Positions 1-50,934 of a stretch of DNA of 50,934 bases are shown piece by piece. Numbering within the stretch: position 1 is the stretch's first letter; each line of letters opens with the position of its first letter. The notes beneath the pieces are model-generated. The model was not told where the DNA came from, ran no database searches, and saw only the letters and a program-made list of their open reading frames with translations. Position numbers and translations under genes: made by a program. This stretch comes from Chloroflexota bacterium (lineage in GTDB: Bacteria; Chloroflexota; Limnocylindria; Limnocylindrales; CSP1-4), in NCBI GenBank assembly GCA_021790715.1, contig JAJYGK010000038.1:1-50934 (forward strand), written 5' to 3'.

Positions 1-780
1 GAAGTACAGGACGGGCAGCGCGTAGGTGGTCCCGTACGCGTGGTTCACCTCGGCCTGGTAGCACTCCAGGTTGGTCTGGCAGAGCGGGCACGCGGTCGCG
101 ATGACCTGTGCGCCCCCGTCCACGGCGTTCTGCAGCAGGTCGCGGACCATCTGCACGGCCGCCTTGCGGTTGGTCACCATGAGGGCGGCACCGCAGCAGC
201 GCAGCTTGTAGGGGAAGGGCACGGGATCCGCCCCCGCCGCCGCCAGCAGCGTCTCGAAGTACGTCGGACCGTCCACGTCCGCGAGATCCGTGCCGGGCCG
301 GCGCGGCCGGGCGATCTGGCAGCCGTAGTAGGCGGCCACCTTCAGGCCCCTGATCCGGTCGCCGGCCTTCGCGCGGATGATCCCGAGCGCCTCGTCGGTG
401 ACGAAGGCGCTCATGATGTGCCCGACCTCGACGGTGCCCTCGTAGTGGAGGGAATCGGCCTCGAGCGCGTAGTTCATGTGCTCGGCGAGGTCGGTGTCGC
501 GGCGGAGCGCGGCGTTCGCCGTCCACAGGTTCTTGTAGCAGGCGTTGCACGGCGCGAGGATGTCGAGCCCGCGCTTCTCGGCCAGCGCGAGGTTGCGGGC
601 GCAGAGGACCGTCGCGAGCAGCTCGTCGACCTTCGAGTAGGCCGTCGCCCCGCAGCAGTTCCAGTCCTCGAGCTCCTCCAGCTCGACGCCGAGCCGGTGC
701 GCCACCTCGATCGACGACACGTGGTAGGAGGCCGCCATGGTCTCCAGGGAGCAGCCCGGGTAGTAGGCGTAGCGAGTCAT
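1..780 (-). CDS. HdrB-like CCG-domain Fe-S oxidoreductase subunit (3' end runs off the window)
   Basis: My own minus-strand translation from ATG 780-778 reads MTRYAYYPGCSLETMAASYH...DWNCCGATAY...APCNACY...KLRCCGAALM...TACPLCQTN. It has two CCG-type cysteine motifs as in heterodisulfide reductase B, GlcF and LutA. It is open to position 1, so it is absent from the ORF track. ATGA overlap with the upstream stop at 777-780. Confidence 0.85.
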   Translation of the reverse strand, partial: MTRYAYYPGCSLETMAASYHVSSIEVAHRLGVELEELEDWNCCGATAYSKVDELLATVLCARNLALAEKRGLDILAPCNACYKNLWTANAALRRDTDLAEHMNYALEADSLHYEGTVEVGHIMSAFVTDEALGIIRAKAGDRIRGLKVAAYYGCQIARPRRPGTDLADVDGPTYFETLLAAAGADPVPFPYKLRCCGAALMVTNRKAAVQMVRDLLQNAVDGGAQVIATACPLCQTNLECYQAEVNHAYGTTYALPVLYF

Positions 781-1355
781 TCGAGACCGTCCAGTGGCAG
801 CACGCGGGCCACCATCGCCCGCAGGTTCCGGATCCGCTTGATGCGCGCCGGGATCAGCGGGAGCCTCCCCTTGCTCATCAGGCGCATGGCCATGCGCATC
901 TCGCGGACCATGCCGGGGAAGCCGCCCTCGAAGATGAACGCCGGCGCGTAGCCCGGCTCGTAGGACTTGCCGGTGCGCAGGATGGTCCGGGCGAACCGGC
1001 GCGAGAAATCCGGGGCGACCCAGTCGCGGTCGAACGTTCCCCGCCAGAGCGAGTACCGCGCCAGGGCGTACATGACGTCGGCGGGGTGGATCCCCTCCGG
1101 GCACTTCTCCGAGCACGCGTAGCACGAGGCGCACGTCCAGAACGAGTTCGAGGCCATGACCTCGTCCTTCATGCCGGCGTTGATCAGCCCGATGAGCTCG
1201 CGGGGCGTGTGGTCCATGAACTCGGCGGCCGGGCACACCGCCGTGCAGGTGGCGCACTGGATGCACCGCACGAGCGAGGCGCCCTCCTCTGCGAGGAGGA
1301 GGTTCTCGACCTCCTCGCGGAAGGAGATGGTGTCTGCGGCGAGGGCGACCATCAC
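777..1355 (-). CDS. HdrC-like 2x[4Fe-4S] ferredoxin-type subunit
   Basis: Track ORF of 192 aa. It has CIQCATCTAVCP and CASCYACSEKCP cluster motifs. The start is GTG 1355 or ATG 1352 and overlaps the upstream receiver stop (GTGATG). Confidence 0.85.
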   Translation of the reverse strand: MMVALAADTISFREEVENLLLAEEGASLVRCIQCATCTAVCPAAEFMDHTPRELIGLINAGMKDEVMASNSFWTCASCYACSEKCPEGIHPADVMYALARYSLWRGTFDRDWVAPDFSRRFARTILRTGKSYEPGYAPAFIFEGGFPGMVREMRMAMRLMSKGRLPLIPARIKRIRNLRAMVARVLPLDGLE

Positions 1356-1774
1356 GGAACCCTGGCCGGCTGCCGGGCCTCGCGGGCGGCGATCAGGGCC
1401 GCGGCCTTCTGCAGCAGCAGATCCGGCTCGACCGGCTTCTCCACGAGCTCGTCGACCGGCACGAAGCCCGGGTGCACGGCCTGGCCGGGGAAGAGGAAGG
1501 CGATCTGTTCGCGCAGGCCGGTGATGATGAGGACCGGCATCTCGCGCAGCTCGCGGTCCCGCCGGATCTTGCGGGCCAGCATGACGCCCTCCGCGCCCCG
1601 GCCCATCATGATGTCGAGGCAGAGCAGGTCGTAGCGACCCGACTTCAGGGCGTCCCAGCCGTCCCGCGGGTTGTACGCCACCGTCGTGTCGTACTCCCGG
1701 TCGAGGATGGCCCTGATCCCCGCGACGAAGTCGGGGTCGTCGTCGACGATGAGCACCTTCTTGCGCTCGGTCAT
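1352..1774 (-). CDS. stand-alone CheY-like receiver protein (no output domain)
   Basis: Internal ATG (1774-1772) of track ORF 1352..2005. Sequence reads MTERKKVLIVDDDPDF...LLCLDIMM...LIITG...VEKP. The region upstream of this ATG in the track ORF is Arg-rich read-through. ATGA overlap with the upstream stop at 1771-1774. Confidence 0.85.
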   Translation of the reverse strand: MTERKKVLIVDDDPDFVAGIRAILDREYDTTVAYNPRDGWDALKSGRYDLLCLDIMMGRGAEGVMLARKIRRDRELREMPVLIITGLREQIAFLFPGQAVHPGFVPVDELVEKPVEPDLLLQKAAALIAAREARQPARVP

Positions 1775-2925
1775 CCCGATGCTCCTTTCGAGACCTGCTC
1801 CGGAGGAGCGGCCCCCGGTCCGGGAACCGGCGCGTCGAACGCCGGCAACTCGATCACGAAGACGCTCCCCTGACCGGGGTCGCTGCTCGCGGTGATGTGC
1901 CCCCCGTGCGCCTCGACGATGCGCCGCGTGAGCGCGAGCCCGATCCCGGCGCCGGACGCCCCGCTCGCGCCGGCCTGCCCCCGGTAGAACGCGTCGAAGA
2001 TCCATGGCAGATCCGCCGTGGGGATCCCGACGCCGCTGTCGGCCACGGAGATCTCGACCGTGCCGTCCCGGCGCATCGCCGACACGACGACGCGGCCGCC
2101 CTCCCTGGAGTACTTGACCGCGTTGCCGATCACGTTGAGCACGGCCTCCGTGAGGGCCCCCTCGTCACCCGCCACGACCGCGCCGGGGTCGACATCGCCG
2201 GCGATCGCGACGGCCTTGCGCACCGCCTCCGCCTGCGCGCTCTCGATGGCGGCCGAGATCGGGCCCGAGATCGCGACGGGGCGGAAGCCCTCCCGCATGT
2301 GGGAGATGTCGATGGAGAAGCTCCGCAGCCAGCGGTTGACGAGGACGAGGAGGTCGCCGATGCGGGCGCTCATCCGCCGGAGCCGCTCCTGCTGGGCGTC
2401 GCCGATCGAGCCGTCCAGCTCGGCCATGACCACGAACAGGTTCTGCTGCACGGCCGCGAGGGGCGAGCGCAGCTCGTGGGAGACGATCGCGGCGAAGTTC
2501 TCCCGGAGCGTCTCGCGTTCCCGGAGGAGCGCCGCCCGCTCCACCAGCAGCTCCCGCTGCGTCAGCCCGCGCCGCACCATCGAGCGGAACTCGTCGGGGG
2601 TGAACGGCTTGGCCAGGAAGTCGTAGGCACCGTGCTGCATCGCCTCCACGGCCGAGGCGATGGTGGCGAAGCCGGTGAACACGATCGAGACGCTGGTCGG
2701 GTCGAGCTCGCGGAGCGCGTCCAGCACCTCGAGCCCGGAGATCCCCGGCATCTTCAGGTCGACGAAGACGAGGTCGGGCTGCCAGCCGCGGGCCATGTCC
2801 AGGCCCGTCTCGCCGCTCGACGCGAACGCGACCTCGTGCCCGCTGCCCTCCAGGATGGCGAGGCACGAGTCGAGCACGACGGCCTCGTCGTCGACCAGGA
2901 GGATGCGGCGGCGCTCGGCGTTCAC
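1771..2925 (-). CDS. receiver-histidine kinase hybrid (REC-HisKA-HATPase)
   Basis: GTG 2925-2923 inside track ORF 1771..3360. Sequence reads VNAERRRILLVDDE..FVDLKMPG (receiver), then H-box VSHELRSPL and ATP-lid GAGIGLAL. GTGA overlap with the upstream kinase stop at 2922-2925. Confidence 0.85.
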   Translation of the reverse strand: MNAERRRILLVDDEAVVLDSCLAILEGSGHEVAFASSGETGLDMARGWQPDLVFVDLKMPGISGLEVLDALRELDPTSVSIVFTGFATIASAVEAMQHGAYDFLAKPFTPDEFRSMVRRGLTQRELLVERAALLRERETLRENFAAIVSHELRSPLAAVQQNLFVVMAELDGSIGDAQQERLRRMSARIGDLLVLVNRWLRSFSIDISHMREGFRPVAISGPISAAIESAQAEAVRKAVAIAGDVDPGAVVAGDEGALTEAVLNVIGNAVKYSREGGRVVVSAMRRDGTVEISVADSGVGIPTADLPWIFDAFYRGQAGASGASGAGIGLALTRRIVEAHGGHITASSDPGQGSVFVIELPAFDAPVPGPGAAPPEQVSKGASG

Positions 2926-4961
2926 TGCCCCGCCTCCTGCGACGCGCCCACCGGCAGCTCGACGGTGAAGGTCGTCCCGGCCCCCTCGCCGCTCTCGACG
3001 GTGATCGTGCCGCCGTGCTCGCGGACGATGCCGAAGCTGATCGCGAGCCCCAGGCCGGTGCCGTGGCCGACCTCCTTCGTGGTGAAGAAGGGGTCGAAGA
3101 TGCGCGACATGTTCTCGGGGCTGATCCCGCGCCCCGTGTCGCGGAAGCTGGCCTGCACGACGCCCCGCGCCGCGTCGTGGCGGGTCGTCACCGTCAGACG
3201 GCCGGCCCCGTCCATCGCCTCGGCGGCGTTGATGATCAGGTTCATGTAGACCTGCTGCATCTGCGCCGGGTCCATGACGGCCCTGGGCATGTGCGGCTCG
3301 TAGTCGCGGACGACCTCGATGTTGTGGAAGATCGCCCGGTCCTCGACCAGCGAGAGGCACTCGTCGATGGTCGTGGACAGGTCCTCCGGCCTCATCTGCG
3401 GCTTCTTCGGGCGCGAGAAGTCGAGGAGCCCGCGGATGATCGTGGCGCAGCGGGTGGCCTCGCTCGCGATCTTCTCCACCTGGGTGCGGCAGGCCTCCTC
3501 GGGCGGCAGGCGCTCGAGCATCAGGTAGGAGTAGGTCACGATCCCCTGCAGCGGGTTGTTCAGCTCGTGCGCCACGTCGGCGGCGAGCTGCCCCACGATG
3601 GCCAGCCGCTCGGACTCCATGACCTTCCGCCGCGCGAACTCCTTCAGCTGGTCGTCGCGCGCCTTGAGGGAGGCGGCCATCGTGTTGAACGAGCTGGCCA
3701 GCTCCCCGACCTCGTCGTCCGAGGTGACGGGCACCTTCGTGTCGAGCTCGCCGGCCGCCACGCGCCGCGAGGCCGCGACGAGCGCCCGCACCGGCGTCGA
3801 GAAGCGGCGGGAGAAGAAGTACGAGACGGCCGCCGCCGCGAGGACCGCGGCCAGGGTGATGCCGAGGAAGAGGAGGCTCGTCCGCACCCGCAGGTCGACG
3901 TAGGGCTGCTCCAGGGTGCCCACGTAGAGCATCCCGACGACGCGCCCCGCCGCGTCCCTGAGCGGGTCGTAGGCCGCGATGTACCAGGCGTTCACGACGT
4001 ACGCGCGCCCGACCCAGCGCTGGCCCCCCAGGACGACCCGGTCGTACACCTCCTGCGATACCCGCGTGCCGATCGCCCGGCTGCCGTCTCCCTCGAGGAC
4101 GTTGGTGGCGATCCGCACGTCGTCGAGGAAGATCGTCGAGGTCCCGACGTCCCGGCCGTCGTACTGCTCGCCCCCGAAGACCGTCTGCCGGATCGTGTCG
4201 ACCATCTGGTAGCGCCGGTTGAGCAGGAGCCCGCCGTACAGGCCGCCGATCACCCGGCCGTCCGCGTCGGTCACCGGGGCCGCGGCGAGGAGGACCAGCC
4301 CGTCGGTCTCCGTGGTCTGCGTGAGGGGCCGCGCCCCGCGCGTGGGCACCAGCGGGATCTCGGCGTCGTTCGGCAGGACCGGGGACTCGCGACCCAGCAT
4401 CTGCGCCGTGAAGATGGTCGTCCCGACCGTGGGCTGCGACAGGCGGAGGGCGCTCGCCACGATGCCCTGGCCCATCATCGAGTCGCCCGTGGTCCCTGCG
4501 TGCGCGACCCGGAGGAGCACCGTGCCCGATGCGTTGGTCACGGTCAGGAAGTCGAGCTGCTCTGAGGCCATCGTCGCGCGGAGCTCCGGGGCCGCCTGCG
4601 AGACGTCCCCGGCGAGCAGCGCATTCCGGAGGTAGAAGCGGTCCGCCTGGAGCCGGACGACGTCGTACACGTTGTCGGAGGTGGCCCGGTACATCGCGTC
4701 GGCGGCGTTGAGGTCGGAGGCGACGCGGTTCTGCGCCTCGGCCACCACGCGGTCGCCGATGAACACGACCGCGACCCCCGCGAGGGTCGCGCTGAGCAGC
4801 ACGATGATGGCCAGGAAGGCCAGCATCAGCTTCGCGAACCGGTTGGCCGCGAATCGCCGCGAGGCCGACCGCACATCATCCTCGGCCGGCGGCCGGGTCA
4901 GCGACGTGACGAGCGGCTGCGGCTGGACGGCGAGGCCCGGCGCGCGCTCGGACAAGGTCAC
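2922..4961 (-). CDS. membrane sensor histidine kinase (Cache-like extracytoplasmic domain, HAMP, HisKA, HATPase)
   Basis: Track ORF of 679 aa with a GTG start. Two TM segments (FAKLMLAFLAIIVLLSATLAGVAVVFI and SLLFLGITLAAVLAAAAVSYFF) flank about 300 aa. H-box VAHELNNPLQGI and G-box GHGTGLGLAI are present. Confidence 0.85.
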   Translation of the reverse strand: MTLSERAPGLAVQPQPLVTSLTRPPAEDDVRSASRRFAANRFAKLMLAFLAIIVLLSATLAGVAVVFIGDRVVAEAQNRVASDLNAADAMYRATSDNVYDVVRLQADRFYLRNALLAGDVSQAAPELRATMASEQLDFLTVTNASGTVLLRVAHAGTTGDSMMGQGIVASALRLSQPTVGTTIFTAQMLGRESPVLPNDAEIPLVPTRGARPLTQTTETDGLVLLAAAPVTDADGRVIGGLYGGLLLNRRYQMVDTIRQTVFGGEQYDGRDVGTSTIFLDDVRIATNVLEGDGSRAIGTRVSQEVYDRVVLGGQRWVGRAYVVNAWYIAAYDPLRDAAGRVVGMLYVGTLEQPYVDLRVRTSLLFLGITLAAVLAAAAVSYFFSRRFSTPVRALVAASRRVAAGELDTKVPVTSDDEVGELASSFNTMAASLKARDDQLKEFARRKVMESERLAIVGQLAADVAHELNNPLQGIVTYSYLMLERLPPEEACRTQVEKIASEATRCATIIRGLLDFSRPKKPQMRPEDLSTTIDECLSLVEDRAIFHNIEVVRDYEPHMPRAVMDPAQMQQVYMNLIINAAEAMDGAGRLTVTTRHDAARGVVQASFRDTGRGISPENMSRIFDPFFTTKEVGHGTGLGLAISFGIVREHGGTITVESGEGAGTTFTVELPVGASQEAGQ

Positions 4962-5234
4962 GTCACCCCGTTCCGGCCGCGGAGGCGGGGCTCAATGCCG
5001 TGCCCTGACTGGACAAGCACCCGGCACCTCCCGCTGCAGTCCCGGGGATCCGGAGGGCGCGCGCCCGAGGGGCTCGGCCGCTGGTTCTCTCCGGGCCGAC
5101 CCCCTGGCCTCGCTGCAGCAACCAGGGCAATCGTTCGAGAGGCGGCACGGAGCGGCAAGGGAACGACGGGACATCCCGCCAGTGCCGGACGGCCACGGCA
5201 CGCGGGGCAATGGGCTCCCCGAAACCATCGCGGT

Positions 5235-5263
5235 CCGGCAGGGGCCAACCGCACCCCTGCCGG
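5235..5263 (-). terminator. 10-bp perfect GC hairpin downstream of the saccharopine dehydrogenase-family gene
   Basis: CCGGCAGGGG (5235-5244), a 9-nt loop, then CCCCTGCCGG (5254-5263). It lies 78 nt past the stop at 5341. On the minus-strand RNA only a weak, distant U run (GGUUUCGG) follows. Confidence 0.4.
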
Positions 5264-5340
5264 CCGTTCACACGGGCTCCCGAACCATCAACGACGCGGA
5301 GCGCGGGCGCGCGGATGCGCCGGTCGCGACACCGCCCCGG

Positions 5341-6567
5341 TCACCGCAGAGCGACGGCCGGCGTCCGCTCCTCGAGCGCGTGGTGGATCCCGTAGCGGTC
5401 GAGCAGCGCGATGTACGGGTCCGGGTCGAATGCCTCCGGACCGAGCACGCCCTCGCCCCTCCACGCGCCCTCGGCGAGCAGTTCCATCGCAAGCACCGGG
5501 TTGAAGCCGGTCTGGTAGCCCACGACCTGCAGCCCATGGCGCCGCATCGTCTCCTGCGCGTCGGACGTCTGGTACAGGTAGACCTCCCGCGGCCGGCCGT
5601 CCCGCAGGCCCGTCACCTGCGTCCCCACGATCGCGAGCCCGACCATGTGGTCTCCCACCGTGGCCGGATCGGGCGTGAGCGCCGCGACGACGTCGCGAGG
5701 CGCCACCTCGACGCCCTTCACCCGGATGCGGTCCTTGCGATCGAGCCCGATCGCGTGGAGCGTCCGCAGCGTCTCGATGAACTCGCTGCCGAGCGCGTAC
5801 TTGAACGTCACCTTCCGCGCGTCGATCCAGCGCGGGACGAGCAGCACCTCCTCGTGCTCGACGTGCACGCACTCGACCGGGCCGACGCCCTCGGGGAAGT
5901 CGAACATCTCGGGCTCGGCGAACGGCTCGACCGTGTACCAGCCCCGGTCGCGCTCCCAGATCACGGGCGGGTTCAGGCATTCCTCGATCGTCGTCCAGAT
6001 CGAGAAGACGGTCGCGAACGGGTAGCCCTCGATCGCCAGGCTGCCTCCGTCGCGGATGTTGACCTCGTGCACCTCGTCGAACAGGTGCTTCGCCGCGTAC
6101 GCGGCGAAGACGTCCGACAGGCCGGGGTCCATCCCCATGCCGACGAGGGCGAGCCGCCCCCGCTCCTTCCAGGCGGTCGCGCGGGCGAACTGCGCGTCGC
6201 CCAGCTTCACGCCCGTCAGGCGGTACGGATCCGTGGGGTGCGGTTCGGACAGGCTGACCGCCATGTCCATGTAGTCGACGCCCGCATCGAACGCGCCGTC
6301 GAAGACCGGGACCAGGAACTGCGGGTCGACGGCGTTCATCACGAGGTCGACGCCGTGCTTCCGGGCCAGTCCCGCGACCTGCGAGGCATCCGACGCGTCG
6401 ATCCGCTCGGCGGCGAAGACGCGCTCGTCACCGGCCTCGGCGGCAACTCGCCGGGCACGATCGAACGCGTAGTCCGAGACGATCATCCGCTCCAGCCACG
6501 GCCGCTTCGCGCTCAGCTTCGCGATGGACTCGCCGACCGTGCCGGCGCCCACCAGCAGCACCTTCAT
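5341..6567 (-). CDS. saccharopine dehydrogenase-family NAD(P)-binding oxidoreductase
   Basis: Track ORF of 408 aa. Sequence reads [16 protein letters not shown] (Rossmann GxGxxG) ...[12 protein letters not shown]... A GGAGG lies 8 nt upstream of the ATG. Confidence 0.88.
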
Positions 6568-6616
6568 CGAAACGCCTCCACTCCGATCTCCGTCGCCTCA
6601 CGCGCAACTGGCGACG

Positions 6617-6625
6617 AGTATCGCA
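6617..6625 (-). promoter_or_regulatory. candidate extended -10 (TGCGATACT) for the saccharopine dehydrogenase-family gene
   Basis: The reverse complement of 6617-6625 reads TGCGATACT, in a locally AT-richer spacer about 50 nt upstream of ATG 6567. Confidence 0.3.
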
Positions 6626-6727
6626 CCCACATGGCGGATATGGCGCGCTATTCGTCGTTTGGCGTGGATCGTGCCGATCTCGCGGCGAGCGCCACGCGCC
6701 CGCGGCAGCGAACGTCGTGGCGGCCCG

Positions 6728-8302
6728 TCACGCCAGCCCGTCGGCGAGCGGCAGGGGCTCCTCGGGCGAGGCCATCTGCGGCTCCGTCCAGGTCTCCGGT
6801 GCTCGCCGGAAGAACGCCGGCTGGTACAGGTACTGGAGCAGCATCAGCACGATGCCGACCACCATGAGGACCACCGTGATCACGAGCGGGGGCCCGAACC
6901 CGAACCAGGACACCGCCGAGTAGGAGTTCTCGGGGTTCGCCATGTCGAGCATCGACTGGGCGAACGCCCAGGTGAGGATGACACCGCCGGCCAGCGGGGC
7001 GAGCCCCATGAACACGAGGTTGCGCCAGTTCCGCAGCAGCACGTGGCGGTAGTAGATCGCGCAGGCGTACCCGGTCAGGCCGTAGTAGAAGGCGATCCAC
7101 AGGCCGAGCGCCCAGATCGCGTCCTGGAAGAGGTTCTCCGACAGGAGCTTGAGCGCGACGTACCAGGCCACCGACAGGACGCCCATCCAGATCGTCGACG
7201 AGGTCGGCGTCTGGAAGCGCTCGTGGACGCGCGCCCAGTACGCCGGCAGGGCGCCCTTCGCGCCCATCGAGAGGGCAGTCCGCGCGGTGGGCAGGATCGT
7301 CGTCTGCGTCGACGCCGCCGCGGAGCTGAGGACCGCGATCACGAGCAGCTTGTCCCACGGCGTGCCGAGCACGTCGCTGGCCAGCGCGCCGAGCACGTCC
7401 TCCTCGCCGAGGTTCGAGAGGAACCCGGCGCCGTGGTACGCCTGCGCCGCGACCGACACGATCACGTACGTGCCGAGCAGGATCACGGTCGAGAGCAGCG
7501 ACGCGCGGCCGGGCGTGAGATGGCTGTTCGCCGTCTCCTCGTTGACGGCGGCGGCCGTGTCCCAGCCCCAGTAGATGAACAGGGCCACGATCATCCCCGC
7601 CGCCAGCGCACCGGGCCCGGCGATCGCGAACGGGTTGATCCAGTCGAGCGAGGGCAGGACGGAGCCCTCGACCGTCGACGTGTAGATCCTGACGAGCGCG
7701 ACCACCGAGAAGAGCGCGAGCGTGGCGAGCTCGGCCGACAGCAGGACGACCTGGGTGCGCGCCGAGGCCTCGATCCCCACGTAGCAGATCGCGGTCAGCA
7801 CGGCGATCCACAGGATGCCGAGGCCCATGATCGATGCCGTCTCGAGCGAGACCTGCTGGCCGAGGAGCGTCAGCGAGCCGAAGGTGGCCGGATCGATGTC
7901 GAACAGGCGGAACGTGTAGACGGCGGCGACCTCGGCCAGGCTCGCCATGACGACGATGTCGGCGACGATGATCGCCCAGCCGGTGATCCACCCGGCCCAC
8001 GGCCCCATCGCCCGCGTCACCCACGTGAAGCTCGTGCCGCAGTCCGGGTCGGCCCGGTTCATGTAGTAGTAGGCGGCCGCGATGAAGAGCATCGGCACGA
8101 ACGAGATGAGCATCACGGCCGGCGACTGGAGGCCGACCGCGGCGGTCACCAGGCCGAGCGAGACGGCCAGCGAGTAGGCGGGAGCCGTCGACGCGACACC
8201 GATGACCGTGCTGGAGACGATGCCGAGGACACCACCCCGCAGTCCCTTCTGGCCGGGATCCCCCGGCGCCTGCATCGGGTATGCGCCCACGGTGGTGCTC
8301 AT
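6728..8302 (-). CDS. APC-superfamily amino acid/polyamine permease
   Basis: This is the C-terminal 524 aa of read-through track ORF 6728..10075, starting at ATG 8302-8300 ([11 protein letters not shown]...). It has about 12 hydrophobic segments. GAGGAGGG lies just upstream of the start. Confidence 0.9.
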
Positions 8303-8467
8303 GGCGCCCTCCTCGCCCTCCGAATCTCGCGCGCGGACACCCCATTTGGTCACGGATTCGCAGTATCCGGTAGGGCCGCCCGGCCCGTTTCGTGCGACGA
8401 CCCCCGGGGCGCGCGGCCACCCGTCCGCGCCGTGGGCCGCGTGCATGGCAGCACGCGGGCCCGCCGC

Positions 8468-8473
8468 TATGAT
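8468..8473 (+). promoter_or_regulatory. candidate -10 (TATGAT) giving a leaderless carboxyltransferase mRNA
   Basis: TATGAT is followed by 6 nt (ccggcc) and then ATG 8480. There is no Shine-Dalgarno. Confidence 0.4.
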
Positions 8474-8479
8474 CCGGCC

Positions 8480-10117
8480 ATGGCCGTGCTGCGGACACGC
8501 GTCGACCCGACCTCGGCCCGCGCCGTCGCGAACCGGGAGGCGATGGGGCGCCTGGTGGCGGACCTCCGAGACCGGCAGGCGCGGGTCGCCGGGCGCGGCG
8601 CCGGCGGAGACGAGGCATCGATCGCGCGACACCGCTCGCGCGGCAAGCTGCCCGTCCGCGAGCGCATCGACCGCCTGCTCGACCCCGGCACCGCCTTCCT
8701 CGAGCTGAGCCAGCTCGCCGCCGGCGGCGTGTACGACGAGGACGTCCCGTCCGCCGGCATCGTCACCGGGATCGGCCGGATCGAGGGCACGACCTGCGTG
8801 ATCGTCGCGAACGACGCGACGGTGAAGGGCGGGACGTACTACCCGCTGACCGTGAAGAAGCACCTCCGCGCGCAGGAGATCGCACTCGAGAACCGGCTCC
8901 CCTGCCTCTACCTGGTCGACTCGGGCGGCGCGTACCTCCCCCTCCAGGCGGAGGTCTTCCCCGATCGCGACCACTTCGGGCGCATCTTCTACAACCAGGC
9001 GCGGATGTCGGCGCTCGGGATCCCGCAGGTCGCGCTCGTGATGGGCAGCTGCACGGCCGGCGGCGCGTACGTGCCGGCGATGAGCGACGAGACCGTGATC
9101 GTGCGCGGGACGGGCACGATCTTCCTGGGTGGGCCGCCGCTGGTGAAGGCGGCCACGGGCGAGGACGTGACGCCCGAGGAGCTGGGCGGCGCCGGGGTGC
9201 ACGCCCGGATCAGCGGCGTCGCCGACCACGAGGCGCTCGACGACGAGCACGCGCTCGCGCTCGGCCGGTCGATCGTCGCCAACCTGGCGCGGAAGCCGCC
9301 GGAGACGCCGTGGGAACGCCGGACGCCGGAGCCGCCCGCGGTCGGGTCGGGGGGATCGGACGGTTCGGCGGGCCTGTACGACGTGATCCCGGCCGACCCG
9401 CGGACGGGCCGGCTCGAGGCCCGGGAGGTGATCGCCCGCCTCGTCGACGGGAGCCGGTTCCACGAGTTCAAGCCGCTGTACGGCGAGACGCTCGTGTGCG
9501 GGTTCGCGCACCTCGAGGGCTACCCCGTCGCGATCCTCGCCAACGACGGGATCCTCTTCAGCGAGTCGGCCGTCAAGGGCGCGCACTTCATCGAGCTGGC
9601 CGCGCAGCGGCGCGTGCCGCTCGTCTTCCTGCAGAACGTCGCGGGGTTCATGGTCGGGCGCGACTACGAGGCGGGCGGGATCGCGAAGCACGGCGCGAAG
9701 CTCGTGACGGCCGTCGCGTGCGCCGAGGTGCCGAAGTTCACCGTGATGACCGGCGGCAGCTTCGGTGCCGGCAACTACGCGATGGCCGGCCGTGCCTACC
9801 AGCCGCGTTTCCTGTGGTCCTGGCCGAACAGCCGCATCAGCGTGATGGGCGGCCGGCAGGCGGCGCGCGTGCTGTCCACGGTCCGCGAGGCGGCCCTCCC
9901 CGGCGGGCGCTGGCCGTCGGACGAGGCGCGCGACGCGTTCGAGGCACCGATCCTCGAGTCCTACGAGCGGGAGGGTTCGCCCTGGTACGCGACCGCGCGG
10001 CTCTGGGACGACGGCGTGATCGACCCGCTCGACACGCGACGGGTGCTCGCGATGGGGATCGAGGCCGCGTTGCATGCGCCGATCCCCGAGACGCGGTTCG
10101 GCGTCTTCCGGATGTGA
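8480..10117 (+). CDS. liuB: methylcrotonyl-CoA carboxylase beta (carboxyltransferase) subunit
   Basis: This is the C-terminal 545 aa of read-through track ORF 6524..10117. Sequence reads [24 protein letters not shown]...[26 protein letters not shown]...[30 protein letters not shown]...[14 protein letters not shown]. This pattern is typical of MCCase beta rather than PCC beta. Confidence 0.9.
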
Positions 10118-10127
10118 CCGGTCCGGG

Positions 10128-10149
10128 CTGCCTGCGGGGGGTCAGGCAG
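10128..10149. terminator. hairpin in the 24-bp convergent gap
   Basis: CTGCCTG (10128-10134), a loop, then CAGGCAG (10143-10149). The 3' arm overlaps the VOC stop codon. Confidence 0.3.
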
Positions 10150-10927
10150 GTTCCGCCTCCGGCCCGATCACGAAGCGGCAGCCGAGCAGGTCGGCCGCGC
10201 GACGTCCGCCCTCGTCGGAGGAGAGCGCGATCGTGGCCGGCCCGGTCGCCACGCCGGCGATCGAGCGCGCGACCACCAGCGCGACCGCCTGCCCACCGAT
10301 GCGGGCGCGCCGGCCCGACGACGGCGCCGGCCCGGCGGCGAGCGCGATCCCGATCTCGGCCGCATAGGCGGCGGCGCTCGTGTCGGGGTCGCCCACGGGC
10401 ACCTCGAGCCCGCAGAGCCGCACGCGGCCCGCGGGATGCCGCTGCAGCGCACGCGCGTCCCGGGCCTCCGGGCGCCACTCGGGGCTCCCGGCGAGGTGCT
10501 CGATCAGGAACGGCGGCCGGTCGGGCCCCAGCTCCGGCAGGAGCGCGAGCTGCCAGCGCTCGGCCTGCCCGTCGGGCCGGAGCCGCTCGCCCGGGAGCGG
10601 GCCGATCAGGTTCGAACCGCGGGCGTGGAGCCGGCGCACCTCCGCCGCGATGTCGTCCGACGCGAGCGCATACGTCGCGACGCCTCCCCCGCGCGCCAGC
10701 GCCGCCAGCGCCGGCGCCCCGATCCACGAGCGGGCGGCGAGGGCCGGGTCGGTGACGGCGAGCAGTTCCAGGTAGCTGTCGCCGAGCCACGCGAGCGCGT
10801 TGCGCGTGCCGAGCGCGAGGTGATGGCCCCCCTCGGCCACGTCCAGTCCGAGCTCCCTCCCAAGGGCGGCCGCAGCGTCGTCGAGGTCCCGGACGGCGAT
10901 CACGACGTGGTCGACGCCGAGGATCAT
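10142..10927 (-). CDS. VOC/glyoxalase-like domain protein
   Basis: Internal ATG 10927-10925 of track ORF 10142..11392. Sequence reads MILGVDHVVIAVRDLDDAAAALGRELGL...YLELLAV, typical of the glyoxalase-like fold. Confidence 0.7.
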   Translation of the reverse strand: MILGVDHVVIAVRDLDDAAAALGRELGLDVAEGGHHLALGTRNALAWLGDSYLELLAVTDPALAARSWIGAPALAALARGGGVATYALASDDIAAEVRRLHARGSNLIGPLPGERLRPDGQAERWQLALLPELGPDRPPFLIEHLAGSPEWRPEARDARALQRHPAGRVRLCGLEVPVGDPDTSAAAYAAEIGIALAAGPAPSSGRRARIGGQAVALVVARSIAGVATGPATIALSSDEGGRRAADLLGCRFVIGPEAEPA

Positions 10928-10988
10928 GGGACGCGCACCGGGTTCGCCGGGGGTGCCGGGAGGGCTGCCGCCCGCGTCCCGGGCTCCG

Positions 10989-10994
10989 TACAAT
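10989..10994 (+). promoter_or_regulatory. candidate -10 (TACAAT) upstream of SemiSWEET
   Basis: TACAAT lies about 80 nt upstream of ATG 11075. Confidence 0.3.
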
Positions 10995-11074
10995 GCCGGC
11001 TGCCGTGCAGGCGCTCCTCCTGGGATCCAGTGAGCACGGCCCGTTCGATCGAGCGCAGCCGGTGCGGTCGCAGC

Positions 11075-11344
11075 ATGCTCGATGCACTCGCTGTCCTGGC
11101 GGCGGCCTGGGGCGTCCTGATGGGCGTGAGCCCCGTGCTCCAGATCCGTCGCATCGTCGAACGCCGATCCTCCGCGGACGTGTCCATGGCGTACCTGTGG
11201 GTGCTGATCGTCGGCTTCGCCCTGTGGGTAGCCTACGGGCTCTCGATCGCGAACGCAGCGATCGTGGTGCCCAACGTCGTGGCGCTGGTGGTCGGCTTCA
11301 CCACGATCGGCGTCGCGTTCCGGTACCGCCGGCCGATCGGCTGA
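11075..11344 (+). CDS. SemiSWEET / PQ-loop 3-TM transporter
   Basis: This is the last 89 aa of track ORF 10436..11344, from ATG 11075. It has three TM helices and the loop SPVLQIRRIVERRSSADVS (PQ-loop variant). Confidence 0.72.
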   Translation: MLDALAVLAAAWGVLMGVSPVLQIRRIVERRSSADVSMAYLWVLIVGFALWVAYGLSIANAAIVVPNVVALVVGFTTIGVAFRYRRPIG

Positions 11345-11480
11345 CGCCGGGGTCGGCGGGAGGGAACGGCCCGCCGGGCCCGCCGGCCGCACCTCGATCG
11401 GCGAGACGGGGAAGACGAACCTGACGCGGCCGCAGGGCCGCCACGGCGCCTCCCGGCGGCGGCGCGACTACCATGCCGGC

Positions 11481-13418
11481 GTGGCGAGCACCCGGGCCGC
11501 GCAGGGCCCGATCCGCGTCCTGTTCGTCGCGAACCGCGGCGAGATCGCGGCGCGCATCGAGCGCACCTGCCGGCGCCTGGCGATCCCCGTGGTGCTCCCG
11601 CACCGGGACGCCGATCCGGGCCTGGACCTGCTCGATGCCGACGCCATCGTCGCCGCCGCGCTCCGGTCGGGAGCCGACGCCGTCCATCCCGGATACGGCT
11701 TCCTCTCGGAGCAGGCCGCGTTCGCGCAGGCGGTCCTCGACGCCGGGCTCCGCTGGGTGGGGCCGCCTCCCCGGGCGATGCGCACGATGGGCGACAAGTC
11801 GGCCGCGCGCCGCCTGGCGGCGTCCCTCGGCATCCCGGTCCTGCCCGGCTACGACGGCGACGACCAATCGGACGCGGCGCTCCTCTCGGCCGCCGAGCGG
11901 ATCGGGTTCCCCGTCCTCGTCAAGCCGGCCGGGGGCGGTGGCGGCAAGGGCATGCGCGTCGCGACGGACCGGGCCGTCCTGTCGCACGCGCTCATGGCCG
12001 CGCGTCGCGAAGCGGCCGCCGCGTTCGGCGACGACCGGCTGCTGCTGGAGCGGCACGTGGCCTCCGGGCGGCACGTGGAGGTCCAGGTCCTGTTCGACGC
12101 GCTCGGCCACGGCGTGCACCTCGGGGAGCGCGACTGCTCCCTGCAGCGGCGCTACCAGAAGGTGCTCGAGGAGGCGCCGGCGCCGGACCTCGACCCGGCG
12201 GTCCGCGACGCCCTGGCGTCGGCCGCGCTGCGGCTCGCGGCGTCGGTCGAGTACGTCTCCGCCGGCACGTGCGAGTTCCTGGTCGACGGCGATGGCGCAT
12301 GGTGGTTCCTCGAGATGAACACGCGGCTCCAGGTGGAGCACCCCGTGACCGAGCTCGTGACGGGCCGCGACCTGGTGGCCGACCAGCTGCGGATCGCGGC
12401 CGGCGAGGCGCTCGGCATCCGGCAGGCCGACGTCCGGCCCGATGGGCACGCGGTCGAGGTGCGCATCTACGCCGAGGATCCCGCGGCCGGGTTCCTGCCT
12501 GCCACGGGCCGGGTGGCGGACGTCCTCTGGCCCGAGCGCGCCTGCGTCCGGGTGGAGACCGGGATCTCGCCGGGCGACGAGGTGACGGCCCGGTTCGACC
12601 CGATGCTCGCGAAGCTGGCAGCGTGCGGGACAACCCGCGACGGGGCGCTCGACCTGCTGGCCCGGGCCCTCGACGAGACGGTGGTGCTCGGCCTGACGAC
12701 CAACCTGCGCTTCCTCCGCTGGCTCGTGCGCGCGCCGGTGGTCCGCGACGGCATGGCCCGGACGGACACGATCGACGGCCACTGGCCCCCGCCGGGCGGC
12801 TGGGAGATGCCGGCGATCCCGGAGGCCGCCTGGCGACGGGCGGCCCGCGAACTGCTCGCCGGCGACCCGGGGGCGCCGGCCGGAGCGCAGTCGGGCGAGG
12901 CGGAGGCGCCGGCCGGAGCGCGCTCCGGCGATCCGTGGCGGGCCGGCTGGCGGATCGACGGTGTGGCGACCGCACGGATCCGCGCCGGGGACGAGGAGCG
13001 CACGGTGCGCGTCGCACTCGATGATGCCGATCCCGAGGCGGATGGGCTGCGCGCGGCAGCCGATGGGGGGATCCACCTGGACGTGGAGGGCCGCAGCGTC
13101 CTGTTCCGGCTGGCACCGGCGCCGGACGTCGACCGGGCCGCGCGGGAGGCGGCCGGGCACGCGGGCTCGAGCGCCCAGGTCCGTGCCCCGATGCCGGGCC
13201 GCGTCCTGGCGGTCCACGTCGTCGAGGGCGACGAGGTCGCAGCCGGCGAGGTGCTGGTGACGCTGGAGGCCATGAAGATGGAGCATGCGGTGACCGCACC
13301 GAACGGCGGCGTCGTGACCGAGCTGCTGGTCCGGGCGGGGGACCAGGTCGGCGGCGGCCAGGCGCTTGCGGTGATCGGCGGGGGCGAGGGCGCCGGTCCC
13401 GGCGCGCGGCCGGCGTGA
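11481..13418 (+). CDS. liuD: methylcrotonyl-CoA carboxylase alpha subunit (biotin carboxylase + BCCP)
   Basis: Track ORF of 645 aa with a GTG start. Motifs present are ANRGEIA, HPGYGFLSE, MGDK, GGGGKGMR, ERDCSLQRRYQK, EMNTRLQVEHPVTE, and the C-terminal biotinyl motif EAMKME (Lys codon 13275-13277). Confidence 0.9.
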   Translation: MASTRAAQGPIRVLFVANRGEIAARIERTCRRLAIPVVLPHRDADPGLDLLDADAIVAAALRSGADAVHPGYGFLSEQAAFAQAVLDAGLRWVGPPPRAMRTMGDKSAARRLAASLGIPVLPGYDGDDQSDAALLSAAERIGFPVLVKPAGGGGGKGMRVATDRAVLSHALMAARREAAAAFGDDRLLLERHVASGRHVEVQVLFDALGHGVHLGERDCSLQRRYQKVLEEAPAPDLDPAVRDALASAALRLAASVEYVSAGTCEFLVDGDGAWWFLEMNTRLQVEHPVTELVTGRDLVADQLRIAAGEALGIRQADVRPDGHAVEVRIYAEDPAAGFLPATGRVADVLWPERACVRVETGISPGDEVTARFDPMLAKLAACGTTRDGALDLLARALDETVVLGLTTNLRFLRWLVRAPVVRDGMARTDTIDGHWPPPGGWEMPAIPEAAWRRAARELLAGDPGAPAGAQSGEAEAPAGARSGDPWRAGWRIDGVATARIRAGDEERTVRVALDDADPEADGLRAAADGGIHLDVEGRSVLFRLAPAPDVDRAAREAAGHAGSSAQVRAPMPGRVLAVHVVEGDEVAAGEVLVTLEAMKMEHAVTAPNGGVVTELLVRAGDQVGGGQALAVIGGGEGAGPGARPA

Positions 13419-14377
13419 CGATCGACACTGCGGGGGTCGGCACATGCGGCCCCTCGTCCCGGGAGTGGGTGCGGATCTACGAGGTCGGGCCCCGGGACGG
13501 GCTCCAGAACGAGGCCCGCGCGGTGCCGGTCGCGGACAAGCGGCAGTTCATCGAGCTGCTGGTGGCCGCGGGCCTGCGCGAGATCGAGGCGACGAGCTTC
13601 GTCGCCCCTCGCGCGGTGCCGCAGCTCGCCGACGCGGACGAGCTGCTGCCCGCGCTCCCGCGCCCGGCCGGCGTGCGCTATCCCGTGCTCGTGCCGAACG
13701 CTCGCGGCCTCGATCGGGCGCGCGCCGCCGGCGCGGATGCGATCGCGGTGTTCACCGCCGCGACCGACGAGTTCACGCGGCACAACATCGGGATGGGCGT
13801 CGAGGAATCGCTCCATGCGTTCGCGCCGCTGCTGGACCAGGCGGGAGCGCTGGGCTGGTGGCGCCGCGGCTACGTGTCGACCGCATTCGGATGCCCGTAC
13901 AGCGGGGCCGTCGCGCCGGAGCACGCGGTGCGCGTCGCGCTGCGCCTGCTCCGGCTCGGGGCCGATGAGGTGTGCTTCGGCGACACGATCGGGGTCGCGG
14001 TCCCCACGCAGGTCCGCGCCCTGCTCGCCCACGCCCTCGACTCCGGGATTCCCGCCGGCCGGATCGCGCTCCACTTCCACGACACGCGCGGCATGGCGAT
14101 CGCCAACGTGGTGGCGGGGCTGGAGGCGGGCGTCCGCTGCTTCGACGCATCGACGGGAGGCACGGGCGGCTGCCCGTACGCGCCCGGGGCGGCCGGCAAC
14201 CTCGCGACCGAGGAGCTGGTCTACCTGCTCGACGGCCTCGGGATCGGGCACGGCGTCGACCTCGGCGGCGTGCTCGCGGCGGCCCGGTTCATCTCCGGGC
14301 GGCTCGGCCGGCCCCTCTCCTCGAGGGTGGGCCAGGCCGGCGGCTGGGACCCGGAGACGGGGAGGGCGCTGCAGTAG
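13415..14377 (+). CDS. liuE: hydroxymethylglutaryl-CoA lyase
   Basis: Track ORF of 320 aa. Motifs present are EVGPRDGLQNE, HFHDTRG and GGCPYAPGAAGN. GTGA overlap with the MCC alpha stop. Confidence 0.9.
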   Translation: MTIDTAGVGTCGPSSREWVRIYEVGPRDGLQNEARAVPVADKRQFIELLVAAGLREIEATSFVAPRAVPQLADADELLPALPRPAGVRYPVLVPNARGLDRARAAGADAIAVFTAATDEFTRHNIGMGVEESLHAFAPLLDQAGALGWWRRGYVSTAFGCPYSGAVAPEHAVRVALRLLRLGADEVCFGDTIGVAVPTQVRALLAHALDSGIPAGRIALHFHDTRGMAIANVVAGLEAGVRCFDASTGGTGGCPYAPGAAGNLATEELVYLLDGLGIGHGVDLGGVLAAARFISGRLGRPLSSRVGQAGGWDPETGRALQ

Positions 14378-14402
14378 GAACGCACTCCGGCGAAGGCCCG
14401 GG

Positions 14403-14421
14403 CCCCGGCCGGCCGCCGGGG
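14403..14421. terminator. hairpin in a convergent gap
   Basis: CCCCGGC (14403-14409), a 5-nt loop, then GCCGGGG (14415-14421), between the lyase stop and the membrane-protein stop. Confidence 0.3.
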
Positions 14422-14452
14422 ACGTACCCCCACGTGGATGCCGTCCCGCGCG

Positions 14453-14878
14453 CTATCGCGTCGGGCGCGGCTCCTCGGGCCAGTCGAAGCCCCCGGTGTC
14501 CCTCGACGCGTCCGGCGGTGCGGGCAGGACGTTCCGCGCGCTCCACTCGCGCGGCGGGGCGGCCATCATCTCGACGGCGAGCAGCGCGACGGCCGCGGGA
14601 AACAGGACCGACGAGACCGGCAGCAGCATGATCACGGTCGCCAGCGCCACGATCGCGACGATGACCCGGGTGATCCGGGTGTACGGCAGCCGTCGCACCA
14701 GGATGCGGCCCCCGAAGGTCACCACGATCGCGATTCCGACGATGAGCACGACGATCGGCAGGAGGCTCGCGTCGTGGAGCGTCGACAGCGCGCCGCTCAC
14801 GGCAAGGAAACCCAGCCCGACGACCGCGAGCCAGAGCGGGATGTCGCGCTTCGTGAGGTACGGCCCGAGGCGGTTCAC
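14453..14878 (-). CDS. small integral membrane protein, function unknown
   Basis: Track ORF of 141 aa with a GTG start. It has about 4 hydrophobic helices (WLAVVGLGFLAVSGAL, LLPIVVLIVGIAIVVTF, VIVAIVALATVIMLL, VLFPAAVALLAV). No family recognised. Confidence 0.55.
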   Translation of the reverse strand: MNRLGPYLTKRDIPLWLAVVGLGFLAVSGALSTLHDASLLPIVVLIVGIAIVVTFGGRILVRRLPYTRITRVIVAIVALATVIMLLPVSSVLFPAAVALLAVEMMAAPPREWSARNVLPAPPDASRDTGGFDWPEEPRPTR

Positions 14879-14940
14879 CGTCGCATCGTAGCCGGAGCGC
14901 GACCGCGCGGCCCGCAGGTGCGGCGCCCGGGTCCCCGCAA

Positions 14941-14969
14941 CGCCCGGGGAGCGCCCGGGGAGCGCCCGG
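14941..14969. repeat. perfect 11-nt tandem repeat x2.6 (CGCCCGGGGAG)
   Basis: Copies at 14941-14951 and 14952-14962 are identical, and 14963-14969 is a partial copy. It lies in the 94-nt spacer between the acyl-CoA dehydrogenase stop and the membrane-protein start. Confidence 0.9.
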
Positions 14970-14972
14970 CAC

Positions 14973-16127
14973 CTATCCCACGCGCAGGCCGAGGATCTCG
15001 CGGCCGATCACGAGCCGCTGGATCTGGCTGGTCCCCTCCCCGATCTCCGTCAGCTTCGCGTCGCGCAGGTACCGCTCGACGCGGTACTCCTCCACGTATC
15101 CGTATCCGCCGTGGATCTGGACCGCGGCGCTGGTCGCCCGGGACGCCACCTCCGACGCGTAGAGCTTCGCCTGCGCCGCCTCGAGCCGGTACGGACCCCC
15201 GCGGTCCTTCAGCCAGGCCGCCCGCCGGACCAGGCCGCGGGCCGCCGCGATCTCGGTCGCCATGTCGGCCACCATGAACGCGACCCCCTCGAACGATCCG
15301 ATCGGCCGGCCGAACTGCTCGCGCTCGCGCGCGTACGTCGTCGACGCCTCGAGCGCCGCCTGCGCAAGCCCGAGCGCCATCGCGGCGATCGAGATCCGAC
15401 CGCCGTCGAGCACCTGCAGGAAGAGCGGGAACCCCTCGCCCTCCCGGCCGAGCAGGTGGTCCGCCGGCACGCGGCAACCGTCGAAGTGCAGCTCCCCGGT
15501 GGCCGAGGCGTGCAGGCCCATCTTCTCCTCGAGCCGCCCGACCGAGAAGCCCGGGGCATCCGCCGGCACGATGAAGGCGCTGACCTGCGCGGACCCGTCC
15601 GGCCGCGTCCCGGTCCGTGCCGCCACCACGTACGTGCCCGCCCGGCCGGCGTTCGTGATGAAGCGCTTCTCGCCGTCGATGACCCACGCGTCGCCGTCCC
15701 GGCGCGCGGAGGTGCGGGTCGCCCCCGCGTCGCTGCCGGCGCCGGGCTCGGTCAGCCCGTACGCGCCGAGCACGCGGCCGGCGGCGAGCGGGACCAGGAA
15801 CCGTTGCTTCTGCTCGGGCGTGCCGAACAGGTGGATCGGCGCGGAGCCGAGGCTGGTGTGCGCGGCGACGATCAGGGCGAGCGAGCCCCAGGTGCGCGCG
15901 ATCTCCTCGACGGCGACGGCGTACGCGAGCGTGTCCATGCCGGCGCCGCCCTCGGACTCGGGGTACGGGATGCCGAGCCAGCCCATCTCACCGATCCGGC
16001 GCACGAGGTCGGCCGGGAACCGGCGTGCGCGCTCGTGGTCGGCCACGACCGGCTCGACCTCCCGGTCGCAGAACTCGCGGATCGTCTCCTGCAGGAGCCG
16101 ATGCTCCTGGGGCAGTTCGAGGTCCAC
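14973..16127 (-). CDS. acyl-CoA dehydrogenase (isovaleryl-CoA dehydrogenase-like by context)
   Basis: GTG 16127-16125 inside track ORF 14973..16406. Sequence reads VDLELPQEHRLLQETIREF...GLTEPGAGSD...ITNAG...GGYGYVEEYRVERYLRDAKLTEIGEGTSQIQR. An alternative GTG lies 18 nt upstream at 16145. Confidence 0.88.
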   Translation of the reverse strand: MDLELPQEHRLLQETIREFCDREVEPVVADHERARRFPADLVRRIGEMGWLGIPYPESEGGAGMDTLAYAVAVEEIARTWGSLALIVAAHTSLGSAPIHLFGTPEQKQRFLVPLAAGRVLGAYGLTEPGAGSDAGATRTSARRDGDAWVIDGEKRFITNAGRAGTYVVAARTGTRPDGSAQVSAFIVPADAPGFSVGRLEEKMGLHASATGELHFDGCRVPADHLLGREGEGFPLFLQVLDGGRISIAAMALGLAQAALEASTTYAREREQFGRPIGSFEGVAFMVADMATEIAAARGLVRRAAWLKDRGGPYRLEAAQAKLYASEVASRATSAAVQIHGGYGYVEEYRVERYLRDAKLTEIGEGTSQIQRLVIGREILGLRVG

Positions 16128-16290
16128 CGCGCCGGACGGTATCACCTGTCCCCCCGGCGGGCCATGCCACGCGCCTTGCGACCCGGACTGCCGCGTCACA
16201 TGCGGCTGCGCCCGACAGGCGGAGGTGCCCGGCAACACGGTGCCAAGCGGCCTTGACCGGGGCATCGCGGCGGACGCATCGTCGGTCCCG

Positions 16291-18627
16291 ATGCCCACCA
16301 CCGAACGGCGCGTGGCACCGCGCGCCATCGTCGACTCTCGCCCGCCGCTCGCGGGCCGCGTCGCAGGCCGCTCGGTGCCGCGGCGCGACGCGACGGCACG
16401 GCTCACCGGACAGGCCCGCTACGTCGCCGATCTCGAGCTCGCGGGCACGTGGCACGGCGTCACCGTGCGCGCGACCGAGCCCCGCGCGCGGCTCCTCGGC
16501 ATCGACCTCGACCCAGCGTTCGACTGGTCCCGCGTCGTCGTGCTGACGGCGAAGGACGTGCCGGGCGACAACGTCGTCCAGTTCGCGGTCGACGACCAGC
16601 CCGTCCTGGCGATCGGCGAGGTCCGGCACGTCGGGGAGCCGGTCGCGCTCATCGCGGCGCCCGATCTGCCCACGGCCCTGGCGGCCCGGGACCACGTCGT
16701 GCTGCGCACCGAGCCGCTCCCGCCCGTACTCGACCCGATGGCGTCGGAGTGCGTCTTCGCGCACTTCGAGATCGCGAAGGGCGACCCGGACGCGGCCCTC
16801 GCCGGAGCCGACCTGGTGATCGAGGGAACCTACACGGTCGGACGCCAGGAGCAGCTCTACCTCGAGACGCAGGGGATGCTCGCCGTGCCGCGCGAGGACG
16901 GCGGCGTGACGGTCCACGGCTCGATGCAGTGCCCGTACTACGTCCACGCGGCGCTGCGGCGCGCCCTCGCCCTCGACGACGCCCATCTCTCCGTCGTCCA
17001 GTCCGAGACCGGCGGCGGGTTCGGCGGCAAGGAGGAGTTCCCCTCCGGGCTCGCGATCCACGCCGCGATGCTCGCGATGCGCAGCGGCCGGCCCGTCCGG
17101 ATGATCTACGACCGGCACGAGGACCTGGTCGCCACCACGAAGCGGCACCCGGCCATCATCCGGAGCCGCATGGGCATCTCGCGCGACGGCCGCCTCGTGG
17201 CCCAGGACGTCGACGTCGTGATGGACGCCGGGGCGTACGCCACGCTCTCGCACGTCGTGCTCTCGCGCGGCACGATCCACGCCGGCGGGCCCTACGCCTG
17301 CCCGAACGTCCGGATCCGCTCCCGCGCCGTCATGACGAACACCCCGCCCAGCGGCGCGTTCCGCGGCTTCGGGGCGCCCCAGGTCGAGTTCGCCGCCGAG
17401 ATGCAGGTGAACCGCGCGGCGGAGGCGCTGGGCATCTCGCCGGCGGCACTCCGCGAACGCTGGGCCTACCGCGTGGGCGACGTGACCGCGACGGGCCAGG
17501 TCCTCCGCGACAGCGTCGCGGCGGTGACCGTGCTCGAGCGAGCCGTCGGGGCGAGCCGGTTCGAGGAGGTCCGCGCGGCCGCCGCCGGGGCACGCGCGGC
17601 ACGCGGGGCCGGCGATGGCGTCGCGCCGGAGCGAGCGAGTGCGGCGGACCCGCGGGGGCGTGCCGGGGCCGGGCGTGAGCATCTGGCCCACGGCATCGGC
17701 GTGGCGCTGGGCTGGCACGGCGCCGGGTTCACGGGATCCGGCGAGGCCAACCTCGCGAGCGTCGTGGCGCTCGAGGTCACGGCCGACGGCCGGATCGTCC
17801 TGTACACGGATTCCACCGAGATCGGGCAGGGATCGCGCACGGTGCTGCCGCAGCTCGTGGCGGAGGAGCTCGGCGTGGACCTGGACCTCGTGCACGTGGC
17901 GCCCACGGACACCTCGATCGTGCCGAACAGCGGGCCGACCGTCGCCAGCCGCACGACGATGGTGGTCGGCGGGCTGCTCGTCACGGCCGCCCGGCGGCTC
18001 CGGGCCGAGGTGGAGGCACGGACCGGGAGGCCCTTCGCGGCGTCGTATCTCGACGACGTGCGGGGGCACGGCGCGACGCGCGTGACCGAGCGGTTCGCGG
18101 GCTACCCGGGGATCGCCTGGGACGAGCCGTCCCACCTGGGCGACGCGTACCCGGCGTACGGATGGACGGCCGTGGTGGCGGAGGTGGACGTCGATCTCGA
18201 CACGGGCGAGGTGGCCGTCCGGCGCGTGGTCTCGGCGGACGACGTGGGCCGCGCCGTGAACCCGCTGCTCGCCACGGGCCAGATCGAGGGCGGGACGCTG
18301 CAGGGCGTGGGCTACGCGACGATCGAGGAGGCGCGGGTGGACGGCGGACGGCTGCTCAACGACCGGCTGGCCACCTGCGTCGTGCCGACGTCGATGGACG
18401 CGCCGGAGATCGAGTCGATCCTGGTGGAGGAGCCGTTCAGCGGTGCGCCGCACGGCGCGAAGGGGCTGGGCGAGCTGCCGATGGACGTGCCTGCCCCGGC
18501 CGTCGTCGCGGCGATCCAGGACGCGACCGGCGCCTGGATCCACGACCTGCCCGCGTCCCCCGAGCGGATCCTGGCCGCGCTCCGGGAGCGGGAGGCCGGG
18601 ATCGGTGGGCGGGAGGCGGCGCGATGA
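16291..18627 (+). CDS. xanthine dehydrogenase/aldehyde oxidase-family molybdopterin-binding subunit
   Basis: ATG 16291 inside read-through track ORF 15262..18627. Sequence reads VPRRDATARLTGQARYVADL...ETGGGFGGKEEF...FRGFGAPQ...EIGQG...GLGE. Confidence 0.85.
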   Translation: MPTTERRVAPRAIVDSRPPLAGRVAGRSVPRRDATARLTGQARYVADLELAGTWHGVTVRATEPRARLLGIDLDPAFDWSRVVVLTAKDVPGDNVVQFAVDDQPVLAIGEVRHVGEPVALIAAPDLPTALAARDHVVLRTEPLPPVLDPMASECVFAHFEIAKGDPDAALAGADLVIEGTYTVGRQEQLYLETQGMLAVPREDGGVTVHGSMQCPYYVHAALRRALALDDAHLSVVQSETGGGFGGKEEFPSGLAIHAAMLAMRSGRPVRMIYDRHEDLVATTKRHPAIIRSRMGISRDGRLVAQDVDVVMDAGAYATLSHVVLSRGTIHAGGPYACPNVRIRSRAVMTNTPPSGAFRGFGAPQVEFAAEMQVNRAAEALGISPAALRERWAYRVGDVTATGQVLRDSVAAVTVLERAVGASRFEEVRAAAAGARAARGAGDGVAPERASAADPRGRAGAGREHLAHGIGVALGWHGAGFTGSGEANLASVVALEVTADGRIVLYTDSTEIGQGSRTVLPQLVAEELGVDLDLVHVAPTDTSIVPNSGPTVASRTTMVVGGLLVTAARRLRAEVEARTGRPFAASYLDDVRGHGATRVTERFAGYPGIAWDEPSHLGDAYPAYGWTAVVAEVDVDLDTGEVAVRRVVSADDVGRAVNPLLATGQIEGGTLQGVGYATIEEARVDGGRLLNDRLATCVVPTSMDAPEIESILVEEPFSGAPHGAKGLGELPMDVPAPAVVAAIQDATGAWIHDLPASPERILAALREREAGIGGREAAR

Positions 18628-20105
18628 CGATCTCGATCGGCACCGCGGTCCGCTTCACCGTCAACGGCGTGCCCGTCGTCGCCGAGGGGCCGGGCAGCCG
18701 GCGCCTGCTCGACGTCCTGCGCGACGACCTGGGGCTGACCGGCACCAAGGAGGGCTGCGGCGAGGGCGAATGCGGCGCGTGCTCGGTGCTGCTCGACGGG
18801 CGCGTCGTGAACAGCTGCCTCGTGCCGATCGGCCAGGTGGCGGGCGGCGACGTCCGCACGGTCGAGGGGCTCGCGACCGATGGGCGCCTCGGGGCGCTGC
18901 AGGAGGCGTTCCTGCAGGGCGGTGCCGTGCAGTGCGGCTTCTGCACGCCCGGCATGCTCGCGTCGGCGGCCGCGTTCCTGGCATCCCGCACGCCCCCCAC
19001 CGACGAGGCCGTGCGCGAGGCGATCGCGGGCAACCTGTGCCGGTGCACGGGCTACACGAAGATCGTGGAGGCGATCCAGGTCGCCGCGGGAGCGGAGGTG
19101 CCGGTCGAGCGTTCGGAGCCGCCCGAGGCCCCGACGTGGGGCGCCCCGTTCGCGTCGCCCGAGCGTCCGGCATCAGGCGAACCCGCGACGGCCCCGCCGT
19201 CCCTTCGCGTGCCCGTCCGGCCGCCCGCCGACGCGCGCCGGCCCGACCTCGTCGCCGTCCGCACCCTCCCGGAAGCGCTGCACCGCCTGGCGGAGGGCGG
19301 GTACCGTCCGATCGCCGGCGGCACGGACCTGATGGTGGGGCTCGAGGCCGGGACCGCCGACCCGTCGGTGCCGTTGCTCGACCTGTGGGCGCTGGACGAG
19401 CTGCGCGGCATCCGTCTCGAGGGATCGGGTCTCGTGCTGGGGGCGCTCACGACGTACGCGGAACTGCGGGCCTCGCCGGTGGTCCGGGAGCACCTGCCCG
19501 CCGTCGCACGGATGGCGGGCGGCGTCGGCGCCGTGCAGATCCAGAACCGGGGGACGCTGGGCGGAAACCTGGTGAACGCCTCGCCCGCCGGCGACACGCT
19601 GCCGCTCCTCCTCGCCGCCGACGCGGAGATCGTGGTGCAGAGCGTGCGCGGCGAACGGGCGATCCCGGCGACAGCCTTCTGGACCGGCTATCGGCGCACC
19701 GCCCTCGCGCCCGACGAGCTCGTGGTCGGCGTGCGGGTCCCGCTGCCTCCCGCCCGGCACGTCGTCTTCCGCAAGATCGGGACGCGGCGCGCACAGTCGA
19801 TCGCGAAGGCCTCCGTCGCGGTGGCGTGGCGGACGGACGAGTCGGGGGCGTGGCGCGACGTGCGGGTCGCCCTCGGTGCGGTCGCCGAGCGCGCCATCCG
19901 GGCGCCCGAGACGGAAGCGGTGCTGGAGGGTCGCGTGCCGGCACGCGACGTCGCGGACGAGGCGGCGCGGGTGGTCGCGCGCGAGATCACCCCGATCGAC
20001 GACGTCCGGTCGACCGCCGAGTACCGCCGCGCGGCGGTCGCCCGGGTGCTCCGGCGGATCGTCCTCGAGGGCGGCGACGCAGTGGCGGAGGCGAAGCTGG
20101 CCTGA
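18624..20105 (+). CDS. fused [2Fe-2S] + FAD-binding subunit of the same molybdoenzyme
   Basis: ATG 18624 inside track ORF 18162..20105, with ATGA overlap to the upstream stop. Fe-S motifs are CGEGECGACSV, CGFCTPG and CRCTGY. A Pro/Ala linker follows, then the FAD domain (AGGTDLMV, GTLGGNL). Confidence 0.85.
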   Translation: MTISIGTAVRFTVNGVPVVAEGPGSRRLLDVLRDDLGLTGTKEGCGEGECGACSVLLDGRVVNSCLVPIGQVAGGDVRTVEGLATDGRLGALQEAFLQGGAVQCGFCTPGMLASAAAFLASRTPPTDEAVREAIAGNLCRCTGYTKIVEAIQVAAGAEVPVERSEPPEAPTWGAPFASPERPASGEPATAPPSLRVPVRPPADARRPDLVAVRTLPEALHRLAEGGYRPIAGGTDLMVGLEAGTADPSVPLLDLWALDELRGIRLEGSGLVLGALTTYAELRASPVVREHLPAVARMAGGVGAVQIQNRGTLGGNLVNASPAGDTLPLLLAADAEIVVQSVRGERAIPATAFWTGYRRTALAPDELVVGVRVPLPPARHVVFRKIGTRRAQSIAKASVAVAWRTDESGAWRDVRVALGAVAERAIRAPETEAVLEGRVPARDVADEAARVVAREITPIDDVRSTAEYRRAAVARVLRRIVLEGGDAVAEAKLA

Positions 20106-20157
20106 CCGGGGGCGGTGCGTCCCGGAGATCCCGGGAGAGGCTGTGTCGGTCAGCCCA

Positions 20158-20183
20158 GCGTTCGTGCGCGGCGTTCGTGCGCG
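20158..20183. repeat. perfect 13-nt tandem duplication (GCGTTCGTGCGCG x2)
   Basis: 20158-20170 is identical to 20171-20183. It lies in the 608-nt non-coding gap. Confidence 0.9.
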
Positions 20184-20437
20184 GTGCTCGCGAAACCGAC
20201 TGCGGCGTGCATGTGGCTCATGCAAGCGACCAGATGGGCGACCGTGGCCCGGCAGCGACACCAGGCAGGCGCCCGGCTCGGGGCCCGCGACGTCGGAATG
20301 TCGAGCGTCGCGCACGAGGTCGACCCCGCCGGGGTCCGGTGCGTCGTTCTCGTGCGGCCGATGCACGAGCACGACGGCCGATGCGTGCGCCCTCGGTCCG
20401 GCGGGTCGCCAGGATGAGCCACGTGCAAGAACACCCG

Positions 20438-20540
20438 GGAGGCGCGCTCGGGAGGCGCTCGGGCGCGAGGCTCTGGAGGCGCGCTCTGGAGGCGCGCTCG
20501 GGAGGGGCGCTCGGGCGCGACGCTCGGGCGCGGGCGCTCG
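20438..20540. repeat. degenerate tandem array, eight units of 11-14 nt (consensus GGAGGCGCGCTCG)
   Basis: Units start at 20438, 20451, 20462, 20475, 20488, 20501, 20514 and 20527. The period is not a multiple of three, and there are no spacers. Confidence 0.85.
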
Positions 20541-20653
20541 GCACACCAGCGCCGGCACGACGGGCCGGCCTTGGCCTTGCGAGCCGCCACGCCCGCCCCC
20601 GACGTCATGGCCGCCCGCGGTCCGCGCCGTCGCGTCCGCAACGTGCCGCGCGC

Positions 20654-20659
20654 TAGAGT
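20654..20659 (+). promoter_or_regulatory. candidate -10 (TAGAGT, within CGCTAGAGT) for the acyl-CoA synthetase gene
   Basis: It lies 55 nt upstream of ATG 20714, which has a GAGGTGA Shine-Dalgarno. The same 9-mer occurs at 29630-29638. Confidence 0.3.
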
Positions 20660-20713
20660 GTCCGCCCGCGGGCAGGCAGGCGCCGGCCCCGCGCAGCCCG
20701 TCGAGGTGATCGC

Positions 20714-22729
20714 ATGGCGCATCCTTCGGCCCCATCCGGCGCGGTCTTCGGGCGTGACGTCCCCGATGCCGCGTGGCGCCCGCCGCCCGACCTGCTCGTC
20801 GAGAGCAGGGTTGCCAGGCTGCTGCGCGCCCTCGACGCGCCCGGCGCCGACGACCTGGAGTGGCTGCAGGCACGCGCGGTGGCCGACCCCGGGTGGTTCT
20901 GGGGGACCGCGGTCGACGACCTCGGCCTGGCCTGGCAGCGCAGGCCGGGACAGATCCTCGACATGCGCGACGGAATCGAATGGGCCCGCTGGTGGACCGG
21001 CGGGGCGTTCAACCATGCCCAGGCGGCGACCGCACCCCGGGCGGAGACGGACCCCGACGGCGAGGCGCTCACCTGGGAGGGCGAGGACGGCGCCGTCCGG
21101 CGGCTGACCCACGCCGAGCTGCGCGATCACGTCGACCGGGCCGCGGCGATGCTGGCGCGCAACGGGATCGGCCGGGGGACGCGCGTCGGCATCTTCCTGC
21201 CGATGCTGCCGGAGACGGTCGTCGCGGTGCTCGCGCTCGGGAAGCTGCGGGCGATCTTCACGCCGATCTTCTCGGGTTATGCGGCACACGCCGTCGCGAC
21301 CCGGCTCCATGCCTTCCAGGCCACGCACCTCATCACGGCGGACGGCTTCCTCCGGCGCGGCCGGGTCGTGCCGTTGAAGGAGGTCGCGGACGCGGCGCTC
21401 GACGAGACCCCGTCCGTGGAGCGCGCGATCGTCGTGAGGCGGCTGGTCGGTCGCCGCGGCGCGCTCCCCTGGAAGGCCGCGCGCGACCGCTGGTGGGACG
21501 AGGAGCTATCGGCGGACGGGAGCGCACCGCTCCGGGAGACCCCGGAGACGGATCCCGAGACGCCGTACATGGTGATCTACACGTCGGGCACCACGGGCGT
21601 GCCGAAGGGGACCGTGCACGTGCACGGCGGTTTCCCGATCAAGGCCGCCCAGGACCTCGCGCACACGTTCGACCTGCGGGCCGGCGACGCGCTCTTCTGG
21701 TTCACGGACCTCGGCTGGATGATGGGCCCCTGGGCGATCAGCGGCGCGCTGCTGCTCGGCGCCCGCCTGATCCTGTACGAGGGTGCGCCCGACTGGCCGG
21801 GACCCGACCGGCTCTGGGCGGTTGCCGAGCGCGCCCGGGCGACCCACCTGGGTGTCAGCCCGACGCTCGTCCGGGCGCTCCTCGTGCACGGCGAAGAGCC
21901 CGTGCGATCGCACGACCTGCGGTCCCTTCGCGTGCTGGGCTCGACCGGCGAACCCTGGAACGCCGACCCGTGGCGCTGGTACTTCCGCGTCGTCGGCGGC
22001 TCGCGCCTGCCGATCGTCAACTACTCGGGCGGCACCGAGGTGAGCGGGGGGATCCTGGGCTGCACGCTGCTGCGACCGATCCGGCCCATGTCGTTCAACG
22101 GCCCCTGCATCGGGATGGCGGCCGACGTCGTCGACGCGTCGGGCGCACCCGTGCGCGGGACCGTCGGCGAGCTCGTGCTGCGCGCGCCCTGGCCGGGGAT
22201 GACCCGCGGCTTCTGGGGCGGCGACCGTGAGCGCTACCTCGACACCTACTGGCGCCGGCTGCCGGGGACGTGGGTGCACGGCGACTGGGCCGTGGTCGAC
22301 CCGGACGGCTACTGGTACCTGCACGGCCGCTCCGACGACACGCTCAAGGTGGCCGGCAAGCGGGTGGGGCCGGCCGAGGTCGAGACGGCCGCCTGCGCGC
22401 ACCCGGCCGTCGTGGAGGCGGCCGCGATCGGCGTGCCGGACGCCCTCAAGGGCGAGTCGGTCGTGGTCCTCGTGGTGCTGCGGCCGGACGTGGCGGGGGA
22501 CGCGGACGTGACGCGCGAGATCTCCGAGCGCATCGTGTCGGACCTCGGCAAGCCGCTCCGCCCGGCGGCCGTCATCCCGGTCCCCGAGCTGCCGCGGACG
22601 CGCAGCGGCAAGATCATGCGTCGCGTCGCCCGCGCCGCCTACCTCGGCGCCGATCCCGGCGACCTCTCGGGCCTGGAGAACGCCGCGGCGGTGGACGCGA
22701 TCGCGTCCGCGCGCGGCAGCCACGGATAG
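20714..22729 (+). CDS. AMP-forming acyl-CoA synthetase (acetyl/acetoacetyl-CoA synthetase superfamily)
   Basis: Track ORF of 671 aa. Motifs present are YTSGTTGVPKG, WMMGPW, STGEPWN, YSGGTE, GRSDDTLKVAGKRVG and TRSGKIMRR. Confidence 0.9.
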   Translation: MAHPSAPSGAVFGRDVPDAAWRPPPDLLVESRVARLLRALDAPGADDLEWLQARAVADPGWFWGTAVDDLGLAWQRRPGQILDMRDGIEWARWWTGGAFNHAQAATAPRAETDPDGEALTWEGEDGAVRRLTHAELRDHVDRAAAMLARNGIGRGTRVGIFLPMLPETVVAVLALGKLRAIFTPIFSGYAAHAVATRLHAFQATHLITADGFLRRGRVVPLKEVADAALDETPSVERAIVVRRLVGRRGALPWKAARDRWWDEELSADGSAPLRETPETDPETPYMVIYTSGTTGVPKGTVHVHGGFPIKAAQDLAHTFDLRAGDALFWFTDLGWMMGPWAISGALLLGARLILYEGAPDWPGPDRLWAVAERARATHLGVSPTLVRALLVHGEEPVRSHDLRSLRVLGSTGEPWNADPWRWYFRVVGGSRLPIVNYSGGTEVSGGILGCTLLRPIRPMSFNGPCIGMAADVVDASGAPVRGTVGELVLRAPWPGMTRGFWGGDRERYLDTYWRRLPGTWVHGDWAVVDPDGYWYLHGRSDDTLKVAGKRVGPAEVETAACAHPAVVEAAAIGVPDALKGESVVVLVVLRPDVAGDADVTREISERIVSDLGKPLRPAAVIPVPELPRTRSGKIMRRVARAAYLGADPGDLSGLENAAAVDAIASARGSHG

Positions 22730-22866
22730 CGGCGCGGTACCGCCGGCCCACCCGCGGGCGGCCCGGGACGCTACTGTTGACCGGGGGATCCGGGATCGGC
22801 GGCAGGCACGCGCGACGGCCGGGCGGCGACCGGCGGGCGCGCGGGACGAGGAGGCGGCGCGGCGGG

Positions 22867-23517
22867 ATGGACAACGGAACCCTGATCGTCGCCGCACTCG
22901 CGATCCTGCTGGTGGGCGGATACGCGGTGGGCGCGATCCTCAACGCGCGCCTGATGGCGGCGCTGACGGCCGGGCTCCGCGAGGCGCTCTCGTGGCCGGG
23001 CGGCCGCCCGCGCGTCCAGCGCCCCGGTCGGAGCATCGTGCGCGTCGAATCGCCGGCGCCCGTCCGCGGGGCGGGCCCCGTCGTGGCGACCGCGCGCATG
23101 GCGCCCCGCGAGGCGATCCCGCTCTGGATCATGTGGGCGCTGCAGGGCCGGGGCGACGTGCTCGACGTCAGGGCGCACCTGGACGCGCCTCCGTCCGGCG
23201 CGGGGCTGGTGGCGGACACCCGCCATCGAACGGGTCGCGCGGCGATCCGAGCCGCCGTGGCGGCGGGCGGCACGCGGCGCGATGTGCCGGGGACGGCCCT
23301 CGCGACGGTGGCGTACGACGCGGCCGGACACGCGGCGATGGAGCGGATGGCTCCGGTCGCGGCCGGCGTGGCGAACCTCGTGCTGGTGGAGCTCCGCGCC
23401 GTGCAGCCGCGCCTGACGTTCCTCGTCTCCCTGCGCGGCATGCCGCGGTCGCTGTCGTCGCTCCGGCAGGACCTGCAGCGGCTCGTGGGGGCGGCACGGG
23501 GACGGTCGCGGGCGTAG
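22867..23517 (+). CDS. hypothetical protein with N-terminal TM anchor
   Basis: ATG 22867 inside track ORF 22270..23517. Sequence reads MDNGTLIVAALAILLVGGYAVGAIL... No family recognised. Coding status rests only on ORF length and the TM helix. Confidence 0.45.
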   Translation: MDNGTLIVAALAILLVGGYAVGAILNARLMAALTAGLREALSWPGGRPRVQRPGRSIVRVESPAPVRGAGPVVATARMAPREAIPLWIMWALQGRGDVLDVRAHLDAPPSGAGLVADTRHRTGRAAIRAAVAAGGTRRDVPGTALATVAYDAAGHAAMERMAPVAAGVANLVLVELRAVQPRLTFLVSLRGMPRSLSSLRQDLQRLVGAARGRSRA

Positions 23518-23542
23518 GCGCTCGAGCGCTCGGGCGCTCGCC
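23518..23542. repeat. three abutting GCGCTCG copies including the palindrome GCGCTCGAGCGC
   Basis: GCGCTCGAGCGCTCGGGCGCTCGCC lies directly after the TAG stop at 23515-23517. Confidence 0.8.
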
Positions 23543-23645
23543 GGCAGGGCACCACGCCATCGGGTGCAGACTCACGCGTAACCGGGACGACGGTCCGGGA
23601 ACCGCCGGCTCCGGGGCCGGCATCGGGCACGGAGAGGAGGATCGG

Positions 23646-24617
23646 ATGCGCACGCGACGGTTCGGGCGGGTCGGCTGGGAGGTCGGCGAGCTCGGCTACG
23701 GGATGTGGGGCATGGGCGGCTGGACCGGCTCCCACGACGACCGGTCGCGGGCCGCGCTGCAGGCGGCCGTCGATCGGGGCGTGAACTTCTTCGACACGGC
23801 CTGGGCATACGGCGACGGGCACAGCGAGCGGCTCCTCGGCGAGCTGCTGCGCGCGAACAGCGGCCGGAACCTCCACGCGGCGACCAAGGTGCCGCCGAAG
23901 AACCGCCGGTGGCCCTCGTCCCGCGGCGAGGCGCTGGACGACGCGTTCCCGCCGGCCTACATCCGCGAGTACGCCGAACGGAGCCTGGCGAACCTGGGCG
24001 CCGAGACGATCGACCTGCTGCAGTTCCACGTCTGGGAGGACGACTGGGCGGACGACGCGCGCTGGCAGCGGGCGGTGGACGACCTGCGCCGCGAGGGGCT
24101 GGTGCGCGCGATCGGGGTCAGCGTGAACCGCTGGGAGCCGGCAAACGTCCTGCGCACGCTCCGCACGGGCCTGATCGACGCGGTGCAGGTCATCTACAAC
24201 GTCTTCGACCAGGCGCCGGAGGACGAGCTCTTCCCGGCCTGCCGGGAACTCGGCGTGGCCGTCATCGCCCGCGTGCCGTTCGACGAGGGCACGCTGACGG
24301 GGACCCTGACGCTCGACTCCCGCTGGCCGGACGGTGACTGGCGCAACACGTACTTCGTGCCGGAGAACCTGCGCGAGAGCGTGGCCCACGCCGACGCGCT
24401 CCGGCCGCTCGTCCCCGCCGGCATGTCCATGCCCGAGATGGCACTCCGCTTCATCCTCTCGAACCCGGACGTCTCGACCGTGATCCCGGGCATGCGGAGC
24501 CCGGAGCGCGTGGCACAGAACGCGGACGCCGCGGAGCACGGCCCCCTGGACCCCGACCTCGTCGCCCGGCTGCGCGGCCACCGCTGGGACCGGACGCCCA
24601 CGGAGTGGTCGCAGTAG
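23646..24617 (+). CDS. aldo/keto reductase
   Basis: ATG 23646 inside track ORF 22992..24617, with GGAGAGGAGG upstream. Sequence reads FFDTAWAYGDGHSERLLG...KVPPK...IDLLQFH...IGVS. Confidence 0.9.
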   Translation: MRTRRFGRVGWEVGELGYGMWGMGGWTGSHDDRSRAALQAAVDRGVNFFDTAWAYGDGHSERLLGELLRANSGRNLHAATKVPPKNRRWPSSRGEALDDAFPPAYIREYAERSLANLGAETIDLLQFHVWEDDWADDARWQRAVDDLRREGLVRAIGVSVNRWEPANVLRTLRTGLIDAVQVIYNVFDQAPEDELFPACRELGVAVIARVPFDEGTLTGTLTLDSRWPDGDWRNTYFVPENLRESVAHADALRPLVPAGMSMPEMALRFILSNPDVSTVIPGMRSPERVAQNADAAEHGPLDPDLVARLRGHRWDRTPTEWSQ

Positions 24618-24728
24618 CCGACCGCCCGGCGGACGCTCACCCGCGGGGATCGGGACCGCACGCGCCGCGGACGCGCCCAGCCGTGGTACGGTCGGCCGCG
24701 GCAGATCGACAGTCACGGGGGTCGGTGC

Positions 24729-25094
24729 ATGGCGAACCAGGCGATCACGGCGGCGTACTTCTACCGGATCCGGTGGGGCCACCACGACGAGTGGGTCGAG
24801 CTGTTCCTGCGGAACCACTGGCCGATCCTGCGCGAGCAGGTGAAGACCGGGCGCATGCTCGACGTGCGCATGTACCAGCCACGCTTCCACGGCGACGGGC
24901 GCGCGGACTGGGACCTGATGGTCACCATCACGTACCGCGACTGGGCGGCGATGGAGGAGCACTCGGAGGCCGCCATCGCGAAGCGGCTGTACCCGGACCA
25001 GGAGACGTTCCGCGCCGAGGAGCGGCGCCGCTTCGAGCTGCTCGACGCCCACTGGGACGTGCCGCTCGAGGAGCGGCGGCTGCCGGCCGAGTAG
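24729..25094 (+). CDS. hypothetical small cytosolic protein (possibly ferredoxin-like alpha+beta barrel)
   Basis: Track ORF of 121 aa with GGGGG 9 nt upstream. No confident family assignment. Confidence 0.55.
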   Translation: MANQAITAAYFYRIRWGHHDEWVELFLRNHWPILREQVKTGRMLDVRMYQPRFHGDGRADWDLMVTITYRDWAAMEEHSEAAIAKRLYPDQETFRAEERRRFELLDAHWDVPLEERRLPAE

Positions 25095-25136
25095 CCGGAG
25101 GGCGTCGCGCGCCGCGGGCACCCGGCGCGATCGAAC

Positions 25137-25170
25137 GGGAGCGGTCGGCCGGGAGCGGTCGGCCGGGAGG
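25137..25170. repeat. perfect 14-nt tandem repeat x2.4 (GGGAGCGGTCGGCC) ending in the RBS of the ABM gene
   Basis: 25137-25150 is identical to 25151-25164. The partial third copy GGGAGG (25165-25170) is the Shine-Dalgarno, 6 nt before ATG 25177. Confidence 0.9.
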
Positions 25171-25176
25171 AGATCG

Positions 25177-25479
25177 ATGCACGTCACGCTCGTCTACGTC
25201 CACGTGCGCCCCGAGCATCTCGACGAGTTCATCGCGGCCACGCGCGCGAACCACGAGGGCTCGGTCCGCGAGCCCGGGAACCTGCGCTTCGACATCCTGC
25301 AGTCGGCCGACGACCCGACGCGGTTCGTCTTCTACGAGGCGTACGTGGACGCCGACTCGGCCCGGGCGCACCGGGAGACGGCCCACTACCTCGCGTGGCG
25401 CGAGACGGTCGCGACGTGGATGGCGGAGCCGCGCGAGGGGATCCGGTACCTGGGGCTGCTCCCCGAGCCGGGGCGCTGA
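25177..25479 (+). CDS. antibiotic-biosynthesis-monooxygenase (ABM) domain protein
   Basis: Track ORF of 100 aa. Sequence reads MHVTLVYVHVRPEHLDEFIAATRANHEGSVREPGNLRFDILQSADDPTRFVFYEAY, the typical YgiN/ABM pattern. Confidence 0.82.
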   Translation: MHVTLVYVHVRPEHLDEFIAATRANHEGSVREPGNLRFDILQSADDPTRFVFYEAYVDADSARAHRETAHYLAWRETVATWMAEPREGIRYLGLLPEPGR

Positions 25480-25485
25480 CAGCGG

Positions 25486-25554
25486 CCCGGGTCCGATCGG
25501 ACGCTCGACCCGGTCAGGCGCCCCGGTCGGACGCTCGCCCAGTACAGGCGCTCG
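25486..25554. repeat. imperfect direct repeat with 30-nt period in a convergent gap
   Basis: TCGGACGCTCG occurs at 25497-25507 and 25527-25537. Each is followed by CAGGCGC (25515-25521 and 25545-25551). Confidence 0.8.
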
Positions 25555-25560
25555 TGGCGG

Positions 25561-28488
25561 TCAGACGGGCTCGGACGGCGCCGCGAGCGTCTCATCGACC
25601 GCCCGCAGGAGCGAGTCCGGCGTGAACGGCTTGGCGAGGAACCGGCTGGAAACGGCACCCCCGATGTGCACGACGTCCTCGGCGTAGCCCGACATGAACA
25701 GGACGCGCAGCCCCGGCCGCGCCTCGCGCAACCGGTGCGCCAGGTCCACGCCGGTCAGCCCGGGCATCACGACATCGGTCACGAGCAGATCGAGCGCCGC
25801 GTCCCCGAGCTCGCCGGCGAGCGCGATGGCCTCGGTCGGCGCCGCCGCCTCGTGCACCTCGAAGCCGCCGCGCATCAGCACGACCCGCGCCAGTTCGCGA
25901 AGCGTCGGGTCGTCCTCGACGAGCAGCACCCGCCCGCGCCCCGCGGGCCGGGGCGGCTCGGGACGTGAAGCAGGCGTGCCGTCCGCGCCGGACCTCGGGA
26001 AGTACAGCTTGAACGTGGTGCCGCGACCCGGCTCCGAGTACGTCCAGATGTAGCCGCCGGACTGGCGGACGATGCCGTACGCAGTCGACAGACCGAGCCC
26101 GGTGCCCTTTCCCACCGGCTTCGTCGTGAAGAACGGCTCGAAAATGTGCGCCCTGGTCTCCTCGTCCATGCCCACGCCGGTGTCCGTGACGGAGATCACG
26201 ACGTAGTCGCCCGGCGGCATCTCGATGTGAACCTGGTCGCCGTCGATCCGCGCACGCCCGGTCCCCATCACCAACCGCCCGCCGGCGGGCATGGCATCGC
26301 GCGCGTTCACGGCCAGGTTCAGCAGCACCTGTTCGAGCTGCGTGCGATCGACGCGGAGTGACCCGGCGTCCGGGTCGGGCGCCATCAGCAGATCGATGTC
26401 CTCGCCGATGAGCCGCCGGAGGATGTCGCCGATGCCGGTCAGCACGTCGTTCGCCTCGACCACGCGCGGCTGCAGCATCTGTCGCCGGCTGAACGCCAGG
26501 AGCTGCTGGGTGAGCCCGGCCGCGCGCTCGGCCGAAGCCCGGATCGTGTCCAGCGCCGCGTGGAGCTCGGCCTGCATCGTGGTCGCCCGCGCGAGGTCGG
26601 AGTAGCCGATGATCGCGGTGAGGATGTTGTTGAAGTCGTGGGCGACTCCGCCTGCCAGGCGGCCCACGGTCTCCATCTTCTGAGCCTGCAGCAGCTCCGC
26701 CTCGAGCCTCCGCCGCTCGGTGACATCCTCGTGGACGCCGATGGCCCCGAGCAGGTTGCCGGCCGAATCCCGCAGCGCCGCCACGTGGACCAGCACGTCG
26801 ATGGGCCGACCGTCCTTCGTGGCCCGCCGCGACTCGCCGACGACGTTCTCGCCCCGCCTGACCCGGGCGAAGGTGGCCTCGAGCAGCCCCGGATCGTCCG
26901 ACGGCGCGGTCGGGGGCGGCTCGCCCAGCACCTCGTCCGCCCGCCACCCGTACAGCGACTCCGCGGCCCGGCTCCAGTACGTCACGCGCATCCGCTCGTC
27001 GACCGCGATGACCGCGAGCGGCGACGCATCGAGGATGGCGGAGAGCGTCTGCGTGGTCTCGCGCAGCTGCCGCTCCAGCCGGTTGCGCTCGGTCATGTCC
27101 GCGTAGATCCCGAGGAGACGCGTCTCGCCCGCGTCGCCGCGGATGGGGGCGCCGTAGAGCAGCACCTCGACCTCCGACCCGTCCCCGCGAAGGCGCCGCG
27201 CCGGAACGCCGTCGACGATCTCGCCGCGCTGCACGCGCGAGAAGACGTCCTGCGAGACGTCGCGCTCCCGTTCCGAGATCGTCGGCGGGAACCGCCCGAC
27301 CACCTCGGCGGCCGTGAACCCGAACAGGCGCTCCGCGGCCCGGTTCCAGCGCTCGACCGTGCCGTCCGGCGCCAGCAGGTAGGTCGGGAGGGGGGAGGCG
27401 TCGAACATCGTCTGGAGCGTCCGCGCGTCGCGCTCGCGCGCCGCAAGCAGCTCGAGGCGTGCCAGGGCGACGTCGGCGCGGTGCGCCAGGTCGATGGCGA
27501 AATCGCGATCCGCCTCTCCGAAGGGACGCGCGTCCGGCCCGAACCGGGCGAGCGTCAGGGCACCGACGCGCTCGCCGTCGACGACGAGCGGGACGGCGAT
27601 GACCGCCCGCATGTCGAGCGAGGCCATCGCGGCCCGGCGGTCCGGGGGGAGCGCGACGAGGTATGCGGCCCGTTCGCCCGGTGAGAACCAGGCATGGAAG
27701 ATCGGCTCCCCCGACTCGAACGCGGCGCCGGCCATCCCCTCCCCGACCCGCCAGCGCTGCGCGGCGAACATCTCGCGGAGCACCCGTGCCTCGTCGGGCG
27801 TGCGGCCCGCCAGGCCGATCACCTCGAGGAATCGCCCGTCGTCGGTCGCGTCGAAGATCATGCACGCGGCGCCGAGCGCGTCGGCGCTGCGGGCCGCCAG
27901 CTGGTCGGTCACGGCGCGCGCGTCCGTCGCCCGGGTCGCAGCATCCAGGAACTCGGCGAGCAGCCGCCTGCGGGTCGCCTCCTCCCGGCCGGCCGCCTCG
28001 AGGCGACGACGCTCGCTGAGATCCACGAACCGGATCGCCCGCCCTCCGCCGAGCCGCTCCGAGAGCGCGCCGGCGTAGATGGCGACCTCGACCTCGCCCC
28101 CGTCCTTCCGGGGCCAGCGGGCCTCTACCCCGTCCAGGGTCTCGCCCGCCGCCACGCGGCGCACGAGGTCCGCGGCAGCGGCCGTGACATCGTCGCGCCC
28201 GATCGGGGCATCGTCGCGCCCGGCCTCGTCCGTGACGGCGTCGTGCCCCTCCGGCCGTGCGATCGCCATCGCCGGACGGCCGAGCAGCTCGGAGGCGCGC
28301 CAGCCGAAGAGGTTCTCGGCGGCACGGTTCCAGAAGACGATGTTCCCCTCCCGGGCCAGGAGGACAGTCGGGAGCGGGGACTCCGCGAGCAGCGCCTCGC
28401 CGCGGTCCGCCGGCGGAAGGCGGACCCGCGGTCCTGCTCTCCTCGCGTCCGACCGGGACGACAACAGGGCACCTCGCGGGTGCGGCAC
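25561..28488 (-). CDS. cytoplasmic PAS-GAF-PAS-PAS hybrid histidine kinase with C-terminal receiver
   Basis: Track ORF of 975 aa with a GTG start. Three PAS cores are present (FWNRAAENLFGW, RWNRAAERLFGF, YWSRAAESLYGW) plus a GAF domain. H-box is VAHDFNNILTAI, G-box is GKGTGLGLS, and the receiver has LLVTDVVMPG. Confidence 0.85.
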   Translation of the reverse strand: MPHPRGALLSSRSDARRAGPRVRLPPADRGEALLAESPLPTVLLAREGNIVFWNRAAENLFGWRASELLGRPAMAIARPEGHDAVTDEAGRDDAPIGRDDVTAAAADLVRRVAAGETLDGVEARWPRKDGGEVEVAIYAGALSERLGGGRAIRFVDLSERRRLEAAGREEATRRRLLAEFLDAATRATDARAVTDQLAARSADALGAACMIFDATDDGRFLEVIGLAGRTPDEARVLREMFAAQRWRVGEGMAGAAFESGEPIFHAWFSPGERAAYLVALPPDRRAAMASLDMRAVIAVPLVVDGERVGALTLARFGPDARPFGEADRDFAIDLAHRADVALARLELLAARERDARTLQTMFDASPLPTYLLAPDGTVERWNRAAERLFGFTAAEVVGRFPPTISERERDVSQDVFSRVQRGEIVDGVPARRLRGDGSEVEVLLYGAPIRGDAGETRLLGIYADMTERNRLERQLRETTQTLSAILDASPLAVIAVDERMRVTYWSRAAESLYGWRADEVLGEPPPTAPSDDPGLLEATFARVRRGENVVGESRRATKDGRPIDVLVHVAALRDSAGNLLGAIGVHEDVTERRRLEAELLQAQKMETVGRLAGGVAHDFNNILTAIIGYSDLARATTMQAELHAALDTIRASAERAAGLTQQLLAFSRRQMLQPRVVEANDVLTGIGDILRRLIGEDIDLLMAPDPDAGSLRVDRTQLEQVLLNLAVNARDAMPAGGRLVMGTGRARIDGDQVHIEMPPGDYVVISVTDTGVGMDEETRAHIFEPFFTTKPVGKGTGLGLSTAYGIVRQSGGYIWTYSEPGRGTTFKLYFPRSGADGTPASRPEPPRPAGRGRVLLVEDDPTLRELARVVLMRGGFEVHEAAAPTEAIALAGELGDAALDLLVTDVVMPGLTGVDLAHRLREARPGLRVLFMSGYAEDVVHIGGAVSSRFLAKPFTPDSLLRAVDETLAAPSEPV

Positions 28489-28724
28489 GCGGAGCGATCG
28501 ATACGATCGGTCCCGGGCCGGGGAGGATCGGCGGCGGTACGGGCCGTCGGCTCAGGGGACGACGGCCATGCAGGGGCGTCGCGTTCGCCAGTTCGTCATG
28601 GGCGACCATCCCACACGGAACGAGCTCGCACACCACCCGGTCGGGCCATGGCGCGGCGCCAGATCGGGTCATGCCCGCTACGACGGATCGACTACTCCAC
28701 GTGCGGGGTCGCGAAGCGGACCGC

Positions 28725-29390
28725 TCAGCCGGCGAATCCCGCCTCCGAGGCGCGCACGGCACGGAACGCGAACAGGCGCGTGCCCGGCCATCGCCACGCA
28801 TCGCGGGCCAGGCCGGCCTTCTCGCAGACGGCGTCGAGCATCGCCGCGGAGTCCCAGCCCAGCTCCTCGGCCACCTGTGGGAGCAGCAACGCGCGGCGGC
28901 CCCCGCGCTGCACGATGATGCCGTCGCGCCCGGCCACGAACTCCGACGCGTCCGCGAGCTCGACGGGCGGGGCGAGCACCGAGACCTCGAGGCGGATCGC
29001 CGGCATCTCCTCGGGAGTGACGGGCATGAACCGCGGGTCGTCGCGGGCGACGATCCCGCCGGCGCGCATCACGTTCTCCCACGCGGCGCGGTCCCAGTCG
29101 AGCTGGCCCATGCACCCGCGCAGGATCCCGTGCTCGTGGAGCGTCACGAATGCCGCCGCCGGGCCCAGGACGGCGGGAGGGAGTTCGCGCGGATCGGGCG
29201 CCTGCCCGGGTTCGCGGCGCACCGAGGCCTCGACCGCGGCACGGGCCAGTCGCAGCAGCGCGGCGAGGTCGTCGGCGCCCAGCGGGGCGGGCGCGCTCGC
29301 CGTCGAGGGTTCCCCGGAACGAGGCAGGACCACGGCCTCCTCCGTTCGGCCCGCACCCCATGCCTGCGGTCTCTCGCGGACCACCAGCAT
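28725..29390 (-). CDS. AMMECR1 domain protein
   Basis: ATG 29390-29388 inside track ORF 28725..29516. Sequence reads AAFVTLHEHGILRGCMG...DDPRFMPV...LEVSVL...GRRALLLPQV. The exact start is uncertain. Confidence 0.78.
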   Translation of the reverse strand: MLVVRERPQAWGAGRTEEAVVLPRSGEPSTASAPAPLGADDLAALLRLARAAVEASVRREPGQAPDPRELPPAVLGPAAAFVTLHEHGILRGCMGQLDWDRAAWENVMRAGGIVARDDPRFMPVTPEEMPAIRLEVSVLAPPVELADASEFVAGRDGIIVQRGGRRALLLPQVAEELGWDSAAMLDAVCEKAGLARDAWRWPGTRLFAFRAVRASEAGFAG

Positions 29391-29472
29391 CCTCGACCGT
29401 GGGCCCTCGTCCTCCCAGTGTCTCCCGGCCCGTCCCGCGCGGCCGATCGTCAGGTGGGCACCGGCAGGGTGT

Positions 29473-29548
29473 CGGCACCGGGGCCGGCTACCGGCACCGA
29501 CAGGGGCCGCCGGCACCGGGGCCGGCTACCGGCACCGACAGGGGCCGC
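29473..29548. repeat. perfect 38-bp tandem duplication in a divergent promoter region
   Basis: 29473-29510 is identical to 29511-29548 (CGGCACCGGGGCCGGCTACCGGCACCGACAGGGGCCGC). A partial third copy CGGCAC lies at 29549-29554. Confidence 0.92.
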
Positions 29549-29632
29549 CGGCACGAGCTGGGCCGGCCGGCAACGCCAGGGCCAGTCGGCATGGACGGCT
29601 CGATGCCCGCGACGGCCTCGGGCCCGGTCCGC

Positions 29633-29638
29633 TAGAGT
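29633..29638 (+). promoter_or_regulatory. candidate -10 (TAGAGT, within CGCTAGAGT) for the aminotransferase gene
   Basis: It lies 43 nt upstream of ATG 29681. Confidence 0.3.
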
Positions 29639-29680
29639 CACCCCACTCGTCTCGTCCTGCCGCCCACCCGGAGTCACGCC

Positions 29681-30886
29681 ATGCCACTGCCCGCCCGGGC
29701 CCTCTCGCCCGCTCCGCCCGATCCGATCCTGGGACTCAGCGAGGCCTTCCGCGCCGATCCGCGCCCCTCGAAGGCCAACCTCGCGGTCGGCGTGTACGTC
29801 GACGAGACGGGGACGACTCCCGTGCTCCCCTCGGTGCAGGCCGCGGAGCGGCAGCTCGTGGACGCGAATCCCTCCCGGACGTACCTCCCGATCGATGGCC
29901 GTCCCGGCTACCGCGACGCGGTGCGCTCTCTCGTCTTCGGGGCCGGCCACGAGGCGGTCGCGTCCGGCCGCGCAGTGTCCGCCCAGACGCCCGGCGGGAC
30001 CGGCGCGCTGCGGGTCGCCGCCGATTTCCTCGTCCAGGCGGGGAACCCACGGACGGTCTGGCTGAGCCAGCCGACCTGGCCGAACCACACCCAGCTCTTC
30101 ACGCTCGCCGGCATGGAGGTGCGGACATATCCGTACCTCGACGCGAGCGGCCGGCACCTCGACGCCGGGGCGCTGCTGGCCGCACTGCGGGGGGCATCGG
30201 CAGGGGACGTCGTGGTCCTCCACGGGTCGTGCCACAACCCGACGGGAATCGACCCGGACCCGGCGACGTGGCGGGCGATCGCCGACCTGGCGGTCGAGCG
30301 CGGCCTCCTCCCGATCGTGGACTTCGCGTACCAGGGATTCGGGGACGGGCTCCGCGAGGACGCGGCGTGGGTCGACGCGCTGGCGCGGCCGGACCTCGAG
30401 TTTCTCGTCTGCTCGAGCTTCTCCAAGAACTTCGCGCTCTACGCGGAACGCGTCGGCGCGCTCACCGTGGTGGCGCGAGAACCCGCCAGGGCGGAGTCGG
30501 CACTGACACACGTGAAGATCGCCATCCGCGCCAACTACTCGAATCCCCCCGCCCACGGCGCGGCGGTCGTCGAGACGATCCTGTGCGACCCGCAGCTCCG
30601 GGCCCGGTGGGAGGACGAGGTGGCCGGCATGCGCGCTCGCATCCGGTCGAATCGCGCCGAACTGGTGGACGCCCTCCAGGCGGCCGGGGTCCCGGGCGAC
30701 TGGGAGCCCCTGCGCGGGCAGCGCGGGATGTTCGCCCTGCTGGGGCTTCGGCCCGAACAGGTCGGCCGGCTGCGCGAGGAGTTCGGGGTGTACGTGGTCG
30801 GGGCCGGCCGGATCAACGTGGCCGGCCTGACGCGGGCGAACCTGCCCCGCGTGGTCGACGCCCTGGGGGCCGTCATCGCGTCCTGA
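29681..30886 (+). CDS. aspC: class-I aspartate/aromatic amino acid aminotransferase
   Basis: Track ORF of 401 aa. It is near-colinear with E. coli AspC as I remember it: PDPILGL..FRAD.RP.K.NL.VGVY.DETG.TPVL, TPGGTGALRVAADFL, HNPTGIDP, DFAYQGF, SFSKNFALY, IRANYSNPPAHGA, EEFGVY. Confidence 0.9.
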   Translation: MPLPARALSPAPPDPILGLSEAFRADPRPSKANLAVGVYVDETGTTPVLPSVQAAERQLVDANPSRTYLPIDGRPGYRDAVRSLVFGAGHEAVASGRAVSAQTPGGTGALRVAADFLVQAGNPRTVWLSQPTWPNHTQLFTLAGMEVRTYPYLDASGRHLDAGALLAALRGASAGDVVVLHGSCHNPTGIDPDPATWRAIADLAVERGLLPIVDFAYQGFGDGLREDAAWVDALARPDLEFLVCSSFSKNFALYAERVGALTVVAREPARAESALTHVKIAIRANYSNPPAHGAAVVETILCDPQLRARWEDEVAGMRARIRSNRAELVDALQAAGVPGDWEPLRGQRGMFALLGLRPEQVGRLREEFGVYVVGAGRINVAGLTRANLPRVVDALGAVIAS

Positions 30887-31052
30887 TCCGCGACGTCCGC
30901 CGCCCGCGGCCGGGCCTGCGCCGGTGCGCCCCGGCTACCCGGCCAGGAGCGCGGACCTACCCGCCCGGGTAGATCCGTCCCGACTCGTGGACCGTCCGAA
31001 ACGCGGTCCTCCGGCCGCTGCGGCGGGCCCCGGGACGCGCGAGCATCCCCGC

Positions 31053-31571
31053 ATGCTCACCACGCAGTCCCTCGCGCTGACCCAGCCGGCAACGGTCCAC
31101 CTCCGGCTCGTCCAGCCCACCGACCCCGCGACCGGCGCCGACCTGGCGCGGATGGCGGAGGAGGAACTGCCGTGGCTCGGCGAGCGGATCGAGGCGCCCG
31201 ACGCGGCAGAAGGCCCGCTGATCCGGCACTTCCAGGTCGACCTCGGCATGGCCGCCCTCTCCGGCAGCGATCGCCCCGTGTTCCGCAAGGCCGCATACGT
31301 CGACCTCGGCCCGGTCGAGCCGACGCGCGATGGGTGGCAGGCATCGATCGGCTGGCGGGCGGCGACGCTCGCGCCGCTCTTCCCGGTCTTCGCGGGCAGC
31401 CTGATCCGCACGGCCGACTCCCTGGTGCTCGAGGGCGAGTACGCGCCTCCCGGCGGCGAGCTGGGCATCGCGGTCGACCGCGCGCTGCTGAACATCGCGG
31501 CGCGCCGGACGGCCGTGTGGCTGCTGCACCGCATCGCCGACGCGCTCGCGGAGCCCGCCCGGGAGGACTGA
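31053..31571 (+). CDS. hypothetical protein
   Basis: ATG 31053 inside track ORF 30924..31571 (172 aa). No family recognised. Confidence 0.45.
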   Translation: MLTTQSLALTQPATVHLRLVQPTDPATGADLARMAEEELPWLGERIEAPDAAEGPLIRHFQVDLGMAALSGSDRPVFRKAAYVDLGPVEPTRDGWQASIGWRAATLAPLFPVFAGSLIRTADSLVLEGEYAPPGGELGIAVDRALLNIAARRTAVWLLHRIADALAEPARED

Positions 31572-31667
31572 CCGGGCGCGCTCCCGCACGTCGTCCGTGA
31601 CGGCGGCGGGCGTCGGGTGCCCGTTCCGGCACGATCCGGCGGTTGCCGGTAGGCTCGTTCGCTCAAG

Positions 31668-34600
31668 GTGACGAGCATCGAGCACGACGGGGGGAACGCC
31701 CCCCATGAGGCCGCCCATCGCACCTCGCCGGGTGACGCGACGACGTCGCTCGTGGCGACGGCGGGTCCGGGGCTGCGCGACGGCACCCGGGAGGTGCCGA
31801 TCCAGGGAGTCGGCGCACGGCTCGTCGCGAACATGGAACGGAGCCTGTCCGTCCCGTCCGCGACGTCCTTCCGGGACGTGCCGGCCGCCGCCCTGCAGGA
31901 CGCGCGCGCCGCGATCAACGCGCACATCGCGCCGAGGCGGCTCTCGCTGACGCACCTGGTCGCGTACGCGGTGGCGCAGGCCGCCGCCGTCCACCCCGCG
32001 ATGACCTCGGCATACCGCGAGATCGACGGACGGCCGCACCGCCTCGAGCCGGGCCGCGTGCACCTCGGGCTCGCCGTCGACGTCGAGCAGCGCGACGGAT
32101 CGCGGTTCCTGGTCGTTCCCGTCGTGCACGATGCCGCCGACCTGGACTTCGCCGAGTTCGCGGCCGCGTACGACGATCTCGTCGAGCGTGCCCGGTCCGG
32201 GGCCCTGCGCCCCGACGACCTGGCCGGCGGAACGATCACCCTCACGAACCCGGGCACGCTCGGCACGACCGCGTCGGTGCCGCGCCTGATGGCCGGGCAG
32301 GGCTCGATCATCGCGACCGGCGCGATCCGCGATCCCGGCTCCGGCCCGGTCATGACGATCACGAGCACGTACGACCACCGCGTCATCCAGGGCGCGGAGT
32401 CCGGCCGGTTCCTGCGCACGCTCGACGAGCTGCTGCAGGGCGCCGACGGGTTCTACGAGCTCGCGGCCGGCAGTCTCGGCGCGTCCATCGGCCCGACCGC
32501 CGGGCCGGGGCAGACGAGGACGGGGGCCGCGGCGCCGCGGCCTGTCCCGGGGGTCGCCGGGATCGCGCCCGTGACCCTCGCCGACGTCGCCGGCGCGATG
32601 GCGCTCGTGCGTTCCTTCCGGCAGTTCGGGCACCGCGCGGCACGGCTCGACCCGCTCGGGTCGGATCCGCCGGGCGACCCGTCGCTCGATCCGGCCACCT
32701 GGGGGCTGGCGCCGGATGCCCTCGCGCGCATCCCCGCGTCGGTGCTGCGCGTCTTCGTGCCCGGCCAGGCGCTCGCCGACGTGCTGCCGCAGCTCCGGCG
32801 CACGTACTGCGGGACGATGGCCTTCGAGGTCGAGCACATCTCGAGCGTGGAGGAGCGCACGTGGCTCCGGCGCGCGATCGAGTCGGGCGACTTCCGGACG
32901 CGCCCGCCGGTCGACGAGCGCCTGCGCCTCCTGGACCGGCTCACGGCCGTCGAGGCGTTCGAGCTCTTCCTCCAGCGCGCCTATCTCGGCCAGAAACGGT
33001 TCTCGATCGAGGGGCTCGACATGCTGGTCCCCATGCTCGACGAGCTGGTCGGGCTCGCCTCGCGCGCGGGGACCGGCGCCGTCGAGATCGGGATGGCGCA
33101 CCGCGGCCGTCTGAACGTGCTGGCGCACGTGGTCGGGGTGCCGTACGCGAACATCCTCGAGGAGTTCGAGCGCGGCCATCCCTCGGCGGAGCCGGACGAG
33201 GCCCCGGGGGACGAGACCAGCGACGTCAAGTACCACCGCGGCGCGAGCGGTACGGTCCAGGCTCCGGGGGGCGAGGTCCGGGTGTCGGTGTCGCCCAACC
33301 CGAGCCATCTCGAGGCGGTCGACCCGGTGGTCGAGGGACGCACCCGCGCCGAGCAGACGGACCGGCACGCGACGGGCGCCCCGCGGGACACGAGCCGCGC
33401 CGTCGCCGTGCTCGTCCACGGCGACGCGGCGCTGGCCGGGCAGGGCGTGGTGGCCGAGACGCTCAACCTCGCCCGGCTGGCGGGCTACACGACCGGCGGG
33501 ACGATCCACGTCGTCGCAAACAACCAGCTGGGTTTCACGGTCGACCCGGCGGCCGGCCGGTCGACCGCATACGCGAGCGACGTGGCCAAGGGGTTCGACG
33601 TGCCGATCGTCCACGTGAACGCCGACGATCCCGAGGCCTGCCTCTCAGCGATCCGGCTCGCGGTCGCCTACCGCGAGCTCTTCCACGGCGACGTCCTGGT
33701 CGACCTCGTCGGGTACCGCCGGCGCGGGCACAACGAGGAGGACGAGCCCGCATACACGCAACCGCTGCAGTACGAGCGGATCGCCTCGCACCCCACGGTC
33801 CGGGCGCGCTACCTCGCGCTCCTCGCCGCAGAGGGAAGCGTCGAGGCGGCGACGGGAGAGGCGGCACTGGCGGAGGCCGAGGGACGGCTGGCCGGGATCC
33901 GCGAACGCCTCCCGAAGCCGCCGCGGCGCGCCGCCGGCGCGGGAGACGGCACCGCACGCCCGGGCGACGCGACCCCGGTCCCGGCGCGGCCGGACGGCCC
34001 GGAACCCGCCCGTCCGGCCGCGATCCCGGCCGTCCCGGTCGAGACCCTGCGCGCGATCAACGAGCGGCTCCACGCCTGGCCCGAGGGGTTCACGGTGCAC
34101 CCGAAGCTCGTCCGCCAGCTCGACCGGCGGCGCGAGGCGCTCGCCCCGGGCGGCCGGATCGCCTGGGGGCACGCCGAGCAGCTCGCGCTCGGGTCGCTGC
34201 TCCTCGACGGGGTGCCGATCCGGCTCACCGGGCAGGACACGGAGCGCGGCACGTTCAGCCAGCGGCATCTCGTCCTGCACGATGCGCGGACCGGCGGACG
34301 CCACACGCCCCTCGCGGCGCTGCCCGGCGCACGGGCGTCGCTGGAGTTGCACGATTCGCCGCTGTCGGAGTACGCGTGCCTCGGGTTCGAGTACGGGTAC
34401 GCGGTGCAGGCGCCGGACGCGCTCGTGCTCTGGGAGGCGCAGTACGGCGACTTCGCGAACGCCGCCGAGGTGATCATCGACCAGTTCATCATCGCCGGCC
34501 TGGCGAAGTGGGGCCTGACCTCGCGCCTGGTGCTGCTGCTGCCGCACGGCTACGAGGGCCAGGGACCCGAGCACTCGAGCGCGCGGCTGGAGCGCTACCT

Positions 34601-35273
34601 CGCCCTCGGCGCGGAACGCAACATCCGCGTCGCGAACTGCACGACGCCGGCGCAGTACTTCCACCTGCTTCGCGACCAGGCGCTCCGGAGCGTCGTGCGC
34701 CCGCTGGTCCTCATGACACCCAAGGGACTCCTGCGCCTTCCCGCCGCCACGTCGACGGTCCGGGAGCTCGCCGGGGGCGCGTTCGAACCGGTGCTCGACG
34801 ATCCGGCGCGCGTCGGGGATCGGGACGCCGTCCGGCGCGTCGTCCTCTGCAGCGGCCGGCTCTACTACGAGCTGACCGCTCCGGACGTCGCCGCGTCCGC
34901 ACCGGAGACGGCCGTCGTCCGCGTGGAGCTGCTCTACCCGTTCCCCGCGCGGGAGCTGCGCCAGGTGCTCCGCCGGTACCGCGCGCTCGAGACGGTCGTC
35001 TGGGCGCAGGAGGAGCCGCGCAACATGGGAGCGCGGAAGTTCATCGTGCCCGAACTGCGGGCGGTCGTCCCGGAGCGGATCCCGATCCTGGAGGTCTCGC
35101 GCCCCGAGCGCTCGGCGCCCGCCGAGGGCTACCACGCGGCGCACCGCGCGGCCGAGGCGCGGATCGTCCGGGAGGCGCTCGGATCGCCCGACCGACCGGC
35201 CGGGGCGCGCGACGGATCGGCCGGCTCGCACGTGAGGCCGGCCCGCCCGCACGAGGGCCCGGCCTCACGCTGA
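31668..35273 (+). CDS. kgd: multifunctional 2-oxoglutarate dehydrogenase E1 with N-terminal E2-type acyltransferase domain (Kgd/OdhA type)
   Basis: Track ORF of 1201 aa with a GTG start. The N-terminal region has an E2 catalytic core with the DHR motif (TSTYDHRVIQGAESG, DHR codons 32373-32381) and no lipoyl domain. The E1o body follows (RFSIEGLD, MAHRGRLNVL, HGDAALAGQGVV, PHGYEGQGPEHSSARLER). Confidence 0.9.
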   Translation: MTSIEHDGGNAPHEAAHRTSPGDATTSLVATAGPGLRDGTREVPIQGVGARLVANMERSLSVPSATSFRDVPAAALQDARAAINAHIAPRRLSLTHLVAYAVAQAAAVHPAMTSAYREIDGRPHRLEPGRVHLGLAVDVEQRDGSRFLVVPVVHDAADLDFAEFAAAYDDLVERARSGALRPDDLAGGTITLTNPGTLGTTASVPRLMAGQGSIIATGAIRDPGSGPVMTITSTYDHRVIQGAESGRFLRTLDELLQGADGFYELAAGSLGASIGPTAGPGQTRTGAAAPRPVPGVAGIAPVTLADVAGAMALVRSFRQFGHRAARLDPLGSDPPGDPSLDPATWGLAPDALARIPASVLRVFVPGQALADVLPQLRRTYCGTMAFEVEHISSVEERTWLRRAIESGDFRTRPPVDERLRLLDRLTAVEAFELFLQRAYLGQKRFSIEGLDMLVPMLDELVGLASRAGTGAVEIGMAHRGRLNVLAHVVGVPYANILEEFERGHPSAEPDEAPGDETSDVKYHRGASGTVQAPGGEVRVSVSPNPSHLEAVDPVVEGRTRAEQTDRHATGAPRDTSRAVAVLVHGDAALAGQGVVAETLNLARLAGYTTGGTIHVVANNQLGFTVDPAAGRSTAYASDVAKGFDVPIVHVNADDPEACLSAIRLAVAYRELFHGDVLVDLVGYRRRGHNEEDEPAYTQPLQYERIASHPTVRARYLALLAAEGSVEAATGEAALAEAEGRLAGIRERLPKPPRRAAGAGDGTARPGDATPVPARPDGPEPARPAAIPAVPVETLRAINERLHAWPEGFTVHPKLVRQLDRRREALAPGGRIAWGHAEQLALGSLLLDGVPIRLTGQDTERGTFSQRHLVLHDARTGGRHTPLAALPGARASLELHDSPLSEYACLGFEYGYAVQAPDALVLWEAQYGDFANAAEVIIDQFIIAGLAKWGLTSRLVLLLPHGYEGQGPEHSSARLERYLALGAERNIRVANCTTPAQYFHLLRDQALRSVVRPLVLMTPKGLLRLPAATSTVRELAGGAFEPVLDDPARVGDRDAVRRVVLCSGRLYYELTAPDVAASAPETAVVRVELLYPFPARELRQVLRRYRALETVVWAQEEPRNMGARKFIVPELRAVVPERIPILEVSRPERSAPAEGYHAAHRAAEARIVREALGSPDRPAGARDGSAGSHVRPARPHEGPASR

Positions 35274-36287
35274 GGCGGGGGCCAGCCTCACCGGCTCGCC
35301 GGCGGCGATCGACCGGTACGCGGCATCGACGATCTCGACGGCGCGCAACCCGTCCAGGCCGCTGACGGCCGGCTGACGCCGGTCGCGCACGGCCGCCACG
35401 AACTCCTCCAGCATGCCCCGGTCGGCGTCCGGTCCCCACGCCGGCCACGAGATCCCCGCCTCCCGCGTGCCGTAGACGGCCAGCCGCTGGCGGAATGCGT
35501 CGACCCGGATCGCCCCGCCCGTGCCGATCGCGTCGATCGAGAGGCCGCCCCACGTCGGGTACGAGCGCGGCTTGCTCCAGCTGCAGTCGATCGTCGCGAA
35601 CGCCCCGTTCGCGAAGCGCAGCGACACGAGGCCGCCGGTCTCCACGCGGTCGAAGCGCTCCTGCAGGATCCGGTTCGCCACGGCGTAGACCTCGACGACC
35701 TCGGCCCCCAGCATCCACCGGTACAGGTCGGCCAGGTGCACGACGTGGTCGGTGACGGCGCCGCCTCCCGATCGCGCAGGGTCGACGAACCAGGCGGCGT
35801 GCAGGTCCGGCATCGCGCCCGTGTTGACGCCCTCCATGCACACCACGTCGCCGAGACCACCCGCCTCGATCGTCGAACGGAGCGAGCGCAGGGCCGGGTT
35901 CCAGCGTGACGGGAACGCCGTCATGAGGAGGACGCCGGCCCGCTCGCAGGCATCCACGATGGCGCGCGCGTCGTCGACCGTGGTCGCGAGCGGCTTCTCG
36001 CAGAGGACGTGGACGCCGGCCGATGCCGCCTCCTCCACGAGCGCGCGGTGCTCGGCGTTGGGTGCCGTGATGACGACGCCGTCGACCTCGCGCAGCAGCG
36101 CGCCGACGGAGTCGAAGCCGGTCGTGCCCGCGCCGGCCGCCGCGGATGACGCCCGGGACGGGTCCGCATCCCAGATGCCGGCGAGGTCCACGCCGGGCAT
36201 GGCCGCGAGCAGCGGCACGTAGGCGCCCGCGTGCACGTGCTCCATCGAGAGGACGCCGATGCGGACGCTTCGTTCGTCGCCGGCCAT
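35265..36287 (-). CDS. Gfo/Idh/MocA-family oxidoreductase
   Basis: ATG 36287-36285 inside track ORF 35265..37403. Sequence reads MAGDERSVRIGVLSMEHVHA...VLCEKPLA. Its stop overlaps the kgd stop region by 9 nt. Confidence 0.85.
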   Translation of the reverse strand: MAGDERSVRIGVLSMEHVHAGAYVPLLAAMPGVDLAGIWDADPSRASSAAAGAGTTGFDSVGALLREVDGVVITAPNAEHRALVEEAASAGVHVLCEKPLATTVDDARAIVDACERAGVLLMTAFPSRWNPALRSLRSTIEAGGLGDVVCMEGVNTGAMPDLHAAWFVDPARSGGGAVTDHVVHLADLYRWMLGAEVVEVYAVANRILQERFDRVETGGLVSLRFANGAFATIDCSWSKPRSYPTWGGLSIDAIGTGGAIRVDAFRQRLAVYGTREAGISWPAWGPDADRGMLEEFVAAVRDRRQPAVSGLDGLRAVEIVDAAYRSIAAGEPVRLAPASA

Positions 36288-37300
36288 CACGCTGCCTCCG
36301 TTCGCTCGAGCCGCACCACGCGCCCGCCCTGGTGCGCGGATTCGTCCGCGGCCAGCGCCACGCGCAGCGTCTCGAGGGCATCCCGGGCGCTGGTCCGCGT
36401 CGGCGTGCCGTCGAGGATGGATCGGGCGAAGGCCGCCAGCTCCAGGCGGAACGGGTCGCCGTTGAGCGACGTGTCGGCGAGGGCCGTGGTGCCGCCCGCG
36501 TCCGTCCCGGAGAGGAGCGACGGGGTGATCGGTGCCGTGAGCGCGGAGTCGTGCTCGATCAGGCCGTGCGACCCGGCGATCTCGAAGGCGGTGTGGAAGG
36601 TGGGCGGCGCGTACGCCCAGGACGCCGAGACGTGGCTGATCGCCCCGGACTCGTGCGTCAGGATCGCCATGGCGTGGTCGATCCCTGCCTCCGGCCGCTC
36701 CACGCCGGCCGAGCGGCACTGCACGGTGGCCACCTCGCCCGCCACCCATCGCGCGTAGTCGAGGTCGTGGATCATCAGGTCGAGGACGATCCCCCCCGAC
36801 TTCGCGTGATCGAAGAACCAGTGGCCCGCGGGCTGGCGCGGCCGGAAGCTGGAGCGCGTCAGCCGCAGGACCGCCGGATCGCCGATGGCACCGGCGAGGA
36901 CCGCGTCGCGCGCCGCGACGTACTCGGGGAAGAAGCGCACGACGTGGCCGACCAGCAGGCGCACGCCCGCCGCCGAGGCCGCCTCGACCATCGCCTCCGC
37001 GTCCGCGAGCGTCCGGGCCATGGGCTTCTCGCAGACGACGTGGCGCCCCGCCCGGGCCGCCGCGACCGCGATCCCGGCGTGGAGATGCGTCGGCGTGCAG
37101 ACGTCGACGACGTCGACGGCGTCGAACAGCGCCTCGAGCGTCGTGACGGGCCGGGCACCGAACCGCGCGGCCAGGCCGGCGGCGCGTGCCTCGTCCACGT
37201 CGTAGACCACGGCCGGGATCCCCTCGGCCGTCCAGGCCGCCAGGTGGGTCTCGCCGATGAACCCCGTGCCGGCGACGCCGACACGCAGCCGCCCTGTCAC
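36287..37300 (-). CDS. Gfo/Idh/MocA-family oxidoreductase
   Basis: Track ORF of 337 aa with GTG start 37300 and GGGGGA upstream. Sequence reads LRVGVAGTGFIGETH...VVCEKPMA. TGATG overlap with the downstream paralogue. Confidence 0.85.
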   Translation of the reverse strand: MTGRLRVGVAGTGFIGETHLAAWTAEGIPAVVYDVDEARAAGLAARFGARPVTTLEALFDAVDVVDVCTPTHLHAGIAVAAARAGRHVVCEKPMARTLADAEAMVEAASAAGVRLLVGHVVRFFPEYVAARDAVLAGAIGDPAVLRLTRSSFRPRQPAGHWFFDHAKSGGIVLDLMIHDLDYARWVAGEVATVQCRSAGVERPEAGIDHAMAILTHESGAISHVSASWAYAPPTFHTAFEIAGSHGLIEHDSALTAPITPSLLSGTDAGGTTALADTSLNGDPFRLELAAFARSILDGTPTRTSARDALETLRVALAADESAHQGGRVVRLERTEAA

Positions 37301-37358
37301 TCCCCCACGACGGACGTCGCGCTGATCGCCACTCGTGCCGCTCCTGTGCTCGATCGTC

Positions 37359-37391
37359 GGGAAGGGCCGCCCCGGTCGGGCGGCCCTTCCC
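37359..37391 (-). terminator. 14-bp perfect GC-rich stem-loop between the HAD gene and the Gfo/Idh/MocA genes
   Basis: GGGAAGGGCCGCCC (37359-37372), loop CGGTC, then GGGCGGCCCTTCCC (37378-37391). There is no U tract on either strand. Confidence 0.5.
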
Positions 37392-37434
37392 GATCATAGC
37401 CACGGCGCCGCCCGTGGAGGCGGCCGTCGTGCAT

Positions 37435-38112
37435 CTACGCGGGCCGGGCCGCCACCGGCAGCCCGAGTCGCACGAGGTCGTGCCGCAGCGTCGCGGGATC
37501 GGCGAAGCGGAGCGCGACCATGCCCAGTGCCGCAGCGACGGCGACGTTGGCGGGGGAATCGTCGACGTACACGGTCGTCGACGGCTCGAGCCCGTGGCGA
37601 TCCAGCAGCGCGCGGAACATCGCCGGGTCCGGCTTGATCGTGCCGAGCTCGCCGGAGATCACGATGTCGTCGAACCACGACAGGAACGCGAAGTGCAGGC
37701 GGGCGATCGGGAACTTGGCGGCGGACCAGTTGCTGAGCGCATAGATCGGGAGACCGGCGCCGCGCAGCTCGCCCAGGACGTCCACGGTCCCGCGGATCGG
37801 CCCGCCGAGCATCTCCTCCCAGCGGCGGTCGAATGCGACGATCAGGTCGCGCGACTCCGGGTGGCGGGACGCGAGCTCGGCCACCGCCTCGTCCCACGGA
37901 CGCCCGGCGTCCTGCCGGGCGTTCCACTCCGGGGTGCACACCTCCGACAGGAATCGCTCCATGGCCGCCTCGTCGCCGGCGAACAGGCGCCGGTACAGGT
38001 GGCGCGGATCCCAGTCGATCAGGACGCCGCCCAGGTCGAAGACGGCCGCCGTGATCGGGACCCCGGACTCCGTCGCGCGCACTCGACCCGTCGTGCGGAC
38101 GCGATCCGTCAT
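37435..38112 (-). CDS. HAD-superfamily hydrolase, subfamily IA (YihX-like phosphatase fold)
   Basis: Track ORF of 225 aa. Motif I is AAVFDLGGVLIDW, followed by LSNWS and VYVDDSPANV. ATGA overlap with the upstream DUF3037 stop at 38109-38112. Confidence 0.85.
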   Translation of the reverse strand: MTDRVRTTGRVRATESGVPITAAVFDLGGVLIDWDPRHLYRRLFAGDEAAMERFLSEVCTPEWNARQDAGRPWDEAVAELASRHPESRDLIVAFDRRWEEMLGGPIRGTVDVLGELRGAGLPIYALSNWSAAKFPIARLHFAFLSWFDDIVISGELGTIKPDPAMFRALLDRHGLEPSTTVYVDDSPANVAVAAALGMVALRFADPATLRHDLVRLGLPVAARPA

Positions 38113-38627
38113 GCAGGGCCGCCCGGCGCGTCGCAGGCCGGCGTGGCGACGAGTTCGTCGAACAGGTGTCCGAGTGTCGCGGCGGGATCGTCGGTGAGCC
38201 CGGTGTGGACCTCCGACCGCTGGACGACGGTGCTGCTCGGCGAGGCCAGCCAGTGGAAGCGCTCGGGCTTCGCCATCCGGGCGATCGGGCCGGCCGACGC
38301 GTCCCCGGCGGCGACACGGACGATCGCGTCGAGCTGGGCGCGCACCTCGTCCGCATCGCAGTCGGGCGAGAGGGCCGCCAGGCGGGCGGCGTCCAGGTGG
38401 GCGCGCGCCCCCAGGAACCGCAGCGGGCGGGACCAGAGCACGATGCCGGCGTTGATGTACTCGCCGCGCTCGACGCGGGGGACCACCCGGAGCACCACGT
38501 AGGCGAACGGGCTGCGCGCGGATGCGAGCGCGCCCCGCGCACGGGCGGGGGCGACTGCCGGGTCGGGGGCGGCTGCCGGTTCCCGGGACGGGGCCTCCTT
38601 CGCGGACCTACGCGGCGAGGCGCCCAC
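38109..38627 (-). CDS. DUF3037 domain protein
   Basis: The C-terminal part of track ORF 38109..38831 reads FAYVVLRVVPRVERGEYINAGIVLWS...FHWLASPSSTVVQRSEVH, matching the DUF3037 signature as I remember it. The proposed start is GTG 38627-38625, preceded by GAGGAGG, 20 nt inside the kinase gene. Confidence 0.7.
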   Translation of the reverse strand: MGASPRRSAKEAPSREPAAAPDPAVAPARARGALASARSPFAYVVLRVVPRVERGEYINAGIVLWSRPLRFLGARAHLDAARLAALSPDCDADEVRAQLDAIVRVAAGDASAGPIARMAKPERFHWLASPSSTVVQRSEVHTGLTDDPAATLGHLFDELVATPACDAPGGPA

Positions 38628-39387
38628 GATCGGCCTCCTCCACGAACGCGCGCGGCGCCGCGAGGCGGCGCTCGATGTAGTCGACGTAGGCGCGGCGGTG
38701 GGCAGCGGCGTCCGGCAGCCCCGGTTCTGCCGGGAGCCACTCGTCCGGGACGCCGGCCAGGATCGAGGCCAGCAGCGCGCGATCCAGCCGCGGCGCAAGG
38801 CGTTCGTCGGCGTCGCGGATCGCGGACGCATACGGGAGCAGGACGTGGTCGCGGCTCTGGGGGAACGGCCGCCCGGCGTGGACGATCGCGTCCCGCCAGG
38901 TGTGGTGGATGTACAGCGCGGAGCCGTGGTCGATCAACCAGAGGCGGCGGTGCCACACGAGCAGGTTGGTGTTGCGGGCCGTGCGATCGACATTCGTGAG
39001 GAGGGCATCGAACCACACGACGTCTGCCGCCAGGTCCGGGTCCGGGACGAAGCCCGCGGCCGGATCGAACCCGAGCGCCCCGGGCAGGAAGTCGAGGCCG
39101 ACATTGAGGCCGGCGCTCCGGTCCAGGAGATCGCGGATCTCGGAGTCGGGCTCCGCCGACGCGAGCGCGGGATCGAGATCGACCAGCACGAGCTCCGGCA
39201 CGAGCAGGCCCAGGGCACGGCCGATCTCCCCGGCCACCAGCTCCGCGACGAGCGCCTTCGTGCCGTGTCCGGCGCCGCGGAACTTGACCACGTACAGCCC
39301 GTCGTCGTCCGCCTCGACGATCGCGGGCAGGGAGCCGCCCTCGCGGAGCGGGGCGACGTAGCGCGTGGCGGTCACGAGGCGGGACAT
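38608..39387 (-). CDS. HipA-like / PI3-4-kinase-fold protein kinase family protein
   Basis: Track ORF of 259 aa. Sequence reads RYVAPLREGGSLPAIVEADDDGLYVVKFRGAGHG, then catalytic-loop-like NVDRTARNTN and metal-binding-like LIDHG. Confidence 0.75.
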   Translation of the reverse strand: MSRLVTATRYVAPLREGGSLPAIVEADDDGLYVVKFRGAGHGTKALVAELVAGEIGRALGLLVPELVLVDLDPALASAEPDSEIRDLLDRSAGLNVGLDFLPGALGFDPAAGFVPDPDLAADVVWFDALLTNVDRTARNTNLLVWHRRLWLIDHGSALYIHHTWRDAIVHAGRPFPQSRDHVLLPYASAIRDADERLAPRLDRALLASILAGVPDEWLPAEPGLPDAAAHRRAYVDYIERRLAAPRAFVEEADRGRLAA

Positions 39388-39393
39388 GCGGAG

Positions 39394-39399
39394 AGTCTA
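39394..39399 (-). promoter_or_regulatory. candidate -10 (TAGACT) giving a leaderless kinase mRNA
   Basis: The reverse complement of 39394-39399 is TAGACT, followed by 6 nt (CTCCGC) and then ATG 39387. There is no Shine-Dalgarno. Confidence 0.4.
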
Positions 39400-39444
39400 G
39401 GGGACCGCGGCGGGTCCGCAGGCCCGCCCGCGGCCGAGAGCGGC

Positions 39445-39490
39445 GTGCGGCCCACCGGTCCGTGCGGCCACCGGCCGGTGCGGCCGGCGA
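39445..39490. repeat. three direct repeats GTGCGGCC(C)(ACCGG), period 16-17 nt
   Basis: Copies start at 39445, 39462 and 39478. They lie 58-103 nt upstream of the kinase ATG. Confidence 0.8.
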
Positions 39491-39509
39491 CGCGGCAGCG
39501 AGCCCGGGC

Positions 39510-39803
39510 CTACCGGGCAGGCGCCGATCCGGGGCGCTCCTCGAGTCGCCCGGCGAGCCGCCCGATCGCCTCCGCGCGGGCCGCCGGATCGCGCCCAGCG
39601 AGCGCCAGGCCGAGGAGGAACGACGTGATCGGGGCGGCGATCCGTTCGCTCCGGTGCGCCGCGATCCGCGCCATCTCCAGCAGCGCACGCTGCTCGTCGC
39701 GCGTGACGACGGGCGCCTCCGTGCCGGCCGCCACGAGCTCGTCGCGCACCGCGTCGAGCCACTCGTCGAGTCGCAGCCCGCCGGACGTCTCCGAACGTTC
39801 CAT
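39510..39803 (-). CDS. small DUF6457-like protein (family seen near molybdenum-cofactor genes in actinobacteria)
   Basis: ATG 39803-39801 inside track ORF 39510..40040, with GGGGGA 7 nt upstream. Sequence reads LRLDEWLDAVRDELV...ALLEMARIAAHRSERIAAPITSFLLGLALA. The family call is from memory and needs an HMM check. Confidence 0.6.
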   Translation of the reverse strand: MERSETSGGLRLDEWLDAVRDELVAAGTEAPVVTRDEQRALLEMARIAAHRSERIAAPITSFLLGLALAGRDPAARAEAIGRLAGRLEERPGSAPAR

Positions 39804-40025
39804 AGCTGTCCCCCTTGCCTGCGGCATCGGACCGCACGGCGGCGCCGGCGCCGGAGATCCGGCCGGGCGGTGGACCCGGCCGGGATCGGCGGACGGTCGC
39901 CCGCGCGGGTGGGCCATTCTCGCACCCCGGCCGCGCCGGGCGACGGAACCGACCCGTGGAACCGCGGCGTCGCCCCCGGCGGCGGGTGACGGGCCCCACC
40001 GGCCGGCCCGATCCGCCACGAGCGG

Positions 40026-40031
40026 TATAGT
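40026..40031 (+). promoter_or_regulatory. candidate -10 (TATAGT) for fdhD
   Basis: TATAGT lies 82 nt upstream of GTG 40113, which has a GAGGAAG Shine-Dalgarno. Confidence 0.3.
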
Positions 40032-40112
40032 CGCGGGCACCGCCGCCCCGCACCGGCGACGGCTGTCGCGGACACGATCGCCCGCTCAGGCCACGCATCC
40101 CGAGGAAGTGCC

Positions 40113-40961
40113 GTGCACGTCAGGCTCTCCTCGCCGAGCCGGGACATCGTCGAGACGCGGACGCTCGCCGTCCGTGGTCTCGCCGCGCGCGTCCGACCGG
40201 ACGCGCTGGCCGGCGAGGAACCCATGGAGATCCGGGCCGCGGGCCCGGATCAGGCACCGGTGCCGGTCGCCGTGACGATGCGGACGCCCGGCCACGACGA
40301 GGAGCTGGCGGCGGGCTTCCTCGTGACGGAGGGACTCGTCGCCCCCGGCGAGATCGCCGGCTTCGAGCTCGGCGACCCGGCGGCGGTCGCCAGGCCAGAC
40401 AACGTCATCACGGTCCGCCTCCGGAGCCGGTTCGATTCCACTGCCGTCGCCACCAGGAACTTCGCCGCGACGGCGAGCTGCGGAATCTGCGGCAAGGCGT
40501 CGCTCGATGCCGTCGAAACGCGATGCGAGCGGCTGGGCCCGGGGCCGAGCGTGTCCCGGGACACGATCGTCGCCCTCCCCGCGGCGCTGCGGGCGGCGCA
40601 GGAGGCATTCGAGGCGACGGGCGGGCTGCACGCGGCAGGCCTGTTCGACGCCGCCGGCCGGCTGCAGGGCATCCGGGAGGATGTCGGCCGCCACAACGCG
40701 CTCGACAAGCTGGTCGGAGCGATGGCGCTGGCGGATGGCCTGCCGCTCGCCACGGCCGTGCTCCTCGTCTCCGGACGCGTGAGCTTCGAGATCGTGCAGA
40801 AGGCCGCGATGGCCGGGATCCCGGTGACGTGCGCCGTGTCGGCGCCGACCGACCTGGCCGTCGAGGCGGCCGAACGTTTCGGCATGACGCTGGTCGGGTT
40901 CCTGCGCGGGGACGGGTTCAACGTCTACGCGCATCCCGAGCGCATCGCACTGGAGGTCTGA
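40113..40961 (+). CDS. fdhD: formate dehydrogenase accessory sulfurtransferase FdhD
   Basis: Track ORF of 282 aa. Motifs present are RTPGHDEELAAGFL, SCGICGK, GGLHAAGLF, EDVGRHNALDK and SGRVSFE. Confidence 0.9.
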   Translation: MHVRLSSPSRDIVETRTLAVRGLAARVRPDALAGEEPMEIRAAGPDQAPVPVAVTMRTPGHDEELAAGFLVTEGLVAPGEIAGFELGDPAAVARPDNVITVRLRSRFDSTAVATRNFAATASCGICGKASLDAVETRCERLGPGPSVSRDTIVALPAALRAAQEAFEATGGLHAAGLFDAAGRLQGIREDVGRHNALDKLVGAMALADGLPLATAVLLVSGRVSFEIVQKAAMAGIPVTCAVSAPTDLAVEAAERFGMTLVGFLRGDGFNVYAHPERIALEV

Positions 40962-40962
40962 G

Positions 40963-43440
40963 ATGGCGACCGTCCCCTCGTCGTCCGGGCAGGGCCCCGA
41001 TCCCGTTCCCGCCGTGCACGGCGACCCGCCCGGAACAGCGAGCCCGGGCCACTCGCTCGCGGACCACGCCGGCGCCGTCGGCCCCCACGCGGCGCCGCAG
41101 CGGTCGCCTCACCTGCCCGTGCACATCCCGAAGCGACCCCGGTTCATCGCCCCGGATCTCTGGGCGGGATGGAAGCCGAACGGGCTCGGCGAGCTGAAGC
41201 CGAACCACTACCTGGAGATCGCCGAGACGGTCTGGGACAACCGCCGGGCGCTTCCCTACGCGCTCCGGATCCTGCGCAACGGGGTGTGCGACGGCTGCGC
41301 CCTGGGCGTGACGGGCTTCCACGACTGGACCATGGACAGCGTCCACCTGTGCACGACCCGCCTCAGCCTGCTCAAGTACAACACCGCGCGCCCGCTGGAC
41401 CACGCGCGCCTGTCCGACGTCGAATCGCTCCGCGGAATGGACGGCGCCGCGCTGCGCGACATGGGACGCCTCGCGTACCCGATGCTGCGCCGCCGGGGGG
41501 AGGCCGGCTTCCACCGCGTCAGCTGGGACGCGGCGCTGGACCTCGTGGCCGATCGCATCAGGGCCGCCGGGCCAGACCGGATCGCCTTCTACCTGACGAG
41601 CCGCGGCATCACCAACGAGGTCTACTACGTCGCCCAGAAGGTGGCGCGCTTCCTCGGGACCAACAACATCGACAACGCCGCGCGCGTCTGCCACTCCCCG
41701 TCGACGGCCGGCCTCAAGCACGCGCTGGGCGTCGGCGCCACGACGATCTCGTACACCGACGTGCTGCAGAGCGACCTGGTCGTGATCTTCGGTGCCGACG
41801 TGGCCAACGCGCAGCCGGTGTTCATGAAGTACCTGTACCTGGCGCGCAAGGGCGGGACGAAGGTCGTCATGGTCAACCCGTACCGCGAGCCGGGAATGGA
41901 GCGGTACTGGGTCCCGTCGAACGTCGAGAGCGCGATCTTCGGCACGAAGATGACCGACGACTGGTTCCACGTGCACACGGGCGGGGACGTCGCGTTCATC
42001 AACGGCGTGCTCAAGATCCTGATCGCCGAGGGCGGCATCGACGAGCGCTTCATCCAGGCGCACGCGGTGGGGTTCGACGACCTGCGCGCCTCCCTGGAGC
42101 ACCAGTCCTTCGACGACCTGGAGCGCCTCAGCGGGACCTCGCGTGAGGAGATGGCCCGGTTCGCGAGGCTGTACGCGCAGGCGCGCTGCGCGGTGCTCGT
42201 CTGGGCGATGGGGATCACCCAGCACGTCCACGGCAGCGACAACGTCAAGGCGATGGTCAACCTGGCGCTGGCACGGGGCAACGTCGGGCGCGACGGCGCG
42301 GGGCTCATGCCGATGCGCGGGCACTCGGGCGTGCAGGGCGGCGCCGAGATGGGCGCGTACGCGACGGTGCTCCCCGGCGGTGTGCCGGTGACTCCGGAGA
42401 ACGCGGCCGACCTCGCGGCCCAGTACGGGTTCCCGATCCGCGGCGAGCGGGGCCTGTCGGCGGCCGAGATGGTCGAGGCCGGCGGACGCGGCGAGCTCGA
42501 CGTCCTCTACTCCAGTGGCGGCAACTTCCTCGACGTCCTGCCGGATCCCGAGCAGGTTCACGACGCGCTCGAGCGCGTGCCGCTGCGCGTCCACCAGGAC
42601 ATCGTGGTCACGTCGCAGATGCTGCTGGATCCCGCGGACGCGGTCCTGCTGCTGCCCGCCCGCACGCGGTACGAGCAGGCGGGGGGCGGCACCGAGACGA
42701 CCACGGAGCGGCGGGTCCTCTTCAGCCCCCACATCCCCGGGCCGAAGGTGGGCGAGGCGCGCACGGAGTGGGAGATCTTCGTCGATCTCGCGCGACGGGT
42801 GGATCCCGACCGCGCGCATCTCGTCGACTTCCGCACCGGGCGCCAGATCCGGGAGGAGATCGCGCGCGTCATTCCCATGTACCGGGGGATCGAGAAGCTG
42901 CACCGGTCCGGCGACCAGTTCCAGTGGGGCGGCCCCCGCCTCTGCGACGGATGGGTCTTCCCGACCCCCGACGGCCGCGTCCACTTCGATCCGGTCGAGC
43001 CGCCCGAGATGACGATCCCGGAGGGGTTCTTCCGGCTGTCCACGCGCCGCGGGAAGCAGTTCAACTCGATGGTCTTCAAGCGCCGCGACCCGCTGACGGG
43101 TGCCGCGCGCGACGCGCTGTTCATCGCGCACGAGGACGCCGAACGGCTCGGGCTGTCCGAGGGCGACGCGGTACTCGTGCGGTCCCCCGACGGTGAGGTC
43201 GAGGCGCACGTGAAGCTGTCGACGATCCGCCAGCGGAACGTCCAGATGTTCTGGCCGGAGGCGAACCCGCTGATCCAGCCCGGGCGACGCGACCCGGTCG
43301 GCCTCGTCCCCGACTACAACGCCACGGTCGAGGTGCTGCCGCTCGCGACCGCCCGGCGGACCGGCGCAGCACGATCGGCGACGGCCACTCCCGGCGACGC
43401 GGACCGGGGCGGGCTCGCCGGGGGCGTGGCCGCGCGCTGA
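40963..43440 (+). CDS. FdhF/YdeP-family molybdopterin oxidoreductase
   Basis: Track ORF of 825 aa with GGAGG 7 nt upstream. The N-terminal Cys cluster is GVCDGCALG...HLCT. The Mo-ligand region is RVCHSPS, with a TGC Cys codon and no in-frame TGA. Confidence 0.9.
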   Translation: MATVPSSSGQGPDPVPAVHGDPPGTASPGHSLADHAGAVGPHAAPQRSPHLPVHIPKRPRFIAPDLWAGWKPNGLGELKPNHYLEIAETVWDNRRALPYALRILRNGVCDGCALGVTGFHDWTMDSVHLCTTRLSLLKYNTARPLDHARLSDVESLRGMDGAALRDMGRLAYPMLRRRGEAGFHRVSWDAALDLVADRIRAAGPDRIAFYLTSRGITNEVYYVAQKVARFLGTNNIDNAARVCHSPSTAGLKHALGVGATTISYTDVLQSDLVVIFGADVANAQPVFMKYLYLARKGGTKVVMVNPYREPGMERYWVPSNVESAIFGTKMTDDWFHVHTGGDVAFINGVLKILIAEGGIDERFIQAHAVGFDDLRASLEHQSFDDLERLSGTSREEMARFARLYAQARCAVLVWAMGITQHVHGSDNVKAMVNLALARGNVGRDGAGLMPMRGHSGVQGGAEMGAYATVLPGGVPVTPENAADLAAQYGFPIRGERGLSAAEMVEAGGRGELDVLYSSGGNFLDVLPDPEQVHDALERVPLRVHQDIVVTSQMLLDPADAVLLLPARTRYEQAGGGTETTTERRVLFSPHIPGPKVGEARTEWEIFVDLARRVDPDRAHLVDFRTGRQIREEIARVIPMYRGIEKLHRSGDQFQWGGPRLCDGWVFPTPDGRVHFDPVEPPEMTIPEGFFRLSTRRGKQFNSMVFKRRDPLTGAARDALFIAHEDAERLGLSEGDAVLVRSPDGEVEAHVKLSTIRQRNVQMFWPEANPLIQPGRRDPVGLVPDYNATVEVLPLATARRTGAARSATATPGDADRGGLAGGVAAR

Positions 43441-43685
43441 TCCCCGGGGGGGCGGCTGCATGACGCTCAGGCCGGCGGCCGTCCGGCAGGCGAGGTCCGG
43501 ACGGGGTCGGTCGCGCCGTTGCGTCACCTGCACGAGGCCGACCGGCGTGACGCGCAGGCGCGTCACACTCGTGAGCATGACGCACGTCTCCGACGCGGCG
43601 CGGCGCGGGCGGTCGCGAGCGGCTCGTGTGCGGCTGCGCGGCTGCGCGGCCGAGCGGCACGCGAGGCCTGATCGGCCGATCGGGC

Positions 43686-44483
43686 CTACGCGGCGGATCG
43701 GCCCGCCACCCTCCCGGCGCCCTCCCGCCGGAGCACGGCGAGCGCGACCAGCTGGACCACCGCCACCGTCACGATCGCCAGGCCGAATGCCGGAACGACG
43801 CCGAGCGGCTGGACGGACGCGCTGACGACCGCGAGAAACGCGGCCGTCCCGAAGAGGCCGGTGATCACGCCGCGCAGGATCCCGACCGCGCCCTCGGGCC
43901 CGTCGCGTCGGTGCGTGAAGACCGCCAGCACGGTGGCGATGACGGGCAGCATCGCGAGGAGGCCGCTGGTCGAGGACCCGAGCACGGGCGCGGCCGCGGT
44001 CAGCGCCACCACGACGCCGGTGCCGACGGCCATGCGCAGCGGCAGCTCCCAGGCCGGCGCCGCCGACGCCGGGCGGAGGGCCGCGCCGCCCGGCATGGCG
44101 CGGAGCCCGGCGGCGAGCGCGACGACCGCAAGGACGAAGACGAGCCCCACCGGGAGGGCCAGTGCCGGCTGGAGTGCCAGCGCGGCCGCGAGCCAGCCGA
44201 TCCCGGCCGTCGCGATCGCGACCTGCCACCCACCCCGCCGCGCGGCTCCGGCGTACCCGAGGCAGAAGACGACGATCGCGATGTTGCCGGCGACCGACGC
44301 CTCGGCGGCGGACGCGGCGAAGGACGGGCCCCGGTCCAGCGCGAGGAAGAGCGCGACCGGCCCGGAGGTCAGCGGCAGCGACACGATCCAGCCGCCGATG
44401 ACAGGCCCCCAGCGCCGGGCGCCCAGGCTCGCGCCACCGATCAGCAGGGGCGTGATGACGAGCTTGAGGGCGAGAACGGTCAC
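43686..44483 (-). CDS. polytopic membrane protein, function unknown
   Basis: GTG 44483-44481 inside read-through track ORF 43686..46823 (265 aa). It is almost entirely hydrophobic, with about 7 helices. The start is uncertain. Confidence 0.55.
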   Translation of the reverse strand: MTVLALKLVITPLLIGGASLGARRWGPVIGGWIVSLPLTSGPVALFLALDRGPSFAASAAEASVAGNIAIVVFCLGYAGAARRGGWQVAIATAGIGWLAAALALQPALALPVGLVFVLAVVALAAGLRAMPGGAALRPASAAPAWELPLRMAVGTGVVVALTAAAPVLGSSTSGLLAMLPVIATVLAVFTHRRDGPEGAVGILRGVITGLFGTAAFLAVVSASVQPLGVVPAFGLAIVTVAVVQLVALAVLRREGAGRVAGRSAA

Positions 44484-44500
44484 ACCGGCAGAGTACGGCG

Positions 44501-44528
44501 CCACCGCCGGCGGGACGACCGGCGGTGG
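44501..44528 (-). other. 10-bp perfect hairpin in the intercistronic spacer
   Basis: CCACCGCCGG (44501-44510), an 8-nt loop, then CCGGCGGTGG (44519-44528). It lies 18 nt upstream of GTG 44483 and 63 nt downstream of the reductase stop. Confidence 0.6.
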
Positions 44529-44590
44529 CGTGGACGCGAGGAAGAGGCGGCCGGCGAGGGGGCGCGCCGGATCGCCTCTCCCGGGGAAAA

Positions 44591-46810
44591 TCAGCCCTGG
44601 CCGTTCGAGTGGCCGTCGGACCCGGCGGCAGCCGTCGGCGCAAGCTCCCTGAGCAACTGTTCCATGCGGATCCGGGAGTACGCCGGCCCCTCCGGGCGCG
44701 TCAGCTGGCTGAGCACGTCGGCCGGCAGGTCGTTGACGATCGCGTGGTTGGGGTTGAACAGCAGGTGTTCGTCGACCGCCAGGCCGAACGCGCTCCCCTC
44801 GTGCACGGCGTGGTACAGGTTCCGCGGCCGCACCGCGTCGCCCACGTTGAGCACGTGGACGCCCGCCGCCCGCAGCTCCTGGAACAGCCCGACCTTCGGC
44901 CGCGTGTGGCAGGTGACGATCGTGTCGACCGGGATGGTCGTCCGGTTGAAGTCCCGGTCCTCGAGCACGACCTCGCCGTCGCGGATCTCGAGCACCCGCG
45001 TGCTCGTCAGGACGGTGACGGGGTGCCTGTACGGCCGCGACGTGAGCACCTCGGCGTCGCCCTGCGCGAACCGCTTGCGCAGCACGTACATGTGGATGAC
45101 CTCCGTTTCCGCCGCGAACTCGCGGTTCTCGGTGACGATCGTCACCTCCTTGCCGTGCGCGCCGAGGAACGCCGCGGTGTCGGTCGCCGCGTAGTGGTCG
45201 CCCCAGAGCAGCACGCGCTGGCCGAGCTTCGTGAGCCGCCGGCCGCCGGGGTGGCACTCGCAGGAGATCTTCGGGCACGCCATCGCGTCCTCGAACGGCA
45301 CGACACGGTCCGCCCGTCCGTGCACGTCGGGCACGTAGGACTCGGCGCCGGTCGCGTTGAGCACGACGTCGTACCCGCGCAACTCGTCGACCGTCGGCGC
45401 GTGGCTGAGCCGGATGTCGACCTGCAGGTCGAGCAGCTGATCCCGGATCCAATCCAGGTACCAGCGCATCTTCTCCTTGCCCGGCACCAGGCAGACGTAC
45501 AGCATCGCCCCGCCGAGCTCGGCGGCCTGCTCGTACAGCGTGACCTGGTGCCCGCGCTCGGTCGCGATGCGCGCGGCCTCCATGCCCGCCGGGCCGCCCC
45601 CGACGACCGCCACGCGCACGGGCCTCTCCGTCCGGCGCATCTCCGCGTACTCGGGGTTGCCGCAGGCCGCGTTGATCGAGCACTGGATCTCGTGCTTCGC
45701 CATCAGCGACTCCTGCCAGCAGCCGCCCAGGCAGGAGATGCACTTCCGGATCGACTTGACGCGCCCGAGCTGCGCCTTCACCGGCCAGTACGGGTCGGCC
45801 AGGAGCTGGCGCGAGAGGCCGACCAGGTCGGTCTTGCCCTCGGCCAGGATCTGCTCGCAGTACTCCGGCTCGCGCAGTGAGTGGCTCGTGATGACCGGGA
45901 TGCGGACGGCCTTCTTGACCGCCTCTGCCGCGTACGTCGCCCAACCCTGCGGGTACTGCATCGGGTCGAAGCCCGCGCCCGCGCTCTCCTGGATGCCCTG
46001 GCTGATGTCGACTGCCGCGCAGCCGGCCTCCTCGAGCATGCGGGCGATCTCGACCCCCTCCTCGAGCGTGCGCCCGTCCGGGACGAACTCCTCGAACGAG
46101 TACCGCACGAGCACGGGGAACGATCGGCCGCACTTCCTGTGGATCTGGTCGACGATCGCGAGCGTGAAGCGCATCCGGTTCTCGAGCGTGCCGCCGAACC
46201 GGTCGGTGCGCCGGTTGAGGACGGGGCTCATGAACTCGGAGAGCAGGTAGCCGTGCGCGGCGTGGAGCTCGACCGCGTCGAAGCCCGCCTGCTTCACGCG
46301 CCACGCGGCCTCCGAGAACATGTCGACCAGCTCGAGGATCTCGGAGATCGACGCCTCGCGGATCTCCTTGCCCTTCTCCTCCGCGTTCTCGTAGATGATC
46401 TCGTGGCCCGCCGACCACGGGATCTTGATCACGCGGTCGTTCGCGCCGAGCGTGTTGTAGCGCGGGATCGCGCACTGCCGTCCGGGGTGCTGGAGCTGGA
46501 CGGCGCACTTCGAGCCGTAGCGGTGCATGCTCTCGGCGAGGCGCGCGAGGCCGGGGATGTAGTTGTCTCCGTCCGCGACGAGGCAGGTGACGGTCGGTCG
46601 CCCGGTCTTCATGTCCGGCGTCGTCGCGCCGACGATGATGAAGCCTGCTCCGCCGCGCGCGATGTCCGCGTGATGGTGGATGTCCCGCTCGCTGACCTCG
46701 CCGTCCGCGTGCGACGAGCTGATGTCGGTGGGAACGTGCACGATGCGGTTGGGCAGCTCGATGTTCCCGAGCTGGATCGGGCTGAACAGGTGCGGGAACG
46801 GCACGGCCAT
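44591..46810 (-). CDS. OYE-type FMN / [4Fe-4S] / FAD-NAD(P) oxidoreductase (2-enoate reductase / 2,4-dienoyl-CoA reductase family)
   Basis: Track ORF of 739 aa. The OYE barrel reads QLQHPGRQ and HAAHGYLLSEF. The Fe-S motif is CISCLGGCWQ...CSINAACG. The dinucleotide motif is VVGGGPAGMEAA. GGGGAGA lies upstream of the start. Confidence 0.9.
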   Translation of the reverse strand: MAVPFPHLFSPIQLGNIELPNRIVHVPTDISSSHADGEVSERDIHHHADIARGGAGFIIVGATTPDMKTGRPTVTCLVADGDNYIPGLARLAESMHRYGSKCAVQLQHPGRQCAIPRYNTLGANDRVIKIPWSAGHEIIYENAEEKGKEIREASISEILELVDMFSEAAWRVKQAGFDAVELHAAHGYLLSEFMSPVLNRRTDRFGGTLENRMRFTLAIVDQIHRKCGRSFPVLVRYSFEEFVPDGRTLEEGVEIARMLEEAGCAAVDISQGIQESAGAGFDPMQYPQGWATYAAEAVKKAVRIPVITSHSLREPEYCEQILAEGKTDLVGLSRQLLADPYWPVKAQLGRVKSIRKCISCLGGCWQESLMAKHEIQCSINAACGNPEYAEMRRTERPVRVAVVGGGPAGMEAARIATERGHQVTLYEQAAELGGAMLYVCLVPGKEKMRWYLDWIRDQLLDLQVDIRLSHAPTVDELRGYDVVLNATGAESYVPDVHGRADRVVPFEDAMACPKISCECHPGGRRLTKLGQRVLLWGDHYAATDTAAFLGAHGKEVTIVTENREFAAETEVIHMYVLRKRFAQGDAEVLTSRPYRHPVTVLTSTRVLEIRDGEVVLEDRDFNRTTIPVDTIVTCHTRPKVGLFQELRAAGVHVLNVGDAVRPRNLYHAVHEGSAFGLAVDEHLLFNPNHAIVNDLPADVLSQLTRPEGPAYSRIRMEQLLRELAPTAAAGSDGHSNGQG

Positions 46811-46920
46811 CGTCTCTCCCCATCCGTCGCCGCGTACGAGGTGGGACAGCGCGGCGAGCGATTGCTCTCGATCCCCTGGCAGCGAATCTGGCCGCCCGGA
46901 CCGGGTCGGGGCAATGTCAC

Positions 46921-46939
46921 AACTGGCCGAGTAACTGGC
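46921..46939. promoter_or_regulatory. direct repeat AACTGGC-N5-AACTGGC in the divergent reductase/AraC spacer
   Basis: Copies at 46921-46927 and 46933-46939, in the lowest-GC stretch of the 283-nt spacer. The operator role is inference only. Confidence 0.3.
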
Positions 46940-47093
46940 AGGAGCGGCTGCCGGCGCCTACGGCACTCCACCTTAGCGGGGGCGAATCGGGCCATACGGC
47001 CCTCCATCCACCCGCCGAAAGCCTCGATGATCATCCGTGCCCGACCGCTGGATCCCGGACGGTACGCCGGGGGTTTGAGGAGCACGCGTTCGA

Positions 47094-48074
47094 GTGGCCG
47101 TCTACGTCTGGCACTATCCGCTCGACCCGGACTTTCCACTATCGATTCTCGATTACGAGACCGCGGAGACCGAGGCCCGCCTGCACTGGCATGACTACAT
47201 GGAGATCGCCCTCTGCCTGGAGGGGACGGGGCGGTTCCTGTTCGGGCGCCGGGCGGTCCCGGTGGAGCCCGGCGACGTCGTCGTCGTGGACTACTCCGAG
47301 CCGCACGTCGCCGTCACCGACGGGCCCGACCCACTGCGGCTCCAGCTCGTGCTGTTCCTGCCCGAGCTGATCGCGCCGCCGGGCTGCCGCGCGTTCGACG
47401 CGGAGTACCTGACGCCGTTCACGCGACAGGGCGCACTGTCGAACCCGATCCGGCACGGCACGCTCCTCGCCGGCCACCTGGCCGCCACGTTCGAGGACCT
47501 GCGAACCACGTGGGAGCGCCGCGAACGGGCCGACCGCCACCTGCTCGATGCGAACCTCCGTCGCGCGCTGGGCCTGCTCGTCAGCGAATGGCGGCCGGCG
47601 GCGATCGACCAGGGCCTCGGAGACGCGGACCGGCTCGAGCAGGTCCGCCCGGTCCTGCGCTACGTCGAGGACCACTTCCGCGAGAACGTCACCCTCGAGG
47701 ACGTCTCCGCGTTCGTCCACGTCAGCCCGTCCCGCGTGCGACACCTCTTCAAGGAGGTGACGAACGTCGGGTTCAAGGAGTACCTGACGAACGTGCGCCT
47801 GGCAGAGGCCCGGCGGCTGCTCCTCGGCACCGACGTCACCGTGTGCGACATCGCGCGGATCGTCGGCTACACCAACATCCACCAGTTCTACAAGGTGTTC
47901 TACCGGTACAGCTCGATGTCCCCGGCCGACTACCGGCGCTACTACACGCTGGGCGACGCGAGGGGCGGATCGCCGCGCAGGATCGACGCGCCCCGCGGCG
48001 GCCTCCGCGCGCTCGACGAGCTCGACCTGGCGGCCGAGGTCGACGCTCCCCTTCCCGTCCCCATCGCGAGCTGA
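47094..48074 (+). CDS. AraC-family transcriptional regulator with N-terminal cupin domain
   Basis: Track ORF of 326 aa with a GTG start. The cupin region reads HWHDYMEIALCLEG. The C-terminal double HTH reads LEDVSAFVHVSPSRVRHLFK...CDIARIVGYTNIHQFYKVFYRY. Confidence 0.85.
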   Translation: MAVYVWHYPLDPDFPLSILDYETAETEARLHWHDYMEIALCLEGTGRFLFGRRAVPVEPGDVVVVDYSEPHVAVTDGPDPLRLQLVLFLPELIAPPGCRAFDAEYLTPFTRQGALSNPIRHGTLLAGHLAATFEDLRTTWERRERADRHLLDANLRRALGLLVSEWRPAAIDQGLGDADRLEQVRPVLRYVEDHFRENVTLEDVSAFVHVSPSRVRHLFKEVTNVGFKEYLTNVRLAEARRLLLGTDVTVCDIARIVGYTNIHQFYKVFYRYSSMSPADYRRYYTLGDARGGSPRRIDAPRGGLRALDELDLAAEVDAPLPVPIAS

Positions 48075-48162
48075 CGGCGGCGATCCCCCGACGCGTGCTA
48101 TCGTCGCCACTCCGCGCCGACGAGGCGCGCGGGCGACGTCTGGCGACCATGGGGGGCGTGCG

Positions 48163-49242
48163 ATGGATCGGCGTGTGCTCGTGCTGATCGGGACGAAGAA
48201 GGGCGCGTTCATCCTGGAGGGCGGCGCGGATCGCGACGCGCCGTGGCGGCTGCGGGGGCCGCTCTGCGAGGGCTGGCCCATCAACCACGTCTGCCAGGAC
48301 GCGGCAACCGGTCGCCTGTACGCGGGCGGCGGCAACCCGTGGTTCGGGGCGGCGGTCTGGCGCAGCGACGATCTCGGCGAGACCTGGACGCACTCCAGCG
48401 AGGGCCTGAACTACGGCCTCGATGCGAGCCCCCTCCGCTCCGTCTGGCACCTGACGCCCGCGCACGGGGCGCTGTACGCCGGGGTCGAGCCGGCGGGGCT
48501 GTTCCGCTCGTCCGACGGCGGCCTCACCTGGGCACACGTGGAGGGGCTGCGCGAGCATCCCTCCCGGCCTGACTGGAAGCCCGGCAACGGCGGCCTCATC
48601 TGCCACACGATCATCGCCCACCCGGACGATCCCGAGCGGATGTGGGTCGGGATCTCCGCGGTGGGCTGCTTCGCGACGGAGAACGGGGGCCGGACCTGGG
48701 AGGCCCGCAACCGCGGGGTCCGCGTCGACTTCATGCCCGACAAGTACCCTGAGACCGGCCAGTGCGTCCACAAGATGGCGCTCGCGTCCGGGATGCCCGA
48801 CCGGCTGTACCAGCAGAATCACTGCGGGACCTACCGCAGCGACGACGGCGGCCGCTCCTGGATCTGCCTGGACGACGGGCTGCCGTCGACGTTCGGGTTC
48901 CCGATGGTGGCGCACCCTCGCGATCCCGACACGGCCTTCACGGTCCCGCTCAACGGCGACGATCGGGGGCGGTTCGTGCCGGACGCCCGGATGGCGGTGT
49001 GGCGCACCTCGGACGGCGGCGCGTCGTGGCGCGCCCTCCGCGACGGGCTTCCGCAGGAGCAGGCCTACCTGGGCGTGCTCCGCGAGGCGATGGCCGTCGA
49101 CGACCTCGACCCGTTCGGCGTCTACGTCGGGACGAGCACCGGGCAGGTCTTCGCCAGCCGGGACGAGGGCGAGCACTGGGCGCGCATCGCGGACCTGCTG
49201 CCGCCCGTCTACTCGGTCGAGGCGGCCGTGGTGGCCGCCTGA
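48163..49242 (+). CDS. BNR/Asp-box (sialidase-like) beta-propeller protein
   Basis: Track ORF of 359 aa. It has repeated S-x-D-x-G-x-T-W boxes: RSDDLGETW, SSDGGLTW, TENGGRTW, RSDDGGRSW, TSDGGASW and SRDEGEHW. Confidence 0.82.
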   Translation: MDRRVLVLIGTKKGAFILEGGADRDAPWRLRGPLCEGWPINHVCQDAATGRLYAGGGNPWFGAAVWRSDDLGETWTHSSEGLNYGLDASPLRSVWHLTPAHGALYAGVEPAGLFRSSDGGLTWAHVEGLREHPSRPDWKPGNGGLICHTIIAHPDDPERMWVGISAVGCFATENGGRTWEARNRGVRVDFMPDKYPETGQCVHKMALASGMPDRLYQQNHCGTYRSDDGGRSWICLDDGLPSTFGFPMVAHPRDPDTAFTVPLNGDDRGRFVPDARMAVWRTSDGGASWRALRDGLPQEQAYLGVLREAMAVDDLDPFGVYVGTSTGQVFASRDEGEHWARIADLLPPVYSVEAAVVAA

Positions 49243-49255
49243 GGACGCCAGACCC

Positions 49256-49531
49256 ATGGCGACCGTCGTGCTGCCCCGGTCGCTCGTCGCGCTCTTTCCC
49301 GGCGCCGAGCGCCGCGTCGGGGTCGAGGGCTCGACCGTCGACGAGGTGATCGACGCCCTCGACGCGCGGTGGCCGGGGATGCGCGATCGGATCTGCGTGC
49401 CGGGGCCTGCCCTGCGCGAGTACATCAACGTCTTCGTCGACACGCGCCCGGCCGACCTGCAGACACCCGTGCCGCCCCTGGGCGTCGTGCACGTCCTGCC
49501 GGCGGTCGCCGGCGGCGCGACTGCCGGCTGA
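49256..49531 (+). CDS. MoaD/ThiS-family ubiquitin-like beta-grasp protein with a 4-aa tail after Gly-Gly
   Basis: Track ORF of 91 aa. Sequence reads TVDEVIDALDARWPGMRDRI...YINVFVD...VHVLPAVAGG-ATAG-stop. It starts 14 nt after the propeller stop. Confidence 0.8.
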   Translation: MATVVLPRSLVALFPGAERRVGVEGSTVDEVIDALDARWPGMRDRICVPGPALREYINVFVDTRPADLQTPVPPLGVVHVLPAVAGGATAG

Positions 49532-49562
49532 GGCGACCGACCCGTTCGCGCCGGCCCGGCCC

Positions 49563-50934
49563 CTATCCGGCGGAGACGGCGGCGATCCCGCGCATCGTCC
49601 CCACGAGGACGAGCCCGTCCCAGAGCGCCGGCGACGCAAAGTGGGCGACCGGTCCGACCGCGACCTCGCCCCGGGCCGAGCCCGTCGCCGGATCGAGGCG
49701 GTACAGGACCCCGGCGGCCAGGTCGAGGCTCCAGACCGAACCACCCCCGACCACGGGCGGACCGTTCGCGCCCGCAGGTGTCCGCCAGAGGACGCGCATC
49801 GACCCGTCGGCCCCGACGCGCACGGCGCGGAGCGCGTCCGTGCACGGCACGAACACGACGTTCGCCGCGACCGCGGCGGCGCCGAACGCACGGCAGAGCG
49901 GGATCGCCGACACCTGCCCGCCGATCCCGCCCAGCGTCCCCCGGCGCAGCGTGTAGGCGGTCCCGGACTTCCCGTCGATGAAGACGTACGCGCTCCCGAC
50001 GAGTGCCGGTGCGAGGGAGCCGAGGTCGGCGTCGGTCGCGTTGTCCTGTGCCCAGGTGGCCGGCGCGAACCGCGACAGCAGCGTCAGTCGCGGCGAAAGC
50101 TCGAGCACGGAATCCGTCCCGTCGTACGTCGTCGTGGACGCGCCGTTGCCGACCGACACGTAGAGGTTCCCGCCGGCGGCCACGGCCGGGCCCCCGGTCG
50201 CCCAGACCGCGCCCATCCTGGCCGTCGGGACGCGATACGCGATGGTCGCTCCGTGCCCGCTCGTCGGGACCCCGATCACCTCCCCGCGGTACTGCCCGCA
50301 GTCACCGTCGAGCCCGCCGAGCCCGACGTAGACGTAGCCGTTGGCCACCGCCAGGGCCGGCCGCTGCTGGTGCGTCGCCGGGTCGTCGCCGGGAAGATCG
50401 ATGCCGCGCGACCAGCGGACCGCACCGGTGGCGGGATCGAGTGCGAAGAGCACGTGGCGAGGACCCGTCACCTCCGCCACCAGGAACAGCGACCCGGTGA
50501 CGGGATCGTAGGCGGGCGTCCCGGTGATGCCGAGCGGGTCGATGTTGCCGCACGGCAGCGTGGACAGCGGCACCGGGGTCCCGAGGTGGCTGCGCCACCG
50601 GATCGCACCCGACGCGTCGAGTCCGTACACGCTGTCGTTCTCGGTCGCGACGACGATCGTGGCGCCGATCGCCAGGGGCTCGGCGTAGACCGCGCCGTCG
50701 AGACGGGTCGACCACGCCACGTGCAGCGCCCCGGAACCGGCGGCGAACGCGGGGTCGTCGCCGCTGCGCGCGGGGTCGCGGTGGTAGACGGGCCAGTCAC
50801 CGGCGGAGCCACCCGCGGAGGGTGCGCCGGCCGCCCCGGTCGCGGAGGGTGCGGCGGTCGCCCCGGTGGCGCCCGGAGGCCCCGCGGCTCCACCCGGAGA
50901 CGCCGCGCCGGAGACGGTGGCCTGTGGGCTCGCG
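49563..50934 (-). CDS. PQQ-like/BamB-like beta-propeller protein (5' end beyond the window)
   Basis: The track ORF is 49563..50720. The same frame stays open upstream to the window edge (my translation: ...GATGATAAPSATGAAGAPSAGGSAGDWPVYHRDPARSGDDPAF...). This includes the WPxxxxDxxRSG motif that normally opens such propellers, so the true start lies beyond 50934. Confidence 0.75.
   Translation of the reverse strand, partial: ASPQATVSGAASPGGAAGPPGATGATAAPSATGAAGAPSAGGSAGDWPVYHRDPARSGDDPAFAAGSGALHVAWSTRLDGAVYAEPLAIGATIVVATENDSVYGLDASGAIRWRSHLGTPVPLSTLPCGNIDPLGITGTPAYDPVTGSLFLVAEVTGPRHVLFALDPATGAVRWSRGIDLPGDDPATHQQRPALAVANGYVYVGLGGLDGDCGQYRGEVIGVPTSGHGATIAYRVPTARMGAVWATGGPAVAAGGNLYVSVGNGASTTTYDGTDSVLELSPRLTLLSRFAPATWAQDNATDADLGSLAPALVGSAYVFIDGKSGTAYTLRRGTLGGIGGQVSAIPLCRAFGAAAVAANVVFVPCTDALRAVRVGADGSMRVLWRTPAGANGPPVVGGGSVWSLDLAAGVLYRLDPATGSARGEVAVGPVAHFASPALWDGLVLVGTMRGIAAVSAG
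50814..50867. repeat. in-frame 27-nt tandem duplication (25/27 identical) in the low-complexity linker of the propeller gene
   Basis: 50814-50840 matches 50841-50867 at 25 of 27 positions. On the minus strand it encodes TGATAAPSA / TGAAGAPSA. Confidence 0.85.

Follow-up and report, generated by a model that had tools for sequence, protein, structure and literature searches.

The window analyzed here is a stretch of 50,934 nucleotides that carries, on its minus strand, a gene for a short HipA-like kinase followed by genes for a DUF3037 protein and a HAD-family hydrolase. Both the source contig and the relatives nearest to it belong to Chloroflexota metagenome-assembled genomes (MAGs), so the actinobacterial host named in an earlier note on this DNA does not fit. 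Features of the locus, in the order in which they are transcribed, are as follows.

39394 to 39399, minus strand: −10-like hexamer TAGACT, ending 6 nt 5′ of the kinase ATG (direct reading)
38608 to 39387, minus strand: HipA_2-family kinase gene, 259 aa (PF20613, PDC-M66A, AF2 model, motif conservation)
38634 to 38640, minus strand: Shine-Dalgarno-like GAGGAGG within the kinase 3′ end, 6 nt 5′ of the DUF3037 GTG (direct reading)
38109 to 38627, minus strand: DUF3037 protein gene, 172 aa, GTG start at 38627 (PF11236, PDC-M66B)
37435 to 38112, minus strand: HAD-IA (variant 3) hydrolase gene, 225 aa (PF00702, TIGR01509)
37359 to 37391, minus strand: GC-rich hairpin with a 13-bp stem, about 45 nt past the HAD stop (RNA folding)

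The chain of three minus-strand genes described in the earlier note was recovered together with its overlaps, the GAGGAGG, and the ATGA. By ORF reading, the kinase and DUF3037 genes overlap by 20 nt; genes called independently on the source contig were the same three, with the same 20-nt overlap, and kinase/DUF3037 overlaps of 17 to 23 nt were present in four other called loci. At the second junction, the ATGA at 38109 to 38112 contains both the DUF3037 stop and the HAD start. This ATGA junction was found again in a closely related locus (L001), and from the overlap in both loci the three genes are taken to be co-transcribed and probably co-translated.

Direct reading of the region 5′ of the kinase gene revealed no Shine-Dalgarno sequence, and a TANNNT motif occurs at the same offset as TAGACT in 35 of 80 related loci. 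These features make TAGACT a plausible candidate promoter of a leaderless kinase transcript, as the earlier note had suggested, although a generic sigma-70 promoter scan produced no match in this 74% GC region, and for that reason we only infer the promoter role. At the other end of the cluster, a 101-nt stretch containing the hairpin folds at −63.2 kcal/mol (z of −5.4 versus shuffles) and is the probable end of the transcription unit. A generic terminator scan of the same GC-rich region made no call, since the hairpin has no T-tract. The gene 5′ of the kinase on the same strand, 122 nt away, encodes a 97-aa DUF6457 protein. With DUF6457 upstream and DUF3037 downstream, no HipB-like helix-turn-helix gene adjoins the kinase, and the earlier conclusion that this is not a canonical hipBA pair stands.

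Sequence and structure of the kinase and its partner

Profile-HMM searches confirmed the HipA_2, DUF3037, and HAD assignments of the three proteins far beyond chance. The sole Pfam match of the 259-aa kinase was HipA_2 (PF20613; 65.5 bits versus a cut-off of 27, E value of 5.5e-18, aa 13 to 223). Its motifs include a Gly-rich loop, REGGS (S19); an ATP-binding lysine, K35 (VVKF); a catalytic loop, D134-R-T-A-R-N139, within NVDRTARNTN (aa 132 to 141, nt 38965 to 38994); and a metal-binding I-D153-H-G within LIDHG (aa 151 to 155). Among 30 diverse homologues, a set that includes four visibly frameshifted proteins deviating at motif positions (P0194, P0264, P0185, and P0189), S19 and K35 were invariant, and D134, R135, N139, N141, I152, D153, H154, and G155 were at least 90% conserved. 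Judged by these residues, the kinase looks catalytically competent, in agreement with the earlier note. The AF2 model of the kinase had a pLDDT of 95.9, and its best PDB fold matches by Foldseek were CtkA, PI4KII-alpha, Fam20C, and Shewanella HipA, which, together with the HipA_2 match, supports the HipA/PI3-4-kinase-like fold proposed earlier. Searches of the kinase against solved HipA/HipT sequences by phmmer or profile gave no match, so it is tied to solved HipA structures through the fold search alone.

The DUF3037 protein matched PF11236 with an E value of 3.7e-40 over aa 43 to 160, and the domain as a whole occupies residues 39 to 161 (nt 38145 to 38513). In the AF2 model, the domain had a pLDDT above 90 and the N-terminus was disordered. 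This unusual Ala/Pro-rich N-terminal extension of about 32 to 38 aa, modeled with low confidence, follows from the lack of any in-frame start codon nearer to the domain than the GTG at 38627 that would spare the conserved N-terminus. Across 25 homologues, 35 DUF3037 columns were invariant, many of them polar, and an invariant SPSST...SE..HTG stretch was shared. The model had no significant fold match in the PDB, the best being HORMA proteins (E value of 0.46, probability of 0.08). Assignment of the protein to a known fold, whether that of HipS, HipB, or another protein, was rejected after PDB fold, sequence, and profile comparisons produced no match.

Conservation of the pair and distribution of the HAD gene

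A DUF3037 gene lies directly 3′ of the kinase gene, abutting or overlapping it, in 80 of 80 related species-level genomes from at least five phyla, which bears out the statement in the earlier note that DUF3037 is often encoded beside this kinase family. Crude ORF clustering of the 80 loci found no conserved third gene beyond lineage-level synteny; DUF6457, FdhD, and Gfo/Idh/MocA neighbors were common to the closest relatives only. A HAD gene lies 3′ of the pair in just three of these loci (L001, L002, and L009), all among the closest relatives, and is missing after the pair in the other 77, many Chloroflexota among them. Adjacency is therefore conserved for kinase and DUF3037 but not for HAD: the conserved unit is two genes rather than the three-gene module of the earlier note, and the HAD gene is a lineage-specific passenger or accessory gene outside it. 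Where HAD is present, its identity is 66 to 68%, versus 79 to 87% for the pair.

As a HAD protein the third product is secure, with matches to PF00702 (63 bits versus a cut-off of 26.4, E value of 6.3e-17) and TIGR01509 (59.1 bits versus a cut-off of 29.4). The YihX-like part of the earlier description did not hold, and YihX orthology is ruled out because the protein reached only 43 bits against the YihX equivalog model (NF006991), which has a cut-off of 295. It scored far under every equivalog cut-off, as expected of a generic HAD-IA variant-3 enzyme. Its best PDB relatives were generic HAD-IA proteins, the nearest of which act on small molecules. YihX, the Escherichia coli alpha-D-glucose-1-phosphatase, belongs to the same HAD-IA family and aligns nearly end to end (E value of 1e-8), yet several other HAD-IA proteins match as well or better. 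YihX presumably shares with it the FDLG form of motif I, which lacks the second Asp. HAD-IA enzymes are mostly small-molecule phosphatases, not protein phosphatases.

The relatives of the window pair form a short-form clade in which the pair is pared down to a kinase and a bare DUF3037 domain (the DUF3037 protein is likewise short in 72 of 80 relatives) and is unusually well conserved, with 58 to 87% identity across phyla and near-uniform protein length. The clade spans Chloroflexota, Acidobacteriota, Cyanobacteria, Bacteroidota, and Proteobacteria, with many soil organisms among its members. Copies of proteobacterial, myxococcal, or acidobacterial origin resemble the window pair as closely as many of those from Chloroflexota do, and this poor tracking of taxonomy suggests horizontal transfer. 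One apparent case, the “Terriglobales” homologue P0058, was set aside as evidence of cross-phylum transfer; it is syntenic with Chloroflexota-like contigs and probably mis-binned. Synteny around the pair is stable within lineages and differs between them. Identity in the syntenic locus L001 is 83% for the kinase, compared with 78% for FdhD and 78% for Gfo/Idh/MocA, its housekeeping neighbors. Fusion proteins were also discarded as evidence of interaction: 8 of 10 long cluster representatives bear both domains, but with the Arg/Pro-rich out-of-frame stretches typical of frameshifted metagenome ORFs.

Genes flanking the pair are ordinary chromosomal, metabolic genes. No defense island or prophage was seen around the pair in the window or in the inspected related loci, where the sole mobile-element gene was that of an IS110 transposase lying about 5 kb from the pair in L085/L086, and the GC content of the locus did not differ from that of its flanks. 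Short-form clade relatives were absent from the phage collection and from IMG/VR viral contigs. The plasmid collection gave seven clade matches, and the one inspected, from Bacteroides, sits among ordinary polysaccharide-utilization and sugar-metabolism genes. A mobile or viral origin of the clade was rejected, as there were no phage or IMG/VR matches and no GC signal. Distant phage-encoded relatives of both proteins do exist, in PHROG 3162 and 5137 and among BFVD fold matches.

Relation to known kinase/DUF3037 and Hip systems

By profile match, the kinase/DUF3037 pair is the PADLOC phage-defense candidate PDC-M66 (PDLC04766 and PDLC04767), both models of which match the window proteins. The kinase matched PDC-M66A with an E value of 3.4e-22 and 76.9 bits, above the 53.2 bits of DS-6A itself, a kinase from a tested E. 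coli system. The DUF3037 protein matched PDC-M66B with an E value of 4.9e-10 over profile positions 4 to 129 of 281 only, whereas DS-6B spans positions 6 to 271. The pair is thus not undescribed, as the earlier note had it, since homologous pairs have been tested as DS-6/HipAD (DefensePredictor, PMC13092281) and beside Retron-Sda1 (PMC12548924), and the locus itself reveals no new kind of system.

In E. coli DS-6/HipAD (DS-6A, WP_000389051.1; DS-6B, WP_000210934.1), a HipA_2 kinase gene is likewise followed by an overlapping DUF3037 gene, and both proteins match the same Pfam and PADLOC models as the window pair. DS-6A, at 249 aa, is similar in size to the 259-aa window kinase, and the two can be aligned at the Gly-rich loop, the lysine, and the DRxxxN and IDH motifs, although identity is only 25%. 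Window D134 is the aligned counterpart of the essential DS-6A residue D139, mutation of which (D139A) abolishes phage defense, and AlphaFold3 predicts a DS-6A:DS-6B complex (PMC13092281). There was no significant BLASTP match between the window DUF3037 protein and DS-6B; the latter is a 275-aa protein with a C-terminal DUF1829-like domain, while the window protein consists of the DUF3037 domain and a low-complexity N-terminal extension. The SST and SE parts of the SPSST...SE..HTG stretch can be discerned by eye in DS-6B. The window operon has an additional HAD gene. According to PMC13092281, which cites Brenes & Laub 2025, HipAD came out of work on prophage-encoded defense systems of E. coli, whereas the window copy has an ordinary chromosomal context in a Chloroflexota MAG.

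The pair linked to Retron-Sda1 has the same two domains; deletion of its kinase abolishes defense and deletion of its DUF3037 gene is toxic, so that there the kinase is the toxin and effector and DUF3037 the neutralizer (PMC12548924). The C-terminal region of its DUF3037 protein, which the window protein lacks, resembles the DNA-binding protein of type III-A1 retrons (PMC12548924). That pair also sits in a retron operon, whereas no retron reverse transcriptase or ncRNA was annotated among the genes called in the 10 kb flanking the window kinase on each side. Taken together, the matches identify the window pair as a distant, short-form relative of tested kinase/DUF3037 anti-phage pairs.

The window kinase has the HipA-like fold and the arrangement of catalytic motifs known from HipBA and HipBST; the HipT, HipG, HipI, and HipJ types have, like it, a short core kinase without HipA N-subdomain-1; and hipIN and hipJS have a putative antitoxin gene downstream, as in the window, according to Gerdes et al. 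2021 (PMC8262856). Among the Hip organizations taken from that survey, we found no HipA_2/DUF3037 type. Canonical HipA is about 440 aa long with N-terminal subdomains that the 259-aa window kinase lacks, and its operon places a HipB helix-turn-helix gene beside the kinase, unlike the window locus. HipBST and HipJS have a partner with the HipS/HipA N-subdomain-1 fold, whereas the window DUF3037 model matched no HipS, HipB, or other solved structure. Among solved structures, the kinase model came closest to Helicobacter pylori CtkA (PDB 3AKK/3AKL; E value of 1e-6 and TM of 0.55 to 0.62 by Foldseek), yet CtkA is only 15 to 17% identical and is a secreted pro-inflammatory kinase without a DUF3037 partner.

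Function of the short-form pair

We give somewhat better than even odds (roughly 55%) to the window pair being a toxin-antitoxin-like kinase/neutralizer pair, homologous to PDC-M66 and DS-6/HipAD. The mechanistic model is taken from the genetics of the Retron-Sda1 pair (PMC12548924), and we infer toxicity, neutralization, and trigger from such distant homologues. A short HipA_2-type Ser/Thr kinase and a translationally coupled DUF3037 protein form a self-contained two-gene module, in which the kinase may act as a toxin and arrest growth by phosphorylating an essential protein of the cell, the DUF3037 protein may bind the kinase and keep it inactive, and coupled translation would hold the two in step. 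Stress, most plausibly phage infection, would then free the kinase and stop cell growth. The HAD gene entered the operon in this small Chloroflexota lineage only and would be dispensable for the core mechanism. The C-terminal domain of tested DUF3037 proteins (DUF1829-like in DS-6B) is thought to bind DNA; as the window protein does not have this domain, any autoregulation or sensing through it must be absent or achieved otherwise.

The kinase/neutralizer reading is favored because the Pfam and PADLOC families and the gene order match those of tested systems, because the two genes are linked in 80 of 80 genomes, because the catalytic residues and fold are preserved, with D134 corresponding to DS-6A D139, and because the homologue experiments (PMC12548924, PMC13092281) and the distant viral relatives point the same way. 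The guess in the earlier note of a toxin-antitoxin-like or anti-phage role fits those experiments. Against it are the low identity to DS-6A, the lack of a DUF3037/DS-6B BLASTP match, and the missing C-terminal half; the 58 to 87% cross-phylum identity, unusual for a defense gene; and the ordinary metabolic context, with no clade relatives in viral collections.

Much of this counterevidence would suit a domesticated or never-defensive regulatory pair, in which the kinase governs growth, dormancy, or a stress response under normal physiology and DUF3037 is its regulator or main substrate rather than an abortive-infection antitoxin. Such a role is possible, if on the unlikely side. Strong conservation with uniform protein lengths, a kinase as conserved as the housekeeping genes flanking it in syntenic loci, stable synteny within lineages, a chromosomal setting with native GC content, absence from viral contigs, and the many invariant polar DUF3037 residues (including SPSST...SE..HTG) all agree with it. 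Less easily accommodated are the neighborhoods that vary between lineages without a conserved third partner, a typical pattern for modules that are autonomous and transferable, the identities that track taxonomy poorly, suggesting horizontal transfer, and the tested homologues that act as toxin/neutralizer defense systems (PMC12548924, PMC13092281).

The kinase/phosphatase cycle of the earlier note, with the HAD enzyme removing the phosphate that the kinase adds to a small molecule or to DUF3037, is improbable. It could draw on the ATGA overlap in the window and L001, on HAD adjacency also in L002 and L009, and on the hairpin that closes the unit past the HAD gene, yet the HAD gene is missing from 77 of 80 related loci, has lower identity than the pair where it is present, and encodes a generic HAD-IA variant-3 enzyme whose nearest solved relatives act on small molecules, from a group known mainly as small-molecule phosphatases. 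More doubtful still is a metabolite or lipid kinase with DUF3037 as an accessory subunit. Fold matches to PI4KII-alpha and other atypical kinases, a small-molecule phosphatase-type HAD in the same operon, and metabolic neighbor genes are compatible with this role, but the best fold matches are the protein kinases CtkA, Fam20C, and HipA, tested family members act as toxins (PMC12548924, PMC13092281), and no metabolic neighbor is conserved across loci.

Validation of HipA_2/DUF3037 pairs as anti-phage systems is recent. Should the minimal pairs function as DS-6 does, a bare DUF3037 domain would be sufficient for control of the kinase, and the variable C-terminal domains would be additions to it; otherwise, the family would have a second role outside defense. 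Either outcome would give a clearer picture of a new branch within the HipA-type kinases.

The 35 invariant and often polar DUF3037 positions suggest that this domain may do more than passively inhibit the kinase. An unlikely but more far-reaching possibility is that the clade, instead of being an abortive-infection toxin-antitoxin system, is a widespread and strongly conserved physiological kinase-plus-partner signaling unit, for instance in growth or dormancy control, in which DUF3037 with its invariant SPSST...SE..HTG surface would serve the kinase as dedicated substrate or allosteric partner and, in the Chloroflexota lineage of the window, the HAD enzyme would have been recruited for reset.

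Gene order and the conserved unit

On sequence evidence, this locus is a new, short-form version of a two-gene kinase system of a known kind that was validated recently, followed by a lineage-specific HAD-IA hydrolase (HAD) passenger. An independent gene call on the metagenomic source contig (ENA ERZ27236914 k141_631846, 100.6 kb) returned exactly the three chained minus-strand genes that the earlier note had described (37435-39387), and Pfam searches made the HipA_2, DUF3037, and HAD assignments secure. The observation was confirmed, and its interpretation partly supported.

Features of the locus
39510-39803, minus strand: DUF6457 gene, 97 aa, same-strand gene upstream of the kinase
39394-39399, minus strand: −10-like hexamer TAGACT, ending 6 nt ahead of the kinase ATG
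38608-39387, minus strand: HipA_2 kinase gene, 259 aa (Pfam PF20613, E 5.5e-18)
GTG 38627 to 38109, minus strand: DUF3037 gene, 172 aa (Pfam PF11236, E 3.7e-40)
38514-38627, minus strand: Ala/Pro-rich N-terminal extension of DUF3037, about 32-38 aa, low model confidence
37435-38112, minus strand: HAD gene, 225 aa (Pfam PF00702, E 6.3e-17)
37359-37391, minus strand: hairpin 3' of the HAD stop, perfect 13-bp GC-rich stem without a T-tract (z −5.4)

The junctions were as first read: the kinase stop falls 20 nt inside the DUF3037 ORF, GAGGAGG precedes GTG 38627 by 6 nt, and ATGA at 38109-38112 is common to the DUF3037 stop and the HAD start. Scanning a single genome for each GTDB species yielded 80 loci with kinase relatives (58-87% identity) from Chloroflexota, Acidobacteriota (Pyrinomonadaceae, Blastocatellia), Cyanobacteria (Microcoleus), Proteobacteria, Myxococcota, and Abditibacteriaceae, and a DUF3037 ORF lay directly downstream on the same strand in every one. 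In most, the conserved DUF3037 N terminus starts 1-10 nt ahead of the kinase stop, so that translation must begin inside the kinase gene, and called genes at four other loci, one from Bacteroides, overlap by 17-23 nt. These recurrent overlaps argue that translational coupling is a family trait.

The HAD gene, proposed as the third member of a module, came next after the pair at just 3 of the 80 loci (L001, L002, and L009, among the closest relatives of the window). Where present it is tightly linked to the pair, with L001 repeating the ATGA junction; judged by gene order, it truly belongs to the operon within the small window lineage, as a late, local addition. The protein is not a YihX ortholog but a generic HAD-IA variant-3 member (YihX model, 43 bits versus a cutoff of 295) that several unrelated HAD-IA structures fit as well as YihX or better. 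Synteny with FdhD and Gfo/Idh/MocA genes was confined to the nearest relatives, and crude clustering of all flanking ORFs at the 80 loci gave no further widely common neighbor.

The proposal of a leaderless kinase transcript remains plausible, given the −10-like TAGACT and the lack of a Shine-Dalgarno sequence. TANNNT occurs at an equal offset in 35 of the 80 loci despite about 74% GC (as TAGACT, TACACT, TACGCT, or TAGGCT, ending 6-7 nt before the start), usually without a Shine-Dalgarno sequence, which suggests that in high-GC Chloroflexota this gene is normally transcribed without a leader. Neither a generic promoter scan nor a generic terminator scan called anything at the locus; the hairpin at 37359-37391 is likely a terminator overlooked by the consensus scan.

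In L009, the closest relative at 87% identity, the frame of the kinase continues into a 420-aa ORF (6001-7263) whose kinase match is limited to residues 1-206, a frameshift that marks a pseudogene or else an assembly error. Candidate kinase-DUF3037 fusion proteins were rejected, since most "fused" 50%-identity cluster representatives (P0130-P0268) are frameshifted metagenome ORFs, most holding out-of-frame Arg/Pro-rich stretches.

An intact kinase in a described family

Kinase motifs cited in the earlier note were present and conserved across 30 diverse homologs: S19 and K35 are invariant, and D134, R135, N139, N141, I152, D153, H154, and G155 are each at least 90% conserved, in a set containing visibly frameshifted entries that deviate at the D134-G155 positions. 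No solved structure was found for the kinase by sequence. The AlphaFold2 model (pLDDT 95.9) best matched Helicobacter pylori CtkA, PI4KII-alpha, Fam20C, and Shewanella HipA in the PDB, supporting the predicted HipA/PI3-4-kinase-like fold, and the catalytic apparatus appears intact. A HipB-type gene is absent, as had been noted; the upstream same-strand gene encodes the DUF6457 protein instead. That gene sits between the divergent FdhD/molybdopterin-oxidoreductase genes and the kinase, is otherwise common to L002 only, and probably goes with the FdhD unit, not with the kinase.

The pair is not an undescribed system. Both proteins match the PADLOC phage defense candidate PDC-M66 (A, E 3.4e-22; B, E 4.9e-10), and homologous pairs have been tested. 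In the Retron-Sda1 operon, defense against phage Bas51 was lost when the HipA-like kinase was deleted, loss of DUF3037 was toxic, and the retron parts were dispensable, leading the authors to conclude that the kinase is a toxin neutralized by DUF3037 (PMC12548924). Escherichia coli DS-6, from the DefensePredictor study and renamed HipAD, protects against phage; the catalytic mutation D139A in DS-6A eliminated defense, and AlphaFold3 predicted a DS-6A:DS-6B complex and, more weakly, DNA binding by DS-6B (PMC13092281). Using sequences from that paper's supplement, we placed DS-6A firmly in HipA_2 and DS-6B in DUF3037; the kinase gene comes first, as in the window, and the two genes overlap by 4 nt. 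DS-6A is 25% identical to the window kinase (E 8e-13); D134 is the counterpart of its D139, and the two proteins stay in register at the Gly-rich loop, Lys, and IDH motifs. Membership of the locus in the HipA_2/DUF3037 family is very probable.

DUF3037 and the proposed mechanism

DS-6B covers PDC-M66B positions 6-271, whereas the window DUF3037 protein spans only positions 4-129 of 281, and 72 of the 80 loci in the window clade encode DUF3037-only partners. Aligning 25 homologs left 35 columns of the domain invariant, many of them polar. The domain was modeled confidently (pLDDT above 90), and nothing in the PDB, including HipS and HipB, resembles it. At its N terminus, the window copy carries an unusual Ala/Pro-rich insertion (about 32 aa, modeled as disordered) that most homologs lack; no in-frame start codon lies closer to the domain than GTG 38627.

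Homology to validated pairs, invariable linkage and coupling, and an intact catalytic apparatus favor a toxin/neutralizer function for the window clade (probability about 0.55), in agreement with the published model and with the earlier guess of a toxin-antitoxin or anti-phage role. The kinase would be a growth-arresting Ser/Thr kinase and DUF3037 its cotranslated neutralizer, with a perturbation, most plausibly phage infection, setting the kinase free. Because most clade partners are bare DUF3037, that domain by itself would need to bind and control the kinase; the C-terminal domains that vary among other family members would then serve as optional extras for regulation or sensing.

The main rival, in our estimate unlikely, would make this short-form clade, conserved and stable on the chromosome, a regulator of normal physiology and not a defense system. 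The kinase/phosphatase cycle first suggested by the in-operon HAD is improbable: 77 of the 80 loci lack HAD, and the family it belongs to is of a small-molecule type. A small-molecule role for the kinase is the weakest alternative. With its minimal, highly conserved pairs, the clade offers a good place to test what role DUF3037 plays and whether every HipA_2/DUF3037 pair serves defense.

A minority of the DUF3037 partners in the clade are 288-aa forms with another kind of C-terminal domain, about 155 aa long (P0288 and P0352; e.g., L085 8001-8867), which had no Pfam, PADLOC, or PDB match and was not covered by the PDC-M66B C-terminal region. A 288-aa form and a 133-aa form (L082) share one synteny, so this domain was gained or lost recently. 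L088 (GCA_035776605.1, labeled Terriglobales, a 4.5-kb contig) has the same PolX/unknown/HipA_2/DUF3037 (288 aa) order as L085 and L086, ENA metagenome contigs without a taxon label; this order extends the PolX-to-DUF885 synteny of L082. Because L088 may be misbinned, it is weak evidence of cross-phylum transfer.

Genomic context and phage relatives

More than 8,000 database proteins match the kinase, the best 120 being 71-100% identical and mostly 258-260 aa, and a Bacteroides copy is still 52% identical to that of the window. The nearest genomic relatives are Chloroflexota MAGs ("uncultured Chloroflexia" or Limnocylindrales), and the window is not actinobacterial. In L001, which is syntenic, identity is 83% for the kinase and 79% for DUF3037, on a par with FdhD (78%) and Gfo/Idh/MocA (78%) and above HAD (66%). 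Window neighbors include FdhD, molybdopterin oxidoreductase, Gfo/Idh/MocA, and 2-oxoglutarate dehydrogenase, those elsewhere include Nramp, MgtE, GGDEF, and PolX, and the GC content of the locus is that of its flanks; by these signs, the pair lies in an ordinary chromosomal context.

Searches of a phage collection and of IMG/VR gave no relatives of the window clade; to that extent, the clade is not carried by phages. Both proteins do have more distant relatives in phages (PHROG 3162 and 5137; BFVD fold matches). Four uncharacterized phage proteins of 125-287 aa (BFVD A0A6G5YJM1, A0A516KZK0, A0A6J5NRF1, and A0A516KTX2) have a fold in common with DUF3037 (Foldseek E 5e-4 to 5e-3), indicating that phages encode DUF3037-like proteins, either within carried systems or, possibly, as decoys.
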